64,000 nucleotides of DNA from the NCBI GenBank assembly GCA_019058165.1, contig JAHLVZ010000002.1, forward strand, positions 16,048 to 80,047. Direction: 5' to 3'. The translations under genes were made by a program, and so were the position numbers. The notes under the pieces were generated by a model, which had not been told where the DNA came from, searched no databases, and saw nothing but the letters and a program-made list of their open reading frames with translations. This document shows positions 1-64,000 of the stretch, in pieces; the first letter of the stretch is position 1; the number at the start of each line of letters is the position of its first letter. The DNA comes from Candidatus Heimdallarchaeota archaeon. Lineage in GTDB: Archaea; Asgardarchaeota; Heimdallarchaeia; JABLTI01.

Positions 1-244
1 CAGAAATGCGTCCAAAGGTAGATTGAAATGTTTGTTGAATGAGATTTCTTAAAGAAGTAATTAAAGCGAGTGCTGTTGTGGATGATTCGAGAAAAACTGC
101 ATACAAACCTAAGAAAGTTCTCGCAACAAATATAGCTGCGCTTGAGATACCAGCTAAAGAAAATAATCTTAATTTATAACTATTAGATTGTCTTTTCTCA
201 TCTATTGATTCTTGAGAGTCTATCTCTGCTGTATCTTCTTGCAT
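1..244 (-). CDS. MFS-type transporter, N-terminal fragment (runs off the window)
   Basis: Hand translation of the minus strand from ATG at 244-242 gives MQEDTAEIDSQES...LALITSLRNLIQQTFQSTFGRIS. This parallels WLRAITNLLGNFVQPIFGFLSD in the MFS protein at 59329-61032. The frame is open to the window edge. Confidence 0.45.
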   Translation of the reverse strand, partial: MQEDTAEIDSQESIDEKRQSNSYKLRLFSLAGISSAAIFVARTFLGLYAVFLESSTTALALITSLRNLIQQTFQSTFGRIS

Positions 245-358
245 ATCCTTCACAAATTTATAACACATATCCAATGACAGCTAACTATTTAAATTAAACT
301 TTACAGAATCTATAGAAAGCTTTGCTTATTACCAGAAGAATCTTAAAAAATTAGTTCA

Positions 359-697
359 TCAGTAATCCAATTTTCTTAGGGCATCTCTTGCAGGAATCAG
401 GATTTCGAAAAGTGTTTTCATCCCTTTTATAGTAATTTTATATCTCTTAATGATTGTCTCTTGAGTTTCAAATTGCTTCTTGTTTTCCTCAATTACTTGA
501 ATGAAACCTCTTTCTTCCATTTCACTTAGAATTTCTGTGAGTTTATGATAATCACTAACTGCAGAACTCCGTATGGCATAAAATGAAAGTCCAAGTTTTT
601 GATCATCGGATGACCCATCCTCACATTGAGCTAGTTTGGAGAGAATGGCTATCCACTTATCTAAATCGTCGCTTCTACGCTTCAATCTATTTATCAA
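359..697 (-). CDS. small winged-helix-like DNA-binding protein (hypothetical)
   Basis: 112-aa ORF. Its size and helical pattern (HKLTEILSEMEERGFIQV) resemble PadR/MarR-like wHTH proteins. No strong motif. Confidence 0.4.
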   Translation of the reverse strand: MINRLKRRSDDLDKWIAILSKLAQCEDGSSDDQKLGLSFYAIRSSAVSDYHKLTEILSEMEERGFIQVIEENKKQFETQETIIKRYKITIKGMKTLFEILIPARDALRKLDY

Positions 698-750
698 CTC
701 ACATAATTTTAAGACTGATTTTTACCTGGTAAGATTTCTTCATTATCTGT

Positions 751-1413
751 CTATTTTTGATCTTCTTTCATCAATCGATCAAAATTATCAAGGACTTTTT
801 CCATTGCTCTTTCATAACTCGAGGATATAGCTCGTAAACGCATGTACTTTTGAAGAGAAGTGAATACAATGTAACTAATCATGTAACCTAAAGCCAAGTA
901 AAGTGTAATACTAATAACCATGGAGGGAACATTTGTCAAGTAGTATTCAATGAATAAATCACTTGAAGACCGATATTTACTAAGAATCCATACAAACCTC
1001 AAGAAACTAAATAATCCAGAGATCAAAACTACGACAATCAAGTAAACAAACAAATCTCTCAAAACTTTCATGGAACTTGAAATCTCAGTTTGAAATGTTC
1101 GGAAATTTAAACTGCTATCTTGATCGAGTATCTGCTCTTCTTCTAATTGTAAACTGATTTTCTCTGTTCTTGTTAAATACCAAATAATTAACACGTATGC
1201 AATTAAACCAAGGCATATCGTTAAAGAGCTTGAGAGAATGACTTTTTGTGCAAGCTCTAAATTAGGTGTATAAGTAGTGATTACGTTTGAGATGTATCGT
1301 TCTTGGATTCCTGAATATAGGAAATCAATTGCTAGTATGACTCCCGCTAGTATTATGGATCCTACTGATAATGCAATAATGAAAATTATCTTATCTTTCT
1401 TCTCGGGTTTCAT
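751..1413 (-). CDS. integral membrane protein, unknown function
   Basis: 220-aa ORF with several long hydrophobic segments (IIFIIALSVGSIILAGVILAI, ICLGLIAYVLIIWYL, YLIVVVLISGLFSFL). Confidence 0.5.
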   Translation of the reverse strand: MKPEKKDKIIFIIALSVGSIILAGVILAIDFLYSGIQERYISNVITTYTPNLELAQKVILSSSLTICLGLIAYVLIIWYLTRTEKISLQLEEEQILDQDSSLNFRTFQTEISSSMKVLRDLFVYLIVVVLISGLFSFLRFVWILSKYRSSSDLFIEYYLTNVPSMVISITLYLALGYMISYIVFTSLQKYMRLRAISSSYERAMEKVLDNFDRLMKEDQK

Positions 1414-1463
1414 GGCAATAGCTATGATTCTCTTATATAAAAAATATTAGAAGAATTTGCTAC

Positions 1464-2591
1464 CTAATCCTCTTGCTTTAGTTCTGAAATGTCTTCTAGT
1501 AATGATAATTCTCTCAAAGAAGTCTTAGCAATTACCGTTCTATGATAGGTAGGGTATTCATAGGTTATGCTGATATCATCGATTTCGAATCTCTCAAATA
1601 GAACATCTCTAAGAACATCAGCAATATACCAACTTGTTTCAATTAATTTATCCTCTCTGAGGAAAATCATATCTTGTTCTATTTCATATTCCTCTAACAT
1701 CATTTCCATGAATTCTTCTGGAATGAAATAATCTGGTAATGCGAAGACTGCTTTAACAATCATACCATCTTGAATTTCTTCATAGGGTTTTCGTACAATC
1801 TCTGCTGTTCTAATTAGTCTGTTTCTAAATTGCACGGCATCCTTAGTTAAAGCACTACAATAGTGCAGGGTAAAATCAACATCAGATTCTTGAAGAATAT
1901 CAAGTGCTAATTCTTCACTTCCCTTTATTGCAGATGAATTTTCAGATTTAATTTCAAAACCCTTTTCTTTGAGTTTCTTAATATTTGCTTCAGTTGCTTC
2001 AAGTTCATTCATATTACAGAATTTGATAGTTCCAAGTTTATCCAGAGAATCAAGGAATTTGAGAATGTCTTTTTTAGTTCCAGGAATTATCGGTATTTCT
2101 GCCCCTACCAACCAATCGTACATTAAAGCTTTAGCAATTGCTTTTTCTTGCTCTTTATTCTGTGGATGAAAGCGTATTTCATCAAGTCCTGCATGGTAGA
2201 GTTTTGATAAGTTTTCCTCGTTAGCATATCTTCCTGATGTATAAAGATGGATGTGAAATTTCTTTCCAAACTCTTTTTTCATTTTTTTAATATAATCAAC
2301 AGTTAAATCAATACAATGGAGTGGGTCCCCACCTGTAACAGCTGCACCAAGAGCATTCATATTTGTGGCTTCAAGCATAAGACCAGAAAAACTTGAGATA
2401 GGACGTTCATTTGCTAATATTAGATCTTCTCCTCTTTTATTTCGAGCAAGCGAACAATAATAACAACTCTCATGGCATTTTCCATTAACAAAGAAGAAAA
2501 GCTCTGCTCCTTTCCGGCAGTTTTTACATCCAGGAGGTAGTTGTCCTTTAATATATGATCCTCCTTTTAATGCTCTAATCTTCTTTTTCAT
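1464..2591 (-). CDS. radical SAM protein
   Basis: CxxxCxxC cluster motif (CHESCYYC) near the N-terminus. A GGDPL glycine-rich SAM-binding-like stretch follows. Confidence 0.75.
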   Translation of the reverse strand: MKKKIRALKGGSYIKGQLPPGCKNCRKGAELFFFVNGKCHESCYYCSLARNKRGEDLILANERPISSFSGLMLEATNMNALGAAVTGGDPLHCIDLTVDYIKKMKKEFGKKFHIHLYTSGRYANEENLSKLYHAGLDEIRFHPQNKEQEKAIAKALMYDWLVGAEIPIIPGTKKDILKFLDSLDKLGTIKFCNMNELEATEANIKKLKEKGFEIKSENSSAIKGSEELALDILQESDVDFTLHYCSALTKDAVQFRNRLIRTAEIVRKPYEEIQDGMIVKAVFALPDYFIPEEFMEMMLEEYEIEQDMIFLREDKLIETSWYIADVLRDVLFERFEIDDISITYEYPTYHRTVIAKTSLRELSLLEDISELKQED

Positions 2592-2628
2592 TTCTTGTCA
2601 CCACAGATTATTTGAATTTTCTGTAAAA

Positions 2629-3348
2629 TTACAACTTTGCTCTTCTTCTAACTATAGGGTCTTTATCCTTTAAACCTTTAAAAACTTCATCAATATTCTC
2701 TTCCGGAGATAACTCTACATCTAGATAAACCCCTGTTCTACCAATCTTGTCTCGAGTAGTTAACACCCGAACTCTTTCTTTAACTAAATCAACACTAACA
2801 CCAATTTTCTTCGCAATAATAGATTCGTATCCAATAACTTGTGATTCTCTATGACCATCTTCCAATGGAGTGATAAGGATTAATCTTTTATCAACTCCCG
2901 GAACCCGTTTTCCTTCCAAGAGTTGTTTTAAATCCAAGCTACCTCCAAAATGAATAAAATCAAATTCACGCTCTCTGATTGAAGTTAAGGGAAATGTAAT
3001 ACATGTTTCTTCACTCGGATAGATGTGTGCTTTTACTAAGTGTTTAGGAGTTGCTTGTACAATTTTCTTTGCAAAAATCTGTAAGCCTTCTTGTTGGAGA
3101 GCCGTTTCGATTTTAAAAGATGAAATTTGGTATGGTACAAATAAATCTATATCACTAGTTTCTGAAACGTCTCCTCGAGTAATTGATCCATATATAATAG
3201 ATTGAATATTATGTTTAGCTAATTTTTCCATGATATTAATCGCTTTGTCCCTAATTTCCTTTAGTAATGACCAATGCTCAGAAGTATACACCACTTCAAT
3301 AGTATCAGCAATACCTTTCGTTTTAGTTCCAGAAGCTTTTCGTTTCAT
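2629..3348 (-). CDS. nucleotidyltransferase (Pol-beta superfamily) domain protein
   Basis: GS...DxD signature: GSITRGDVSETSDIDLFV. Confidence 0.65.
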   Translation of the reverse strand: MKRKASGTKTKGIADTIEVVYTSEHWSLLKEIRDKAINIMEKLAKHNIQSIIYGSITRGDVSETSDIDLFVPYQISSFKIETALQQEGLQIFAKKIVQATPKHLVKAHIYPSEETCITFPLTSIREREFDFIHFGGSLDLKQLLEGKRVPGVDKRLILITPLEDGHRESQVIGYESIIAKKIGVSVDLVKERVRVLTTRDKIGRTGVYLDVELSPEENIDEVFKGLKDKDPIVRRRAKL

Positions 3349-3501
3349 TATTCCACCAATAGTTGTTAACAGATATTATATTTTAATACTAATTTCTTTT
3401 TCCGAGAAAATTGAAGAAAGTTACCATAGGTTTTTTAAAATTCATCGATTTCATCACTCATATAAATAATTAAAATGATGATTTATAAAGAGGAATAAAC
3501 T

Positions 3502-4674
3502 ATGCACTGGGGATTTACCTTACTCATTATTGCAGTCATATGGTTCATAGTTTATTTGCTTGGACGCTATCTCAAAGTTGATGAGAGATTTGATTGGACG
3601 CTTGGCCCCTTATTTCTATTAATGCGTACAAAACGTTTCAATAAATTCATAACGAGAATAGCAAAAAAATATGCTCGGTTCTGGAGGGTATTTGGCAATA
3701 TTTCTATTTTCTTTGGCTTACTTATGATGCTAGCATCAATTGGATTATTGATCTTTAGTTTGACAAATTTTTTCATACCAATTATACCTGTTGAAGGACC
3801 TACTGTTGGGTTAATTATCCCTGGAGTAACGATCTCTTTCAAAACATTCCTTTATTTAATTATTCCAATAATCCTCACTATGATACCTCATGAACTCGCT
3901 CATGGTGTCGTTAGTCATGCAGATGGTGTTGAATTAAAATCGACAGGTTTAGTTTTCTTCGCTATATTTTTCGGTGCATTTGTTGAGCCGGATGAAGAGG
4001 ATTTGATTAAATCATCTTATAAGACTAGAATGAGGACATTTGCTGCTGGTATGTTCCCCAATTTGCTACTTGGCTTACTCACAATACCTGTCTTAATTTT
4101 TTCAGCAAATATTGTAGCTCCTTTTTATTATCCAGCTGATGGCGTCTTAATACATGAAGTTGTAAATGATACACCAGCTGATATTGAAGGATTAAAACGA
4201 GGAATTGCTATCTTTGATATTAATTCCACTCATATTGATACATATGAAACCTTTTCAAACTACATGAACAACACAAAGCCAAACCAATTAATAATCCTAA
4301 ATACAACTGAGGGAACGTTTAACGTTCATTTAGATTCACATCCGGATTTCAATCAATCGGGCTATCTAGGTGTACGAACAATCCCTTACCAAGAACCAAA
4401 ATTTCCTTGGGTATGGAAGTTCTTCCCCTACTTTTTTGATCAGACACTCATGTGGACATTAGTCGTTTCATTTGGATCAGTTCTGTTCAATGCCTTACCA
4501 ATACCTTTTGTTCTAGATGGTGATAAATTACTTTCATCCTTTTTGTTTCAATACATGAAAAATAAGAAACGAGCGCTAATCATACTGGATATCTTCAGAT
4601 TTCTTGCTCTAGCATTATTCTTAGCTGTATTAATCATCCCATTATTTAAGTATGGATTTGTTCCCTTTGGTTAA
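3502..4674 (+). CDS. site-2 protease family (M50) membrane metalloprotease
   Basis: HExxH (HELAHG) lies within a TM segment. The second S2P motif NALPIPFVLDGDKL is present. Multiple TM helices, with a PDZ-like insert. Confidence 0.75.
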   Translation: MHWGFTLLIIAVIWFIVYLLGRYLKVDERFDWTLGPLFLLMRTKRFNKFITRIAKKYARFWRVFGNISIFFGLLMMLASIGLLIFSLTNFFIPIIPVEGPTVGLIIPGVTISFKTFLYLIIPIILTMIPHELAHGVVSHADGVELKSTGLVFFAIFFGAFVEPDEEDLIKSSYKTRMRTFAAGMFPNLLLGLLTIPVLIFSANIVAPFYYPADGVLIHEVVNDTPADIEGLKRGIAIFDINSTHIDTYETFSNYMNNTKPNQLIILNTTEGTFNVHLDSHPDFNQSGYLGVRTIPYQEPKFPWVWKFFPYFFDQTLMWTLVVSFGSVLFNALPIPFVLDGDKLLSSFLFQYMKNKKRALIILDIFRFLALALFLAVLIIPLFKYGFVPFG

Positions 4675-4713
4675 ATAGAAGGATCCCAAAAAAGGTTTAG
4701 GAGACGAAGCTCG

Positions 4714-5715
4714 TTGACAAAGAATCTACCGGAATGCTATACCTGTAAGAAAAAACCTGCAGTAACATATAGGAGAATCGATGGTAGATATCTTTGTAAA
4801 GAATGTTTTTCCAAATGGGTTTCATCAATTGTTAGAAAAACCGTAAGTCAAAAAAAGATGTTTGAGAGAAATGATCGAATCATAGTAGGATTATCGGGAG
4901 GTAAAGATAGCACAGTTTTATTAGATATTTTGCATAAAATTGAACGAAAATATCCATCAGAACTCATCGCCGTTTGTATTGATGAAGGAATCGCAAACTA
5001 TAGAGAAGATGGACTACCAATTGCTGAAAAGGCTGCTAAGAAATTAGATGTGGAATTTCATCTGTTTTCTTTCAAAGAGTTAATCGGTTATTCTTTAGAT
5101 GAAATTGTTGAAAGATCTCGAGAGCTCCAGGAGAAGCTGCCCTCAAAAAGGAAAACAAAAATAATTAAGCATGGCCCATGTTCATTTTGTGGTGTTTTTC
5201 GAAGAAAAGCATTAAACATTGCTGCAAGAAAACTCAATGGGGATAAGGTTGCAACTGGTCATAATTTGAATGATGTAACACAAACTATTCTTCTTAATTT
5301 GCTTCGTGGAGATTCCAACAAATTACTTAGAGGAGATTTGCCACCAGAGAAAACACATGAACTTTTTGTCCCTCGAGTAAAACCGCTTCAAGCAGTAGCA
5401 GAACGGGATGTTGTTTTGTATGCTTTTTACAATAATCTTACTTATCACACAACAGAATGCCCATATGCAGTAGAAGCTATGCGTTTAGATGTTCGAAATT
5501 TTGCCATTGAAATTGAAGAAAAGTATCCTGGGACATTAAATTGTATAAAAAATAGTATGGATACTATTAGTCATAAATGGACAGGTTCATCAACTGAAAT
5601 CACAAACAAAGATGAAGCTAAAACATATTATCTTTGTGAAATTTGTTCTGAACCAGCTAGTAGCAAAGTATGCAAGGGTTGTCAAATGCTAGATACTTTG
5701 TTTAAGAAAAACTAG
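4714..5715 (+). CDS. tRNA 2-thiolation PP-loop ATPase (NcsA/Ncs6/TtuA family)
   Basis: PP-loop SGGKDS. CxxC zinc-finger pairs at both the N- and C-terminus (CYTCKK..CKEC, CEIC..CKGC). A CSFCGVFRR Fe-S/catalytic cysteine motif is present. Confidence 0.8.
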   Translation: MTKNLPECYTCKKKPAVTYRRIDGRYLCKECFSKWVSSIVRKTVSQKKMFERNDRIIVGLSGGKDSTVLLDILHKIERKYPSELIAVCIDEGIANYREDGLPIAEKAAKKLDVEFHLFSFKELIGYSLDEIVERSRELQEKLPSKRKTKIIKHGPCSFCGVFRRKALNIAARKLNGDKVATGHNLNDVTQTILLNLLRGDSNKLLRGDLPPEKTHELFVPRVKPLQAVAERDVVLYAFYNNLTYHTTECPYAVEAMRLDVRNFAIEIEEKYPGTLNCIKNSMDTISHKWTGSSTEITNKDEAKTYYLCEICSEPASSKVCKGCQMLDTLFKKN

Positions 5716-5730
5716 CTAAGTGTAAAAAAA

Positions 5731-8523
5731 TCATTTTGATACCATTTTTCTTAAAACTGTGTGTAGAATACCGCCGTTTCTATAATACTCTACCTCAACA
5801 TCAGAATCTAAACGAGCTAGTACTTTGAATTCCTTCTTGTTGCCATTGATGTCTGTTGTTGTAACTACAAGTTGCTTCCCAGGAGAAATATCATCGATTC
5901 CATTGATTCTAAATTGCTCTTTACCATTAAGCTTTAATGTCTCCATATTTTCTCCCTTAAGAAATTCAAGAGGTAATATACCTATTCCTACAAGATTGCT
6001 TCGGTGTATTCTTTCATAAGATTTGGCTATTACTGCTTTTACCCCAAGTAGTAATGTTCCTTTTGCTGCCCAGTCTCTAGAGCTTCCCGTTCCATATTCT
6101 TTACCAGCAATTACTATCAACGGTATATTCGCTTCTTTGTATTTCATTGCTGCATCGTAAATACTCATAATTTCATTTGTTGGGATAAAATTCGTCCATC
6201 CACCTTCTTTTTCTGGGGCTAACTTATTCCTCAAACGAATATTGCCAAATGTACCTCGTAGCATTACTTCGTGATTCCCTCTTCTTGAACCAAAGGAATT
6301 GAAATCTAGAGCTTTAATGCCTTTTTCTATCAAGTAAGTGCCTGCAGGATCTTTAGCTGGTATTGCACCTGCTGGCGAAATATGATCAGTTGTAATGGAA
6401 TCACCTAATAAAACCAATACTCGAGCATCTTTGATATTCCTTATTTTAGGTGATTGTATTGGAAAATCTTTGAAGAAAGGTGGTTCTTGAATATATGTTG
6501 AATTCATATCCCAATTGTAGCTTTTTCCTTTTGGAATGGAAAGATTCATCCACAAATCTGTTCCTTCAAAAATCTCTGAATATTGTTTCTTAAATAATTC
6601 ACTACTAACAAATTCAGAAATAATTTCTTTAATTTCTTCTTTATTTGGCCAAATGTCTTTCAGAAAAACTGGCTTTCCTTTTTTATCATTCCCAATAGGA
6701 TCTTTTGTTAAATTAATGTCTATAGTGCCAGCTAATGCATATGCAACAACTAGCATTGGTGAAGCAAGATAATTAGCTTTAGTATATGGATTTATTCTAC
6801 CTTCAAAATTTCGATTTCCACTGAGAACAGCAGCTACGACTAGGTCTTCATCTTGTATTATCTTCACTATTTTCTTATCTAAAGGACCACTATTACCTAT
6901 ACAAGTTGTACAACCATAACCAACTATGTGAAATCCTAAGTTCTCTAAAAATGTTAGCAAATTAGCTTTCTCAAGATATCCAGAAACTACTCGAGATCCA
7001 GGAGCTAAACTCGTTTTTACAAATGGTTTTACAGTTAATCCTTTTTCAACGGCTTTTTTAGCAAGTAAGCCTGCTCCAATCAGTACAGATGGATTTGAAG
7101 TATTAGTACATGAGGTGATTGCAGCAATTACAACAGATCCATTTTTAATTTTATTGTCAACCATTTTACTTTTACTGATATTTGCTTTTCTTTCATGCCA
7201 TTGCTGATATTTGGAATCCGTCTCTAAGAAACTGTCTGATTCCGAACTACCTCCTTCATCTTTCCATCTTTCATGCTCATCTTCGTGAGAGATTGCATGA
7301 ATTGTTGTCTCTTTACCAAACACTTCTGAAAGCGCTAAATCAAATGCTTCTTCCATTTGATTCATTGGAATTCTATCTTGAGGTCTTTTCGGTCCTGCTA
7401 GACTTGGTTCGATGGTGAGAAGATCTAATTCCAGAACATCGGTATACTGTGGTTCTTCTTTTTCTTGTTCGTAGAATATGCCTTGACGTTGCGAGTAATT
7501 CTTTACCAACTCAACGTGTTCTTTTTTCCGACCTGATAAAAGCAAGTATTTGATGGTTTGTTCATCGATTGGGAAAAATCCCATGGTAGCTCCGTATTCG
7601 GGTGACATATTAGATATCGTAGCTCTATCAGGCAAACTGAGATTACATAAACCTGAACCAAAAAACTCTACAAATTTGCCAACTACCCCGTATTCTCGTA
7701 GCATTTGAGTTACTCTTAGCACAAGATCAGTTGCTGTAACACCTTCTTTCAATTCTCCAACTAACCTTACACCTATTACATCGGGGATTGGCATATAGTA
7801 AGGTTGTCCGAGCATAACAGCTTCTGCTTCAATGCCACCAACACCCCATCCTAAAACTCCTAATCCATTAATCATAGTTGTATGGGAATCAGTACCAACA
7901 AGAGAATCAGGAAAAGCAATTAATTCCCCATTAATTTCTTTAATTTGTATTACCGACGCCAAATATTCTAGATTAATTTGATGAACAATCCCTCTGCCTG
8001 GAGGAACAACTTTGAAATTATCAAAAGCATTTTGAGCCCAACGTAAAAGCATGTATCGTTCCTTATTTCGTTCAAATTCTATTTCTTCATTTTTCAGTCT
8101 GGCATCTAGAGTTCCATAATAATCAACTTGTACAGAATGATCAATTACAAGATCCACTGGAACTAAAGGATTTATACTCGCTGGATTTCCCCCTAACCTC
8201 TTGTAAGATGAACGCATTGCTGCTAGATCAACAACGGCTGGTACTCCTGTAAAATCTTGTAAAATAACTCTAGCAGGGATAAAAGGAATATCTTCTTTTC
8301 TTTTATTCTTAGGATCCCAATTAGCCAAACTCTCAATATGCTCTTTTATTATTATATTATTATCAAAATTTCGTAATATTGCTTCTAGAAGGATTTTAAT
8401 GGAGAATGGTAAACGAGAAATGTTTTCCAAACAAATCTTATTGAGTTTATTTATGTTATAAAATGTGATTCTTTTTTCATCGAATTGTAATTCATCAGTA
8501 ACATCTAATTGTTTTTTACTCAT
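5731..8523 (-). CDS. acnA: aconitate hydratase
   Basis: 930 aa with aconitase signatures GTDSHTTM, CTNTSNP and GKEYGTGSSRDWAAKG. Confidence 0.95.
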   Translation of the reverse strand: MSKKQLDVTDELQFDEKRITFYNINKLNKICLENISRLPFSIKILLEAILRNFDNNIIIKEHIESLANWDPKNKRKEDIPFIPARVILQDFTGVPAVVDLAAMRSSYKRLGGNPASINPLVPVDLVIDHSVQVDYYGTLDARLKNEEIEFERNKERYMLLRWAQNAFDNFKVVPPGRGIVHQINLEYLASVIQIKEINGELIAFPDSLVGTDSHTTMINGLGVLGWGVGGIEAEAVMLGQPYYMPIPDVIGVRLVGELKEGVTATDLVLRVTQMLREYGVVGKFVEFFGSGLCNLSLPDRATISNMSPEYGATMGFFPIDEQTIKYLLLSGRKKEHVELVKNYSQRQGIFYEQEKEEPQYTDVLELDLLTIEPSLAGPKRPQDRIPMNQMEEAFDLALSEVFGKETTIHAISHEDEHERWKDEGGSSESDSFLETDSKYQQWHERKANISKSKMVDNKIKNGSVVIAAITSCTNTSNPSVLIGAGLLAKKAVEKGLTVKPFVKTSLAPGSRVVSGYLEKANLLTFLENLGFHIVGYGCTTCIGNSGPLDKKIVKIIQDEDLVVAAVLSGNRNFEGRINPYTKANYLASPMLVVAYALAGTIDINLTKDPIGNDKKGKPVFLKDIWPNKEEIKEIISEFVSSELFKKQYSEIFEGTDLWMNLSIPKGKSYNWDMNSTYIQEPPFFKDFPIQSPKIRNIKDARVLVLLGDSITTDHISPAGAIPAKDPAGTYLIEKGIKALDFNSFGSRRGNHEVMLRGTFGNIRLRNKLAPEKEGGWTNFIPTNEIMSIYDAAMKYKEANIPLIVIAGKEYGTGSSRDWAAKGTLLLGVKAVIAKSYERIHRSNLVGIGILPLEFLKGENMETLKLNGKEQFRINGIDDISPGKQLVVTTTDINGNKKEFKVLARLDSDVEVEYYRNGGILHTVLRKMVSK

Positions 8524-8547
8524 TCTCCATACACATTTGTATTTTTT

Positions 8548-9666
8548 TTATTCAGGCGTATGATGGTCCCCAATATATTTGGCTCTTGGTCTTATTAGTC
8601 GATTATCTTTATATTGTTCCAAAGCATGAGCTAACCATCCAGTTATCCGTCCCAAAGCAAATATTGCAGTCGCTAGTTTAGGTGGAATATCAAGATATTT
8701 GTAAATAACTCCTGAATAAAAGTCTACATTCATGTAGATTGTTTTTCCTTGTTTTTCTACAAGCTCTCTAGTAACTACCTCTTCAATTTTGGTTGCCATT
8801 TCATACCATTTCATGTCTTTCTTCTCTTCTGCGAGTTTTTTCGCTAAATCCCTGAAAATGTCTGCTCTTGGATCAACAACTTTGTAAACTCTATGACCAA
8901 AACCCATTATTCTTTGCTTGTTTTTTATCAAATTCATAACGTACTTTTCGGTCTTTTTCGGATCGCCTATTTCATCCAACATATTCATAACCGCTAAACG
9001 GGCGCCACCATGAAGAACACCTTTCAGTGTACCTATTCCAGAGATAATAGCTGAATGAATATCTGATAAAGTTGAAGCAGTTACTCTAACTGCAAAAGTG
9101 GAAGCATTCAATTCGTGCTCAGCACTTAAAATGAAATCTACATTTAGAATTTTAGCTTCTAGTACTGTTGGTATTTCTCCTCTGAGCATGTATAAAAAGT
9201 TTGAACTATGAGGTAATAGTTCATTTGGTTTAATTATTTCTTTATCTTCATGTATTCTTTGAAAATACGCAACAGCTGTTGGAGCTTTAGCAATTAATCT
9301 AATAGCTTTGCTAATATTTTCTTCATGAGAATTGCTATTTAGATCAGGATCACTATGAGACAAATGAGAGATTGCTGTCATTAATGCATCCATAGCTTCA
9401 ATATTGAAATTATAAAAATGAATAACTTCCTTAGTATGAACATCCAATTCTCTTCTCTCTTTTAGCATATTAGAAAATTGATCATGTTCTCTTATGGTAG
9501 GAAGTTTACCATGAAGTAATAGATGAATTATTGAAACGAAAGATAATTTTGCTAATTGTTCAATTCTATATCCTCGATATTCTAAAATACCCTTTACACC
9601 ATCAATATAAGAGATCTCAGTTTCAAGTGCGATTATGCCTTCTAAACCTTTCTTGAAGTCTTTCAT
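8548..9666 (-). CDS. gltA: citrate synthase
   Basis: LHGGA and GFGHRVYK motifs. Lies 24 nt upstream of the aconitase gene on the same strand. Confidence 0.9.
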   Translation of the reverse strand: MKDFKKGLEGIIALETEISYIDGVKGILEYRGYRIEQLAKLSFVSIIHLLLHGKLPTIREHDQFSNMLKERRELDVHTKEVIHFYNFNIEAMDALMTAISHLSHSDPDLNSNSHEENISKAIRLIAKAPTAVAYFQRIHEDKEIIKPNELLPHSSNFLYMLRGEIPTVLEAKILNVDFILSAEHELNASTFAVRVTASTLSDIHSAIISGIGTLKGVLHGGARLAVMNMLDEIGDPKKTEKYVMNLIKNKQRIMGFGHRVYKVVDPRADIFRDLAKKLAEEKKDMKWYEMATKIEEVVTRELVEKQGKTIYMNVDFYSGVIYKYLDIPPKLATAIFALGRITGWLAHALEQYKDNRLIRPRAKYIGDHHTPE

Positions 9667-9776
9667 TTTTACACCTAGTAATATTTATTCATCATTTTAA
9701 TGATAAATAAAAATATTGATTATTAAATGTTCTTTTAGAAAAATTTTATCAATTTGAATGAATTTTCACTTAAATT

Positions 9777-10817
9777 TCAGTAAAGAATATCAATACAAAT
9801 ATCTTTTACAGTTTCACAACCAGTCATTTTCATTGCTTTTTGAAGTGTAGATTGGATATGTTTCATTAAACGAGTAACACCTGCAGCTCCTCCACCTACT
9901 GCTGCTCTTATTACATCTCTACCCATAAGAACTCCATCAGCACCTAATGCCATGACTTTTAAAACATCATAACCTGTTCTAATTCCACCATCCAAAAGTA
10001 TAGTTGTTTTTCCTTTGACAACTTGGACAATATCCGGCAACACATCAGCAGTCCCTGGAGTGTGATCTAATACTCGTCCTCCATGATTTGAAACAACAAT
10101 AGCTTTTGCTCCAGCTCTAACTGCTGATTCAGCATCTTCAATATTCATTATACCTTTAACAATAAATGGAAGATTAGTCGAGGAGATTAGTTCTTTCAGA
10201 TCATTAACTGTTTTACGGAAGGCAGGTTTCTCATGTTTTGCCATTATTACAGATCCACAACCATCAACATCCACTCCAACTGCAATTGCTTTGATTTTTT
10301 CAGCTTTCTTAATAAATTGTTTAATGGTTTCCTGCTCTCTAGGTTTGATTATTTTTATTCCCCAGCCATCAGCTTCCTCGATTGCATCCAAACCATAAGT
10401 ATTCTCCAAAGAATAAGTGTAGGTATCTCCTCTGAAACCAATCGTTCCAGCATCTTTACAACCAAGAACAATAGCTCTACATAATTCCTTTTCAGTAATC
10501 ACTTCTTCTCCACCAAAGCTATTAACTCCAGTGACACTTGCTCCCATAATTGGAAATAATATCTTCTTCCCGAGAAAAGTAGTTTCTGTGTTTGGTTCGA
10601 GGTGAGGGTCAATTGTTTTCATTTTTAATTTTATTTTTGTTAACGCTTTCACATTGTTAGTAAAACTAGCTCCAGAACCAACTCCTCCTAAACCTAATTT
10701 CCTACCGTAACTTTGTCCTTGGCATAAACGTGATGGATCCCCATCGCAAATTCTGTAAACCCCACAAATTCCTTTTAATTTCACTTTTGCTTTTTTACGA
10801 TCTTCTTCGACAGACAA
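9777..10817 (-). CDS. FMN-dependent alpha-hydroxy-acid dehydrogenase/oxidase family protein
   Basis: SNHGGR motif and a TIM-barrel-like pattern, with GGIRTG near the C-terminus. Confidence 0.75.
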   Translation of the reverse strand: MSVEEDRKKAKVKLKGICGVYRICDGDPSRLCQGQSYGRKLGLGGVGSGASFTNNVKALTKIKLKMKTIDPHLEPNTETTFLGKKILFPIMGASVTGVNSFGGEEVITEKELCRAIVLGCKDAGTIGFRGDTYTYSLENTYGLDAIEEADGWGIKIIKPREQETIKQFIKKAEKIKAIAVGVDVDGCGSVIMAKHEKPAFRKTVNDLKELISSTNLPFIVKGIMNIEDAESAVRAGAKAIVVSNHGGRVLDHTPGTADVLPDIVQVVKGKTTILLDGGIRTGYDVLKVMALGADGVLMGRDVIRAAVGGGAAGVTRLMKHIQSTLQKAMKMTGCETVKDICIDILY

Positions 10818-11115
10818 TATCTCACCAGCATGAACTGAATTAACTTGAGAAGCTTCAATGCTTATTAGGATAAAATACTCGATTCATTAATTAAATCGTT
10901 TGCTTAAATTTCTTGACTTGTACAAAATTAGTCCCATAAGAATTTATTAGTGCTTTTGTATACAAATAATATTTTCTGCGATTACTTGGTAAATCAATCA
11001 TTAATGATCAAGTAGAGAAACGAGTAATGAATGGATTCTTTGTAATTTTCATTATATTTCAATCACCCAAGTTCTGTTATTTAGTATTTTTTAAAGGAAA
11101 ACAAAGAGGGAGATA

Positions 11116-12018
11116 ATGTGGTTACAAGTGATAGATGAAATTCTGCAATTTCATGATAAAGGAGATGAAATTGTGAAGGTGCTTTGTGAGGAGCTTGGTG
11201 CAGAGGTGCTAGATGTTGATTTCCAATATTACGAGCTTACTACGCTCAAGATCTTACACAGTTCTTCTCAGGAGATTTTTGATTATTTATGTAAGAATGT
11301 GCAACAAGAAACTGATGTTATTCGAAAGAAATGTCTAATCTTTCTTATCGCCAAATTAATTGAGGAAATACAGCTTATCCCCTCTGTGACTATTGATATT
11401 CTTATGGATGAAACAGAAAGCCCATATATCTTATTCCGCTTAGCATTTGTTCTTTACCATGAACCTATCTTACAGACTCGTTGCATTGAGGTTTTTCGAC
11501 AAGTTATCCTAAATAAAGAGAACCATATGGACATGCGACATGAGTCCATTTCAATTTTGAATCGACTTGCAGAAATCGAGAAGCGTCCCATATTAATCCC
11601 TATTTTCCTTGAAATAATTGCATTAGAAGAGTACTATTTTGAAGATCCTTCTTTTGCAGGACATTGTATGGGAGATATTATTATTACAGATGATTCTTTT
11701 GATCCTGAATACTCAGAATATTGGATCATTGACATTAAAGAATTAGCTATCGATGGTCTTTCTTACTTTCCTGATCATTTTGAATTAGTTGCTACACCAT
11801 TGCTGAAGTTTATGACTGAAGAATATCAAATTGATGAGTACATCTCTGCTGTCGCTCGAACACTTACAGGTTACATCTTTGATGTCCCCCATGCTTCTAG
11901 ATTCCTTCTCGACAAAGTAGACTTTTTGTACAAAAATAATGAAGGAGCTAAAGTGATTGTAGATGCGATTCTGGAGTTTCATGGAGTAGAAAAGTCAGAT
12001 ACTCAGCTCCCTTTGTAA
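11116..12018 (+). CDS. hypothetical alpha-helical repeat protein
   Basis: 300-aa ORF with an ATG start and helical-repeat character. Convergent with the helicase operon. No motif recognised. Confidence 0.4.
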   Translation: MWLQVIDEILQFHDKGDEIVKVLCEELGAEVLDVDFQYYELTTLKILHSSSQEIFDYLCKNVQQETDVIRKKCLIFLIAKLIEEIQLIPSVTIDILMDETESPYILFRLAFVLYHEPILQTRCIEVFRQVILNKENHMDMRHESISILNRLAEIEKRPILIPIFLEIIALEEYYFEDPSFAGHCMGDIIITDDSFDPEYSEYWIIDIKELAIDGLSYFPDHFELVATPLLKFMTEEYQIDEYISAVARTLTGYIFDVPHASRFLLDKVDFLYKNNEGAKVIVDAILEFHGVEKSDTQLPL

Positions 12019-12116
12019 TAGCTTACTCATATCCAAAGAAGCTCGTGAGTTAAATAGCTCGTTTTTGTTGTAACAACTGAATACGTCTCACTCAGTCCAC
12101 AAATTTCTTCTCATTT

Positions 12117-12761
12117 TTATTTGTTTATGTCATTAAGCCATCGTATTACTTTGATTGGATCTTCTCTTTTTTCATCGTCAATTACAATGAAAACTCCAAC
12201 ATTTCTTTTAATATATTCCCTAGACCACTTCTCCTTTACCTTCCATCCACCAGTAGCGAAAACTCTATTATCCATGTCATAAAACGGTACGTGCGTGTGA
12301 CTTATAATTAACATATCTGTTGACAGAATTTTAGTGAGAAAGTTGATTGAATTAGCTATCAATTGTTTTTTAAGAGTGACAACAGCTTGATTCCAAGTTT
12401 CATTCACTTTTTTCTTCAAACCAATATTATGACCATGACAGATGATGAACCGTCCTTCTAAGGTGTTTAATTTCGCATATGGTATTACTTGAATGTCTGG
12501 TTTATCATAGAGCAAATTCCCCTCATGCCCCATTCCTCCTGTAACATAAACGATCTTCTCTTTACAACCTTCTATTGCACTCCAAGTAACAAACTCCTTT
12601 AATGCGTCATTAGCATTCTCATTATATGTGTCCAAGAAATCACCATTCATAATAATAATGTCTACTGTATTTGCGACGCTCTTGATTGCCTCTAAGAACT
12701 CCTTTCTTTTACAACCAGCAGCATCAAGGTGCACATCTCCAAATATTGCTGCTCTTGTCAA
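12117..12761 (-). CDS. calcineurin-like metallophosphoesterase (last gene of the helicase operon)
   Basis: Phosphoesterase motifs appear in order: GDVHLD, NGDFLD, GHEGN, CHGHN, SHTH. The TTG start overlaps the stop of the upstream helicase ORF (TTGA). Confidence 0.8.
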   Translation of the reverse strand: MTRAAIFGDVHLDAAGCKRKEFLEAIKSVANTVDIIIMNGDFLDTYNENANDALKEFVTWSAIEGCKEKIVYVTGGMGHEGNLLYDKPDIQVIPYAKLNTLEGRFIICHGHNIGLKKKVNETWNQAVVTLKKQLIANSINFLTKILSTDMLIISHTHVPFYDMDNRVFATGGWKVKEKWSREYIKRNVGVFIVIDDEKREDPIKVIRWLNDINK

Positions 12762-14185
12762 GTTTCAAGGTCCCCCTTTGTTTTTTCAGCTAAAATAGAT
12801 CTAACCATTCCAAGTGTTTCATCTGATGTTTGTTCTATGAATGGAAAAATAGCTGCTTGTGAACTTTGATTATTAGAAGTGCTCTGAAGTATTTTTCTTG
12901 CTTGATTCATTACCTTGTGAAATTCCCGAAAAAGATAAGCAGTATTTCCTAGTTCACCCCCTTTATCGTAAATTGCCAGCTTCCCTTCATATACATTTAT
13001 TGCAGTTCTAAAGGAAGGTTCTGAGATATGGAGAGTAATTTCAGCGCCTTTCAGAAGAAGATCTCTTAGTAAGGTTAAAGTGTCTTGTTTAATTTTATAC
13101 CCAACTTTCTTGCTTTGAAAAATAACTTCAACCAACATACCACTTGTCTTTTCTTGCCAATGGTAGGACTGCTTATGTTGGTGTGTAGGCTCGATTTTCT
13201 CCCCTGTTCGAGAGTACCTTATTACTTGAGTAGTTTCCTTTTGAATAACCATTCGCCCATAACGAATAATTAAATTGCCAATTTTTTGTACACGTGCTTG
13301 TTGACTAATTTGAAAAACAGGTGCTTTTAGTTTATTATATTCTATTGTAGACTTGTTAACGGCAAGTTTTTCTACAAATACCTTTCCTTCTACTATCTGT
13401 AACACTCGATAAACATCACCATGACTTCCTTGGAATAATAGATTACCAGGCAAAGCCATCCTTAAAATTCTCTGTTCTTCAATTTCTCCCACCATACGCT
13501 CAATTTTATTTTCTTGTTCAATTACTAACCATCTTTGTTCTATGGATCGAATCTTATGGTTACGAATAAAGAAATGCAGTTCCTGTTCATCAGCTATAAC
13601 TAATTCTTGTTTTCCACTATTTGTATCAAAACTCCGAGTACGAATGATTCCACTAGCTAGTAACATAGTGATTGCTGTCTTTGTTATATGTTCACATTCT
13701 GTAGTTTGGCAATAGGAAAGAATTTCATCGTTGTTTGTTAGACCCATACATATTCTGAAAAGTATGAAGGCTTTCAGTCTTTGAAGGGACTTTGAATCAA
13801 ATAGAATTTGCTCAGCAATATTTTCTTCAAGAATAGTCTTAATTATTCGATAATTTTCTAGATAGAAGTTATCCAGTGGTTGTTCTGTATCTAAAATGAT
13901 GGTGAAATTCTTCTTTTGAGCAACATCTCTAAATCGTAATCGACCAAATCTTTGAAGCAAACCATTTTTACCTGTTATCGGCCAACCAATATTAATAATA
14001 TGTTCTACTTTTGGAAGATCCATACCTAGCTCTAGTAACGATGTAGAAAACAGAAAATGAAGCGATCCATTTTTTATTCTCTTGTGAATATTTGTCTTAT
14101 CCTGCTCTGTAAGTTGACTATTGATACATACAAAAGGTGAATTGAGTTTTACAACTTCTAGTGGTAACCCAGTTCTCTTCATCAA
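12758..14185 (-). CDS. SF2 helicase, C-terminal fragment (RecA2 domain plus C-terminal extension)
   Basis: Helicase C-domain pattern: FLFSTSLLELGMDLP...INIGWP...LLQRFGRLRF (motifs V/VI-like). The frame stays open upstream to 14203 and continues the N-terminal fragment after a 1-nt shift. Confidence 0.8.
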   Translation of the reverse strand: MMKRTGLPLEVVKLNSPFVCINSQLTEQDKTNIHKRIKNGSLHFLFSTSLLELGMDLPKVEHIINIGWPITGKNGLLQRFGRLRFRDVAQKKNFTIILDTEQPLDNFYLENYRIIKTILEENIAEQILFDSKSLQRLKAFILFRICMGLTNNDEILSYCQTTECEHITKTAITMLLASGIIRTRSFDTNSGKQELVIADEQELHFFIRNHKIRSIEQRWLVIEQENKIERMVGEIEEQRILRMALPGNLLFQGSHGDVYRVLQIVEGKVFVEKLAVNKSTIEYNKLKAPVFQISQQARVQKIGNLIIRYGRMVIQKETTQVIRYSRTGEKIEPTHQHKQSYHWQEKTSGMLVEVIFQSKKVGYKIKQDTLTLLRDLLLKGAEITLHISEPSFRTAINVYEGKLAIYDKGGELGNTAYLFREFHKVMNQARKILQSTSNNQSSQAAIFPFIEQTSDETLGMVRSILAEKTKGDLET

Positions 14186-14205
14186 ACGTTCATTGAAAGT
14201 TGCTA

Positions 14206-15063
14206 CTAACTGACTTTTTGTATGCTATCAACAAATACTAGACAAACTCCACCCGTTCTTTGAAGATGTGGGTCAATTCGTTCAAATATGAACCGCTCAA
14301 GTGAAGCTTTGGGGAGGATCATTACTCGGACAACTCCTCGTTTGCCAACTGCTTGAACAATTTTAGCACTTGGTAGGAAATTATCACGAAATGAATCGAC
14401 ATCCTTGACTGTTGCAGAAGCAAGAATCACTCGAAGTTTTGGATTGATTTTTTTGAAAACATCAATAAACTCTCGAACATGAGTTAAATATCCTCCAGAA
14501 CCTGCATGAATCTCATCTAAGACAAGCACATCTGTTTGTTTAATCCAGTCGAGAAATCCATGTTTATCTTCCTTGAAACATCTATAAAATAGCTTGTCTA
14601 AAGTAGCAAGAAGAATCTGTGGTTTTTTCTTCTCAATCTGTTCCAAGTCTTGTTTTGATAAATCTCCATTATATCTACTATAAGTAATTGTTCTACCCGT
14701 TGCTTCAAGTATTTGATTGCAGTAATAAGCTAGTCTTTGTTCTTGGTCTGCTGCTAGTTGTTTAGTTGGGTAAATAATAACTGCATTTGTAGCCTTCTCC
14801 TCCAACAGATCTTTTAAAATAGGAAACATGAATACTTCTGTTTTTCCAGCTCCAGTTCCAACAGTAAGGAAAAGATCATTACCAGCAAGAACTGTTTTCA
14901 TAGATTCTATCTGATATTTGTATAGTGTATGTGGAAACACTTGTTTCAATATATCTCCAAGTTCATTCATACCTACTTCTGGGTCATCAATGTAGTAATT
15001 TGCTTTATCACTTTCTTGAGGTAAAATGTTGAAGGTTGCTTTAATGATACAATGATTTGACAA
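14206..15063 (-). CDS. SF2 DEAD/DEAH-box helicase, N-terminal fragment (RecA1 domain)
   Basis: Motif I GTGAGKT, Ia YPTKQLAADQ, II LDEIH, III ASAT. The ORF ends at a TAG directly after the sequence LVFVDSIQKVS. Confidence 0.85.
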   Translation of the reverse strand: MSNHCIIKATFNILPQESDKANYYIDDPEVGMNELGDILKQVFPHTLYKYQIESMKTVLAGNDLFLTVGTGAGKTEVFMFPILKDLLEEKATNAVIIYPTKQLAADQEQRLAYYCNQILEATGRTITYSRYNGDLSKQDLEQIEKKKPQILLATLDKLFYRCFKEDKHGFLDWIKQTDVLVLDEIHAGSGGYLTHVREFIDVFKKINPKLRVILASATVKDVDSFRDNFLPSAKIVQAVGKRGVVRVMILPKASLERFIFERIDPHLQRTGGVCLVFVDSIQKVS

Positions 15064-15065
15064 AC

Positions 15066-15629
15066 TTATTTACATCCTAATTTTTCGACTCCAAATAAAA
15101 AAGGTAAAATTGATTCGAATTCTATCTTTAAGAAATTCATAATTTCATCATTGGAATTTGTGTTACATTTAGAATAAAAATTGAGTATTCTTGTAATTGA
15201 CTCAGATATTACTTCCTCTCTTCTTCCTTGAGATAAGAAATTTGTATTTGAGAATAATTCTATTAACATATTTTGTTCCAGATATTCCTTTTGAGAGATT
15301 TCCTTTTGCAATTCTTTTTGTTGTAGTAATTCGTAACATATATGCGTATCAATTCGTAAATGTGATGGCAATAATAATCCAAATGAAAGGCTGTTGTAAA
15401 GTTGCACTAAATTATCTAAATGTGTCCCTTCCTTTAAACCAAAATGATACTTATATTTTGTACCTACACGCCAAATTAAACCCTTTTCTCGTAAATCGTT
15501 GAGAGTCGCATAAGTTTCAGAAAGATCTATATTTGCACCAATTGCTATCTCCTTGGCACTTTTTGGGTAGGCAATACCATATTTTGTGAAATCATTTAGT
15601 AGATGCCACATTACTTTGTATGAATCCAT
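15066..15629 (-). CDS. winged-helix DNA-binding protein (operon member)
   Basis: N-terminal wHTH-like stretch SAKEIAIGANIDLSETYATLNDLREKGLIWRVG. ATG start. Overlaps the upstream ORF by 19 nt. Confidence 0.5.
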   Translation of the reverse strand: MDSYKVMWHLLNDFTKYGIAYPKSAKEIAIGANIDLSETYATLNDLREKGLIWRVGTKYKYHFGLKEGTHLDNLVQLYNSLSFGLLLPSHLRIDTHICYELLQQKELQKEISQKEYLEQNMLIELFSNTNFLSQGRREEVISESITRILNFYSKCNTNSNDEIMNFLKIEFESILPFLFGVEKLGCK

Positions 15630-17113
15630 TCTATATCTAGCTCCTCAAACTGATTACAGTACTCCACTACCCGAGGTGAGAATTTGTTAGAAGGTAGATC
15701 ATGCTTTTCCAGAAATTCTTCCTCTCGTGTTTCAAACAAAGAGGGTATTAAATTAAAACCGGCAAGATCTTTGTTTGCTTTCTCTTCGGTTTGTTTCATT
15801 GGGAAATATATTAAAGGCTTGAAACTTGTCCTTAGAATCTCTTCTTGGCATATTTTGAAAGCTAACTCTTTCAATTGTACTTTTATTACTGGTTCCAAAG
15901 AAGTCCATTGAATTGCTAACCGCCAAAATCTTACCGGAATTTCTCTATCACAATTCTTTATTTTCACCAATAATTGCTTCTTTAGAAATCTTTGATGAAC
16001 CACTGACAACAATTTGTCAAATTCAACAATAAATTGCTTACAGGCTTCTCGGAAAGTTTGGTAGGATCTTCCATTAAAATAACATGGACTACTAAATAAT
16101 TCCTGTTTCAATCTATGCAATACTTCCCCTCCTTTTTTATTCACTACATAGATAACCTCTCCTCTAAACACATCAAGAGAACTAATACATGAGTCAGTTA
16201 TTCTCTTTTCAACGATTGCTTTTACTAATGCGACATGTCCAGCAAATTTCAATGCTTCACACAAATCTAGGACTAAACCCATCCAAGAGAGATCAGAATA
16301 ATAGCTGAAATGATTGAAGCCACCAACACCAAGATATTTTAAACCAAGCTCTTCCAGTATGATCCACAATTCCTCTTCACAAAGAATAAACATATGGTTA
16401 AAAAGCACATCTCCTTTGGTTCGAGCCATCGTCTTATAATTACCTACTACCCTTTTTAGTGAGAATAATCTATTGGAAACTCGATTGCTGATAACAATTC
16501 CACAAGGTCCTAGAAGCTCATTAGTTACTCTCCAGGTTACATCTGCTGCGGTTGCTTCAGAAAGATTACAAAGAATACTCGAATGACAATTACGACCGTA
16601 CTGATATGTATCACCTATTTTATCTTTAAAGAACTGTAATTTCTGGTTGTCTGATGCAAATCCAAAAAGTGCTTGAATCATTGCTAAGCGATTTGACAAA
16701 TTCGAGCGCCAAAAAGTGTTGATAAATCCTGAAGAAAATCGGATAACATCTACTGTAAGTGCCTTTTGATAATCCATCCGGTCGACGTGAAACCATCCTT
16801 TTGGAGAACTAACTCGAACATAATGACATCCTGCAGTTATTAATCTCTGTTTTATCTCTTCGGTAATGCCTTGATGGTCATACACAAAATGAATGTCTGA
16901 AATATTATATTGAAGCTTTCCAACAGTTAATATTTCATCAGCTATAATCGATACTTGTTGCCCTGGTAATATTTGAAAACCTAATCGTACTTTATGTTTT
17001 TTTCTAACCTCATCAATAGTTAGTCCTGTTAGTTTGTACACTTCTTTATTGAAGATGTGCCGATTATCCTTAACGCATAACACAAAATGGTCAACATTTT
17101 TACTATTACTCAA
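15611..17113 (-). CDS. hypothetical 500-aa protein (operon member)
   Basis: Long uninterrupted ORF tightly coupled to its neighbours. No motif recognised by eye. Confidence 0.5.
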   Translation of the reverse strand: MSNSKNVDHFVLCVKDNRHIFNKEVYKLTGLTIDEVRKKHKVRLGFQILPGQQVSIIADEILTVGKLQYNISDIHFVYDHQGITEEIKQRLITAGCHYVRVSSPKGWFHVDRMDYQKALTVDVIRFSSGFINTFWRSNLSNRLAMIQALFGFASDNQKLQFFKDKIGDTYQYGRNCHSSILCNLSEATAADVTWRVTNELLGPCGIVISNRVSNRLFSLKRVVGNYKTMARTKGDVLFNHMFILCEEELWIILEELGLKYLGVGGFNHFSYYSDLSWMGLVLDLCEALKFAGHVALVKAIVEKRITDSCISSLDVFRGEVIYVVNKKGGEVLHRLKQELFSSPCYFNGRSYQTFREACKQFIVEFDKLLSVVHQRFLKKQLLVKIKNCDREIPVRFWRLAIQWTSLEPVIKVQLKELAFKICQEEILRTSFKPLIYFPMKQTEEKANKDLAGFNLIPSLFETREEEFLEKHDLPSNKFSPRVVEYCNQFEELDIEWIHTK

Positions 17114-17114
17114 A

Positions 17115-19160
17115 TCAATTACACCTCGTTTTCTTTCTTTTTTGGATTAGTTTAAAGGTTGTATTGCATACTGGACAACTAACTGCTATCAAACCCTGAG
17201 TTGGTCGGTCACCTGTACCAAAGTCTTCTAGTACTACTTCTCTTCCCTCAAAAAAGCAATCAGGACATAAATATACAAGCAACTCCTCTCCTTCAAGTGT
17301 TTGACCTGAGAAACTCTTAGGAATGTGATCAATAAATTCCTCAATAGTAAACACCTTTGTTACTGATTCTTTTGCTTGAAAATGTTCACACCCAATAGTA
17401 TTACTTCTGAGTGTCTCAGTTATTCTAAGAAGATCTTCATCTGATATCATCCGTTCGGCAATACTCTTTACTCTCTGCCAGAAAGTACAACGTTTCTTTA
17501 CATACCAATGACAATCACCACAAACAACGTTGAAATGATCAGGAAAACCCTTGCATGAATAATAAGCCAAACTTCTCCCTTTGGGAGGTTTCCCTATTAA
17601 TTTCTCCACTTGGAAACCATTTGTAATCAAATCTTGTATTGCTTGAGTTACTTCAAAGGTGTTGATAACAAGCATTGAGGAAATCTTGTATAAAGTAAGT
17701 GGATAATCAGCGTTAATTAGTAAATCTTTTACTACTCGCTCAAGAGTTCGTCTATCCATTTTCATAATTAAAGAGGATTCACTTGAATCTAAGGAATTCA
17801 ATCTGATCTTATCTAAGACCCTTATGTTGTCTTTTGCTTGCTGGGTCATTTGTTCTTTAAAGCAGTTTAATAATTGAGTAACTTGGAAAAGCAAATAGCT
17901 GTTTTTGGAATTCTTTAAAATCTCTTCAATTGTTTCCTTTTCTTCTTTGGTAGGTTCTAATGTTCCTAATAGGAGCTGTAAATCATCAAATTGTAATTGT
18001 CCTTTTGTAAAATCGCTAAAAATCTCTTGGACTATTGACCAATTAATGATGTCATTTTCAGTTTTTTTTCGGATGGTTGTTAAAAGTTCTATAGGATTAT
18101 TTAGTGTCTCTTTAAAGTAAGTTGAAGCAATAAGAAACTTTTTCCCAAATTCAGTTAAAGTGAAACGACTGTAACAATTTCGATCCTTTGTTACTAATGC
18201 AAATGGTCCAAGCAGTTCTTTTTGCAAACCATCGAATAATGTAAAACCTTGATTAAACTCTAATTGGAAAATTTTTTCAACAAGAAATTCTTGCATTTCT
18301 ATTTCTTTTTTCTTGGATTCTGTTTGAAAGATTCGAGTATAAATTGTATCTATTAATCGCTCTAGAAGATCTTTTTTGGAGGGTGATCCAGAGTATAAAT
18401 TCACAAGAATATAACGTAAAAGAGAATTCTGTAAATTATCATCTTTTGTGTAATGGTAGAGTGCAAGTAATGTGTTTATTGAAGCAGTTGTTATATTTTT
18501 GAATCCTATCTCTATATCTTCGATTGGAATCAGTCCCGTTGAAATGAAGTGTTTTCGAATATGTGTTTTTTCTCGTCTTGGAAGAAGGGAGAAAAGCGAA
18601 TCGATATCATTAATACACCAAGATTTCTTAGAGGAATTAAGTGATTTATTTTCATCTAGTGGATCCACAAAGATATACGCGTCAACTATAGGCAGCTGAA
18701 CTTTCTTTTTCAATGAATCGTCTTTGCTTTTACGATACAATAAAGTCCGAAGTAGAGTAGAATAACTTGTTATGATAAGTTTGTTTGCTGCTAGTGGCTG
18801 ACTGTTTCCTTTAAATTTTGAAAATGTTGAAGCAATCTTAATGCCTGCAAGGTGTTTTCTAGAGAACAGATCTGATTGTTCTTTTTCTGAGTTAACATAG
18901 TTGTAAATCTTTCTAGCTTGTTCTGAAGTTCGAACGACAATCATAGCTGTTTGATTTGATAATCTTGCTGATAGTAATGCAATAGTGACTGCCAATGATA
19001 TTTGGTCCGGAGGAATTATTCCGTAAAAGAAAATGTCTGTTTCACGTTTAACAGTTTTCCGAATTATATCCAAATCAATTTCATCTGGAAAGGGATACTC
19101 CCGAAGGATTGTGGTAAAACTGATAGGATTGTTTCTATAGTAATCAGTTGTCATCCTCAC
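17115..19160 (-). CDS. helicase-like (Walker-A-less RecA1-like) protein with wHTH and C-terminal zinc ribbons
   Basis: The N-terminus parallels the helicase segment by segment but lacks GxGKT. A wHTH-like stretch is present (LTLYKISSMLVINTFEVTQAIQDLITNGF). CxxC pairs: CGDC, CPDC, CPVC. The start may be the ATG at 19154. Confidence 0.5.
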   Translation of the reverse strand: MRMTTDYYRNNPISFTTILREYPFPDEIDLDIIRKTVKRETDIFFYGIIPPDQISLAVTIALLSARLSNQTAMIVVRTSEQARKIYNYVNSEKEQSDLFSRKHLAGIKIASTFSKFKGNSQPLAANKLIITSYSTLLRTLLYRKSKDDSLKKKVQLPIVDAYIFVDPLDENKSLNSSKKSWCINDIDSLFSLLPRREKTHIRKHFISTGLIPIEDIEIGFKNITTASINTLLALYHYTKDDNLQNSLLRYILVNLYSGSPSKKDLLERLIDTIYTRIFQTESKKKEIEMQEFLVEKIFQLEFNQGFTLFDGLQKELLGPFALVTKDRNCYSRFTLTEFGKKFLIASTYFKETLNNPIELLTTIRKKTENDIINWSIVQEIFSDFTKGQLQFDDLQLLLGTLEPTKEEKETIEEILKNSKNSYLLFQVTQLLNCFKEQMTQQAKDNIRVLDKIRLNSLDSSESSLIMKMDRRTLERVVKDLLINADYPLTLYKISSMLVINTFEVTQAIQDLITNGFQVEKLIGKPPKGRSLAYYSCKGFPDHFNVVCGDCHWYVKKRCTFWQRVKSIAERMISDEDLLRITETLRSNTIGCEHFQAKESVTKVFTIEEFIDHIPKSFSGQTLEGEELLVYLCPDCFFEGREVVLEDFGTGDRPTQGLIAVSCPVCNTTFKLIQKRKKTRCN

Positions 19161-19794
19161 TCACTTTTTCAGTTGATATTAATTTTTCTAGTTGCTCAGG
19201 TAGTAATAGTAATTCTTCGCCAACAAACCAATCAAGAGCTTGTTTTATATGTATAATTAATTCATCAGATGAATAATCAGATAGAATAGTGACAGGAAAC
19301 TTCTCCAGAAAATACTCACACAACTCTTGCACTGTTTCTTCTTCATTACTTAACCAATCAATTAGAGAATCAAAGTGCATTCTGCAGTTAGTGAGTTGTT
19401 GCAGGAAAGAATCATCTGGTTTAGTAGATAATTTGTTTTCGAGTTCCTTTTGTATATCAAATTGTGGTTGATCAATTAAAAGCAGAAAACGTAGAAGAGG
19501 ATTATTTATATTAATTTCAAGTGGTTGAGTTGTAGAACGTGTATTTTTCTTTAATATATGAAAACCAACTAAAGCATCGGTTACATATTTTATACTTCTC
19601 GTTGAGATGGAGGAGTGTAAGTGTGTCTCTAGGAATTTTACTGACGGAATGACACTTTGGTTATAATTTACGTAATAATTAGCAAGAAATTCAATCATCA
19701 ATCGAGTATTTTTAGTGACTTTTATGTCCGTAAAAATGATTCCAAAATCATTATCTGATGATCCCAAGCCACCTATAACTTCCATTTTTATCAA
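19144..19794 (-). CDS. hypothetical wHTH-like protein (first gene of the operon)
   Basis: ISTRSIKYVTDALVGFHILKK resembles a recognition helix plus wing. The likely true start is the ATG at 19785. Overlaps the next ORF. Confidence 0.45.
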   Translation of the reverse strand: MIKMEVIGGLGSSDNDFGIIFTDIKVTKNTRLMIEFLANYYVNYNQSVIPSVKFLETHLHSSISTRSIKYVTDALVGFHILKKNTRSTTQPLEININNPLLRFLLLIDQPQFDIQKELENKLSTKPDDSFLQQLTNCRMHFDSLIDWLSNEEETVQELCEYFLEKFPVTILSDYSSDELIIHIKQALDWFVGEELLLLPEQLEKLISTEKVSEDDN

Positions 19795-20015
19795 TAATCT
19801 ACTTGAGAAATTATCCTTTTAAAGTTCTAAAAGTGCAAAAAAACCAAAAGGTCAGAAAATACAAGTCTGAAAGAAGGCAGGAGAAAGCTTCTTTTCCACT
19901 TACGGAAGATTACTTTATGTCCCTTTAGAGTTTCTTTAATTATGAATTTTTGTTTTTTTCTATTTCTTTTTCAATTCTGAAGAGCATCTCACAACAGAAT
20001 CATCTTCAATGGGTC

Positions 20016-20110
20016 TCTCAGTAACTCGTGTTCGTTCCGACCGTAGAAGGAGGACTCCATGAAATGGAGGAAGTAGGTCGACACGAGGGGAGCGTTCAGC
20101 GACTGAGGGG
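20016..20110. ncRNA. candidate structured RNA (GC-rich nested stems), function unknown
   Basis: Nested complementary segments: 20016-20023/20103-20110 (8 bp), 20026-20032/20082-20088 (7 bp), 20039-20043/20077-20081 (5 bp), 20056-20061/20065-20070 (6 bp, GAA loop). The stretch is much more GC-rich than its surroundings. A T6 run lies at about 20131-20136 on the + strand. Confidence 0.35.
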
Positions 20111-20200
20111 TATATTGATTGATAAATAGTTTTTTCATTCCGATTTGTGGGTAACTCTTCAAACCTTATTTTATGCTTTTGATTTCGGAGTAGCTATTTG

Positions 20201-21811
20201 TCACTTTTTTTTTGTCTGAAAGAATGTTTTGAGATATAATTGTAAAACGGTATTATGTATTTGATTAATATTAGAGGTTTTCACATCGAAATATTCGCAG
20301 AGAGTATCTGGAATGTTAGAAGCTTCGTCTCGACTGGAATGGATTAGAAGATATCTATTTCGGCGTGATAGATTCTTGACTAAACTTAGTAATTTGTTAG
20401 ACGGTTGTAGAGACAATCTAGCATGCGATCTCCGAGAACGAAAATACGTCAGATTATTAGTATCAAGAAAAACCATCAGATGATTGGGTGCTGCAGGAAG
20501 CTTCGGTAAAAGTTTCTCCAATAAGGATAGCGGTAGACTATCACGATATTCATATGATGCTAGAAGTCCTTTAGATATTCCAAGAAAATCAGCCATCTCT
20601 TTTTGTGTCAGTGACCAGAGTTTTCGAGCTGATTGTAGGAATTTCGCACACTTGATAACATGAAGTGAAGAAAACTGAGAAAAGTCAAAATATTGCGTAC
20701 CATTAAACGTTAGAATTGCTCCATGTTTATAATCAATATACTGATGATCAGTTGAACTGGATGCTAGATTATATCTTCGGAGAGAAAGATAGGTTTCGAA
20801 TTCTCTCTTCTTTATTGGATGTCGAGGGTGTAAGAGTCTGGAGAGAATTGCTTTTGACTTAGCCTTAATATTAACAGTAAATCCCACACCGAAATCTGTT
20901 TGCCGTTCAGAAAAAGCCTGGCTTATACCAAAGTCTGTTAAAACATGAATGAATTCTAGAGCAAAAAATTTTGAAGAAGTACTAAAACTTACACTTCTTT
21001 TATAGCTCCCATCTGCATCCAACACACCAGACCAAAACTGCCAACGAAGAGAGTCATCAGATTGAAAGATAAGAGGTTCTCGTAATGCGGGATATTTCTT
21101 CCCGGTTATTGGTTGATCTGTAAGGAAATTAGTTAATCGAACAAGCCATTTATTGTTTAGATGTAATAACCATGTTTTCTTCTCACCGGAAATAGTCCCT
21201 TCAATTCCGAAAAGCTTCTTTGCTATAGCTTGAAGCATAAGCATGTGTTCTTTTGAAAAGTCTACTAATTCTATATTGTGAAAGTTAAGATGTCCATCAC
21301 CGATAACTACTCCTAAGAAATATGCTAGATCGCTTGTTAATCTTGTTGGTAAATGAAAATGTTCTCCACGAGCAGATTGAAAAGGAACAAATTCTTGGAT
21401 TAGAAAATCTTGCCACTGATCACATAACCGGAAGAGGGGAAATGGCAACCGTTTTTGATTATCCAAGTAATTAATTAGTTTAGTTTGCCATTTCTTTATT
21501 GAATAATCGATTGCTGTTTTCTGAAAGTAATAATGACATCGTTCAGCTAACAGAAGAGTCGCTTTTCGCATTTTATTTGTTAAAGAATCAGATAAGGTGA
21601 CATAGGGAAAGCTTTGTAATAATCGTTTACCTGATTGAAAATCTATTTTTCGAAGCATTATAGCAAAAAGATTGAGAATATTTGGTTGAAGAAAGATTGT
21701 ATCTTGAACTTGTCTTTCAATTAATTTGTTTGCAGTTAACCATTGATTCTTAGAAGTCGGGATAGTATCAATGAGCATTGGGTCATTTTGCCAATTGAGA
21801 GTCTTAAACAT
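20201..21811 (-). CDS. free-standing double-LAGLIDADG domain protein fused to an XRE-type HTH
   Basis: LAYFLGVVIGDGHL and WSGVLDADGSY (two LAGLIDADG motifs). These are followed by LTQKEMADFLGISKGLLASYE (HTH). No host gene or intein context. Confidence 0.7.
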   Translation of the reverse strand: MFKTLNWQNDPMLIDTIPTSKNQWLTANKLIERQVQDTIFLQPNILNLFAIMLRKIDFQSGKRLLQSFPYVTLSDSLTNKMRKATLLLAERCHYYFQKTAIDYSIKKWQTKLINYLDNQKRLPFPLFRLCDQWQDFLIQEFVPFQSARGEHFHLPTRLTSDLAYFLGVVIGDGHLNFHNIELVDFSKEHMLMLQAIAKKLFGIEGTISGEKKTWLLHLNNKWLVRLTNFLTDQPITGKKYPALREPLIFQSDDSLRWQFWSGVLDADGSYKRSVSFSTSSKFFALEFIHVLTDFGISQAFSERQTDFGVGFTVNIKAKSKAILSRLLHPRHPIKKREFETYLSLRRYNLASSSTDHQYIDYKHGAILTFNGTQYFDFSQFSSLHVIKCAKFLQSARKLWSLTQKEMADFLGISKGLLASYEYRDSLPLSLLEKLLPKLPAAPNHLMVFLDTNNLTYFRSRRSHARLSLQPSNKLLSLVKNLSRRNRYLLIHSSRDEASNIPDTLCEYFDVKTSNINQIHNTVLQLYLKTFFQTKKK

Positions 21812-21980
21812 ATTCTTTCTCCTACCATTTTATTCCAATTTGCTTTCTTAAATACCTCTTAGAAAAGCTGTACGGAAAATTAATTATTTAACTATTCTTT
21901 TAAACAAATGATAATACTTTCAGCTAACCCTTTATAAAAACTACATATATCTAGTGGTATTTATACATTGTTGAATAAAA

Positions 21981-23177
21981 ATGGCAAAACGAGTAGCTCG
22001 AATTCAACTACCATCCACAAAACTCTTCGAGGAACTTACATTTCTTGCTAAGAATCTCTACAATTCAGCCACTTACTTAGTTCGACAAACATTCTTTGAA
22101 ACAGGCAACATTCTGCGATATTATTCAATCTGGAACAAGATGAGAGAAAAAGAGGATTACAAGAAACTTGAGGAGAGAGCAGGAAGCCATACACCACAGC
22201 AACTCTTACGGATGGTGGAAGCAACTTGGGAAGGATACAAAGCAGCGAAAGAGGATTGGCGCATTAATCCTGAGAAATACCTCGGAAAACCAAAGATACC
22301 GGGTTACTTACCAAAGAATGGTCGATTCATTGTAGTTTGGTCGGAGCAACAAGTAAGAATTAGAGAAGGGAAAGTGAAGGTAGTAGAGAGACTCATGAAG
22401 GAAGGTTTTCCAGCGATCCCAACAGAAAAACTACCAGTCACTGAAACAAATATTGCTATCGTCCGCTTAAAGCCATTCTTCGATAAATTCATGTTGGAGT
22501 TAGTGTATGAAAAGGAAGTACCGACAATCAAAGTAAGAGAGGAACAAAAGATTCTTGGACTGGACTTAGGTGTTAACAACCTCGTAGCCACGTCAGATGG
22601 GTTACTCATCAAGGGCGGGGTTGTCAAGTCGATCAACCAATTCTTCAACAAGCAAAAAGCAAAGATGCAAGCACAGCTAAGCAAGCAAGGACTTACGACT
22701 AGTAAGAAAAAACAAAAGCTAATGCGTTGGCGTCATGATAAACTACATGACCTATTTCATAAAGCATCAAGAGCGATTATTCAACACTGCCTTGAGAACA
22801 ACATTTCCTCACTGGTCATTGGTCGCAACAAAAATTGGAAACAAAACATCAGAATGGGCAGGAAGATTAACCAGAAATTCACCAATGTTCCTTTCCACAA
22901 ACTCGTAAAGATGCTGCAGTACAAAGCAGAGGAGCAAGGAATAGAAATCACACTCATTACAGAAGAATACACCTCTCAAACATGTTCATGTTGCGGTTAC
23001 CGTTCACGAAGCAACCGCAAGTACCGAGGATTGTTTGTTTGCAAAAAATGCAAACTAGTTATTAACGCTGATGTCAATGCAGCAAGAAATATTGCCAAAA
23101 AAGCATTCCCTGAGTCCCTTTTAGGGATAGGGGATAGTGGCTGTGTGGCGCAGCCAACAAAGCTTATTGCTTTGTGA
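21981..23177 (+). CDS. tnpB: TnpB (OrfB) RNA-guided nuclease / IS605-family transposase accessory protein
   Basis: RuvC-I LDLGVNNLVATSDG, RuvC-II EEYTSQTC, zinc ribbon CSCCG...CKKC, RuvC-III NADVNAARNI. Confidence 0.9.
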   Translation: MAKRVARIQLPSTKLFEELTFLAKNLYNSATYLVRQTFFETGNILRYYSIWNKMREKEDYKKLEERAGSHTPQQLLRMVEATWEGYKAAKEDWRINPEKYLGKPKIPGYLPKNGRFIVVWSEQQVRIREGKVKVVERLMKEGFPAIPTEKLPVTETNIAIVRLKPFFDKFMLELVYEKEVPTIKVREEQKILGLDLGVNNLVATSDGLLIKGGVVKSINQFFNKQKAKMQAQLSKQGLTTSKKKQKLMRWRHDKLHDLFHKASRAIIQHCLENNISSLVIGRNKNWKQNIRMGRKINQKFTNVPFHKLVKMLQYKAEEQGIEITLITEEYTSQTCSCCGYRSRSNRKYRGLFVCKKCKLVINADVNAARNIAKKAFPESLLGIGDSGCVAQPTKLIAL

Positions 23178-23215
23178 ATTTTTGTATACAAATAATGTCA
23201 TTAGCAAACGGAATA
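23040..23215 (+). ncRNA. candidate omega (re)RNA scaffold of TnpB
   Basis: By analogy with known TnpB loci, the guide RNA overlaps the 3' end of tnpB and the right end of the element. Local hairpins are seen (TCCCT-TTTT-AGGGA, GGCTG-TGTGGCG-CAGCC). The extent is not determined. Confidence 0.3.
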
Positions 23216-23216
23216 C

Positions 23217-23224
23217 TTTTTAAA
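23217..23224 (+). promoter_or_regulatory. TATA-box-like element upstream of the SRP RNA
   Basis: TTTTTAAA lies about 23-30 nt upstream of the predicted SRP RNA 5' end at 23247. This is typical archaeal spacing. Confidence 0.4.
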
Positions 23225-23246
23225 GGTGAAAATCACAAAAAATCTT

Positions 23247-23554
23247 GGCAAGTCTAAGCGGAGAGCTAGGGCTCCTCTATAACGGCAAATGCTCTTAGCC
23301 GGCTGAAGACCTAAGTTGAGGTGATGAGATTAATTCAAGCGCCCAACAGAAGCCGTCGAAACGACGTCCTAGAAGATGTTTAATCGTAGAGACCTTCACC
23401 GGAGGGTAAGGTTAGAAAGCGTAGGGACCAAATCGGTTAGGCACGGAAGTGAGCGGCCGTCCGTCCTGTTAGGCATGCCTCTGGGGTTGCGGCGTGGAGG
23501 TAACTGTTGGTCAGCGGGGTTTTAATTAAGTCATCGAACTTTGGGACTTGCCAC
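23247..23554 (+). ncRNA. ffs: signal recognition particle RNA (archaeal 7S RNA)
   Basis: The termini pair (GGCAAGTC / GACTTGCC). Alu-domain features are present: CTAAG/CTTAG helix 2 enclosing two hairpins and a UAUAAC turn. The helix-8 motif AGGCACGGAAGTGAGCGGCC matches the conserved AGGUCCGGAAGGAAGCAGCC. The region is GC-rich and followed by a T-run. Confidence 0.75.
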
Positions 23555-23583
23555 TTTTTATTAAAGTAATATTTACAGTTATC

Positions 23584-24207
23584 TTATTTAGTTTTCAGAT
23601 CAATGACTTCAATTGGATCATCGTTAAATGTGGTAGCAATGAGAACCAATATTTTTTGTCCATCTAATGTTTCCCCACCAACAATATTTATTCCTGTTTT
23701 TGTTGAGAGGATAAAATTTATCATTTCTTTTGGATTCAGATACTTTTGATTAAGTAAATCAAATTTCTCTTTATATTCCCCATAAATTGTTTGTTCCCAC
23801 ATTTTCTTAATAGTAATTTCTTTTTCTATTTTCATGACTTTTCTATTCTGAGGTATTTCAAGTAATGTTTTGTTATCGTCATCCATCTTAGCTGGAAATT
23901 TCTTTACCAAGAATCCTCTAACAACATTTGTTTTTGATGAAATCGCTGTTTCAATTTGCAATGAAAGAAATGGATCCTCTTCTTTCATAAACAAGACCTG
24001 AAAAGCAAGATCTTGTGCCTGGGTTATTTTTCCTGCTAACATGTATCTAGCAATGCTTTTTGCAATTATTTTTGGAGCAGCTCTTCTCTCTTCCCCTTCC
24101 TCTCGTAAGCTCTTAGTACCTATATTTTCATATATTTTAGCAGCTTCCACATTCTTCCCTTGTGCTTCAAGCTGTTCTGCTATCTCTAATTGCTCTTTGT
24201 ATTTCAT
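23584..24207 (-). CDS. hypothetical protein
   Basis: 207-aa ORF with a helical N-terminus. No motif recognised. Confidence 0.4.
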   Translation of the reverse strand: MKYKEQLEIAEQLEAQGKNVEAAKIYENIGTKSLREEGEERRAAPKIIAKSIARYMLAGKITQAQDLAFQVLFMKEEDPFLSLQIETAISSKTNVVRGFLVKKFPAKMDDDNKTLLEIPQNRKVMKIEKEITIKKMWEQTIYGEYKEKFDLLNQKYLNPKEMINFILSTKTGINIVGGETLDGQKILVLIATTFNDDPIEVIDLKTK

Positions 24208-24354
24208 AATTTAGCGACTCCTAGTTAAGGTTGAATTATATCTAATTACTCTTGTTCAACTAATTCTCTATTAACATTCAATATTAAGAATTTGTTGTTT
24301 TGAACAAAGAATTAACAAAAAAGAAAAAAATGAAAAATTGAGCAGGAACTAAAA

Positions 24355-24576
24355 TTACCTGCTTCTTCTTCGTCTACGGGATCTGCCACCAGTGAGAATC
24401 TTTTGCTCGTATCTTTCTGTCCATTTGAGTTTCCTTGGATTTCGTTTGAAATCAACCATTGATACTCGACATTTTCTCGAACAGAACCATAAAATCGAAC
24501 CATCATTCTTGACGTACATAGTACCTGTCCCAGGTTCAATTCCGGAAGCACAGAATGCACATGTTTGTTCTTTCAT
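24355..24576 (-). CDS. rpl24e: 50S ribosomal protein L24e
   Basis: [31 protein letters not shown] zinc-ribbon signature of L24e. Confidence 0.9.
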
Positions 24577-24602
24577 TTGTCACATGTCTCCTTGATAATT
24601 TC

Positions 24603-24851
24603 TTATCTTCTTCCTCTCATTCTTCGAGCTTCACGTTCTGTTTCTCTTAAGATGAGAATGTCGCCCACTCTTACTGGACCTTTGACATTACGTGTTATAA
24701 TTCTCATTCTATCTGGTCCTTCAAGTACTCGTACTTTACATTGAAGAACTTCACCAGTGACACCTGTGCGAGCTACTACTTGCACTATTTCTGCAGGATA
24801 GGAATTATCTTGAGTTGTTCTATCTGCATTTTGAGATCTTCGACCGCTCAT
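24603..24851 (-). CDS. rps28e: 30S ribosomal protein S28e
   Basis: [50 protein letters not shown] is a typical S28e sequence. Confidence 0.9.
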
Positions 24852-24881
24852 AGTGTATCACATTCCAATTTTTAGGTTCCT

Positions 24882-25253
24882 TTATTTCTTCAATGCCACT
24901 AGTTTTTTAACAAGAGCATCTAAAGCATCTTTAGCATTGCCTGGATGAGTAATTCCAGCACTTGCGGAAGGACGGTCTAAGCCAATAGCCTTACCAATAT
25001 CTTTCATAGAACCACAAACAACATATGGTATATTTTTCTCTTCACAGAGAAGTGGTAAGTGCATAACAATTTCTTGAGGTTGGACATCAGTGGCAATTAA
25101 AACTAACTTAGCTTGATTTCTTTCTATAGCTTTAGTAGTTTCATTGGTACCTTTCTTGGTTTTGCCAGTGTCTCGAGCTTTCTCAAGAACTTTCAAGGCT
25201 TCTTGTTTCAATTCTTCGGGCACATCTACATTTACATAGAATGGTTTGCTCAT
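24882..25253 (-). CDS. rpl7ae: 50S ribosomal protein L7Ae (kink-turn binding)
   Basis: [15 protein letters not shown]...[23 protein letters not shown] is typical L7Ae. The start is placed at the internal ATG (25253) because a GGAGGA Shine-Dalgarno-like motif lies about 10 nt upstream. Confidence 0.9.
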
Positions 25254-25385
25254 TAATAGTATTCCTCCTCGAGCTTCCTCATCGCAAATCAACATTGATA
25301 AATTGATTTACTAGTCATCGCTTGAGGTAAATTTCCTAATTCGGTGACAAAAGAATCAACATTTTAAATCTTTCCTTAAGAAAGA

Positions 25386-26213
25386 TTATTTCTGTTTTTG
25401 TTTTTTACGAACAACAATTATTTCATCCATTAATTGTTCAAAACTAAGATTGATATTTGAAGCTAGTTGTTTAAGAGAATCTGCTGCAAGCTTTGTTAAT
25501 TCAGCATCTTTTTCTTTTTTCTTACTTTCTTCAGTTTCCATGATTTGGAGTAAAGCATCACCAAATCGTAATACGATTGTTTTGTTTTTCAAAGGTGTTT
25601 TACATAAAGCACGTGCGACAACTTTCTGGAAGTTTTTATTTGTAGTTGATTCAAGAAGATCTAAAACTAATTGTAAACCCGCTAAATGGCCAGTATAAAT
25701 TAATACTTCGATTGCACGACCTCTAATTTTTCCTTCGGTATTAGGATTGTTAATTACTTGTATTAAACATTCAACACTCTTTGTATCTGCAATCTCGCCC
25801 AGCAAATTAAGAGCCATAATTCTCATTTCAAAGAATTCTCCACTATCCTCAATTGTACTTGTCAATATCGAAGGTAAATCACTACCTTTGATTTTAACTA
25901 ATGCTTCTTTCGTATGATAGGATATGGTTTTATCTTTCTCACTGAGAGCTTGCCGTAAAGCTGCAATTAGCGCCCAAGTTGCTCGAGGATCTCCAAGTTT
26001 ACCAAGAAGAACAGCAGCAAATCGTCTTATTTCAGGATGAGAATCATTTTGCAAAGCTTTAATCAATGGATCAACTGATCTTTCCTTTCCAAGTCTAAAC
26101 AGCTTGCTAGCTGCACCAAAACGTTTGTTCCAATCTGGATCACTTTCAAGAGTTATAATGAGTGGTCCAAGCTCTTCTTTAAATGGTGATTCGTCTTCAA
26201 GTGAGTGATTCAT
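25386..26213 (-). CDS. HEAT-repeat (PBS-lyase-like) protein
   Basis: Repeated D..(I/V)R..AA..LGK.GD..A...LI units. Confidence 0.7.
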   Translation of the reverse strand: MNHSLEDESPFKEELGPLIITLESDPDWNKRFGAASKLFRLGKERSVDPLIKALQNDSHPEIRRFAAVLLGKLGDPRATWALIAALRQALSEKDKTISYHTKEALVKIKGSDLPSILTSTIEDSGEFFEMRIMALNLLGEIADTKSVECLIQVINNPNTEGKIRGRAIEVLIYTGHLAGLQLVLDLLESTTNKNFQKVVARALCKTPLKNKTIVLRFGDALLQIMETEESKKKEKDAELTKLAADSLKQLASNINLSFEQLMDEIIVVRKKQKQK

Positions 26214-26218
26214 AGATA

Positions 26219-27412
26219 CTAGCCTCGTAAATTAATCATTTCAAGCTCTTCTTCTAGTCCTCTGACGGTCAGCCATTCAGCTGTTTTTCCTGTAACTGTC
26301 ATAGGAGCAAATTGTAGACCTTCTAATTCCTCAGCACCAACTAAAAACATGGCTGTCTTTAATTCGTAAATAAACTGTTCCACCCAATTAATTAATTGTT
26401 TTTCTGTTCCGGTAGCAGCTAAACAAGCTAAAGGTAATGCAATTCCTACAAGCTTTGCGCCGATAGCTAAAGCTTTTGCGGCTTGTAAACCATTTCTTAT
26501 TCCGCCTGATGATATGATTTCAACCATATCTTGGAATTTACTTACTTCGATAGTACTAACCGCAGTAGGAAGTCCCCAATCTTTGAATAATTCGCCAGCC
26601 TTTTGTTGTTTGGTAAGACCCTGTTGTTTTGCACGGATTGCTTCTATTTGAGACCAACTTGTTCCTCCAGCACCTGCAACATCAATAGCTAGAATGCCGC
26701 CATCAATTAAGTCCAGAGCAATATCTCGGGATATCCCAGAACCCACTTCCTTAACAATAAGTGGTTGTTTGAGTTCCTTACCTATTCCCTTAATCTTTAC
26801 AGTTAGATTGCTGAAATTAGTATTTCCTTCTGGTTGGATAACTTCCTGTAGCGGATTTAGATGCAAGATTAGTGCATCAGCATTTATCATTTCTACGGCT
26901 TTTTCTGCATGCTTAATTGTAAAATCATAATTGAATTGAACAGCTCCTAAATTTGCTGCTACGAAAGCATTTGGAGCTTGTTGGCGAATAACTGCGAAGG
27001 AATCTGTATCAGCTTCTTCTTCTAAAGCTCCTCTTTGGCTTCCAACACCAATTCCAATTTTATATTTCTCAGCGAGTTTAGCAAGTCGCGTGTTTATCTT
27101 TTTAGCGAGTTTTGTTCCACCGGTAATAGACGAGATAAAAATTGGATAATCAAAATCATGTTTTAGAAATTCAGTATTCAGGTTAATATCATCAAAATTG
27201 ATATCTGGTAAAGCATTTGGAACAAAATGAATATCCTCAAAACCAGTAGTAACCGACATTTCTATTTCATGTAATTTATTACAGCAGATTTCAATATGAT
27301 CTTGTTTTCTATTTCTTGTTTCATCAGACTTCTTCTGGTTAGTCATACTGAAAGTACCTCGTGTAGTAGATTTAGTCATTGATGTTAACCCAATAATGAT
27401 TCTTAATTCCAC
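26219..27412 (-). CDS. fni: isopentenyl-diphosphate delta-isomerase, type 2 (FMN-dependent)
   Basis: N-terminal RKQDHIEIC, an FMN TIM-barrel pattern, and SGGIRNG. The true start is probably an internal ATG (about 27346-27379). Confidence 0.85.
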   Translation of the reverse strand: MELRIIIGLTSMTKSTTRGTFSMTNQKKSDETRNRKQDHIEICCNKLHEIEMSVTTGFEDIHFVPNALPDINFDDINLNTEFLKHDFDYPIFISSITGGTKLAKKINTRLAKLAEKYKIGIGVGSQRGALEEEADTDSFAVIRQQAPNAFVAANLGAVQFNYDFTIKHAEKAVEMINADALILHLNPLQEVIQPEGNTNFSNLTVKIKGIGKELKQPLIVKEVGSGISRDIALDLIDGGILAIDVAGAGGTSWSQIEAIRAKQQGLTKQQKAGELFKDWGLPTAVSTIEVSKFQDMVEIISSGGIRNGLQAAKALAIGAKLVGIALPLACLAATGTEKQLINWVEQFIYELKTAMFLVGAEELEGLQFAPMTVTGKTAEWLTVRGLEEELEMINLRG

Positions 27413-27455
27413 ATGAAAAATAGTCGAACTAGTTTAAATGTTTTAGTTCGGGTTT

Positions 27456-28184
27456 TTACAGAGAATCTAGCATCTCATTATCGTCTTTATAACCTAGTTT
27501 TTGAGCGATGTTATGTAAAGCTTCTGCTGCTGCAGCTTGAGTAAGTTTAAAATCATCATTTTCCAATGCTGTGGTTAATAATTCTACGGATTTAATATCC
27601 CCTAATTTAGCAATTATTCCAGTGATATGGCTTTTAACTTCATCAGAATCCTCATTTTGAAATATAACCAAAATATCGTCAAGAATAGATTCGTCTGAAC
27701 AATTTTGTAAAGCAGCTGCTGCTTGAACTCTTACTTCTTCTGATGGATCCTCTTTTAGGTGTCTCAGAATTAGGGAAGTAAATTCCTTTGATCCAATCTT
27801 ACCAAAAGCATCAATTATTGCTTCTCTCACCCAAATTGATTCATCTCTTTCCAAAATAGGGATCATTAATTTCGCAGCAGAAATGTTTTCGAGATTACCA
27901 ATGGAATTTGCAATAGCTATTCTAACAATGGGCGATATTTCTTCTTCTATTATCAAACCTAATTCCTTAGGTATTCTCTTATTTCCGTAAAATTTCCCTA
28001 AAGCTCTAGCTGCTGATGCTCGAACATCTTCGGAATCATCTTCCATTAAAGACTTCAATAAAGGATCAATTGCTTCCTCATCTTCAGTTTCCCCAAGAGC
28101 TTTTGCGGCTTCACCTCGAGTTGCCTCATCCCAATCTACAAGTTCTTCTATAAACTCTTCAAGGCTTCTCTTATTAGACCCCAA
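27456..28184 (-). CDS. HEAT-repeat protein
   Basis: Repeated DE.VR..AA.ALG units. TTG start in the ORF track. Confidence 0.7.
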   Translation of the reverse strand: MGSNKRSLEEFIEELVDWDEATRGEAAKALGETEDEEAIDPLLKSLMEDDSEDVRASAARALGKFYGNKRIPKELGLIIEEEISPIVRIAIANSIGNLENISAAKLMIPILERDESIWVREAIIDAFGKIGSKEFTSLILRHLKEDPSEEVRVQAAAALQNCSDESILDDILVIFQNEDSDEVKSHITGIIAKLGDIKSVELLTTALENDDFKLTQAAAAEALHNIAQKLGYKDDNEMLDSL

Positions 28185-28288
28185 GGCACTGCACCTAAAT
28201 TAAGTTTCTACACACTTTATTCAAATAACTTTCTCTTAAAGCAATAAAGTATGAAAATCTGTAAAATAAATAGAAAAACTGGGTTTTT

Positions 28289-29128
28289 CTAGGGTATAAG
28301 AGTCAAGACCAATACTATGCCTACAAGTATTAAACTCAATATTGTTGTGAAAAGCAAAACAAAATTCATTCTCTTTTGTGTATCAATAGTATTCAGTTGT
28401 TTCTCTTGTAGGGCATTAAATTCTTCTTTTGTTACCATTATTTTCTGCATTTTCTCTACATCTGCTCTAACATGAGCTAATCCCTTTTTCCATGATTTAT
28501 CAGCACTCTCGAAATCGCTCTTGCTGAGAAGTTTCTCTTCCGCTAAAAGTTCCATTGAGTCTTTCACATGAATTGATAATTTTTGAACTGTGTTGGTTAC
28601 AATATTTTCAACATTTTCCTCATCTTGAACAAAATCAGTCAACAATTCAAGTAACTCATTTGGATTAGTTAAAACACCAAAATTTACTTCATAATACTTG
28701 TCATTCTTATCAACTCTGAAAAATTTAGCATTGAAATCTTTTTGCTCTCTCGTTTGAGCGAAGGTATTGCCATCACATACCAATGCAACGGCTTCTGGAA
28801 GTAAAGCTTGGTAAATTTTTTGGGTAGCTACATCTGTTCCTGATAGGAATAATCCCATACCAGGATGGGTATGCCAAAAACCAACAATAGTTTCTTTACC
28901 ATCTCTTTTTTCAATTTCCTTTATTATTTGAAACTGTGCCATTTCATCTATTGAGACATGGGTTGGTGTTGAGTTTTTTACTGCATAAGTTGTATCAATA
29001 ATTTTTACTTTCCCATTATCCACTATACCAACTAAATAACCACCAACTTCCCTTTCTGTATTTGATGATGTCCAATCAATTACTCTTGAAAATGCAAGAG
29101 GAGAAATCTCAACTTCAATTTTTGGCAT
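28289..29128 (-). CDS. JAMM/MPN+ metalloprotease with coiled-coil and C-terminal TM anchor
   Basis: The conserved Glu is present (REVGGYLVG). The JAMM motif HTHPGMGLFLSGTD is present. The C-terminal hydrophobic helix is FVLLFTTILSLILVGIVLVLTLI. Confidence 0.8.
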   Translation of the reverse strand: MPKIEVEISPLAFSRVIDWTSSNTEREVGGYLVGIVDNGKVKIIDTTYAVKNSTPTHVSIDEMAQFQIIKEIEKRDGKETIVGFWHTHPGMGLFLSGTDVATQKIYQALLPEAVALVCDGNTFAQTREQKDFNAKFFRVDKNDKYYEVNFGVLTNPNELLELLTDFVQDEENVENIVTNTVQKLSIHVKDSMELLAEEKLLSKSDFESADKSWKKGLAHVRADVEKMQKIMVTKEEFNALQEKQLNTIDTQKRMNFVLLFTTILSLILVGIVLVLTLIP

Positions 29129-29449
29129 TTTAACTCAAGTTACGTTCAAAAAAAGAAGATATAAAACCTTTGGAGTTTAATATTTTTAGAAAGCAAAATA
29201 TCTCGGAAATCTTGTTTTCTAGACAAAATTGAAACAAATCATTTCTTTAAATAGTCTTTTTGTAATTGATAAATATCCGATTGAAGAATGGAGACATAAG
29301 GCACTCTCTTCCCCATAAAAAAGTCATTTGATCCCTAATCTTTTCCTGGGCGGGGCTATTCGACTCTTATTTTCCCGCTCAGTTAATTTATGTTAGTCGA
29401 CAATGACCAAATATAGAAATACTCTTTTTCCCTAACAAAACTGAACGAT

Positions 29450-29824
29450 ATGGACTACTCAAGACTTATCTCTAGATTAGCTGCTGACAAAGATAGCAAT
29501 AGGTTAGGTAAAATTGTAAAAATTGAAAGTTTGATAGGAAAAACTGTCAAGAAATACAAACCATTTGCTATGGTCTTGGTTAGAAAGCACTTCAAAAAAG
29601 ATGTTTTAGTTCCTCTCGATGTTGAAAAATTGATTAAAGTAGAAGGAACCTATGCTTGGTTTAATATCACAAAAGAAGACTTCGATGAGGAAGTAAAAAG
29701 ACTTCGAGAGATAAAAACTGAAAGGGATATCTATCCTGGAGATGTTGGAGTTACTCGTACTCGTTCTGGTCCCGTTGTGGATTATTTAAATTTAGGTCAT
29801 TCAAGGAAAGAAAGAAAAAGATAA
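29450..29824 (+). CDS. hypothetical protein (possibly PRC-barrel-like)
   Basis: 124-aa ORF. The GKIVKIE...VLVPLD pattern only loosely resembles a PRC barrel. Confidence 0.35.
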   Translation: MDYSRLISRLAADKDSNRLGKIVKIESLIGKTVKKYKPFAMVLVRKHFKKDVLVPLDVEKLIKVEGTYAWFNITKEDFDEEVKRLREIKTERDIYPGDVGVTRTRSGPVVDYLNLGHSRKERKR

Positions 29825-29890
29825 TTTCTTTTTCATTTTAGAAACATTTTTCTATTTAATATCTCTTGAAAACAAACAAGAGATGGTATT

Positions 29891-30580
29891 ATGAAAGAGA
29901 AATCACTTCAGGTTAATTGGGATTGGTCAAAAGTCGAAGACTTCACTTATTGGAAAATTCCAGATGGCTATGTAATGAGTTTACCTTATTACATTGGAAA
30001 ACCGCCTGCAAGAATTTTTGATTTAGGTTGTGGTGTTGGTCGTCACACAGTTTATTTCGCTTCTCTTGGTTACGAAGTTGATGCTTTAGACTTATCCAGT
30101 GATGCTGTTAAAAGCACACAAGCATGGCTCAAAAAGGATGGACTCAAGGCAAATGTTTACCGAGGGAAAATGACAGATCTTACTCAACCAGATAATCATT
30201 ATGATTTGGTTCTTGCTTTTAATGTGATTTATCATGCTTTCAAAGATGATATGGTTAGGGTGATCAATGAAATTTACCGTATTATTAAACCTGGGGGTTT
30301 CTTCTTTGGGACTATCTTAACAAAAGATCCAAATCAACCATTTTATGATAAAACAGGTGTTATTAATGAACAAACACTTATCAAACAAGAGGAACCAGAA
30401 AAAGGTATTCCACATTTCTTCTCTTATACTGAAGACGTATTAGAGTTCTTCAAAAATTTTGAAATAAAAGATCTTTACTATAAAGAATGGTACCGTGCTC
30501 CATATTCAATAGAGAGCATAAATGACAAGAAAGGATATGGGCATTATATTCTCTTTGCTCAGAAACCGGAAAGCGATTAA
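29891..30580 (+). CDS. class I SAM-dependent methyltransferase
   Basis: Motif I IFDLGCGVGRH and post-I/II motifs (DLVLAFNVIYH, LKPGG-like IKPGG). Confidence 0.8.
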   Translation: MKEKSLQVNWDWSKVEDFTYWKIPDGYVMSLPYYIGKPPARIFDLGCGVGRHTVYFASLGYEVDALDLSSDAVKSTQAWLKKDGLKANVYRGKMTDLTQPDNHYDLVLAFNVIYHAFKDDMVRVINEIYRIIKPGGFFFGTILTKDPNQPFYDKTGVINEQTLIKQEEPEKGIPHFFSYTEDVLEFFKNFEIKDLYYKEWYRAPYSIESINDKKGYGHYILFAQKPESD

Positions 30581-30585
30581 ATAAT

Positions 30586-31788
30586 TTATAATAATAAAAC
30601 TAGTGTAATAATTAATCCTACAATAGATAAAATAACTGGAATTCCTATCGCAAGCACTTTTTTCACATTTCTAAATTGGTGCATATAACACGCTTCCGGA
30701 CAAATTTCTACACAGGTAAAGCATGAAATGCAACCTTTGAAATTGATTGTCGGTTTATTCTTTCCCTCCTTATCTTTAACGATTTTAATTACTTCTTCCG
30801 GGCAAGCTCGTTCACAATCTTGACATCCCGTGCAACCAGAAGTATATTTAGGATGCCTGATTGAAATATTCGAGAATCTTTGGAATGGTATGACCGCAAT
30901 TTTTGCTGTTACTGGTAATTTGAATTTCTTTTGGTGATCTTCAATTTTTTCTCCCAGAATCTCAATCTTGGTTAGATCTATTTCACCTAATCCTTGTTCT
31001 GCAGCATATCTTGTTGCTGGAACTTTCTTAGGGTCATGTCCCATTAATTTGAAGGCAACAGCATCCATTGCAACAGCATCTTCACTAGCTAAAACAAGAT
31101 TCATTTCAACAGCTTGACCACTGGCTCCAGGTCCCATGCCTTCTAGAGCGATAATTGCATCCATAACATTAAGTTTTATTTTGTGTTTTTCAAAAGCATA
31201 TAAATCTACCAAACATTGTGAAAATCCTTGGATATTCGCACCTAAAGAATGAATTCTTGTTTTATCCGCTCCAGTTATAGTACCAAAGAGGTTCTTAATA
31301 GCCCCTGTATAAAGCGTCATTGAATGAGTTTTCATTTTAGGGACATTAATGATTGTTTTAGCATCTAGAATGTCTTTAGCAATGTTTACTTTTCGAAGCT
31401 TCTTTCCCTTAACATCAACACTTATTGGTCCATTTTTCTCTAAACTTCGAATTTCAACATCATCAAATTTTTCACTTATCTCGAGATAATCACTTTGTAA
31501 AATAGCTTCTCTAGTTCCACCATCATGACCCGCAGCACTACAATCACCAATGATAACTTTTTTCTGAAGCTCTAGAAGCATCTTGCTTAAAGCTTCAAGT
31601 ACCCTAGGATCTGTTCTAATTTTATCCCGAACTTCTTTTTTTTCAGGGGCAATTAATAAATTAGGTTTAAGCAATATCACATCTTCATTAGAAACAAATT
31701 GTTCTATACCCCCTAGAAGATTCACAGCTTTTCGAACTGCTGTTTCTACATCAGATTTTTCCACGTAAACAATTGCTACTTTGCTCAT
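30586..31788 (-). CDS. DUF362-like domain protein fused to 2x[4Fe-4S] ferredoxin and a TM anchor
   Basis: CTGCQDCERACP and CISCFTCVEICP cluster motifs, plus a C-terminal hydrophobic helix. The DUF362 assignment is from overall resemblance only. Confidence 0.65.
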   Translation of the reverse strand: MSKVAIVYVEKSDVETAVRKAVNLLGGIEQFVSNEDVILLKPNLLIAPEKKEVRDKIRTDPRVLEALSKMLLELQKKVIIGDCSAAGHDGGTREAILQSDYLEISEKFDDVEIRSLEKNGPISVDVKGKKLRKVNIAKDILDAKTIINVPKMKTHSMTLYTGAIKNLFGTITGADKTRIHSLGANIQGFSQCLVDLYAFEKHKIKLNVMDAIIALEGMGPGASGQAVEMNLVLASEDAVAMDAVAFKLMGHDPKKVPATRYAAEQGLGEIDLTKIEILGEKIEDHQKKFKLPVTAKIAVIPFQRFSNISIRHPKYTSGCTGCQDCERACPEEVIKIVKDKEGKNKPTINFKGCISCFTCVEICPEACYMHQFRNVKKVLAIGIPVILSIVGLIITLVLLL

Positions 31789-31865
31789 AGGTAATTCATT
31801 TCCATTAAATCAAAGAAAAAATATATTCTTTGTGCTTCACAAAAATCAAACATCGGGAAGCCATA

Positions 31866-33170
31866 TTATACGTATATCTTACAACGATAACAATACCATC
31901 GGTCATATTGTTTGATATAAGATAATTTACTCCCGCATTTTGGACATCGTGCTTTTGATGATTTCACTTCTTCATCTTTCTTAGGTTTCTTTTCTACTTT
32001 TTTCTTCGGTGGGGGTTCTAATTCTACTGAAACTACATCCTCTGTTATTTCATCCTTCTCAGTTTCTTTTAGAATATCGGTAATTCTTTCCTCATCATTA
32101 TTCTCTTCTAATATTTCCATCGAGTTAAGTGAGGTTCTATCTAAAGCTTCGAAACTTGTATCTTGTTCTTTCTCTGTTGTTGTGCTTATATCATTTAAAG
32201 AAGGAACAGGTATCGTATCTGTTATTTCTGAACTCTTTGTGTCATCAAAAACAGTTTCATCGATTGGGCTATCAGTGTCAATAGAGAATACTTCAAGTTG
32301 ATTTTCTAAGCTACTTATCTTCTCTTTTAGCTCTGTAATATCTGCTGCCGTTGTTTCAGCTGAAACTTTTTTTGTTTCGACATTCAACAATCTTTCTTCA
32401 AGGGCAACGGTAATTTCAGTTAATTGACTGATTTTATCCATTACTGTTTTAATAACAAATTGAATTTCATCGCTTTCCAATTCTGCCAAGTCTATTTTAT
32501 CAACTTTGGCTGCTTTTTCTTCGTGAACTGGGGCATCGGGCACAGTAATTAAATCTTGTACTTCTTGATGATGTTTTTCTAAAGTTTCATCATCTATTTC
32601 TGTACCTTGCCCCTCAAAAGGGAAACCTTCTTTCTCCAGAAACATTTTTCCCATCATTTCAAAAGCTTCAGGGATGTTTTCTCCTGTTTTCGCAGAAGTT
32701 GCTAAATACGCTGCTTCTATGTTCTTCCTTTTCCTTAGTTTTTCAATTAATTTTTTAATATCTTCATCTTTAATCTTTATTTGATCTTTCAAATCGGATT
32801 TATTTCCTAGAACAATAAAGATTTTTAGAAAACCACCAGAATGGTCAATTGCTTCTTCAGCCCACTCTTCAAGTTTTTCTAAAGTAACTGGTTGTGTGAG
32901 ATCGAAAACTAAGAAACCGCATTTGCACCCACTGTAAAAAGATGATCTAACATGTCGATACATTTTTTGTCCAGCAAGATCCCAAATTTGGAAGTGAACT
33001 TTGTTTTCACCAAGTTCAATAGCTTTAGAAGCAAAATCAGCACCAATTGTTTTGATGTATTCACTCTTAAAGCCTACACCCATAAACTTAGAACGTATAC
33101 TAGTTTTCCCTACCGATCCTTCACCCATCAGTACAATTTTAAAGACAAATTCTCGTTTTATGTCTGACAT
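31866..33170 (-). CDS. Rab/Ras-like small GTPase with acidic coiled-coil tail and C-terminal zinc ribbon
   Basis: G1 GEGSVGKTS, switch-I T (YIKTIG), G3 WDLAGQ, G4 GNKSDL, G5 SAK. The C-terminus is CPKCGSKL...WYCYRCKIYV. Confidence 0.85.
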   Translation of the reverse strand: MSDIKREFVFKIVLMGEGSVGKTSIRSKFMGVGFKSEYIKTIGADFASKAIELGENKVHFQIWDLAGQKMYRHVRSSFYSGCKCGFLVFDLTQPVTLEKLEEWAEEAIDHSGGFLKIFIVLGNKSDLKDQIKIKDEDIKKLIEKLRKRKNIEAAYLATSAKTGENIPEAFEMMGKMFLEKEGFPFEGQGTEIDDETLEKHHQEVQDLITVPDAPVHEEKAAKVDKIDLAELESDEIQFVIKTVMDKISQLTEITVALEERLLNVETKKVSAETTAADITELKEKISSLENQLEVFSIDTDSPIDETVFDDTKSSEITDTIPVPSLNDISTTTEKEQDTSFEALDRTSLNSMEILEENNDEERITDILKETEKDEITEDVVSVELEPPPKKKVEKKPKKDEEVKSSKARCPKCGSKLSYIKQYDRWYCYRCKIYV

Positions 33171-33386
33171 TTCTCAGGACTCCTTATGGTAGATTATGGT
33201 ATTAAATTCATTATTTTTGATAATTGGATTTAATTGACTGCAATTAAGTATTTGGTATTATGTAAAAATCTATCTAATCAGTCTTTTTGTTCTATTAATA
33301 AATACTTGTTTGTTTTTTGTTCCCTTTTGTAAGATTTATTAAACGGTTCCTCACTCATATATAGTATTGAACTATATACGAGTAGT

Positions 33387-34229
33387 TTGGAGTCTTTGAA
33401 TGTGCCTCGTCGTAAATCTAAGAAAATTAAATCTTTGTGGAATGAATATCCTGATTATACCCCAATTAATAATGTCGATGAAAAACCATTGTTTGATGAG
33501 ACTAGAGTTAGTGATGAACACAGAGTACTAGGACAGATTATACGAGAGAATTGGCATCTTATCCATCCACTTGCTCGAGATTATATGCTTTCATCAGCTG
33601 CAGAATGGAGAACATTACTCACAGAGACAGGAATGATACAATCGAATTTGGATTCAAAGCAAAGGAATCTTTCTGGAATTCAAGAGGAATTTAACAAGAA
33701 GAATCAAAGAATACTTTTAGAAAAAGATGCTGAAATTGAAAGGATTAGAGAGGAAATTGCAGAGAGCTTCCAAGAAACCTTAGAGAAAAAAGACCAAGAG
33801 ATTGCAAACTTGAAAATGCTTGTTGATTCTGTTGATGAAACTTCCATAACACGAAGCAATATAGAAACCGAACTTAGTGAAAAGGATCGCAAAATAACTG
33901 ACTTGGAATCTGTTATCAATGGATTAAATGATAAATGTCGACAGCAAGAAGTTGAGGCAATGAATGTTCAAACAGGAATTAGTAAAAACTTTCAGCAACA
34001 GATCAATAATATAACCAAAGAGCTCTATGAGAAACAAGAGCAAATTGATAAACTTCGAGAGATTTTGAATAAGGCGAAAGAACAATTAATTATCCTAAAA
34101 GGGAAAAAAGAGGATTCATCTGAATCAAAAACTGAATTAGAAACAAAAGTAGAAACTCTAGAACGTATGCTAGCAGAACGAGATGAAAAACTCAGAAAAG
34201 TCGTTAAGACAATAGAAAGCTTAGAATGA
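33387..34229 (+). CDS. coiled-coil protein
   Basis: 280 aa with a long E/K/Q/L-rich heptad-like sequence. Divergent from the GTPase gene. Confidence 0.5.
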   Translation: MESLNVPRRKSKKIKSLWNEYPDYTPINNVDEKPLFDETRVSDEHRVLGQIIRENWHLIHPLARDYMLSSAAEWRTLLTETGMIQSNLDSKQRNLSGIQEEFNKKNQRILLEKDAEIERIREEIAESFQETLEKKDQEIANLKMLVDSVDETSITRSNIETELSEKDRKITDLESVINGLNDKCRQQEVEAMNVQTGISKNFQQQINNITKELYEKQEQIDKLREILNKAKEQLIILKGKKEDSSESKTELETKVETLERMLAERDEKLRKVVKTIESLE

Positions 34230-34247
34230 GTTTTTGTGGTACAAAAT

Positions 34248-35183
34248 TTATATTGAGCAGCATGTTTCGATTTGTTCCACTAATAAACCAAATTTACTCT
34301 CAGCAAACTCTATTGATTTCTTTTTAGGCACTGCAATTCTGTTTACACCAGCTAATATTGCTGCTTGTTCGTAATCAATTTGCCGTACTCTCATACAACC
34401 TAACGATTGTTCAAGGTCTGGTTTTCTTAATCGAGTATAAAGTAATAATCTTGTCAAGAAATCTTTATTGATAATCTTTGATTTTTCCATAATTGTTCCT
34501 TTAGTTGGGATTAAACCCAAAAAAACAATTAATGGTATTTCATATTTCAAAGCAGTTTCTAAAGCATCTAAATTTCCTTTTTCTTCACCGAAATGAAGAC
34601 CAAGACAAATATGAGGAACAACATGCAAGCCTGCATTAATTAGAGATTCAAAGGATTCAATGTAGTCTTTTCCTTGTTTGTCATTCTTTATTACTTTAGA
34701 AATAATTTCGTCGTCAGTTATCAAGTCAAAAGAAACAACATCTACACCAGCATCTGCTAGTGCTTGTGCTTGTTTAGAACTTACTAAACCTGGATGAATA
34801 TTGATTTTTAAATTGGTTTCAGATTTAATGCAAGAAATAGCTTCCAGGTAAGGCTCTAAAGGCACTATAGATTCTTCATCATATCCACCACTTAGTAGAA
34901 TCCCTTTGCCTTGATTTTTCTCTAATTCAATTGCAAAATTCACCAAGTCATCTGACGAATTTATCTGATGCATATTTTTCAAGTAGTGTTTATTACAATG
35001 TAAGCAATTAAGAGCACAGGAAGCTCCAGTTACACTAATTGAAGGGAATTTTTTACTAGGATAGTAGACTTTAAGAGTTCGACCGAAATTTTTCCAGCTT
35101 AAAGATCTTCCTTCTTCTAAAAGCTGATCCAATTCGTTCTGTGAAGTATTTAATACCTCTGCAAAATTTATTCTCTTATTCAT
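34248..35183 (-). CDS. radical SAM protein
   Basis: CALNCLHC (CxxxCxxC) motif with a TIM-barrel-like remainder. Confidence 0.7.
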   Translation of the reverse strand: MNKRINFAEVLNTSQNELDQLLEEGRSLSWKNFGRTLKVYYPSKKFPSISVTGASCALNCLHCNKHYLKNMHQINSSDDLVNFAIELEKNQGKGILLSGGYDEESIVPLEPYLEAISCIKSETNLKINIHPGLVSSKQAQALADAGVDVVSFDLITDDEIISKVIKNDKQGKDYIESFESLINAGLHVVPHICLGLHFGEEKGNLDALETALKYEIPLIVFLGLIPTKGTIMEKSKIINKDFLTRLLLYTRLRKPDLEQSLGCMRVRQIDYEQAAILAGVNRIAVPKKKSIEFAESKFGLLVEQIETCCSI

Positions 35184-35304
35184 ACAATCCTACCAAAATT
35201 ATTTCTGATCTGTTTAATGCATATTTACCAAGGTTTTTAATACATTTTGTTGAATTACCATTGTAGTTGATTATTATATTTGATAATATAGGAGCAACTA
35301 ACTC

Positions 35305-36015
35305 ATGGGTTACTTGAAAGGATTCTTTACATCTCTTGGTATCACTTATCCAAGCTTTCTATTCATACATATCTATTTGAATAGTATGACAGTCACTCAA
35401 TTCTTTGAGGATATGATAAACCTTGGTTCCTGGGAATACTTGCTGGAAGTTTGTGAAACAGCAATAGTGGGACCCATTAGTGTGTTTTTCGCCCCAAGAG
35501 ATGCAATTAGTATCGTTTTAGTTTTACTTCCTTGGGTTGTTGCAGCATTCATAGCTAGCTTTTTCTTTAGAAAGAAGCATGCAGCTCGCGGTGGTTTAGC
35601 AACAATAATTATACTACTCTTAACTGCTGAAGTTGTTTACTATATTATATACCAAGCCGGATTAATTGGTACTTCATTATTCACTACATTTGATAGCTGG
35701 TTTTATGGTTTCTTAGTAATAATTGGTGTAACCACTCTAATTGGAATCTTGTCTGGATTGATAAGTCCATTCAAAAAAGATGATGTGCCTGGAGGACGAG
35801 TTAGAGTTCCACAAATTGTCATTGAAGAAGAGGAAACCATTCCAGAACCTTACTATATGCCAACTGAGAGTCCAAGCAGAGATCAATACATAGAAACACA
35901 TCAAGCACAACCAACAACAAGAACCCAACAAACAACCTGTGAGTTCTGTGGGTCATACTTAGATTATGATACAGAATTCTGTAGTGTTTGTGGTAATCGA
36001 GTACGCAATGGTTAA
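35305..36015 (+). CDS. membrane protein with C-terminal zinc ribbon
   Basis: Several TM segments. The C-terminus is CEFCGSYL...FCSVCGNRV. Confidence 0.5.
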   Translation: MGYLKGFFTSLGITYPSFLFIHIYLNSMTVTQFFEDMINLGSWEYLLEVCETAIVGPISVFFAPRDAISIVLVLLPWVVAAFIASFFFRKKHAARGGLATIIILLLTAEVVYYIIYQAGLIGTSLFTTFDSWFYGFLVIIGVTTLIGILSGLISPFKKDDVPGGRVRVPQIVIEEEETIPEPYYMPTESPSRDQYIETHQAQPTTRTQQTTCEFCGSYLDYDTEFCSVCGNRVRNG

Positions 36016-36040
36016 ACAAAAAATACGCAGAGAATTGCTT

Positions 36041-36286
36041 TCAATCTTCTCTTATTAGCATCGTCATAGTACTTGAGATATTAGCGTATGATCTAATTTC
36101 TTCTGTAACCAGTTTATCCAAACCATCTTTAGAGTCAACTTCTATCTTGAGGATAATATCAAACAAACCCCAAACTAATGAGATTTCTTCTAAGCCAGAT
36201 ATCTTAGTTAGTTCTTCAAATAAATCAAATTCTGTTCCGCCTTTCACATTGATCAATACATAGGCTTTAACCATTATTTCACCCAC
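36041..36286 (-). CDS. stand-alone Lrp/AsnC-type ligand-binding (RAM) domain protein
   Basis: About 80 aa. The pattern VKAYVLINVK...ISLVWGLFDIILKIEV is typical of the AsnC_trans_reg domain. Confidence 0.55.
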   Translation of the reverse strand: MGEIMVKAYVLINVKGGTEFDLFEELTKISGLEEISLVWGLFDIILKIEVDSKDGLDKLVTEEIRSYANISSTMTMLIRED

Positions 36287-36390
36287 TGGTTTACAGTTTT
36301 TTATACATAATTTACCAAAGCTTTGGTGTTATTATTTAATTCCTTATAAAAATAGTTTAATCCAGATAATAAATTTTTATATGAAGACCA

Positions 36391-37029
36391 TTGTGTTTTG
36401 CTCTCAAAACCATCTTTGGCGTTGATATAATGAATTCCGATCCTCAAAGACCCTACAAAACTGAAAGTGGTATAAAATTACTAGTCTACTATATTCGGCA
36501 AGATGATCCTAAGAAATGTACAGCAGTACATTTAAACAAAATGGGTAAGGTAGAACTGGTTCACAAAGCAGGAAATCTCCCAAGAAATGCTGTTTTATTG
36601 AATCCCTTTTCAACAAAAGCTTTATCGATTGAGGATCTCCCGGTGATACAAACTAAAGGATTAATTGGTCTTGACTGTTCATGGGTTTCTGCGAAAAAAG
36701 TTTTTGGAATAGAAGAGGGTAATGAGGTACAATTAAAGAGCACAAGAAGTTGGCGATTTGTTGATAGGATTCTCCCTTACTTACTTGCAGCAAATCCTGT
36801 TAACTATGGAAAACCATGCAAACTAAGTACTGCAGAAGCATTAGCTGCGGGACTCTATATTGTTGGTTACAAAAAAGATGCAAGATATTTAATGGAGGGT
36901 TTTAAGTGGGGTGAAAACTTTTTTGCTCTGAACTTCGAGTTACTCGAAGCTTATGCAGATGCGAAGAGTAGTCTTGAGGTAGTTCAAATACAAAATGATT
37001 ATTTGGATACAATATACAAAAAAGAATAA
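36391..37029 (+). CDS. tsr3: 16S rRNA aminocarboxypropyltransferase Tsr3
   Basis: DDPKKCTA, DCSW, ANPVNYGKPCKLSTAEALAAGLYIVG and ELLEAY closely follow archaeal Tsr3 sequences. The start may be the internal ATG. Confidence 0.85.
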   Translation: MCFALKTIFGVDIMNSDPQRPYKTESGIKLLVYYIRQDDPKKCTAVHLNKMGKVELVHKAGNLPRNAVLLNPFSTKALSIEDLPVIQTKGLIGLDCSWVSAKKVFGIEEGNEVQLKSTRSWRFVDRILPYLLAANPVNYGKPCKLSTAEALAAGLYIVGYKKDARYLMEGFKWGENFFALNFELLEAYADAKSSLEVVQIQNDYLDTIYKKE

Positions 37030-37104
37030 ACATCAATTAAATTAAATAGTGTGATAAATTGAATATCTAATAAGGAAAAAAAAACATCTCATAATTACAG
37101 GAGT

Positions 37105-38322
37105 TTGCTGAATTTGTTAATAGGAATTGTTGGTAAACCATCGAGTGGAAAAAGTACTTTTTTGAACGCTGCATGTTTAACTTCTTCAAAAGTAGGAGAT
37201 TATCCCTTCACCACCATTGAACCAGTGCCAGGTACAGGATATGTGAGAATTCCTTGTGTTTGTAAGGAATTGGGTGTAGAAGACAATCCCCAGAATTCAA
37301 TATGTATCGAAGGAACTAGACTAGTACCAATTCAATTGCTCGATGTAGCGGGTCTTGTTCCAGATGCATGGGAAGGTCGTGGCCTTGGCAACAAGCTTTT
37401 AGATGATTTGAGACGCGCAGACGTGTTAATACATGTCGTAGATTTTTCTGGTTCATTAGATGCTGATGGAAATAATATTGAACGAGGCTCCTATGATCCA
37501 GAAAAGGATATTGTATTTTTAGAACGAGAAGTAGTGAAGTGGTTAGAACAATTACTACATAAAGATTGGACTCGCATTAGTCGAACTTCTGAAGCTGAGA
37601 AAATCCCCATCGATAAATTGCTTGCAGAAAAGCTTGCTGGACTACAAATCAAACAATCACACATAAAGAAAGCGCTAACAAAATCTGGTTTAAATATTGC
37701 AATTCCATCTAAGTGGTCTAAAGAGGAAATCCTCCAATTCTTAACTATACTTAGATCAATTGCTAAACCAATGATTTTTGCAGCAAATAAGATTGATATT
37801 GAAGGTTCGGAGGATAATTTCAATCGTCTAAAAGATCAATATGATAAGGATTTAATTCCTTGTTCAGCATTAGCTGAATACTTTTTGAGAAAATTTGCTG
37901 AAAAGGAAATTATCTCCTATACTCCTGGAGATCCCGATTTTACAATTACAAAACCAGACAAATTATCAGAGAAGGACAATGCAACGCTTGAAAAATTGCG
38001 TATTGATATTCTTCAGAAACATGGTTCAACAGGAGTTCAATCACTCATTAATCGTGCTGTTTTTGATATAATGGATGTTATTGCTATTTATCCCGTAGAA
38101 GATCAACAAAAATACACTGATCATAGTGGCAATGTTTTACCTGATGTTTATTTAGTTCCTAGGGGAACAACTGCAAGAGAATTTGCTGGATTGATTCATC
38201 AAGATTTGGCTAAATCTTTCATTAATGCAATACTTGTGAAAACACAGCGAAGAATCGGTGATAATTATGAACTTGAAGACGGAGACATTATTAAAATAAA
38301 CGCAGCTGAAGGGTTAAAATAA
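37105..38322 (+). CDS. Obg-family (YchF/OLA1-like) GTPase/ATPase with TGS-like C-terminus
   Basis: G1 GIVGKPSSGKST, G3 LLDVAGLV, EGRGLGNKLLDDLRRADVLIHVVD, and a C-terminal DGDIIKI. Confidence 0.8.
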   Translation: MLNLLIGIVGKPSSGKSTFLNAACLTSSKVGDYPFTTIEPVPGTGYVRIPCVCKELGVEDNPQNSICIEGTRLVPIQLLDVAGLVPDAWEGRGLGNKLLDDLRRADVLIHVVDFSGSLDADGNNIERGSYDPEKDIVFLEREVVKWLEQLLHKDWTRISRTSEAEKIPIDKLLAEKLAGLQIKQSHIKKALTKSGLNIAIPSKWSKEEILQFLTILRSIAKPMIFAANKIDIEGSEDNFNRLKDQYDKDLIPCSALAEYFLRKFAEKEIISYTPGDPDFTITKPDKLSEKDNATLEKLRIDILQKHGSTGVQSLINRAVFDIMDVIAIYPVEDQQKYTDHSGNVLPDVYLVPRGTTAREFAGLIHQDLAKSFINAILVKTQRRIGDNYELEDGDIIKINAAEGLK

Positions 38323-38340
38323 TCAGGTGAGGAACACACC

Positions 38341-38718
38341 ATGAGTAAAAAAATCGATGACTATCCTATTCTAAAGAAAGAAGTTGAAAAAAAGGAAAAA
38401 ATGGTTCATCTTCAATATGTTGACGAGGTGTTAGCAATGCAAATAGAAGAGGATATAGAAAAAGAATCAGAGCCCTCTGAGAAAATTGTTTCCATGCCTG
38501 ATCGCTTTAAATTCGTTGGCCATGATCCAAATGTTGTAGATTTTATTAGACGCTGTGATACAGTAGACCAAGCCCTGGAAATTATTGATTATCTCGAGAA
38601 TATTGGGGACATAAGTACCTCAGATGGAGAAAAAATAAGAAAACAAATAGAGACAGAAGGTTTGAGGAGCTTTGGTCCTAAAAAAGAGAAAGGATTCTAC
38701 TTTACTCATGATGAATGA
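38341..38718 (+). CDS. hypothetical protein
   Basis: 125-aa ORF lying 18 nt after the GTPase gene. No motif recognised. Confidence 0.4.
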   Translation: MSKKIDDYPILKKEVEKKEKMVHLQYVDEVLAMQIEEDIEKESEPSEKIVSMPDRFKFVGHDPNVVDFIRRCDTVDQALEIIDYLENIGDISTSDGEKIRKQIETEGLRSFGPKKEKGFYFTHDE

Positions 38719-38738
38719 ATTTTCTAAAAAACAATTAT

Positions 38739-40292
38739 TCATTTTAATTTAATGAATTCCCAAGGATATTTCTCATCAACAACTCGATTTTCAACAATAC
38801 CTTCGATACTCATTCCATATTCGCTAAGTGCTCTTCTCCAGTCTCCTAATCCTCCTCCCAATTTCGCAGCTAATTTCAAAGGTTTAGATATTTCCTTACC
38901 ACTAATCGATAGAATTGTTTGAATTCTTGACATTTTTGGATTTGTTATTTCACAATCTACTTTTGCTATATTTTTCATTTTGCTTTTCAATAGTTTACTT
39001 TTCGCTTGTAATTCTTTCAAAGAAAACAGTGATTTACCTTGATATCCTGTCCAAGGTTTTGGAACAAAAAATCCACACGAGATTCTTAATTTTCTTATTT
39101 CTTTTCCTGCTTTGGACATTTGTTCTGCTAATATGGCTATCGCTTCCACATCATCTGCAGTTTCATCCGGTAATCCAAGTATGAAGTATGCCTTAACTCG
39201 AGAGAGTCCGCCTTCAGAAGCTATCTTAATCGCTTGGATTATCTCATCATCATTTACTCCTTTGCATATTTGTTTTCGGAGTTTTTCAGTTCCAGCTTCT
39301 GGAGCAGTTGTAATCGTTCTTTGCTTAGCTTTCACTAATAATTTCACTAGCTTTTCTGTTATTTTATCTGCTCTAATAGATGGAAGAGAAAATGTAAGAT
39401 TATCATTCAAGATATTTTCACATAGGTTTTCTAAATCTTTGTAATCTGAAATTCCTGAGCCGATGGGTGTTATTTTATTAACATTACACTCTCTAGTTCC
39501 CGCACGATATAATTCTGTAAGCTTCTCTAATGAACGATCCCTCTTCGGTCGATTAATTCTACCTGTCAAGCAAAACGAGCACCCACGATTGCATCCTCTC
39601 ACAACTTCTAGCATAAAGGATTTTCCAAATACACCGTACCAAGGATCCTCTTCCTCAACTTGTGGAATAATTTGTTTTATCGGATAGAAGTAATCGTCAA
39701 TATTCCCTTTTGGTGCATATACTACCGTTTTATCCTCTTCTATTTCCGGCACCCACATCCAATCAAATTCATTCAAAACTTCCATACGATTCTTCCTGTT
39801 ATTATTTCCAAGCAACCCTTCAGTCATGAATTCTTCATTTACCGGTTCTAAATCACCAACCATGAATGCATCAATAAAGGGTGACATTGGAACAGGATTC
39901 GATTGTACACATGGTCCACCAGCAATAACGAGAGGATGATTATCATTTCTCTCGCTCGATTCAAGTGGAATGTTTGATCTCTCTAATATTTCGATTATAT
40001 TCGTAAAATCCTCTTCATATTGTAATGTAAAAGCAATAACATCCATTTCTCTTAAAGGTCGATCAGACTCTAGTGTATATGGTTCCACCGTTTTTTTGAG
40101 TGGAAGAAATGTTCGCTCACATGCTACTCCTTCATATGAATTCCAAAGACGGTAAATTAACTGCAAACCAAGTGAAGCCATACCTGCTCGATAATTATTG
40201 GGATAACAAAAAGCGATTTTTAACTTCATTTGTGAAAGGTCTTTTTTAACAGCATTGATTTCCTCTATATGAGCTTCAACCAGTTTACTCAC
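38739..40292 (-). CDS. B12-binding-domain radical SAM protein
   Basis: The N-terminal Rossmann-like region precedes RGCNRGCSFC (CxxxCxxC). Confidence 0.75.
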   Translation of the reverse strand: MSKLVEAHIEEINAVKKDLSQMKLKIAFCYPNNYRAGMASLGLQLIYRLWNSYEGVACERTFLPLKKTVEPYTLESDRPLREMDVIAFTLQYEEDFTNIIEILERSNIPLESSERNDNHPLVIAGGPCVQSNPVPMSPFIDAFMVGDLEPVNEEFMTEGLLGNNNRKNRMEVLNEFDWMWVPEIEEDKTVVYAPKGNIDDYFYPIKQIIPQVEEEDPWYGVFGKSFMLEVVRGCNRGCSFCLTGRINRPKRDRSLEKLTELYRAGTRECNVNKITPIGSGISDYKDLENLCENILNDNLTFSLPSIRADKITEKLVKLLVKAKQRTITTAPEAGTEKLRKQICKGVNDDEIIQAIKIASEGGLSRVKAYFILGLPDETADDVEAIAILAEQMSKAGKEIRKLRISCGFFVPKPWTGYQGKSLFSLKELQAKSKLLKSKMKNIAKVDCEITNPKMSRIQTILSISGKEISKPLKLAAKLGGGLGDWRRALSEYGMSIEGIVENRVVDEKYPWEFIKLK

Positions 40293-40300
40293 AGTTTTCC

Positions 40301-41563
40301 CTAACCTTTCTTCTTCTTTTTAGGTTCAACAATCCATTTTTGTGAGCTTGTTTCTTGGGTTATGTGTACGAAAAGATTCGATCCAATATTTCTATTAACA
40401 ATTACACCAGTTCCAATAGCTGAATTATTACCAACTATAACCCCTGGCATGAAAAAGACATCAATAGCAGTTTTGACATTGTCGCCCATTATAACTCCTA
40501 TTTTTCTTCTTCTAGTTAAAGTTACTTTTCCATCTACTTCAGCTTTGACTGCTTTGTCATCTAATCTTAGATTGCCAGTTATTGTACCTGCTCCAAAATT
40601 ACAATCTATGCCTATGATGGAATCTCCGACATATGAGAGATGAGCAATATGTGTTCCATCAAAAACAATAGTATTTTTTAACTCGCAACCATTCCCGATT
40701 CTTACTTTGTTACCCAAAGAAACTCCTTTTCTAAGGTAGCAATTAGGACCAATGTCACAATTTTTTCCAATTGATAATGGTCCCTCTAAATAACTTCCAG
40801 CACGGATTCTTGTTCCTGCTCCAATGGAAATTTTCCCGATGATTGTAGCTCCTTTCTCAATGGTCCCTTCTTTTCTCTCTTCAATACAGTTAATCAGAAC
40901 TTGATTTGCGTCTAAAAGATTCCACAAATAGTTTATTCGCCAAAACTCCATTTTTTTCTCTTCAAAAACCAAAGTATGTGTTAAGCTTTTGGTTTGATTC
41001 CTGACTTCAGTATAGATATCATTTACACATTTCGCGTTTAGAGTGCTTGAATCTAAGAACTTCTTATCAAAATAACCTAATCCAAGACATTCTTTCTTCT
41101 CATCATCATTTTCTACTAAAGCTATTTTTCCTGTTCCCTCAGCTTTTCTCAGAAATTCATCCAAGAATACTGAACTAAAAATAACGTTTCCATCTAACCA
41201 GATAGAATTCTTTGTTAGTATATCCTTATGTAAAATGTCCTGTAATTCCTTGGTTATACCTTTAACAGGGTCAAAATCGATAATTGTGAAAGGACCTATC
41301 TCATTAATAGGAGCACTAACCTCTTGATAATCTCCAAGGGCATTATACAATAATTTTCGATCATCTTTATCAGCTAGTAATATTACCATTTCAACCCCAT
41401 GGTTTTTACCAATTTCATAAAACCATTCAACTATGGTTTTTCCTGCTACTTGAAACAGTGCTGCAGGTCGATTCTCAGCCAAAGGGAATAATTGCTTATT
41501 CTTTATTTGTGAAATGAAAACTATCATTGAATGTTTATTTTTAGTTTTAGCCAATATAATCAA
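40301..41563 (-). CDS. sugar-1-phosphate nucleotidyltransferase fused to a left-handed beta-helix acyltransferase (GlmU-like)
   Basis: The N-terminal NTP-transferase fold starts at LAENRPAALFQVAGK. C-terminal hexapeptide repeats are present (IGKNCDIGPNCYL..IGNGCEL). Lies adjacent to glmM. Confidence 0.75.
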   Translation of the reverse strand: MIILAKTKNKHSMIVFISQIKNKQLFPLAENRPAALFQVAGKTIVEWFYEIGKNHGVEMVILLADKDDRKLLYNALGDYQEVSAPINEIGPFTIIDFDPVKGITKELQDILHKDILTKNSIWLDGNVIFSSVFLDEFLRKAEGTGKIALVENDDEKKECLGLGYFDKKFLDSSTLNAKCVNDIYTEVRNQTKSLTHTLVFEEKKMEFWRINYLWNLLDANQVLINCIEERKEGTIEKGATIIGKISIGAGTRIRAGSYLEGPLSIGKNCDIGPNCYLRKGVSLGNKVRIGNGCELKNTIVFDGTHIAHLSYVGDSIIGIDCNFGAGTITGNLRLDDKAVKAEVDGKVTLTRRRKIGVIMGDNVKTAIDVFFMPGVIVGNNSAIGTGVIVNRNIGSNLFVHITQETSSQKWIVEPKKKKKG

Positions 41564-41571
41564 GCCAACCT

Positions 41572-42963
41572 TTATTTCTGAGCTTTTTTAATCTCTTGCT
41601 CTACAAGCTTGGAATAATTTTCTAATCTTTCTTCTGATTCTTTCTTAGTCATCGATTGTGAAGTTACTCGGAAGTAGGGTTCTGTTCCGCTAGGACGAAT
41701 TAGCACCCAGCTATCATCCTCAAAATTAAGTCGTAATCCATCCATTTTAAGGATGTCCTTAAAATCATCTTTTGCGGTTAATCTCTTATCTAATTCTTTT
41801 AGAACCACTTGTTTCAGTTCATTTTCACAACTTATTTTTACTCTATTAACTGGAAAATCTTCTACTGAATCCACCAACTTGTAAAGTGGTCCTCTTTCCA
41901 CAACCCATTCAAGAATTTTCAAGCCAGTGAGAGGTCCATCAGGACATAAATGATATTCAGGGTGTATCCATGCACCACAAGGTTCCCCACCAAAGATTGC
42001 TTTTTCTTCAGCAACCATGTTTCCTATTGCAACGTCTCCTACTTTAGTACGTTTTACTTTACCACCCACTTCTACAACTAGTTTATCTATTAACATAGAT
42101 GCATCAACATGAGTTATTACCAGTCCTTTACCAGAATTTTGCTCAACAACATACTTGGCATAAAGTGCAATTAATACATCTTGTGGCACATATCTGCCTT
42201 TTTCGTCCACAGCAACGCATCTATCTGCATCTCCATCATACGCTAAACCTATTGTTTTATTTTCACTTTTCTCCGATTGTTTTTTCACTGCATCAATGAT
42301 TTGTGTAAGGTTTTTTGCTTCAGGTTCTGAAGGTCTTGCGGAGAATGTGGCATCAAACATTCCATTTATTGAAATCAGATTAATCCCTAGTTCTTGATAT
42401 GTGTTGTATATGGTTTCACAAGCAGCTCCTCCACCAGGATCAGCTATAACTGATTTGAAAACACTAAAGTCTACATCTGCTACTGCATCTAATAACATTT
42501 TATTGTATAATTTTGAACCTAAAATTTCAACATCTGTACCAAATTTCTCCCAAGGTTGGATTGGTAAATCATTCTTAGCAATTGCTTCCTCTATTTTTGT
42601 TTCATCATTAGGTGATAATCCCATGCTTGTTTTATCAAAGACCTTTATTCCATTATATTCAGCGGGATTGTGAGAAGCTGTCAACATAACTCCCGCACAT
42701 GCATTAGTTTTATGTGTATGATAAGCAAGAGCTGGAGTTGGCATAATTCCCTTTCGCTCAATGCTACTGCCACCAGAAATAAGACCTGAACATATAGCAT
42801 GTTCTAACATTGGTCCACTTGAGCGAGGATCTCGAGCAACAATAACATTGGATCCTGTATTCTGACAAATAGCTTTGCTTATTGCTAATCCTACATTAAC
42901 CACGAAATTTGGCGGAAGTTCAGAGACTTTGCGACGAATACCTGATGTGCTGAAAAGCTTCAT
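41572..42963 (-). CDS. glmM: phosphoglucosamine mutase / phosphohexomutase
   Basis: Active-site loop TASHNPAEYNGIK, metal loop DGDADR, and GEPCG (GEXSG-like). Confidence 0.85.
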   Translation of the reverse strand: MKLFSTSGIRRKVSELPPNFVVNVGLAISKAICQNTGSNVIVARDPRSSGPMLEHAICSGLISGGSSIERKGIMPTPALAYHTHKTNACAGVMLTASHNPAEYNGIKVFDKTSMGLSPNDETKIEEAIAKNDLPIQPWEKFGTDVEILGSKLYNKMLLDAVADVDFSVFKSVIADPGGGAACETIYNTYQELGINLISINGMFDATFSARPSEPEAKNLTQIIDAVKKQSEKSENKTIGLAYDGDADRCVAVDEKGRYVPQDVLIALYAKYVVEQNSGKGLVITHVDASMLIDKLVVEVGGKVKRTKVGDVAIGNMVAEEKAIFGGEPCGAWIHPEYHLCPDGPLTGLKILEWVVERGPLYKLVDSVEDFPVNRVKISCENELKQVVLKELDKRLTAKDDFKDILKMDGLRLNFEDDSWVLIRPSGTEPYFRVTSQSMTKKESEERLENYSKLVEQEIKKAQK

Positions 42964-43060
42964 TTAAATTCAATCCATTAATTTAGCATTAATAGTTCTA
43001 TTTTAGAATTCACAAGAAACAAGCAATTCAAAAATTTATCCTTAGAAATAACATTTTGAG

Positions 43061-43108
43061 GAAAAGAAAACAAAAAAAGAGGGGTTATCCTCGCATTTCC
43101 ATGCGAGG
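43061..43108 (-). terminator. hairpin plus oligo-T terminator downstream of the wHTH gene
   Basis: Perfect 8-bp stem CCTCGCAT/ATGCGAGG (43089-43108, loop TTCC). A T7 run follows on the minus strand (43066-43072 region) and a T5 run on the plus strand. Confidence 0.45.
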
Positions 43109-43160
43109 CATTTTTAACCATCTTGAATAGTGAACAAAGATAATAAAGTTGACCGAAATT

Positions 43161-43457
43161 TTAACCTGTTTCTACGAAATATTTTGATGAACGCATATCA
43201 AGTAGGTAAGGTGCCTTTTTGACTAGGCCCTCTTTCGTTAAACGTTTTAAGGCATATCTAACAGTTCTAGGTGCGAGATCGCACTTTTGAATTAAATCCT
43301 TTGAAGTTAAAGGTCCTTGCTCAGATAAGAGTGTGTAAATCGCTCTTGCTGATGGGGGTAGTTGTTCTGCGACAGTCAGCATTTTAATAGTCATCTCCGA
43401 TGAAGAAAGAGCATTCATTTCAATATAAAAGAACTCTGAGGAATTCTTACCTTGCAT
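43161..43457 (-). CDS. MarR/TrmB-like winged-helix transcriptional regulator
   Basis: LSEQGPLTSKDLIQKCDLAPRTVRYALKRLTKEGLVKK. Confidence 0.65.
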   Translation of the reverse strand: MQGKNSSEFFYIEMNALSSSEMTIKMLTVAEQLPPSARAIYTLLSEQGPLTSKDLIQKCDLAPRTVRYALKRLTKEGLVKKAPYLLDMRSSKYFVETG

Positions 43458-43824
43458 CTAGTAAAGTTCTTCCGTGTTCTAGCAAATCTATCCGCATAAT
43501 TTTCTTTGTATCTTTGCCTCTATTCCGTTTTTTCACGGAATTTCATAACTCTTTCTCATTTTTCCACGATTTGTACTGTAAAACAGTTTAAATCGTTTCT
43601 ATGGTCTTTTATATTCGATCAAATAATAACTATTTAATCGAATGATAATCGCTCTTATTTTATTGTTGGGGTGTTTTGTATTTAAATGCCAATAATATGT
43701 AGAATGGTATTTATTCGGTGAATGATAAAATACAGAGAAATGTTAAGATATATATGGTAGTAGCGATATATTGTAGTTGTAATTAGTTGCAGGAATTATT
43801 ATAAAAATAAACAGGTAGTCAAAA

Positions 43825-44307
43825 TTGGCAGAGGAAGGAAATCTTCGGAATAGTGCGGCTTTTAAGGAATATTCAACAGGCGAGAGAAGCAAGATCAAAC
43901 ATCCTTGGGTTACGATAACTATATCGGGTATTCTTGTTGCAGTGGCAATGATTCTAACAAATTGGTTGGGTACTGCTTTATATGATAACCCTTTATCTTT
44001 CAACTTTATTTTGGCTTTATATGGGATACCTGCTGGTTTTGCATGCGCCTGGAGAAACAAAACACTAAGTGCTCTTCATTCATTAAGATATTCAACTTTT
44101 AGTGCATTGATTGCAACAGCAACCTATTTCTTAATTACATTAATAGTGATATTCACTTCACCAACAAGTGCTTTAGGAATGATAAGTAGTATAAGTCAAT
44201 TAGCAATTGCCTCAGCAATTATTGCTGTATTCTTCATTTGTGTAACATTTGCAGGAGGAGCAATGTTAGGAACGATTGTTCAAGGCGTTAGAGATAGTAA
44301 GAATTGA
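43825..44307 (+). CDS. small integral membrane protein
   Basis: 160 aa with about 4 hydrophobic helices. Preferred over the overlapping minus-strand ORF. Confidence 0.45.
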   Translation: MAEEGNLRNSAAFKEYSTGERSKIKHPWVTITISGILVAVAMILTNWLGTALYDNPLSFNFILALYGIPAGFACAWRNKTLSALHSLRYSTFSALIATATYFLITLIVIFTSPTSALGMISSISQLAIASAIIAVFFICVTFAGGAMLGTIVQGVRDSKN

Positions 44308-44420
44308 ATCGTTTTTTCAAAACATTTTTTCCTTAATTATAAGCGATAAAATTAAGTATTATGTAATTTATTTGATTTTAGTATTATTAATTTCTTAGTT
44401 TAGAATTTGGAAGTGAAATA

Positions 44421-44807
44421 ATGACTCCAAAGAAGAAAAAGAGCTCTCAAACTCGTAGAAGAAGATACGGCACTTGGTTTTTGGTTGGGCAAATCCTCAT
44501 AATTCTTGGTGCAGCTTTAATTATTGCTGCGGGAATAATTGATGCAGTTTATGGATTCCAAGATTATGATTATTGGTCATCTTACACTTTTGGTCAATTA
44601 CATCCTATCGTGGGTCTAGTAATAGCAATTATCGCTGCAATAGCGATTCTCTGGCTTGCTATTGATAAACGAGCATATTATGGATTAAATCTCTATCTTT
44701 ATGCTGTAATTATCATTATCCTAGCTTGTCTTGCTGGAAATGTCGGAGCATTAGTTTGTATTATTGGTGCACTAGTGATAATTTTCTATCGGATATCTCG
44801 AGGTTGA
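44421..44807 (+). CDS. small integral membrane protein with basic N-terminus
   Basis: KKKKSSQTRRRRYG is followed by 3-4 TM helices. Confidence 0.45.
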   Translation: MTPKKKKSSQTRRRRYGTWFLVGQILIILGAALIIAAGIIDAVYGFQDYDYWSSYTFGQLHPIVGLVIAIIAAIAILWLAIDKRAYYGLNLYLYAVIIIILACLAGNVGALVCIIGALVIIFYRISRG

Positions 44808-44819
44808 ATTCTGAAAAGG

Positions 44820-45368
44820 ATGAGTTTTATGCCTTCAAAGAGATCCAAAAGGAAAACAAAGCTAAGTACAGGTACAAAAGAGAATATTGATACAATTATT
44901 ACTGAATTATCAATTATAATAGGCCGAAAAGGATGGCCTAAAGATGAACCAGGAAAAGTACTTGGTGATGCTTTCAAAAATGTAGATACTCACATAGCTG
45001 CTGTTTCTTTAGCGGTACCTCGAGTTGACCCATTGTGGTATGAATCAGGAGCAAGAGAAGCTTTCCTAAAAATACGACGAAATAGAAAAAGAGCAATTGG
45101 ATTTTTGATTACTATTGCAGTTATTATTGCTCTTTTTGTCTTAGCAAGTGCTATTGTTGCTGTTCTTTTGATAGATGATTGGTACAAGTGGATTATACTT
45201 CTCGGTGCTGCTTTAGTTTTATTTCTGGGTTCTTCGAGTATTCCGAAATACATTATGGGGCCATATATGGTGAAAAGAGATTTGGAAATTCCAGAAAAAT
45301 TCAAATCGGAATGTGTTCTAATAAATATATTCGTAAAAGATCTTATTCAGCTCAGGAGAAAATCTTGA
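44820..45368 (+). CDS. membrane protein
   Basis: 182 aa with a soluble N-terminus and two TM helices (FLITIAVIIALFVLASAIVAVLLI, IILLGAALVLFLG). Confidence 0.4.
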   Translation: MSFMPSKRSKRKTKLSTGTKENIDTIITELSIIIGRKGWPKDEPGKVLGDAFKNVDTHIAAVSLAVPRVDPLWYESGAREAFLKIRRNRKRAIGFLITIAVIIALFVLASAIVAVLLIDDWYKWIILLGAALVLFLGSSSIPKYIMGPYMVKRDLEIPEKFKSECVLINIFVKDLIQLRRKS

Positions 45369-45497
45369 ATTTCTCCTAATAATCTTTTTTTCCCTTAATT
45401 CCTTGCTCATATAGAAAGTTTTTTTCGCATGTATGACAAAGTTATCATAGAATAAATGACCAATATGAAATGAACTGCTTGTGAGGTATGAATCTAG

Positions 45498-46742
45498 ATG
45501 GTTTCTGTAGGTGTTATTAAAGTTAAATGTGATGCTTGTAGAGAAATCATCAAAGGAAAGTATATTCATTTCTCAGACGGTTCGATTTTTTGCAATGAAT
45601 GTTTCCATTATCTCCCGAAATGTATTAGCTGTAAAAAACCTGTCATTGGCGGTGAGGATAGCTCAATAGATGGTTTTTGCTCCATTTGTCATAAAAGAGC
45701 ACCAAAATGTGATATTTGTGAAAAAGCCATCATTGGTAGTTATACAAGATTTACTGATAAATCAATTTCATGCGATGACTGTATGAAGAAATATGAAAAA
45801 TGTGATCGATGTGGAAAACCTGTAGTAAGGTATACAAAAATTCGAGGAAATGTTCTTTGCCGATTCTGTTTAACACACGCAACTCGTTGCCATGTTTGCA
45901 GTAATCCAATAATTGGCACATATTGGATTTTTGATAAAGATCTCGTTTGTGATTATTGCTATAAAATTTATGAACGATGTAATATGTGTGGCATTCCTAG
46001 TCAATTCTTATTTACTGTACATGATAAGAAATTATGTTATATTTGTCAAGAAAAAGCTAAACGGTGTTCTGCTTGTGGTTTACCAGTTGTAGGTCGATAC
46101 TATTCTTATAAAACTAAGGAAGGAATATTTTGCGAACACTGTGAGCACTTAGCTCCACATTGCGATTCATGTGGTTGTCCCTTAGGTATTCAATATGTAG
46201 ACATTTCAGATGGAAGGAAAATCTGTTTTGAATGTCAAAGAAGTGCCATAACCACAGAAGAACAACTAAATGATCTGATTAAAACAGCTACTAATGGATT
46301 AACAAGCTTTGGATTGAAAATAAAACATAACATAAATTACAGGCTAATTTCAAGAAATCTCCTAAACAAACGAATAAAAGAAGCGGGAGTAGACCTAGCT
46401 GCCGGTAAGAATCTTGGGTTATTCCAAAGAAAGGAAGACAAAATGAATATCTATATTCAATCGCATTTACCAATACAATTAGCGTTAGGAACGATTTGTC
46501 ACGAAATAGCTCATGCATGGTTATCCGAGAATGTCAGAATTAAAACACAACCACTTCATATTTGTGAAGGCTTTTGTGAGTGGGTTTCTTATAAGATATT
46601 ACAGAAATACGGTTATCATGGTCAGGCAGAATTAATACTTTCAAGAAATGACATATATGGTCTCGGATTCCAGAAATTCTTGGAATTTGAAAAGAAAAAT
46701 AGTATTCGAGCACTTTTAGAGTGGGCGAAAATAGCTCATTGA
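45498..46742 (+). CDS. LIM-like zinc-finger repeat protein with C-terminal DA1-like metallopeptidase domain
   Basis: About eight tandem CxxC-x(16-19)-CxxC modules. These are followed by CHEIAHAWL...CEGFCEWVSY, which matches the plant DA1 HEMMHAWL...EEGICQ pattern. Confidence 0.7.
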   Translation: MVSVGVIKVKCDACREIIKGKYIHFSDGSIFCNECFHYLPKCISCKKPVIGGEDSSIDGFCSICHKRAPKCDICEKAIIGSYTRFTDKSISCDDCMKKYEKCDRCGKPVVRYTKIRGNVLCRFCLTHATRCHVCSNPIIGTYWIFDKDLVCDYCYKIYERCNMCGIPSQFLFTVHDKKLCYICQEKAKRCSACGLPVVGRYYSYKTKEGIFCEHCEHLAPHCDSCGCPLGIQYVDISDGRKICFECQRSAITTEEQLNDLIKTATNGLTSFGLKIKHNINYRLISRNLLNKRIKEAGVDLAAGKNLGLFQRKEDKMNIYIQSHLPIQLALGTICHEIAHAWLSENVRIKTQPLHICEGFCEWVSYKILQKYGYHGQAELILSRNDIYGLGFQKFLEFEKKNSIRALLEWAKIAH

Positions 46743-46766
46743 TTTTGAGAGATTGTGTGAATTGCC

Positions 46767-47144
46767 TTACTCAAAAAGACCACTTTCAATTAATTCCCCA
46801 AATGGTTCTCTATTTACTACTACATAAAGAAATACTTCATAATCTAATTCTTCAAGAAAGATTCTTTCTCGACTATAAAATTCTGGAACTCCTTCTAGTT
46901 TGTCAATTTTTTCTACCGTTTTTTGCGGAACCTCGAAAATCTCAATATGAATTTTATTCTCTTTCTCAGATGGAAAGAGAAGAGGGAAACCACCGTCAGA
47001 ATACATTTGATATGGAAGTTGAACTAATCCACGAAAAATTGGTTTCCTAGGATTTAGGTAGTAAAAATAATTTGGAAAATTCTCTTTTAGAGTTCCATAC
47101 ACTGCAAGCAGAAAGATTTCCTCATTATTCCTCTTATCATTCAC
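46767..47144 (-). CDS. gamma-glutamylcyclotransferase (AIG2/GGACT-like) family protein
   Basis: N-terminal AVYGTLK motif and appropriate size. Confidence 0.65.
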   Translation of the reverse strand: MNDKRNNEEIFLLAVYGTLKENFPNYFYYLNPRKPIFRGLVQLPYQMYSDGGFPLLFPSEKENKIHIEIFEVPQKTVEKIDKLEGVPEFYSRERIFLEELDYEVFLYVVVNREPFGELIESGLFE

Positions 47145-47196
47145 TGGAATTTCTCCAAAAGAATTATTTTTGTATTTCTAGTTTTCCAATTTTTCT

Positions 47197-48708
47197 TTAC
47201 GCGCCAATTTTCCCTTCGAAAAACCGTTGCATTTTCATCTGAGAGGATTTTTTATTCATTTGGTCTCTCACATATGATCGAATCATCCCAATAAAACCGA
47301 TTGTAATTGCTACCATAAAGAGGAAAAATGGAACTGCCCATCTTGACATAACTAATATCCCAATATTAAATCCGAAGAACATCACTCCTGCAGTTAGCAT
47401 GCCAATAGGTAAGTACTTCTTATCTGATGTGAAATGTGTTATTGAACCGAGTAATGCTATCAAAATCATTGGGGTGAAATAGGCAGTATAGAATTTGTAT
47501 ACACCTCGAGGCATGAAAATATGAGTGAAAATTGTATAAGCAGCAATCCACTCGAAGAATTCAATACCATCAAGCTTAGAATTATATGATCTCCAAAACA
47601 TGATAACTGCAATTATACTAGCACTGAGGATCATCCAAAGCATTGAGTAATTACCAAACGATGCCAGAACTAACAAAGGACCACCTAACCCTAACTCCGC
47701 CAGTGATTTTGCGAAGGAGACACAATCATTTGAAGCTGGAGTAACAGGTTCGAATCTTAACTCTATTGGTCTTCCAGGGAACAGCATGTGTCTTCCATAT
47801 TGATAGGGAGAAATGAATAACCAAGGAACAGATAATAATAGAACTATACCAACAAACAAAGCTGCATTCATTATACTTTCAACAAGAGTTTCCCTTACAG
47901 ATTTATTTCTAACCTTTTCACCAAGCATTACCATGAACAATGGATAAGAAAAGAATAAGGCATTCTGCTTCGTCATGGTTGCAATGGCTAACCAGAAAAA
48001 GGCTTGCCACCATTTCTTCTTGACAGCAAAGTAAAAAGCGATGATCGTCAGAAATGTTACCGGACCAGGATTTAACCAATACACTCCATCATAAATGATA
48101 TTTATTGGTGCTAAGGCCATGAGCAATCCTCCAAAAATTGCAATGCCACGTTTGTGTTTGCTTTTAATGATGTTTTTGAGTATTAGATATACTACACCTG
48201 CACATGCAGCATCGGTGAAGATCATGGGAAAAGCCATCCAGAAATTGCTCATACCAGGTCTCCAAGTTAGAACAAGGAAATACAGAAAAACTGGAGGATA
48301 TGAATAGTAATCTAAAACATTCGTTGGTTCTATCCAACGATAAGGATACCAATTATCAGTATACCAAGCTGTAACCCATGAGTGATAATAAAACCCAAAA
48401 TCTGCAAACCCTCTGAAATCAATATTGTTTATTCCAAACGGTAAACCATAATTCCAAACGTTAAAACCAGACCCGTAACCCCAAGTATCTCGGAATTCAT
48501 ATGATAATAAAATTCTAATGAATAATGCCATGGAGATTAATAAGACAATAACAGAAATATCTAGACCAATTTCAGACCAATTCTCTTGCTTAAGTCGATT
48601 ATTTAAACCATCAGCAATCTTTTGATTGAGATTCCTAAAATAATGCGCTAAACGTGAGGTGGATTCTTCTGTGATAGTTTCTTCGCTTTCTGTTTTATTA
48701 GCTGGCAT
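47197..48708 (-). CDS. GT-C-type membrane glycosyltransferase (PMT/ArnT-like)
   Basis: 503 aa with more than 10 TM helices and aromatic-rich loops. The family-level call is from topology only. Confidence 0.55.
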   Translation of the reverse strand: MPANKTESEETITEESTSRLAHYFRNLNQKIADGLNNRLKQENWSEIGLDISVIVLLISMALFIRILLSYEFRDTWGYGSGFNVWNYGLPFGINNIDFRGFADFGFYYHSWVTAWYTDNWYPYRWIEPTNVLDYYSYPPVFLYFLVLTWRPGMSNFWMAFPMIFTDAACAGVVYLILKNIIKSKHKRGIAIFGGLLMALAPINIIYDGVYWLNPGPVTFLTIIAFYFAVKKKWWQAFFWLAIATMTKQNALFFSYPLFMVMLGEKVRNKSVRETLVESIMNAALFVGIVLLLSVPWLFISPYQYGRHMLFPGRPIELRFEPVTPASNDCVSFAKSLAELGLGGPLLVLASFGNYSMLWMILSASIIAVIMFWRSYNSKLDGIEFFEWIAAYTIFTHIFMPRGVYKFYTAYFTPMILIALLGSITHFTSDKKYLPIGMLTAGVMFFGFNIGILVMSRWAVPFFLFMVAITIGFIGMIRSYVRDQMNKKSSQMKMQRFFEGKIGA

Positions 48709-48888
48709 TATATGTTATCCTCAGAACGTATACATTTCTTACAACTACTTTAACTATTAACTTTTTTACCGAAAACGAAAATCTAATTCAAAAAGTTTTA
48801 TTAGTTGTGGAAAAATTTTTGAACAAAAGTTTAAAGTAGGATTAAGAGTTCTCCAAATAATAAGGGAGTACCCAGGAGCATTGGACCA

Positions 48889-49641
48889 ATGCCAAAAGAA
48901 CCTAATAAAGAAGATTTGATTTTCGATGGTATGCTTTTTGCAATAAATAATGAATCCGGTCCAGTTCTTCGTCTAAATATCAGCTCCTTATCAGAACGAG
49001 AAGCAATCTCAACAGCTATTCATGGAATAACTGCTATAGGATTAGGAGAAGATCGAAACAGGGGTTTATTTGGACCAATCCCGGTCCCATACAATACCCA
49101 ATATCGGGCATTGATATACGTTTTTTATGTGGAGACACAAACTAGCACAGATCCAATTGCTCAAGAAAAAGGACAATTTTGTGGGTTATTCTTTATTTTC
49201 AAGAAAGATATGATCAGATATATTGCTAATGTCTATTCGATGATAGAATCTTTGTTAAATGTCTACCAAGAGAATTATCTAGTAAAAGAGGACCAACTGC
49301 AAAATGACACAATACAGTATATCTATGATGATTTAATTTCAAATCTAAAATTAAAACCAAAAATTAGAGTTTTTAGAGTAAATGATGGAATAACAGTCGA
49401 ATTCGAGGATGGTACAGTAAAATTAGGTAATGAGATAACTTTCCTAATAAGCGAAAAAGAAAAAATAGTCTACTCATATATACCTAAAAAATTAGAAAAA
49501 GAGAAGAAAGAACAAGTAATGAAAATTCTCGAACATATAATGAAAACTGAATACCAAAACTCCTATGAATTAAAGAAAGTTTCATCCAAAAAAGCTTTTC
49601 AAAGTACTTTGAAGAAAAATAAAATAACTCTCATAGACTAG
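48889..49641 (+). CDS. hypothetical protein
   Basis: 250-aa ORF. The N-terminal 130 aa have an alternating beta/alpha pattern. No motif recognised. Confidence 0.4.
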   Translation: MPKEPNKEDLIFDGMLFAINNESGPVLRLNISSLSEREAISTAIHGITAIGLGEDRNRGLFGPIPVPYNTQYRALIYVFYVETQTSTDPIAQEKGQFCGLFFIFKKDMIRYIANVYSMIESLLNVYQENYLVKEDQLQNDTIQYIYDDLISNLKLKPKIRVFRVNDGITVEFEDGTVKLGNEITFLISEKEKIVYSYIPKKLEKEKKEQVMKILEHIMKTEYQNSYELKKVSSKKAFQSTLKKNKITLID

Positions 49642-49724
49642 AAAGAATTTTCAGAATTACTAATTAGCTGTTTTTAAAGTAAACATGTTGAGGATGAAAC
49701 CAAAGGATCCTTTGGTTAAAAGAA

Positions 49725-50864
49725 ATGAATTGTGAAAAATACTTCCTTAACACTCAAAACATATTCTGTCAGCATCTTACATTAAATAGTCTTCATCTAA
49801 GTTACCAAAGTGATGATACTAATTCCTATCAATTTAGAAAATATAAAGCTGAAGACCTCACAAACAGAATGCTCATAATTGTTCCAGGTTATTCTGTTTC
49901 AAATCCTCCAAGAATTGGAGATCATCGATATTATATTCAAGCATTACAATATCATCCCACTAGAAATCCCAAAGGATATAAGAAAATATATGTTTTCGAT
50001 TTGTACTCTAAAAAAGATGGTCGGTGTAATTTTCAACTGGATATTACAACATTAGCAGCAGAACTCATGAAGAGTATAGAAACATCTCGAGATAATTGGT
50101 CGTTTTGCGAAAATGGCGAGATAGATTTTATCGGAGCTTCGATGGGAGGACTTATCGTGCGTAAGTTCATACAAGATTTTATGGTAGGTGAAAATCAAAT
50201 CTCAACAAAATCTTGGGGAACACTACGAATAAAAAACATAGTTCTAATAGCAACTCCAAACTATGGTTGTAAAATCGTTGATTTATTACAAAATCCGGTA
50301 ATTCAATTATTCTTGCGTATTTTTTATGGCAAGAAGAACTTTTCGCAGAGTAAACAAGTTCAACAAATTAGTGTTGGTCAAATAAATGTCTGGAAGCCAT
50401 TCTTTCGTAACCTAATTACAAAATATACTCCTATCAATGTCTTTCTTGAAAGATTAAATTCGACAATACAAACACCTGGTAATATCAGGTGGGTTACAAT
50501 ACGTGGTACAAAAAGAAAGTGGTTTACACGTTTACTATATAATAAGAATATTCTGAGCGATGGAGTCGTTAATGCAGCAAGTGTCCCACTCAAAGGAGCG
50601 GAAAATATCTCTGATAAGGATTTCGGGATTGGTTTGTCTTGGAATCATAGAGATTTGTACAAAAACGAAGATTTCTGCAATTTCCTCCTAGATCTCCTAG
50701 TATTTAATATGAAAATAACTGATTATCTTGAGAACAACCACTTAAATTTCACTCATAAAATTTTCAAGAATAAAAGATTCAGGAAGAAACCACTAAAGAA
50801 TATCTTGAAATTTCCTATCCATTCATATCAGAAATCTTCTGAAAAGAATCCTTCTCAACATTGA
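49725..50864 (+). CDS. alpha/beta hydrolase (lipase/esterase, PGAP1/DUF676-like)
   Basis: Nucleophile elbow GASMGG within IDFIGASMGGLIVRKF. Confidence 0.6.
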   Translation: MNCEKYFLNTQNIFCQHLTLNSLHLSYQSDDTNSYQFRKYKAEDLTNRMLIIVPGYSVSNPPRIGDHRYYIQALQYHPTRNPKGYKKIYVFDLYSKKDGRCNFQLDITTLAAELMKSIETSRDNWSFCENGEIDFIGASMGGLIVRKFIQDFMVGENQISTKSWGTLRIKNIVLIATPNYGCKIVDLLQNPVIQLFLRIFYGKKNFSQSKQVQQISVGQINVWKPFFRNLITKYTPINVFLERLNSTIQTPGNIRWVTIRGTKRKWFTRLLYNKNILSDGVVNAASVPLKGAENISDKDFGIGLSWNHRDLYKNEDFCNFLLDLLVFNMKITDYLENNHLNFTHKIFKNKRFRKKPLKNILKFPIHSYQKSSEKNPSQH

Positions 50865-50980
50865 GGACTTTAAAAACTAAATTCTATATATACCAGTAGT
50901 TAAGAAATGTATTGCGCGGAATTAAAAGGTCAAATAATCTGCTGACCACTTGATTACTTTAAAAGGACTTGTAAAAACTC

Positions 50981-51172
50981 TTGGCAACTGAATCAGAAAA
51001 AGAAGTACTAAAAAAAGCATCTCCATTTTCACTCGAGAGTATGCATATAGATTTCTGCGATTCTTGTCTTTATTCATGGTGCCTTTTAAAAAAGAAAGTA
51101 ATTTATTGCTCACTACGATATAAAGGGGAAATTGGGTTTGTTTGTACAACAAATTCATGTAAAATCAGATAG
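50981..51172 (+). CDS. small cysteine-rich protein, paralog 1
   Basis: Shares FC..C...WC....KV.YCS..Y.G.....C....C with the ORF at 51315-51521. TTG start, uncertain. Confidence 0.4.
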   Translation: MATESEKEVLKKASPFSLESMHIDFCDSCLYSWCLLKKKVIYCSLRYKGEIGFVCTTNSCKIR

Positions 51173-51314
51173 AAATGCTAGAACTTCCTCTCCAAAAAAC
51201 TGATTTCTCTACTTCTAAGGTAATACTGTCATATTCTCGGCATATTAGCAACTTAAAAAGTATAGATTAAAGGATTTGTTTAATTGGATGAACATTTAAA
51301 GGACCGAGGTAAAA

Positions 51315-51521
51315 TTGGCAATTATAGAGACGCCCAAAAAACAACTAGTAAGAGATAAACCATTAAAAAGCAAACAATCTTCTATTTTTTGCACTGATTG
51401 TGTTATCGACTGGTGCAAAATAAGAAACAAGGTTAGTTATTGCTCCCAGAAATACAGAGGTACAGGATGTTACAGCTGCACTGACACAAAGTGCTCAGTT
51501 AAGAAAATTGCTGGATCCTAA
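51315..51521 (+). CDS. small cysteine-rich protein, paralog 2
   Basis: Has the same 6-Cys pattern as 50981-51172. Conservation between the two copies supports coding. Confidence 0.45.
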   Translation: MAIIETPKKQLVRDKPLKSKQSSIFCTDCVIDWCKIRNKVSYCSQKYRGTGCYSCTDTKCSVKKIAGS

Positions 51522-51550
51522 ATCATCTCTTTTTTTCTTATACTCACTTT

Positions 51551-51832
51551 TCACATTGCGTTAAGCAATTTATTGAACATGTCATTATCTATTGATTCTA
51601 GTTCATCTTTTATTGTATATTGCTTTTCAATTAATTTCCTAAATTGTTGGAGTTTTTCTTTTGAACAATCCCCTTCCTTAATCATGGCATAAGAATCATT
51701 TACTAAAAGCTCTAGACCATTTAAATCTGTGAATCTAATTCGAACTATGTCACTAGCCTCTACATCAATTCCTACAATTTCGAAACCTGCATTTGTTAAT
51801 TTCTCTGTAAGCGTAATTATTTTTTCTTTCAT
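51551..51832 (-). CDS. hypothetical protein
   Basis: 93-aa ORF. No motif recognised. Confidence 0.35.
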   Translation of the reverse strand: MKEKIITLTEKLTNAGFEIVGIDVEASDIVRIRFTDLNGLELLVNDSYAMIKEGDCSKEKLQQFRKLIEKQYTIKDELESIDNDMFNKLLNAM

Positions 51833-52090
51833 TTTATCACCTCGTAATTATTGGTTCAAAGTGTTAATCTCTAAAGTTCAATGTTCAGTAACTTGCTTTC
51901 AGTTGATAAAACTGACTAACCAAAAATGAATGGTCAATTTAACATAAATTTTTGTTCTTTAAAAACCTCTACTAATAGTAAATTACTTCTGACTTTTAAT
52001 CTTTTATGGAAAAATTCTCCGCATATAATTATAATCATTTTTTAATGATTTCTATCCCTTATTAAGCGTTTAGATTAAGAATTTAATTAG

Positions 52091-53530
52091 CTAATTCTCG
52101 AATATCAATGTCTTAATAACTACTGGTACTACTTGTTTACTTGCCATAGGCTCCCCTATATCTATAAAATCCCCTTCTCTCAATCCTAATTCGTCGATAG
52201 ATATGATATTCGTTTTCAATTCTGTTTCTCTTTTCATAACATTACCTACACTATTTCCGATATCATCATTGAAAACTAGGATCAAGGGCATCTCCTTCTT
52301 AACTATGGTAGGAACTGCTGCAACAATTCCTTTTGCAAAAGATTTTAGTCGTTCATAAGATAGTCCAATTGTTTTATGAAAAGACAATGCAACTGGAGCT
52401 TCACCTTCTTTCATATCGATTCTTTTGTAGGCCATAGCAATTGCATATTCGATTTCTTCTTCAGATGGGCTCTCTTGAGGGAGATAAGGTACCACAACAG
52501 GGATATTTCTTATTGGAAATTCATTATCTTCAGTTACTAAGGTTGTTGCACCACTAACCTGTAAAGAATATTGCCCTGCTCCGATAACAGTCGCACGAAT
52601 TAATTCTAGAGGTTCATGTAATTTGAGTTTACTTTTCTGGCTTTGCTTCTTGATTTCTTTAGCAACTTCCTTGCCTATATCATTGTAATATTCATTTGTT
52701 TTACCATAAATGTATTCAGCGACTCCGCCAGAAAAGGAAAAGAGATCTACTTTTCCATCAAAAGTTAATAAAGGAGTCATCATAATTTTCATTGTTACTT
52801 CAGAAATATTGTCTTGTTTTGTTATGACTTCAATTAGAGCTTTTACTAATCCCTTTGCTATTTGTTCTTTATTTTCTTTTGAAACAGGCTTTCCAATTTC
52901 TACTATTATACCAAGATCATCTGCTACAAGTTGTGCAGCGGGTTCTATTTTCTCAACAATGTTGTCGGAGCCATTAGTAACCAATAACCTTCCGCCAACA
53001 TTTATACACGCTGTGTCTATGATATCTCCATCGGGGGAAATAACAGCAATATTCGAAGTTCCGCCACCTGTATCAATATTCATAATGGTTTTTTTCAATT
53101 TCTTAGCTTGAGTTACAGCACCACTACCCATAGCTGCAATGACTGATTCAAAATTTGGTCCTGCTGTTGCTGCAACAAATTTACCTGCTTCAGCAGCTAG
53201 CAAACTTACAATTTTTTCTGCATTCTTCTTTTTCGCAGTTTCCCCAGTTACAATAACTGCTCCGGTATCTATATCTCTTTTAGTAATTCCTGCTTTAGTG
53301 AATTCTTTTTGGAAAATCTTGGATAATTCGTCAAAATCAATGGTTTCCTTGTCAATAAGGGGAGTCAAATAAATATTCCCACGGTAAAGGATTTTACGAT
53401 TAACAATCTCAAATTTCTTTGAGGATCGACTCATTTGCTTTACAAGATGTAATTTTGAAAAAACCATGTGAGATGTTGAAGTGCCAACATCTATACCAAC
53501 AGAAGTAATAAATAGCTCTTGAACAGTCAT
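52091..53530 (-). CDS. EutA-family (ethanolamine ammonia-lyase reactivase-like) ASKHA ATPase
   Basis: SVGIDVGTSTSHMVFSKL, GAVIVTGETAKKKNA, ATAGPNFESVIAAMGSGA and NIDTGGGTSNIAV..ACINVGGRLL closely track E. coli EutA. Confidence 0.85.
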   Translation of the reverse strand: MTVQELFITSVGIDVGTSTSHMVFSKLHLVKQMSRSSKKFEIVNRKILYRGNIYLTPLIDKETIDFDELSKIFQKEFTKAGITKRDIDTGAVIVTGETAKKKNAEKIVSLLAAEAGKFVAATAGPNFESVIAAMGSGAVTQAKKLKKTIMNIDTGGGTSNIAVISPDGDIIDTACINVGGRLLVTNGSDNIVEKIEPAAQLVADDLGIIVEIGKPVSKENKEQIAKGLVKALIEVITKQDNISEVTMKIMMTPLLTFDGKVDLFSFSGGVAEYIYGKTNEYYNDIGKEVAKEIKKQSQKSKLKLHEPLELIRATVIGAGQYSLQVSGATTLVTEDNEFPIRNIPVVVPYLPQESPSEEEIEYAIAMAYKRIDMKEGEAPVALSFHKTIGLSYERLKSFAKGIVAAVPTIVKKEMPLILVFNDDIGNSVGNVMKRETELKTNIISIDELGLREGDFIDIGEPMASKQVVPVVIKTLIFEN

Positions 53531-53633
53531 AGTTCGTTAAATAATTAATCAATTTTTATCCTTTTCTAATAATATTGAATTTAAAAAAACTGATTGTCAA
53601 GTGTAGGAGTTCATATTTCAAGAATGGGGATTA

Positions 53634-54791
53634 TTATTTTTCTAATCCCATCTTTTTTATCATTTCTTTCTCGTTTTTATATCCTTGATTTTTGGCGATT
53701 CTTTCGAGAGTACTCTTAATCTTTTCTTGAACTTCAAGATCAGATTCTGTTTCTAAAGTCTCAAGAAGAACTTGTACACATTTCTTTGTTTTTGGAACGA
53801 GTTGTCCAACTGATATTGCAGCTGTTTTTCTCACACGAACACTTTCATCCTCTTTTAAAACATCCAGTAAAGCATTTGCTGCTTTTTTGTATTGCATGAA
53901 TCCAAGAGATAAACATGACCAGTAACGTACAGTTTCATCTTCATCCTCTAATAATTCAAGGAAAACTTCTGCCGCTCTTTTATCTCCAATTTCTCCTAAA
54001 GCATAAGCTATTGCTCTACGAATTTCTGCATTCTTACTCTTTTGCAGGAAATTAATCAGTGGTTCAACTGCATTTGGATCCTTCAATCTTCCCAATGCTG
54101 TTGCTGTTTTCACAGAAACTCCAATTCCATTATCATTTTCTAAAGCAAAAATTAAATCTGGAACTACACGCTTATCTCCAATTAAACCTAAAGCTTCTGC
54201 TACTTGCCCTCTAACCCAAGCTTCTTGATCATCCTTTAGGATTTTCAGCAATGGATCTATTGCTTTCGGATCTCCTATCATACCTAGAGCCTGAGCTACA
54301 TTTTCTCGAATCTCTCCATCCTTATTATTGAGCATTCTTAACAAATCATCCAGAGCTTGTGTCGCTTTCAGCATACCAAGAGAACTAGCAACTTCGATAA
54401 CAATAGATGGGTCTTTTGATGTTTTCAATCCCTCTATTAGGGAAGGTATTGCAATTGGATCCCCAATATTACCTAAGGCTTTTGCTGCATTTTTCCTTAA
54501 TACTGTTAGATGATCTTTCAGCAAGATATCATGTAACAACTTAATACTTTGAGTTACTTTTCCTTTCCCAAGAACTTTAATAGCATCCTTTCGTATTTTC
54601 CACTCAGAATCCTTTTTAGCTATCTCTATTAAAAATCCTTGAACATCGTCTTTTTCTTTCTCTAATGAATCTAATAATTCATTTTCTTTATTATTTAATA
54701 TTAAAAGCCTAATTTCATCCTTAGTAGTCAATTTTTCATCCCCATGAATTAGCAAGGAAATTTTACTGTCTGTTAGTACACTGAATCTCAA
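53634..54791 (-). CDS. HEAT-repeat (PBS-lyase-like) protein
   Basis: About ten repeats of (V/I)R..AA.ALG.IGD..A...L. Confidence 0.75.
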   Translation of the reverse strand: MRFSVLTDSKISLLIHGDEKLTTKDEIRLLILNNKENELLDSLEKEKDDVQGFLIEIAKKDSEWKIRKDAIKVLGKGKVTQSIKLLHDILLKDHLTVLRKNAAKALGNIGDPIAIPSLIEGLKTSKDPSIVIEVASSLGMLKATQALDDLLRMLNNKDGEIRENVAQALGMIGDPKAIDPLLKILKDDQEAWVRGQVAEALGLIGDKRVVPDLIFALENDNGIGVSVKTATALGRLKDPNAVEPLINFLQKSKNAEIRRAIAYALGEIGDKRAAEVFLELLEDEDETVRYWSCLSLGFMQYKKAANALLDVLKEDESVRVRKTAAISVGQLVPKTKKCVQVLLETLETESDLEVQEKIKSTLERIAKNQGYKNEKEMIKKMGLEK

Positions 54792-54982
54792 ATGTTAATA
54801 ATCAATTAATTTAACAAAATTTGTTAAATTCAACAACTTTACACAATTCTATGCTATTTTTTGAATTAACAATTAACTAACCCTTTTTCATCTTTTCTAT
54901 TTCAAGGAGAAAAACAATGAAATGTTATAACAGAGCAATTCCTTAAAAATAGAAAATGCATGTAAAACGCTAGGTGTAATTA

Positions 54983-55762
54983 ATGGAAATCTTAATTTGT
55001 GGAAATTACGAAGGGTCAAAGTTAGCAGCAGACTCGAAAGGAATCGCTATTGTCGTCGATGTTCTACGAGCAAGCACCACTATCCCTGTGGCAATGTCTA
55101 AAGGAATTGAGATATTTTATGTGGCTAAAGAAGTCGAAGATGTTCACTTAACACAAACAGAATTAGATACACTAATTATTGGTGAAAGAGGGTGTGTAAA
55201 ACTTTCAGGTTTTGATTTTGGTAATAGTCCCGTAGAAATATCTGCTCAAACAAAATTCAGAAAAAATATTTCCGCATTTACTTCCTCAACTGGCTCTAAA
55301 AGAGTAGTAGAAGCTATTGGCTCACAAATAACAATAATCGGTTCAATTATTAATGCAAAAGCCGTTGCAGAAAAAGTGATTGCACTTTCAAAACAATTAT
55401 CTGAAGAATTGAAAGTCGTTATAATCCCAACGTTTACACATGGGTCCATTATTGAAAATGAAAACACCGAAGATCAAATAGGCTCTCTATTAATTGCTCG
55501 AGAGTTTTTAAGAGCAGGTATTGAACTTTCACCAGAGCTAACAGAAGAAATTACTTTTCTAGAGCAAAAAATGAGTAAACAATCATTAACTAAAATTCTT
55601 GAAGAGACAGAACATGGCAAGAAACTCATAAACTTGAAGTTTAAACATGATATTGAATTCTGTAGTCGACTTAATGAGTTTACTCAGATTCCAATATCAA
55701 GAAATGATGTTTATGCATTATCAAATGGAAATAATGTTGTAAAACTAATTTTAGAAAAATAA
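54983..55762 (+). CDS. comB: 2-phosphosulfolactate phosphatase family protein
   Basis: VVDVLRASTTI motif, with size and fold pattern of the ComB family. Confidence 0.75.
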   Translation: MEILICGNYEGSKLAADSKGIAIVVDVLRASTTIPVAMSKGIEIFYVAKEVEDVHLTQTELDTLIIGERGCVKLSGFDFGNSPVEISAQTKFRKNISAFTSSTGSKRVVEAIGSQITIIGSIINAKAVAEKVIALSKQLSEELKVVIIPTFTHGSIIENENTEDQIGSLLIAREFLRAGIELSPELTEEITFLEQKMSKQSLTKILEETEHGKKLINLKFKHDIEFCSRLNEFTQIPISRNDVYALSNGNNVVKLILEK

Positions 55763-55791
55763 CAAAAAATAAAGAAAAAAGGGATATTTTG

Positions 55792-56847
55792 CTATTTTAG
55801 CTTTGGATCCAAAGCATCCCTTAATGCATCACCCATAAGGTTGAAACCTAACATCGTTACAAAGATCATTAAAGCAGGAAACGTCGGCATCCACCAATAG
55901 GTTAACAAAACATCTCTATAAGCAGCAAGATCATCACCCCAAGAAACTGCAGTAGGATCACCAAACCCAAAGAATGCGAGTCCAGTTATACTCATAATTG
56001 TACCTGCAATACCAAGACTTGTTATAATGATTATTGGAGATAAAGCATTTGGTAAGATATGCTTGAAGACTATACGCCTATCACTTGCACCTAAAGCACG
56101 TTCCGCCTCTACAAAATCGCGAGCTTTAAGACTCAGGACAGTGCTTCTAACAATTAGACTTATACCACCCCATTGTATTAAACCCAAAATAGTTAGAACA
56201 ATGATGTAGTAAGCCCCTTCAAACTTGAAAAATCCTATGTCCCGGAAAAGTGACACAGCAAAAATGAATAAAATAAAATCTGGTAACCCAATAATAACTT
56301 CATTTAGTCTTTGAATAATGTCATCGAATAAACCACCATAGAATCCTGATACTGCCCCAACAACTGTACCAATTATAGTTGAGAAAACTTGTCCCACAAC
56401 ACCTAAAGTCAAAGAAAGTGGGGTGCCAAAAATCATTCTGGAAAAAATATCATGGCCTAAAGAATCTGTACCAAAAGGATATTGGGAATTGGGTGGAGTA
56501 ATTTCATCCCCTACAAGAATATGTTTTGGATGGGCAATTAATCGAATGTATTTATTTGTTCCCGGAATCCAAATTTCAATAAAATAGTTGTGGAAATCCC
56601 AAGGATCACCAGTAGGATTATTCAAACCAAGTAAAGCATCATATTGGAGTATAATAAATGATAAAATGGCAATAACTACTAATGCGATAACTAAACCAAA
56701 TCCAAACATTCCAAGGGAATCTTTTCTCATTCTCTTATATGTGATAGACCAAAGATTGGAGCCTTCTACAAGTTTTAAGGTTTCGAGAATTTCTACTTCA
56801 CGATCAGAATGTTTTGTTATTGACTCTTGTTGGGATACCGATGCCAT
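55792..56847 (-). CDS. ABC transporter permease (DppC/OppC-like)
   Basis: EAA loop EAERALGASDRRIVFKHILPN, six TM helices, and the C-terminal GDALRDALDPKLK. Confidence 0.85.
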   Translation of the reverse strand: MASVSQQESITKHSDREVEILETLKLVEGSNLWSITYKRMRKDSLGMFGFGLVIALVVIAILSFIILQYDALLGLNNPTGDPWDFHNYFIEIWIPGTNKYIRLIAHPKHILVGDEITPPNSQYPFGTDSLGHDIFSRMIFGTPLSLTLGVVGQVFSTIIGTVVGAVSGFYGGLFDDIIQRLNEVIIGLPDFILFIFAVSLFRDIGFFKFEGAYYIIVLTILGLIQWGGISLIVRSTVLSLKARDFVEAERALGASDRRIVFKHILPNALSPIIIITSLGIAGTIMSITGLAFFGFGDPTAVSWGDDLAAYRDVLLTYWWMPTFPALMIFVTMLGFNLMGDALRDALDPKLK

Positions 56848-57009
56848 ACAAACTAACCCGCTTAATCACCATTTTAACAATGCGGTTAACATCCTAAACA
56901 TTTTAACTCTCATCTAAAAGAATATCGCTTCGTATGAGTATATTAGTAATAAATTATCGAGGGAGATTTTTTAAGCTAAAAACGGATTAAATAACTAGGT
57001 TAAGGAAAT

Positions 57010-57267
57010 ATGTCAGAATACTTCAAGTTCTTCTTTGTAAAAGCAGTAGGAAATGGTTCGTTATTTGTCGGACCAAAATATTCTGTCCTAGAAGATTCGA
57101 AGGAAAAAGAAGAATTAATGCTTCAAACTCACAAGACATTAAAGGATGCAGCAATTGATGTATCCCGGATAATGGAAGATGAGGATTATGGAGAATTGAG
57201 ATTTTATATCAACAATAAACTAGAAAGAGCTTTAGAAATACTCCATGAAATAGATGAGGAATTTTGA
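57010..57267 (+). CDS. hypothetical protein
   Basis: 85-aa ORF. No motif recognised. Confidence 0.35.
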   Translation: MSEYFKFFFVKAVGNGSLFVGPKYSVLEDSKEKEELMLQTHKTLKDAAIDVSRIMEDEDYGELRFYINNKLERALEILHEIDEEF

Positions 57268-57300
57268 AAAGAAGAATTGGTGCCAACAACAGGATTTTAA
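57267..57300 (-). repeat. degenerate copy of the tRNA-Asn 3' end plus downstream flank
   Basis: aaaagaagaattggTgccAAcaacaggatttTaa versus aaaagaagaattggCgccGGcaacaggatttGaa at 58474-58507. That is 30 of 34 identical, in the same orientation. Confidence 0.5.
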
Positions 57301-57404
57301 TAGATATTACAAAAAATTTTTGATTTTTATAAGATATTATCTGAAGTTTATTAGAGTTGACATTATATTAAAATCCTCTTTTAGTATTATTAATTTGATT
57401 TTCA

Positions 57405-58433
57405 ATGGAAAATAGAATTAAGATCTTTACTAATATCTTAAAAAAACTACAAAAAGAGTATAAGATACCTGGTTTATCATTTGCTATTATTCATAAGAAC
57501 AAAATAATAAGTAAGGAAGGATTAGGTTATGCTGATATTGAAAATAAGAAAAAAGCTGAAGCTAATACTCAATACAGAATTGCATCACTCACTAAACCAA
57601 TGTCTGCGACAATTATCTTAAAACTAGTAGAATTAGGAAAATTGAAACTGGATGATCCTATATCTGAATTATATCCAGATTATAAGGAAAAATTCCTTAA
57701 GACTAGTGAATTATTCATTAAGAAAAAAATCATAGGAGTTATTGAAAACTATGATTTTAAAAGAGAGGACATAACCATAAGACATCATCTAACTCATACT
57801 TCAGAAGGAGTTCCCGGTGATAATTACAAATATAGTGGTTTCTTATTTGGAGAATTAACAAAAGTTATCAATAACGTTTCAGAGGAAGATTTCGAGTCTC
57901 TAATTAATAGAGAAATAATTGAAAAGTTGAAAATGGAAAGTACAATAACCTGTAAGAAAAATGAGGAATATGATAAGGAACCTGAAAGACTAGCTGTTCC
58001 TTATTATACTGATGAAAAGGGAAATGTAACAAAAAGTGTTTATCCTCTTTTTGATTTAAACACTGCAGCAGGAATCATTTCAACTGTTGAGGATTTAGCC
58101 AAATTTGATATAGCTCTAAACAAAAATCAAATTATATCAGAACAATCAAAAGAATTAGCATTCACTCCTATGATCTCTAATACAGGACGTACACTTCCTT
58201 ATGGATTAGGTTGGTTTATTCAGAGTTATGGTACATCAAATCAAAAAATACTCTGGCATTTTGGATTTGGTGATAATTCCATTTCATCATTATATGTTAA
58301 AATCCCAAATGCAGAACTCACTATGATATTACTAGCAAATTCAGACGCTCTGTGTAATTTCGATGAATTAGCTGAAGATGAAGATGTATCTCATTCACCT
58401 TTTGCTAAAGCTTTTCTTGAAGCATTTATCTAA
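57405..58433 (+). CDS. serine hydrolase (beta-lactamase / PBP4*-like family)
   Basis: SxxK motif ASLTKPM near the N-terminus, with the size and pattern of class-C-like esterases. Confidence 0.75.
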   Translation: MENRIKIFTNILKKLQKEYKIPGLSFAIIHKNKIISKEGLGYADIENKKKAEANTQYRIASLTKPMSATIILKLVELGKLKLDDPISELYPDYKEKFLKTSELFIKKKIIGVIENYDFKREDITIRHHLTHTSEGVPGDNYKYSGFLFGELTKVINNVSEEDFESLINREIIEKLKMESTITCKKNEEYDKEPERLAVPYYTDEKGNVTKSVYPLFDLNTAAGIISTVEDLAKFDIALNKNQIISEQSKELAFTPMISNTGRTLPYGLGWFIQSYGTSNQKILWHFGFGDNSISSLYVKIPNAELTMILLANSDALCNFDELAEDEDVSHSPFAKAFLEAFI

Positions 58434-58485
58434 AAATGAATTCTTAGTTAATCAGATAGCATTTTAGAAAAAACAAAAGAAGAAT

Positions 58486-58590
58486 TGGCGCCGGCAACAG
58501 GATTTGAACCTTTAACCCAACAAGGAAGAATCCCTTATTGTGTGGCCACTCGGTTAACAGCCGAGAGCTCTACCGCTGAGCTATGCCGGC
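58486..58590 (-). tRNA. tRNA-Asn (GUU) with a 30-nt non-canonical intron in the T-arm; CCA encoded
   Basis: Hand-folded cloverleaf. Acceptor GCCGGCA/TGCCGGC, D arm GCTC-AGCGGTA-GAGC, anticodon arm CTCGG-CTGTTAA-CCGAG. The T arm ACA|GG-TTCAAAT-CCTGT forms only after removing 58511-58540. Discriminator G followed by CCA. Confidence 0.85.
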
Positions 58591-58814
58591 ATTTTATGCG
58601 TTTTATTTGCCTTCAAACTTATTTTATATTCTTTTTGGTTGATATGTGATTGGCAATAACTTCCGATTTCAATGATCTTTGCTACACATTCACTAACTAT
58701 GTTTTACTGTTAAAATAACAAATGCTTATTATTTTTCAAAATTAATGTTTAGTAATTCACACTGATGTGAATTATTCCTATCTATTACTAACAATATGGA
58801 GCTATTGAAAAACA

Positions 58815-59180
58815 ATGGTTAAATTAGATAAGATTGGGTTCCTCTCAGCTTTAGTTGGAGGACTCTTAGGTGTAGTAGCTGGTATTTTGAGCTTTTTAGA
58901 TATTACCATCTTTGCCCCATGGTATTTAGGTGGTAATGGTTTACTAGGCTGGATTATTGATCCAACTGGTCTAAGCATTATTTGGCCAATAATTTTCATT
59001 GCCTTAAGTGCAGTTGCCCTAATTATAGGTGCTACAAAGTCATTCTTTGGCATACTAGAATTCGATTTAATTATTTGGGGAATCATTCTAGTAATCATAG
59101 GAGCACTTGTTTGGGGTATAGCCGGCTGGTTAATTCTAGTAGGTGGTATCTTAGTTATTGTAGCCAAATTCCTGGATTAA
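58815..59180 (+). CDS. small integral membrane protein
   Basis: 121 aa, G/I/L-rich with about 4 TM helices. Preferred over the mirror ORF on the minus strand. Confidence 0.45.
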   Translation: MVKLDKIGFLSALVGGLLGVVAGILSFLDITIFAPWYLGGNGLLGWIIDPTGLSIIWPIIFIALSAVALIIGATKSFFGILEFDLIIWGIILVIIGALVWGIAGWLILVGGILVIVAKFLD

Positions 59181-59328
59181 TAATATTTGAAATCAAAATT
59201 TTGATTTCTCTTTTTCCTTTTTTTTTCTAATTTCATCTTAGTGTTACAAATTAAACAGAAAGTTTTTAGTAAAATCTAGTTGACTAAATAAGAAACCATA
59301 GGTTTAGTTCTTCTAAGGTGAATTTTCC

Positions 59329-61032
59329 ATGCCTAACACTGATCCTCATGACGAAGATAGTCAAAGTATTTCATCCATCCTTGAAATAACAGATTTATCT
59401 CTTATTAATCAAGAACCTGATGAGGATTTGTCAGATAGTGCATTAGAGAAAATACCTGAAATTGAAAAGCTCTATGGTCGATCTATCTTATCAAATTTCA
59501 GTTTTGGAATGGTTGACCCATTTCTAACCACTATTGCAGTTGATATGGGAATTTCTGGAAGTCAAATGGGTTGGTTGAGAGCAATCACAAATTTGCTCGG
59601 GAATTTTGTACAACCAATATTTGGTTTTTTATCTGATACAATACAGAGACGTTCAATTTTCGTGGCTCTTTCAAATATTCTTTACTCAAGTGCCTGGATC
59701 TTATTATTATTCATTAATCAAATATGGATGATTATTTTAATGGCTGGGATGATCTCATTAGTTGTGTCAATGGGAATTCCTGCTTGGACAGCTTTACTTG
59801 GGGAAGTAGTACCTTCGAAAATAAGAGGGAAAATAATTGCAAAGGTGAGATGGTTTTCCCAATTTTCATTTATTGCATCAACGATTTTGGGTGGAATTAT
59901 CTTAAATTATGTTTTTGGAAATTTGTCTTTTGGCTCTCGCACGATTGAACTTAATATGCTTTTAACCATCTCTATAGGATTACTAGCAGGTTTAATATCT
60001 GCTATAATCATCATGACATTCAAAGAAAAGAAAGCACGTGATAGAGGCCAAAGATTTAACGCTTTACTGGATAATGAAAATCAAAAATTAATGTTAAGGT
60101 CAGATATGCAATTTGATGAAGGAACTTGCTTAATTACAGAAGATATCATTATTGATAAAGATCCTCAAAACATTACAGCTAGTAGTCATGAAGTAATTTG
60201 TGTCTCTTCTGAGGATCAAACCAAGAAATCTATAATTTTGGATTCCACAAAGGATAAACCTCTCACTCAAAAACCATTAAGTCAAAGAGTAACTATGATG
60301 TTAAAAGATAAAGAATTCATTAAATTTTCAGTGATATTTGGTATCCAATCGTTTTTCATGTCTTATTGTTGGCCACTTTTCCCAATTAGACAACGAAGTG
60401 ATATTGCTGCAAATTTCTTTGAAATAGCTATTTTCTCTGTTGTTATGAGTGTAGCTTCAATTTTAACAATTCGTTATGCGGGAAGGATTTCTGATTTAAT
60501 TGGTAGGAAACCTCAGATGTTCTTAAATCGACTAATATTAATTACTATGCCACTAAGTTATATGTTCGCAAATCAAGTCTGGCATATAATACTCATTCAT
60601 GCAGTAATTTGTATACCCCTCGGATTAAATTCAGCTGTAATGCAAGCATATCTTATTGATATTACGCCAGAAGAAGAACGGAGTACGTATGTCGGATTTT
60701 ACAACATGTTTTATGGTCTCATTCTTTTCTTAGGATCACTCGCTGGTGGTTATATGGCTGACTTCTTGATGGGAGAGATAACAATCTTCGGGTTTTCACC
60801 TTATTTCGTTCAATTCAAAGCTATAACAATTGCCTTTTCAGTTGGATTTGTTGGTCGATTGTTAACAGCAATACCATTTCTGTTGATTAAAGATGTAAAA
60901 TCATTCCCCTATAAATTAAAAGATCTACCAAGATTGGTATTAAAAAGTAAAAAGCTATTTGCACTAATTGCATTAGTATCCATTTTCTTTGGCATCATTT
61001 TCATATATGTAGGTTTTACGGCCTTCGTTTAG
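59329..61032 (+). CDS. MFS transporter with a long central cytoplasmic loop
   Basis: About 12 TM segments in a 6+6 arrangement. The MFS-like loop motif is GFLSDTIQRRS. Confidence 0.8.
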   Translation: MPNTDPHDEDSQSISSILEITDLSLINQEPDEDLSDSALEKIPEIEKLYGRSILSNFSFGMVDPFLTTIAVDMGISGSQMGWLRAITNLLGNFVQPIFGFLSDTIQRRSIFVALSNILYSSAWILLLFINQIWMIILMAGMISLVVSMGIPAWTALLGEVVPSKIRGKIIAKVRWFSQFSFIASTILGGIILNYVFGNLSFGSRTIELNMLLTISIGLLAGLISAIIIMTFKEKKARDRGQRFNALLDNENQKLMLRSDMQFDEGTCLITEDIIIDKDPQNITASSHEVICVSSEDQTKKSIILDSTKDKPLTQKPLSQRVTMMLKDKEFIKFSVIFGIQSFFMSYCWPLFPIRQRSDIAANFFEIAIFSVVMSVASILTIRYAGRISDLIGRKPQMFLNRLILITMPLSYMFANQVWHIILIHAVICIPLGLNSAVMQAYLIDITPEEERSTYVGFYNMFYGLILFLGSLAGGYMADFLMGEITIFGFSPYFVQFKAITIAFSVGFVGRLLTAIPFLLIKDVKSFPYKLKDLPRLVLKSKKLFALIALVSIFFGIIFIYVGFTAFV

Positions 61033-61272
61033 TTGTATTCGTTGCAGAATTACCAATATTTGCCGTGAAAATAATCTATTTTAATACTAAATCTAAGTAC
61101 TATATGGATATTAGATAAGGTTTCTAAATGTCCCTGCTATTAAGAAGAAGTAGACAAAAATTCACTAGAATATGCGGAAATTTTTGTCAGAAGACTTTAA
61201 AACAATAGCACAAATTTATATTGTACCAATATTTAAAATTGGTATATTAAGTTAGTCGGAGTTGTATAATTA

Positions 61273-62004
61273 TTGTCTGCCAGGGTACCATTAAAAGAAA
61301 TAGCTCTTAATTGCAAAGGCTGTAATAAGGATATCAATATACCCATCTATGTAGACGATCTTAAAACTCAGGTGGGTGGGTTATGGCAAGTCTCATTCTT
61401 ACATGACGACCATGTAATTACTTTACTTTTAGACAAAAATCTATCATTACGACAACATCGTTCATCTACAATTGCACGAACAAGTAGAGAAGAAGCTTCT
61501 GCAAGGGCTTCTGTTGGCGCAACCGCTCAGGCTGCCTCAACATCAGCAGCTGCAGCAGCAACTCCCAGTCCTAGAGGAGAGGCAAGAGCAAGCATTACTC
61601 TTATGCTTAAAACATTCGGAAATACTCTTGAGTATGTGATGAAGCCCGTAATGACTGGGGATACTATCGTTGTTTCTGGTGATCTCGCTCTCATGGAAAT
61701 TGCTATAGCAACTTTGAAGATGTTTGTCCATAAGAAAGAATTACGAGTTTGTTGGTTTACTGAAACTTTTGTTGATCCAAGAGATTACGATATTATTGGA
61801 ATTGCACCAGGACTACGCGATTACTACGAAACTGAAGTGAATTTATCTATCGATCAAAAGAAAGTAGTTAATGGCGAAGAATGCGATTATTGTCGTAAGG
61901 TCTTGAAAGGTCTAGATAAGATGAATGAAACCAAAGCTGCTAATGAGCTAAAAGATCGAATAAAAAATGTTTACAGAAGTTTATTATGGATGCATCAAAT
62001 TTAG
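61273..62004 (+). CDS. hypothetical protein with Ala/Ser-rich linker
   Basis: 243-aa ORF with a TTG start. Two folded-looking halves are separated by the GC-rich low-complexity stretch EEASARASVGATAQAASTSAAAAATPSPRGEARAS. Confidence 0.45.
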   Translation: MSARVPLKEIALNCKGCNKDINIPIYVDDLKTQVGGLWQVSFLHDDHVITLLLDKNLSLRQHRSSTIARTSREEASARASVGATAQAASTSAAAAATPSPRGEARASITLMLKTFGNTLEYVMKPVMTGDTIVVSGDLALMEIAIATLKMFVHKKELRVCWFTETFVDPRDYDIIGIAPGLRDYYETEVNLSIDQKKVVNGEECDYCRKVLKGLDKMNETKAANELKDRIKNVYRSLLWMHQI

Positions 62005-62146
62005 CTGAAAAATTGGCTATTTGGTGTTCTTCCATGTAAATTTTATTTTTATATGCTTAAATTTCCTATAATTTTTCATTCTAAAAAACAACCAATTAGC
62101 TAATATATCATAAAAGCTTAATTGCATTTTATAGAGATACTTTGTT

Positions 62147-62560
62147 GTGAAAAAGATGGCATTAACAATTAGTAATCTCCCCTTAGCATTTGTACTCGCA
62201 ATTGCATTTGCATTTGGGATATTTCTAGTTGCTTTTATTTTCATCTTATTAAGAAAACCTTTCAAGAAAAAAGTGAAGGATGAAGAAGCAAAAAAACTAG
62301 AGTCAAAAACCGTATCCATTAAAGCGAGAGGTAAACATCTAAATCGATATTCATTATATGCTATGTATATTGTAGTTTTTGCTATAATTGCTGTTTTCCT
62401 AATGTTATCATTTTTCTCTATTAATGATATTGTTGCTTTTAGTGATATGTGGCCATTCATTTTCATAGTTGTTGTTTTAATCTTTTGTAGTCTAGTAATT
62501 GTTGAAAGAGTTAAAGCAGAGAGCAAGAGAACTGTGCAGAGAGATATGCGTAGATTGTGA
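62147..62560 (+). CDS. small membrane protein (possible subunit of the downstream Mrp/complex-I-like module)
   Basis: 137 aa with 3 TM helices. First of four co-oriented, closely spaced membrane ORFs. Confidence 0.4.
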   Translation: MKKMALTISNLPLAFVLAIAFAFGIFLVAFIFILLRKPFKKKVKDEEAKKLESKTVSIKARGKHLNRYSLYAMYIVVFAIIAVFLMLSFFSINDIVAFSDMWPFIFIVVVLIFCSLVIVERVKAESKRTVQRDMRRL

Positions 62561-62577
62561 AGAAGGAGAATAAGTAA

Positions 62578-62907
62578 ATGTCCAATGATGAACGTCCCGA
62601 GAAAAGAATCGACCAGTGGTTTATTCGAGGGATTGGTATAGTTGTTGCAAGTATTTTTCTCACTGTCATGACTTTTACCCTATTGGATTTACAACAAGGA
62701 TTATTCTTCACTGAAGGACCACAATCTGTAGGTTTAGATTACATTCTTTTAATAAAGCGAATTGGTCAATATCTTTGGACATTTCGTGTACTAGATTTGA
62801 TATTAATTTTAATCGTTTTAGTTTTAATTATAATTTCAACTTCTTATCTAATGAATTTCAAAGCACAAGTAATTAGAAGAAATCAAGACAGAGGGAGGTA
62901 CAGGTAA
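62578..62907 (+). CDS. small membrane protein (possible MrpB/MbhF-like)
   Basis: 109 aa with 2-3 TM helices. Its stop abuts the start of the next ORF. Confidence 0.4.
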   Translation: MSNDERPEKRIDQWFIRGIGIVVASIFLTVMTFTLLDLQQGLFFTEGPQSVGLDYILLIKRIGQYLWTFRVLDLILILIVLVLIIISTSYLMNFKAQVIRRNQDRGRYR

Positions 62908-63314
62908 TGCTTGATTGGACTTCTTTCTTTCCTTATACTCTTATTGCTTCTTTAGTGCTCTTTGCTATCGGTATTTATGGAATCATTACTTGTAAGAACT
63001 TTTTACGTGCCGTTTTTGGCATAGAAATTTTATTATTGACTGCTAATTTATTGCTCCTATCTTTTGGTTTAGGAAGTAGTGAAGAAACATCCTTGATATC
63101 TGATCCTTTTGCACAAACTCTCTCATTAATGATAATCGCAGTTAGTGCAGTTTTTCTTATACTTGGTTCTTCAATAAACAAACTTTTACAAGAAAACAAT
63201 GATGAGATTTTAGAATTTAGTTTTGAAGCTGAAGATATCCCCTCAAAAAAAGCAGAGGAACAAGAAGAGCAAACAAAATCACTTGATACAATTAAGGAGG
63301 ATGAGGAAGAATGA
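62907..63314 (+). CDS. NuoK/MrpC/MbhG-like membrane subunit with acidic C-terminal tail
   Basis: LFAIGIYGIITCKNFLRAVFGIEILLLTANLLLLSFG follows the NuoK/MnhC pattern. Confidence 0.65.
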   Translation: MLDWTSFFPYTLIASLVLFAIGIYGIITCKNFLRAVFGIEILLLTANLLLLSFGLGSSEETSLISDPFAQTLSLMIIAVSAVFLILGSSINKLLQENNDEILEFSFEAEDIPSKKAEEQEEQTKSLDTIKEDEEE

Positions 63315-64000
63315 GTGGATTACTTTTAGCAGCACTTTTGATCATTATTCCCGCTGCTGGAACCTTGTTTGGTTTAGTTCTCTCTCAACTTGAAGATTCT
63401 GTGGCAGCTGAAGGTAAAACACGCGATTGGATGTTATTTATTTTGATCTTTTTACCTACTGCAATAATTTCCATAGTTTTGCTTACATATCTAAGAAGTA
63501 GCAGTTCTTTCTCAATAGCGTGGCTACCTGGCATTGAGATTGGTTTGCATTTAAACAGAACTTCCATCATTTTTGCCTGCATATTTGCAAACTTCAGTGC
63601 TTTAATTGCTCTTTATTCTATTTCATTTATGTCGTTTGATAGGTATAGATCACAATACTGGTTCTTCTATCAATTAACATTAGCTGCAATGATGATAGGA
63701 ATATTCTCCAATAATCTCTTCTGGTTATTTGGTGGATTTGAGGTTGCATCAATAGGTGCTTTCTTCTTAATTTCTCATTGGCATCGTAAAACTGGGGAGG
63801 AAGGGCAAAAAGCAGGGAAAGCAGCAATTCGTTACCTAATCATTAGTATCTGTGGTGATATCTTTCTCCTTATTGGGTTTGGGTTAATCCTAGTAGCTTT
63901 CAACACTTCACTTTTAGGTGAACTATTAGACAAATGGGTAGCTGTCCCAGTTAAAATTATAGGAAACTCAAGTACTTCCACTAGATCGCTCATCACATTT
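63311..64000 (+). CDS. NuoL/MrpD/MbhH-like antiporter-type subunit (5' part, runs off the window)
   Basis: Hand translation from the ATG at 63311 (ATGA overlap with the previous stop) gives MSGLLLAALLIIIPAAG...FFLISHWHRKTGEEGQKAGKAAIRYLIISICGDIFLLIGFG. This is typical of proton-conducting antiporter-like subunits. Confidence 0.7.
   Translation, partial: MSGLLLAALLIIIPAAGTLFGLVLSQLEDSVAAEGKTRDWMLFILIFLPTAIISIVLLTYLRSSSSFSIAWLPGIEIGLHLNRTSIIFACIFANFSALIALYSISFMSFDRYRSQYWFFYQLTLAAMMIGIFSNNLFWLFGGFEVASIGAFFLISHWHRKTGEEGQKAGKAAIRYLIISICGDIFLLIGFGLILVAFNTSLLGELLDKWVAVPVKIIGNSSTSTRSLITF

Follow-up and report, generated by a model that had tools for sequence, protein, structure and literature searches.

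A very divergent Cas1-family protein in the conserved core of a probable mobile element of Heimdall-group Asgard archaea

Cas1-family proteins are known in two roles, namely spacer integration in CRISPR systems and the transposition of casposons, the presumed ancestors of CRISPR adaptation. Family 2 casposons target tRNA ends. Flanking repeats at tRNA ends are also a classic signature of tyrosine-recombinase elements. COG1205 helicases combined with nucleases, for their part, are typical of defence systems. According to the account of a review (PMC8730458), Makarova et al. 2020 (CRISPR J 3:156) found the Cas1 homologs of Asgard genomes to be of unprecedented diversity, with some possibly tied to novel mobile elements. 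As the review describes them, those homologs share a common theme with the g3 family presented here, and a part of our finding of elements with a divergent Cas1 may therefore already be known.

The subject of this study is a minus-strand gene block, g1–g6, at positions 12117–19794 of a 64-kb stretch of DNA (the window). Together with its surroundings it comprises the following features:

10954–10970, no strand: 17-nt direct repeat TTTTGTATACAAATAAT, left boundary of a larger 12.25-kb block, with an exact second copy at 23180–23196.
11116–12018, plus strand: 300-aa ORF of unknown function, lineage-specific cargo shared with L015 and L016 only.
12117–12761, minus strand: g6 (MPE), small calcineurin-type metallophosphoesterase, 214 aa (25.2 bits in Pfam Metallophos, where the cut-off is 21.5).
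12758–14185, minus strand: g5b, C-terminal helicase fragment, 475 aa, with RecA2 and a tail of ~360 aa of unknown fold (Helicase_C, E=2.1e-11).
14206–15063, minus strand: g5a, N-terminal SF2 helicase fragment (RecA1), 285 aa (DEAD, E=4.5e-28).
15066–15629, minus strand: g4, 187 aa, probable N-terminal winged helix (sub-cut-off Pfam matches, PDB 2lvs).
15611–17113, minus strand: g3, Cas1/casposase-superfamily protein and putative integrase, 500 aa (AlphaFold/Foldseek, sequence profile, catalytic residues).
17115–19160, minus strand: g2, 681 aa, partner of g3, made up of an N-domain without assignment, a winged helix and CxxC zinc ribbons (fusion in P0037, Foldseek, conserved Cys).
19144–19794, minus strand: g1, 216 aa, fold unknown, conserved in position.
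19859–20114, minus strand: conserved non-coding element of ~260 nt (nucleotide conservation across loci).
20201–21811, minus strand: g0, 536 aa, resembling single-chain LAGLIDADG endonucleases and carrying an Xre-type HTH at its C-terminus, conserved neighbour of the cassette.
21838–21992, no strand: region upstream of g0 conserved at the DNA level (70–75% identity to L002, L005, L009 and L011).
21981–23177, plus strand: lineage-specific TnpB of 398 aa, closing the 12.25-kb block on the right (OrfB_IS605 and Cas12f1-like_TNB domains).
23180–23196, no strand: second copy of the 17-nt direct repeat, right boundary of the 12.25-kb block, with homology ending at 23201.

The sequence-only reading had described the gene block as six closely packed minus-strand genes, and both the ORF positions and the junctions were reproduced as given: g1 and g2 overlap by 17 nt, g2 and g3 are separated by 1 nt, g3 and g4 overlap by 19 nt, a 2-nt gap separates g4 from the helicase start (15063), and the helicase end overlaps the MPE gene by 4 nt. 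Identical gene order was recovered in about 20 loci, bearing out the claim of a single conserved co-oriented unit, but the count of six genes proved too small: the LAGLIDADG-HTH gene (g0) and the conserved non-coding element are also members. The surroundings agree with the original description, with aconitase, citrate synthase and an FMN dehydrogenase to the left, and the LAGLIDADG/Xre-HTH gene, TnpB and the SRP RNA to the right; the view of the block as an accessory patch rather than a housekeeping locus is likewise upheld. It had also been said to match no named system. In agreement with this, PADLOC (PADLOC-DB version 2023) lacked a model for five out of seven ORFs, returning nothing for g1–g4 or g6, and gave partial matches to the helicase core alone, namely to parts of DruE, BrxH, Cas3 and related models.

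The key to the cassette is g3, in which no motif had previously been recognised. Its AlphaFold model (pTM 0.67) displays the two-domain fold of Cas1, with an N-terminal beta domain and a C-terminal helical catalytic domain, and the best 37 matches of this model in a Foldseek comparison with PDB are all Cas1 or casposase structures, led by casposase 6opm (E=2.4e-6), the M. mazei enzyme. For 34 of the 37 the match probability is 0.98–1.00, with a target TM of about 0.5 over about 350–390 aligned columns. The same enzyme was the sole match when the g3 family sequence profile (A5) was compared with PDB (6opm_A, E=9.3e-8), the HMMER alignment pairing the EG..W, N, G.LH and LxxDLxE motifs of the two. 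An alignment of 26 sequences that extends to remote homologs shows no variation at H268 and D283, Glu at E186 in every sequence but two, which have Asp, and Asp or Glu throughout at position 286; the catalytic His loop falls in a part of the model with low confidence. The Pfam Cas_Cas1 model did not match g3 of the window and weakly matched one other family member (E=0.024) and the remote homolog P0046 (21.8 bits, cut-off 22.3). Thus, model and profile together identify g3 as a very divergent member of the Cas1/casposase family with its catalytic residues intact.

Comparison of the sequences shows the adjacent g2 to be an obligate partner of g3, fused to it in distant relatives. P0037 combines g2 with a Cas1-like domain in a single polypeptide (BLASTP E=1e-26 over residues 50–679), and the same fusion was recognised by eye in P0038, P0039 and others. 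The loci L017 and L018 carry the fusion gene followed by genes for an MZB-helicase and a Metallophos protein, and L020 shows the order LAGLIDADG_3 gene, fusion gene, MZB-helicase gene. An MrfA-type helicase and a small phosphoesterase accompany g2 and g3 over large evolutionary distances. Searches of g2 against Pfam and PDB gave no match, and its structure model is poor (pLDDT 49), with residues 1–242 too poor for a fold comparison. Winged-helix pieces among the Foldseek matches and conserved Cys pairs agree with the earlier description of this protein, whereas the SF2-like N-domain also proposed for it finds no profile-profile support, since alignment of the g2 and helicase families by hhalign gave a probability of 0.2%. 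A motif pattern seen by eye in the N-domain (VVRT..ARKI, IITSY, IFVDP) is the one piece of support for the SF2-like assignment.

The helicase had been taken for a single ORF, which is incorrect in this genome. Its two fragments, g5a and g5b, occupy different frames, and a 4-bp deletion at about 14206–14215 has removed one GTCA from a tandem GTCAGTCAGT repeat that is kept in the relatives L015, L016 and L008, where the helicases are intact at 769–785 aa. The window helicase thus reads as two ORFs because this deletion breaks the gene. The term "decayed" that had been applied to the element fits only the helicase of the window copy and not its close relatives, whose copies are intact. The motifs GTGAGKT, PTKQLAADQ, DEIH and SAT were all confirmed, alongside the Pfam DEAD and Helicase_C matches. 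An affinity to COG1205/MrfA in the absence of a DUF1998 tail had also been noted; indeed, the best PDB match of the helicase family profile is MrfA/YprA (6znp, E=4.9e-20), covering both RecA domains, and Pfam detected no MZB/DUF1998 tail in the window helicase, while the helicases of the remote L017, L018 and L020 do carry an MZB domain. The best NCBIfam match is the ligase-associated DEXH model TIGR04121.

Among the smaller proteins, g6 is a calcineurin-like metallophosphoesterase, as first read. Its metal ligands (DxH, GD, HGH, HxH) are invariant even in the remote systems, but it resembles generic YfcE-type models alone, with weak similarity to YfcE/Mre11/SbcD in PDB and an E-value of 0.55 to the Pseudomonas MPE (6nvo). 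The winged helix claimed for g4 receives weak support from TrmB (E=6.7e-4) and MCM_C wHTH (E=2e-3) matches, both below the cut-offs, and from PDB 2lvs (E=6e-4); g4 is missing from L017 and L018. The one claimed for g1 gained none, family and PDB searches giving no match, and in L018 a gene for a MarR-like wHTH protein occupies the g1 position.

A helicase beside a small phosphoesterase gene recalls the Lhr-core/MPE operon, and with MrfA as the best PDB match and a ligase-associated DEXH helicase as the best NCBIfam match, the cassette could be read as a duplicated chromosomal host DNA-repair operon encoding a helicase-nuclease pathway like MrfAB or Lhr-MPE. We consider this highly improbable and already largely refuted. 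MrfAB and Lhr-core/MPE are repair operons with neither a Cas1-like protein nor mobility, the NCBIfam match scores 108 bits, far under its cut-off of 850, and the distribution of the family is narrow: 14–20 protein clusters among 5.8 billion, all named matches coming from Heimdall-group MAGs. Moreover, the relationships of the cassettes conflict with those of their flanks, the contexts differ between close relatives, genes are inactivated in several copies, and the borders carry the tRNA-gene repeats described next.

Comparison of the loci reveals that the elements sit at tRNA 3' ends between tRNA-end direct repeats, are swapped between genomes and occur in multiple copies. A tRNA gene adjoins the cassette in L004, L008 and L012 (tRNA-Ala), L001 (tRNA-Pro) and L014 (tRNA-Lys), its 3' end turned towards the MPE side and 7–122 nt away from the cassette. 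L004 and L001 are bounded by direct repeats of 23–33 nt, with one copy lying within the tRNA 3' end and the upstream copies matching it at 28/30 and 21/23 positions in L004 and 27/29 and 30/33 in L001. The 2–3 mismatches in the upstream copies imply either that the insertions are old or that the repeats are att sites and not target duplications. In the subfamily B and C loci (L002, L005, L006, L010) we found no tRNA gene and no clear repeats. Exchange is apparent at a single tRNA-Ala site that holds different versions of the element in related genomes: the cassettes of L004 and L008 are 87% identical over 10.7 kb with flanks at 64–73%, whereas L008 and L012 have flanks 82–93% identical and cassettes at about 65–70%. 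Up to three copies occur per genome, three paralogous ones being present in each of three assemblies. The remaining genes vary and include those for a NERD-nuclease protein, MazE, TPR proteins, the 300-aa ORF and TnpB; the cassette is the only part common to all the elements, as would be expected of a backbone and not of cargo. It is probably the core of a Heimdall-group Asgard mobile element of ~12–14 kb.

The copy in the window lies within a 12.25-kb block (10953–23201) that is 96% identical to L015/L016, yet stands in different surroundings there. Homology stops at 10953 on the left and 23201 on the right, coinciding with the 17-nt repeats, for which 0.13 matches are expected by chance (allowing up to 2 mismatches); the SRP RNA begins 45 nt beyond the right boundary, at 23246. 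Within the block, the 300-aa ORF has no Pfam match and is not conserved with other cassettes. The right boundary lies 24 nt past the TnpB stop codon and overlaps an Rfam sot0042 match at 23101–23264, which represents the sense-overlapping RNA of IS1341-type genes, and an identical palindrome is found at both ends of the block.

This geometry, along with att-like tRNA-end repeats and tandem copies that look like the work of a tyrosine recombinase, raises the prospect that the elements are moved by a different, unrecognised or trans-supplied recombinase, with the Cas1-like operon serving only in their replication or repair; in the window lineage an IS200/IS605-type mechanism could act via the TnpB-side end. 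Several element genes lack an assigned function, leaving room for such an enzyme. Nevertheless, we regard this as rather improbable. The repeat-bounded elements yielded neither a tyrosine nor a serine recombinase, and TnpA was detected in none of the elements, the window block included; most cassettes have no TnpB; and no target motif is common to the left flank of the window block and that of the L015 block. Furthermore, Cas1-family proteins are, to our knowledge, known solely as integrases or nucleases. The pNOB8/SSV-type integrase elements of archaea display similar integration at tRNA 3' ends, tRNA-end direct repeats and tandem remnants, but differ in that no tyrosine recombinase is detectable here.

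The non-coding element and g0 also belong to the unit. The former occurs once per cassette and retains 74–77% nucleotide identity to loci whose flanking proteins share just 26–45%. It is made up of an imperfect palindrome of ~95 nt, an A-rich segment, another conserved block and a T-run hairpin; it matches no Rfam family. Its pairing is in register (88.5%), with weak covariation and fold z-scores that are not significant. The g0 gene adjoins every cassette whose flank was available (45–67% identity), and a LAGLIDADG_3 gene holds the same position in the remote L020. Its profile matches intein homing endonucleases (7qsu, E=2e-10) and HipB-type HTH domains, and both catalytic Asp residues are invariant.

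An array of nucleases around a helicase could also suggest a defence or nucleic-acid surveillance system carried as cargo of integrative elements or defence islands. On this account the task of the helicase would be to scan DNA of foreign origin, with the Cas1-like protein, the MPE and the LAGLIDADG protein as nucleases and the wHTH/HTH proteins as regulators; g3 would then not be the integrase of the element but either a nuclease or an enzyme of non-CRISPR "adaptation". The resemblance of the helicase core to DruE, BrxH, Cas3 and MrfA fits this, as do the PD-(D/E)XK (Cas4-like) nuclease domain found N-terminal to the Cas1-like domain in several remote homologs and the nearby MazE, VapBC and NERD-nuclease protein. 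It is also typical of defence genes that a genome holds several divergent copies, that versions are exchanged at one locus and that inactivating mutations are frequent. Derived CRISPR-related systems with Cas1 are also mentioned for Asgard archaea in the review (PMC8730458). The cassette, however, behaves as a backbone, being the sole constant part of repeat-bounded elements; no CRISPR array was found among the tandem and direct repeats of the 64-kb window, and no Cas2, effector gene or other Cas family beyond the partial helicase matches; PADLOC lacks models for most of the ORFs; and the tRNA-end repeats would be left with no other integrase to explain them. A defence function is unlikely in our estimate, though it is the foremost of the rival readings. 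Of the two hypotheses initially offered, the module of an integrated element is better supported than the surveillance/defence module.

We lean, by a modest degree of conviction, to the proposal of a casposon-like, polymerase-less family of integrative elements (about 12–14 kb) in a Heimdall-group Asgard clade, for which the operon would provide the conserved backbone. A complex of g2 and g3 would act as the integrase: in the manner of casposases at tRNA 3' ends, it would attach an element copy, linear or excised, by its 3'-OH ends to staggered positions in the target, and this staggered joining would generate the flanking repeats of 17–33 nt. LAGLIDADG nucleases leave 3'-OH overhangs; excision, unwinding or trimming of the element DNA may fall to the g0 nuclease together with the helicase and the phosphoesterase. 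The non-coding element, with its palindrome and A-rich part, would act in cis as a replication origin or a control region. No polymerase, primase or recognisable replication initiator was found in the cassette or the repeat-bounded elements, and the polymerase is predicted to be supplied by the host. Their absence tells against the proposal, as do the lack of shared terminal inverted repeats, the mismatches in the upstream repeat copies, the subfamily B and C loci, the toxin-antitoxin and NERD-nuclease genes nearby, and a search of IMG/VR in which the family was not found.

Casposons are the closest parallel to such a backbone: both have a Cas1-family protein, with casposase as the best structural and sole profile match of g3, both (in the case of family 2) are integrated elements with flanking direct repeats at tRNA 3' ends, tRNA-Pro included, and both show tandem arrangements. 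Unlike casposons, the present elements lack a family B DNA polymerase and consistent terminal inverted repeats, their Cas1-like protein is far more divergent, falling under the Pfam cut-off, and their flanking repeats of 17–33 nt, which could be either a duplication or an att core, compare with about 14–15 nt in casposons. They add the 681-aa partner, the helicase, the phosphoesterase, the LAGLIDADG protein and the conserved non-coding element. With the CRISPR adaptation machinery (Cas1-Cas2 with or without Cas4) they share the Cas1 fold and catalytic residues, and the PD-(D/E)XK domain upstream of the Cas1-like domain in some remote relatives can be likened to Cas4-Cas1 fusions; they differ from CRISPR-Cas in having no Cas2, no array in the window and no effector genes. 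The type I Cas3 systems are loosely analogous in using an SF2 helicase and a separate nuclease, but here the helicase is MrfA-like and a metallophosphoesterase takes the place of the HD domain.

These comparisons permit a bolder conjecture, which is plausible although we would not quite back it: a third use of Cas1, in which a very divergent Cas1-family integrase with a dedicated winged-helix/zinc-ribbon partner moves polymerase-less elements into tRNA genes, with duplications of 17–33 nt that fall in size between casposon duplications and CRISPR repeats, LAGLIDADG nucleases supplying the 3'-OH substrates, and the fusion family constituting an unexplored Cas1 branch. Such a branch, invisible to the Pfam Cas1 model and endowed with its own partner protein, a helicase-nuclease pair, no polymerase and tRNA-targeting elements, would widen the view of Cas1 integrases and of the evolution of CRISPR adaptation. 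If so, the family of fusion proteins, uniting the partner, sometimes a Cas4-like nuclease, and the Cas1-like domain, would bear on the origin of CRISPR adaptation itself. For the Asgard lineage that stands nearest to eukaryotes, in which mobile elements have been little described, the loci also define a family of such elements. The proteins can be tested in vitro, the candidate integrase and its partner being named along with the element ends and the target, a tRNA 3' end. As regards the ends, no terminal inverted repeats were common to the elements among the loci compared, and isolated inverted-repeat candidates of 16–17 nt occur at plausible ends of L012 (16/17) and L021 (16/16).

The locus holds a divergent Cas1-family module with a putative integrase, which belongs to mobile elements that Heimdall-group archaea carry in association with tRNA genes. 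The AlphaFold model of g3, the 500-aa product of the cassette (pLDDT 67, pTM 0.67; alignment of 20 sequences), was compared with the PDB using Foldseek, and the first 37 matches are all Cas1 proteins, with the M. mazei casposase at the top (E=2.4e-6, probability 1.00). Searching 1.84 billion representative proteins exhaustively with an HMM recovered 24 relatives of g3, most of them long proteins that are g3-like in their C-terminal part. PDB profile searches with Heimdall-only alignments of g3 and of g2, the 681-aa product, gave no match; it was only with remote homologs added that the g3 profile gained its single PDB match, the casposase 6opm_A (E=9.3e-8), in an alignment that spans the catalytic motifs. 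Two residues, H268 and D283, never vary across the family; E186 is replaced in just two sequences, by Asp, and an acidic residue (Asp or Glu) fills position 286 throughout. The Pfam Cas1 model scores only near threshold, and in just two relatives, which is why the family is annotated as hypothetical. A homolog search with the profile of A5, the alignment of g3 with the remote Cas1-like domains, returned nothing beyond 20 proteins already known. We found no published description of the cassette; it might overlap with the Asgard Cas1 homologs of Makarova et al. (2020), which according to a review are of unprecedented diversity, some being possibly tied to novel mobile elements (PMC8730458). The module would bear on both the origins of CRISPR and archaeal mobile elements.

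The partner of g3 is revealed by its remote homologs: g2 matches, over its full length, the first 720 residues of one of these, P0037, the rest of which is g3-like, and the same fusion is seen by eye in P0038, P0039, P0048 and others. Being joined in such fusion proteins, g2 and g3 are therefore taken to work together. A PD-(D/E)XK nuclease domain lies between the g2-like and g3-like parts of P0040, P0043 and P0045 (by eye, and by Pfam for P0040 and P0043). g2 itself carries a winged helix and conserved Cys pairs; its AlphaFold model is poor (pLDDT 49), and Foldseek gives winged-helix fragments only. The sequence-only reading had seen in it a pseudo-helicase with an SF2-like N-domain, a by-eye suggestion only, and a comparison of g2 with the helicase family by hhalign came out negative. 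Remote homologs of giant size, 1166-1599 aa (P0040, P0043, P0045, P0049, P0052, P0055; loci L019, L020), combine a g2-like N-terminal region with zinc ribbons and a Cas1-like domain. They look like an uncharacterised wider family, with a Cas4-like nuclease in P0040 and P0043. The fusion genes of three remote systems have the following contexts:

L017: fusion gene, then helicase with a faint MZB, then Metallophos_2 gene
L018: MarR-like wHTH gene, then fusion gene, then helicase with MZB, then Metallophos_2 gene
L020: MazE, then TnpB-like protein, then LAGLIDADG_3 gene, then fusion gene, then helicase with MZB

The repetition of this pattern around remote fusion genes defines an evolutionarily stable core of g2, the Cas1-like g3, an MrfA-type helicase and a small phosphoesterase, of which the LAGLIDADG protein is a recurrent companion.

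In the window these genes belong to a tightly packed block of minus-strand ORFs, proposed from the sequence alone to be one translationally coupled operon; the junctions (overlaps of 17, 19 and 4 nt, gaps of 1 and 2 nt) are confirmed, and the surroundings agree with the description of an accessory patch between housekeeping genes. The helicase, previously taken for a single ORF, is instead split between two ORFs in different frames:

14206-15063, minus strand: helicase N-terminal ORF, RecA1, 285 aa
12758-14185, minus strand: helicase C-terminal ORF, RecA2 and tail, 475 aa

Comparison with relatives indicates that the window is without one GTCA of the tandem GTCAGTCAGT, a 4-bp deletion that rules out a programmed frameshift. 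The helicase is intact (769-785 aa) in every other copy examined, including copies whose g3 is 98% identical to that of the window. Falling within a short tandem, the loss looks like a real mutation and not a homopolymer read error, which the deletion likewise rules out; it may alternatively have arisen as an assembly artefact. The g2 gene is broken into two or three ORFs in several other cassettes (L002 10001-12074, L005 7902-9974, L009, L012), and together with the helicase lesion these breaks suggest that the genes are often inactivated or that the assemblies contain errors. Among the window products Pfam recognises DEAD, Helicase_C and Metallophos, and it finds no domain above cut-off in the other four, g1-g4, which are also without a match in NCBIfam and PADLOC scans. 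The best PDB relative of the helicase is MrfA/YprA (E=4.9e-20), followed by eIF4A, Cas3 and a 2108-aa DEAD/DEAH helicase; the MZB/DUF1998 domain was not detected in the window copy. g6 is a small metallophosphoesterase with all metal ligands conserved, g4 (187 aa) gives weak winged-helix signals, and g1 (216 aa) has no match whatever in family and PDB profile searches.

The conserved unit is larger than the six genes originally delineated and narrow in distribution. Gene order within the operon is identical in all loci examined, and the six genes are always accompanied by g0 (window 20201-21811) and the g0-g1 intergenic region. The endonuclease domain of g0 is a single-chain LAGLIDADG in which both catalytic Asp are conserved, and C-terminal to it is a HipB/Xre-type HTH; at 45-67% identity across subfamilies g0 is better conserved than g1-g4. 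Just 14 homologous clusters were found for g2, and 20 for g3, among 5.8 billion. "Candidatus Heimdallarchaeota" MAGs are the source of all named homologs and of all eight loci in the genome collection; seven further loci come from metagenomes. In three assemblies there are three divergent copies apiece, their g3 proteins ~43% identical to one another. A host DNA-repair operon, as another explanation of this gene set, is essentially excluded. A viral origin of g3 was also rejected: Foldseek against viral structures was negative, and IMG/VR contains neither the g3 family nor any locus of the cassette family. Beside g0, a 710-729-aa protein and a small MazE-like gene recur (L004 2631-4763, L006 4132-6321, L001 3054-5213 (minus strand)); the protein has a C-terminal NERD/Hjc-like nuclease domain in L004 and L006, and is absent from the window.

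Between g0 and g1 lies a non-coding element, present in one copy per cassette:

19859-20114, minus strand: non-coding element of ~260 nt (also L004 6988-7248, L005 6857-7121, L007 4054-4314)
Part 1: ~95-nt imperfect palindrome
Part 2: A-rich stretch, variable
Part 3: second conserved block (TTCTAAAGGGAC.TAAAGTAA.CTTCCG)
Part 4: hairpin then T-run, directly before a TATA-like box ahead of g1

Its DNA is 74-77% identical even where the g1 and g2 proteins of two cassettes share just 26-45% identity. No Rfam family matches it, the RNAalifold structure is weak and the folding energies are ordinary (z-scores -0.42 and +0.14). In a hand-drawn pairing 88.5% of cells pair in register, against 26-48% with the partner columns slid; covariation is confined to three pairs, and one helix shows uncompensated changes. 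The element may act as RNA, or as DNA, for instance as an origin or a binding site.

Several cassettes adjoin tRNA genes. In L004 a tRNA-Ala lies 7 nt past the phosphoesterase stop codon, on the opposite strand and with its CCA end towards the cassette; tRNA-Pro is found at 76 nt in L001, tRNA-Lys at ~100 nt in L014 and, with introns allowed, tRNA-Ala at 122 nt in L008 and 15 nt in L012. Direct repeats of the tRNA end occur upstream in L004 (472-501, 28/30; 1150-1172, 21/23) and L001 (165-193, 27/29; 1238-1270, 30/33), delimiting elements of ~14 kb and a small tandem remnant. Between L004 and L008 the cassette is 87% identical over 10.7 kb and the flanks merely 64-73%, whereas between L008 and L012 the flanks are 82-93% identical and the cassettes ~65-70% identical or unalignable; thus, different versions occupy the same tRNA-Ala site. 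The cassette is the sole part common to all elements, while their remaining genes vary: it is the element backbone, not cargo. At the opposite cassette end from these tRNA genes, an intron-containing tRNA-His (L020 2203-2310) and tRNA-Arg (L021 3398-3503) lie on the complementary strand, directly upstream of g0.

On the most economical reading the unit is an integrative element that resembles casposons, with the g2-g3 complex as putative integrase; roles would then also fall to the helicase, the phosphoesterase, g0 and the non-coding element. Our confidence in this reading is held to slightly better than even, because a polymerase and inverted repeats common to the elements, both casposon features, are missing, and because the flanking repeats would also fit the att site of a tyrosine recombinase. 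The latter speaks for a trans-acting or unrecognised recombinase moving the elements, which we consider improbable; in the elements bounded by repeats, Pfam detects no recombinase of the tyrosine or serine type. The main rival, in which such elements carry a defence or surveillance system, appears less likely. PADLOC and NCBIfam matches are partial and confined to the helicase. Of the alternatives offered by the sequence-only reading, the integrated element fits best, and its interpretation as a whole is supported in part. Searches for terminal inverted repeats common to the elements found none. Isolated 16-17-nt inverted repeats, differing in sequence from each other, occur at plausible ends in L012 (1343-1359 / 14965-14981, 16/17) and L021 (3593-3608 / 14358-14373, 16/16), and may be true terminal repeats or have arisen by chance.

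The window copy sits in a 12.25-kb block (10953-23201) of a 300-aa ORF, the cassette, g0 and TnpB, which is 96% identical to the related loci L015 and L016, with nothing beyond the block shared. An exact 17-nt direct repeat with a palindromic core (TTTGTATACAAA) marks both breakpoints (10954-10970 / 23180-23196), against a chance expectation of 0.13 matches with two mismatches allowed. By this comparison the block has moved. Its right end follows the TnpB stop codon by 24 nt and precedes the SRP RNA gene by 45 nt, which makes IS605-like mobilisation of a large cargo conceivable. Overlapping both the TnpB 3' end and the block boundary is an Rfam sot0042 match (23101-23264, plus strand) that scores 30.6 bits, short of the gathering score; the guide-RNA scaffold of this TnpB probably lies there. 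No CRISPR array or tandem repeats were found within the window. The standard scan gives no window tRNA; ARAGORN, only with introns allowed, reports an intron-containing tRNA-Gly(tcc) at 58486-58590 (minus strand). Upstream of g0, the stretch 21838-21992, which overlaps the TnpB start, is 70-75% identical to its counterpart in L002, L005, L009 and L011, and may be a promoter/leader region or an element end.
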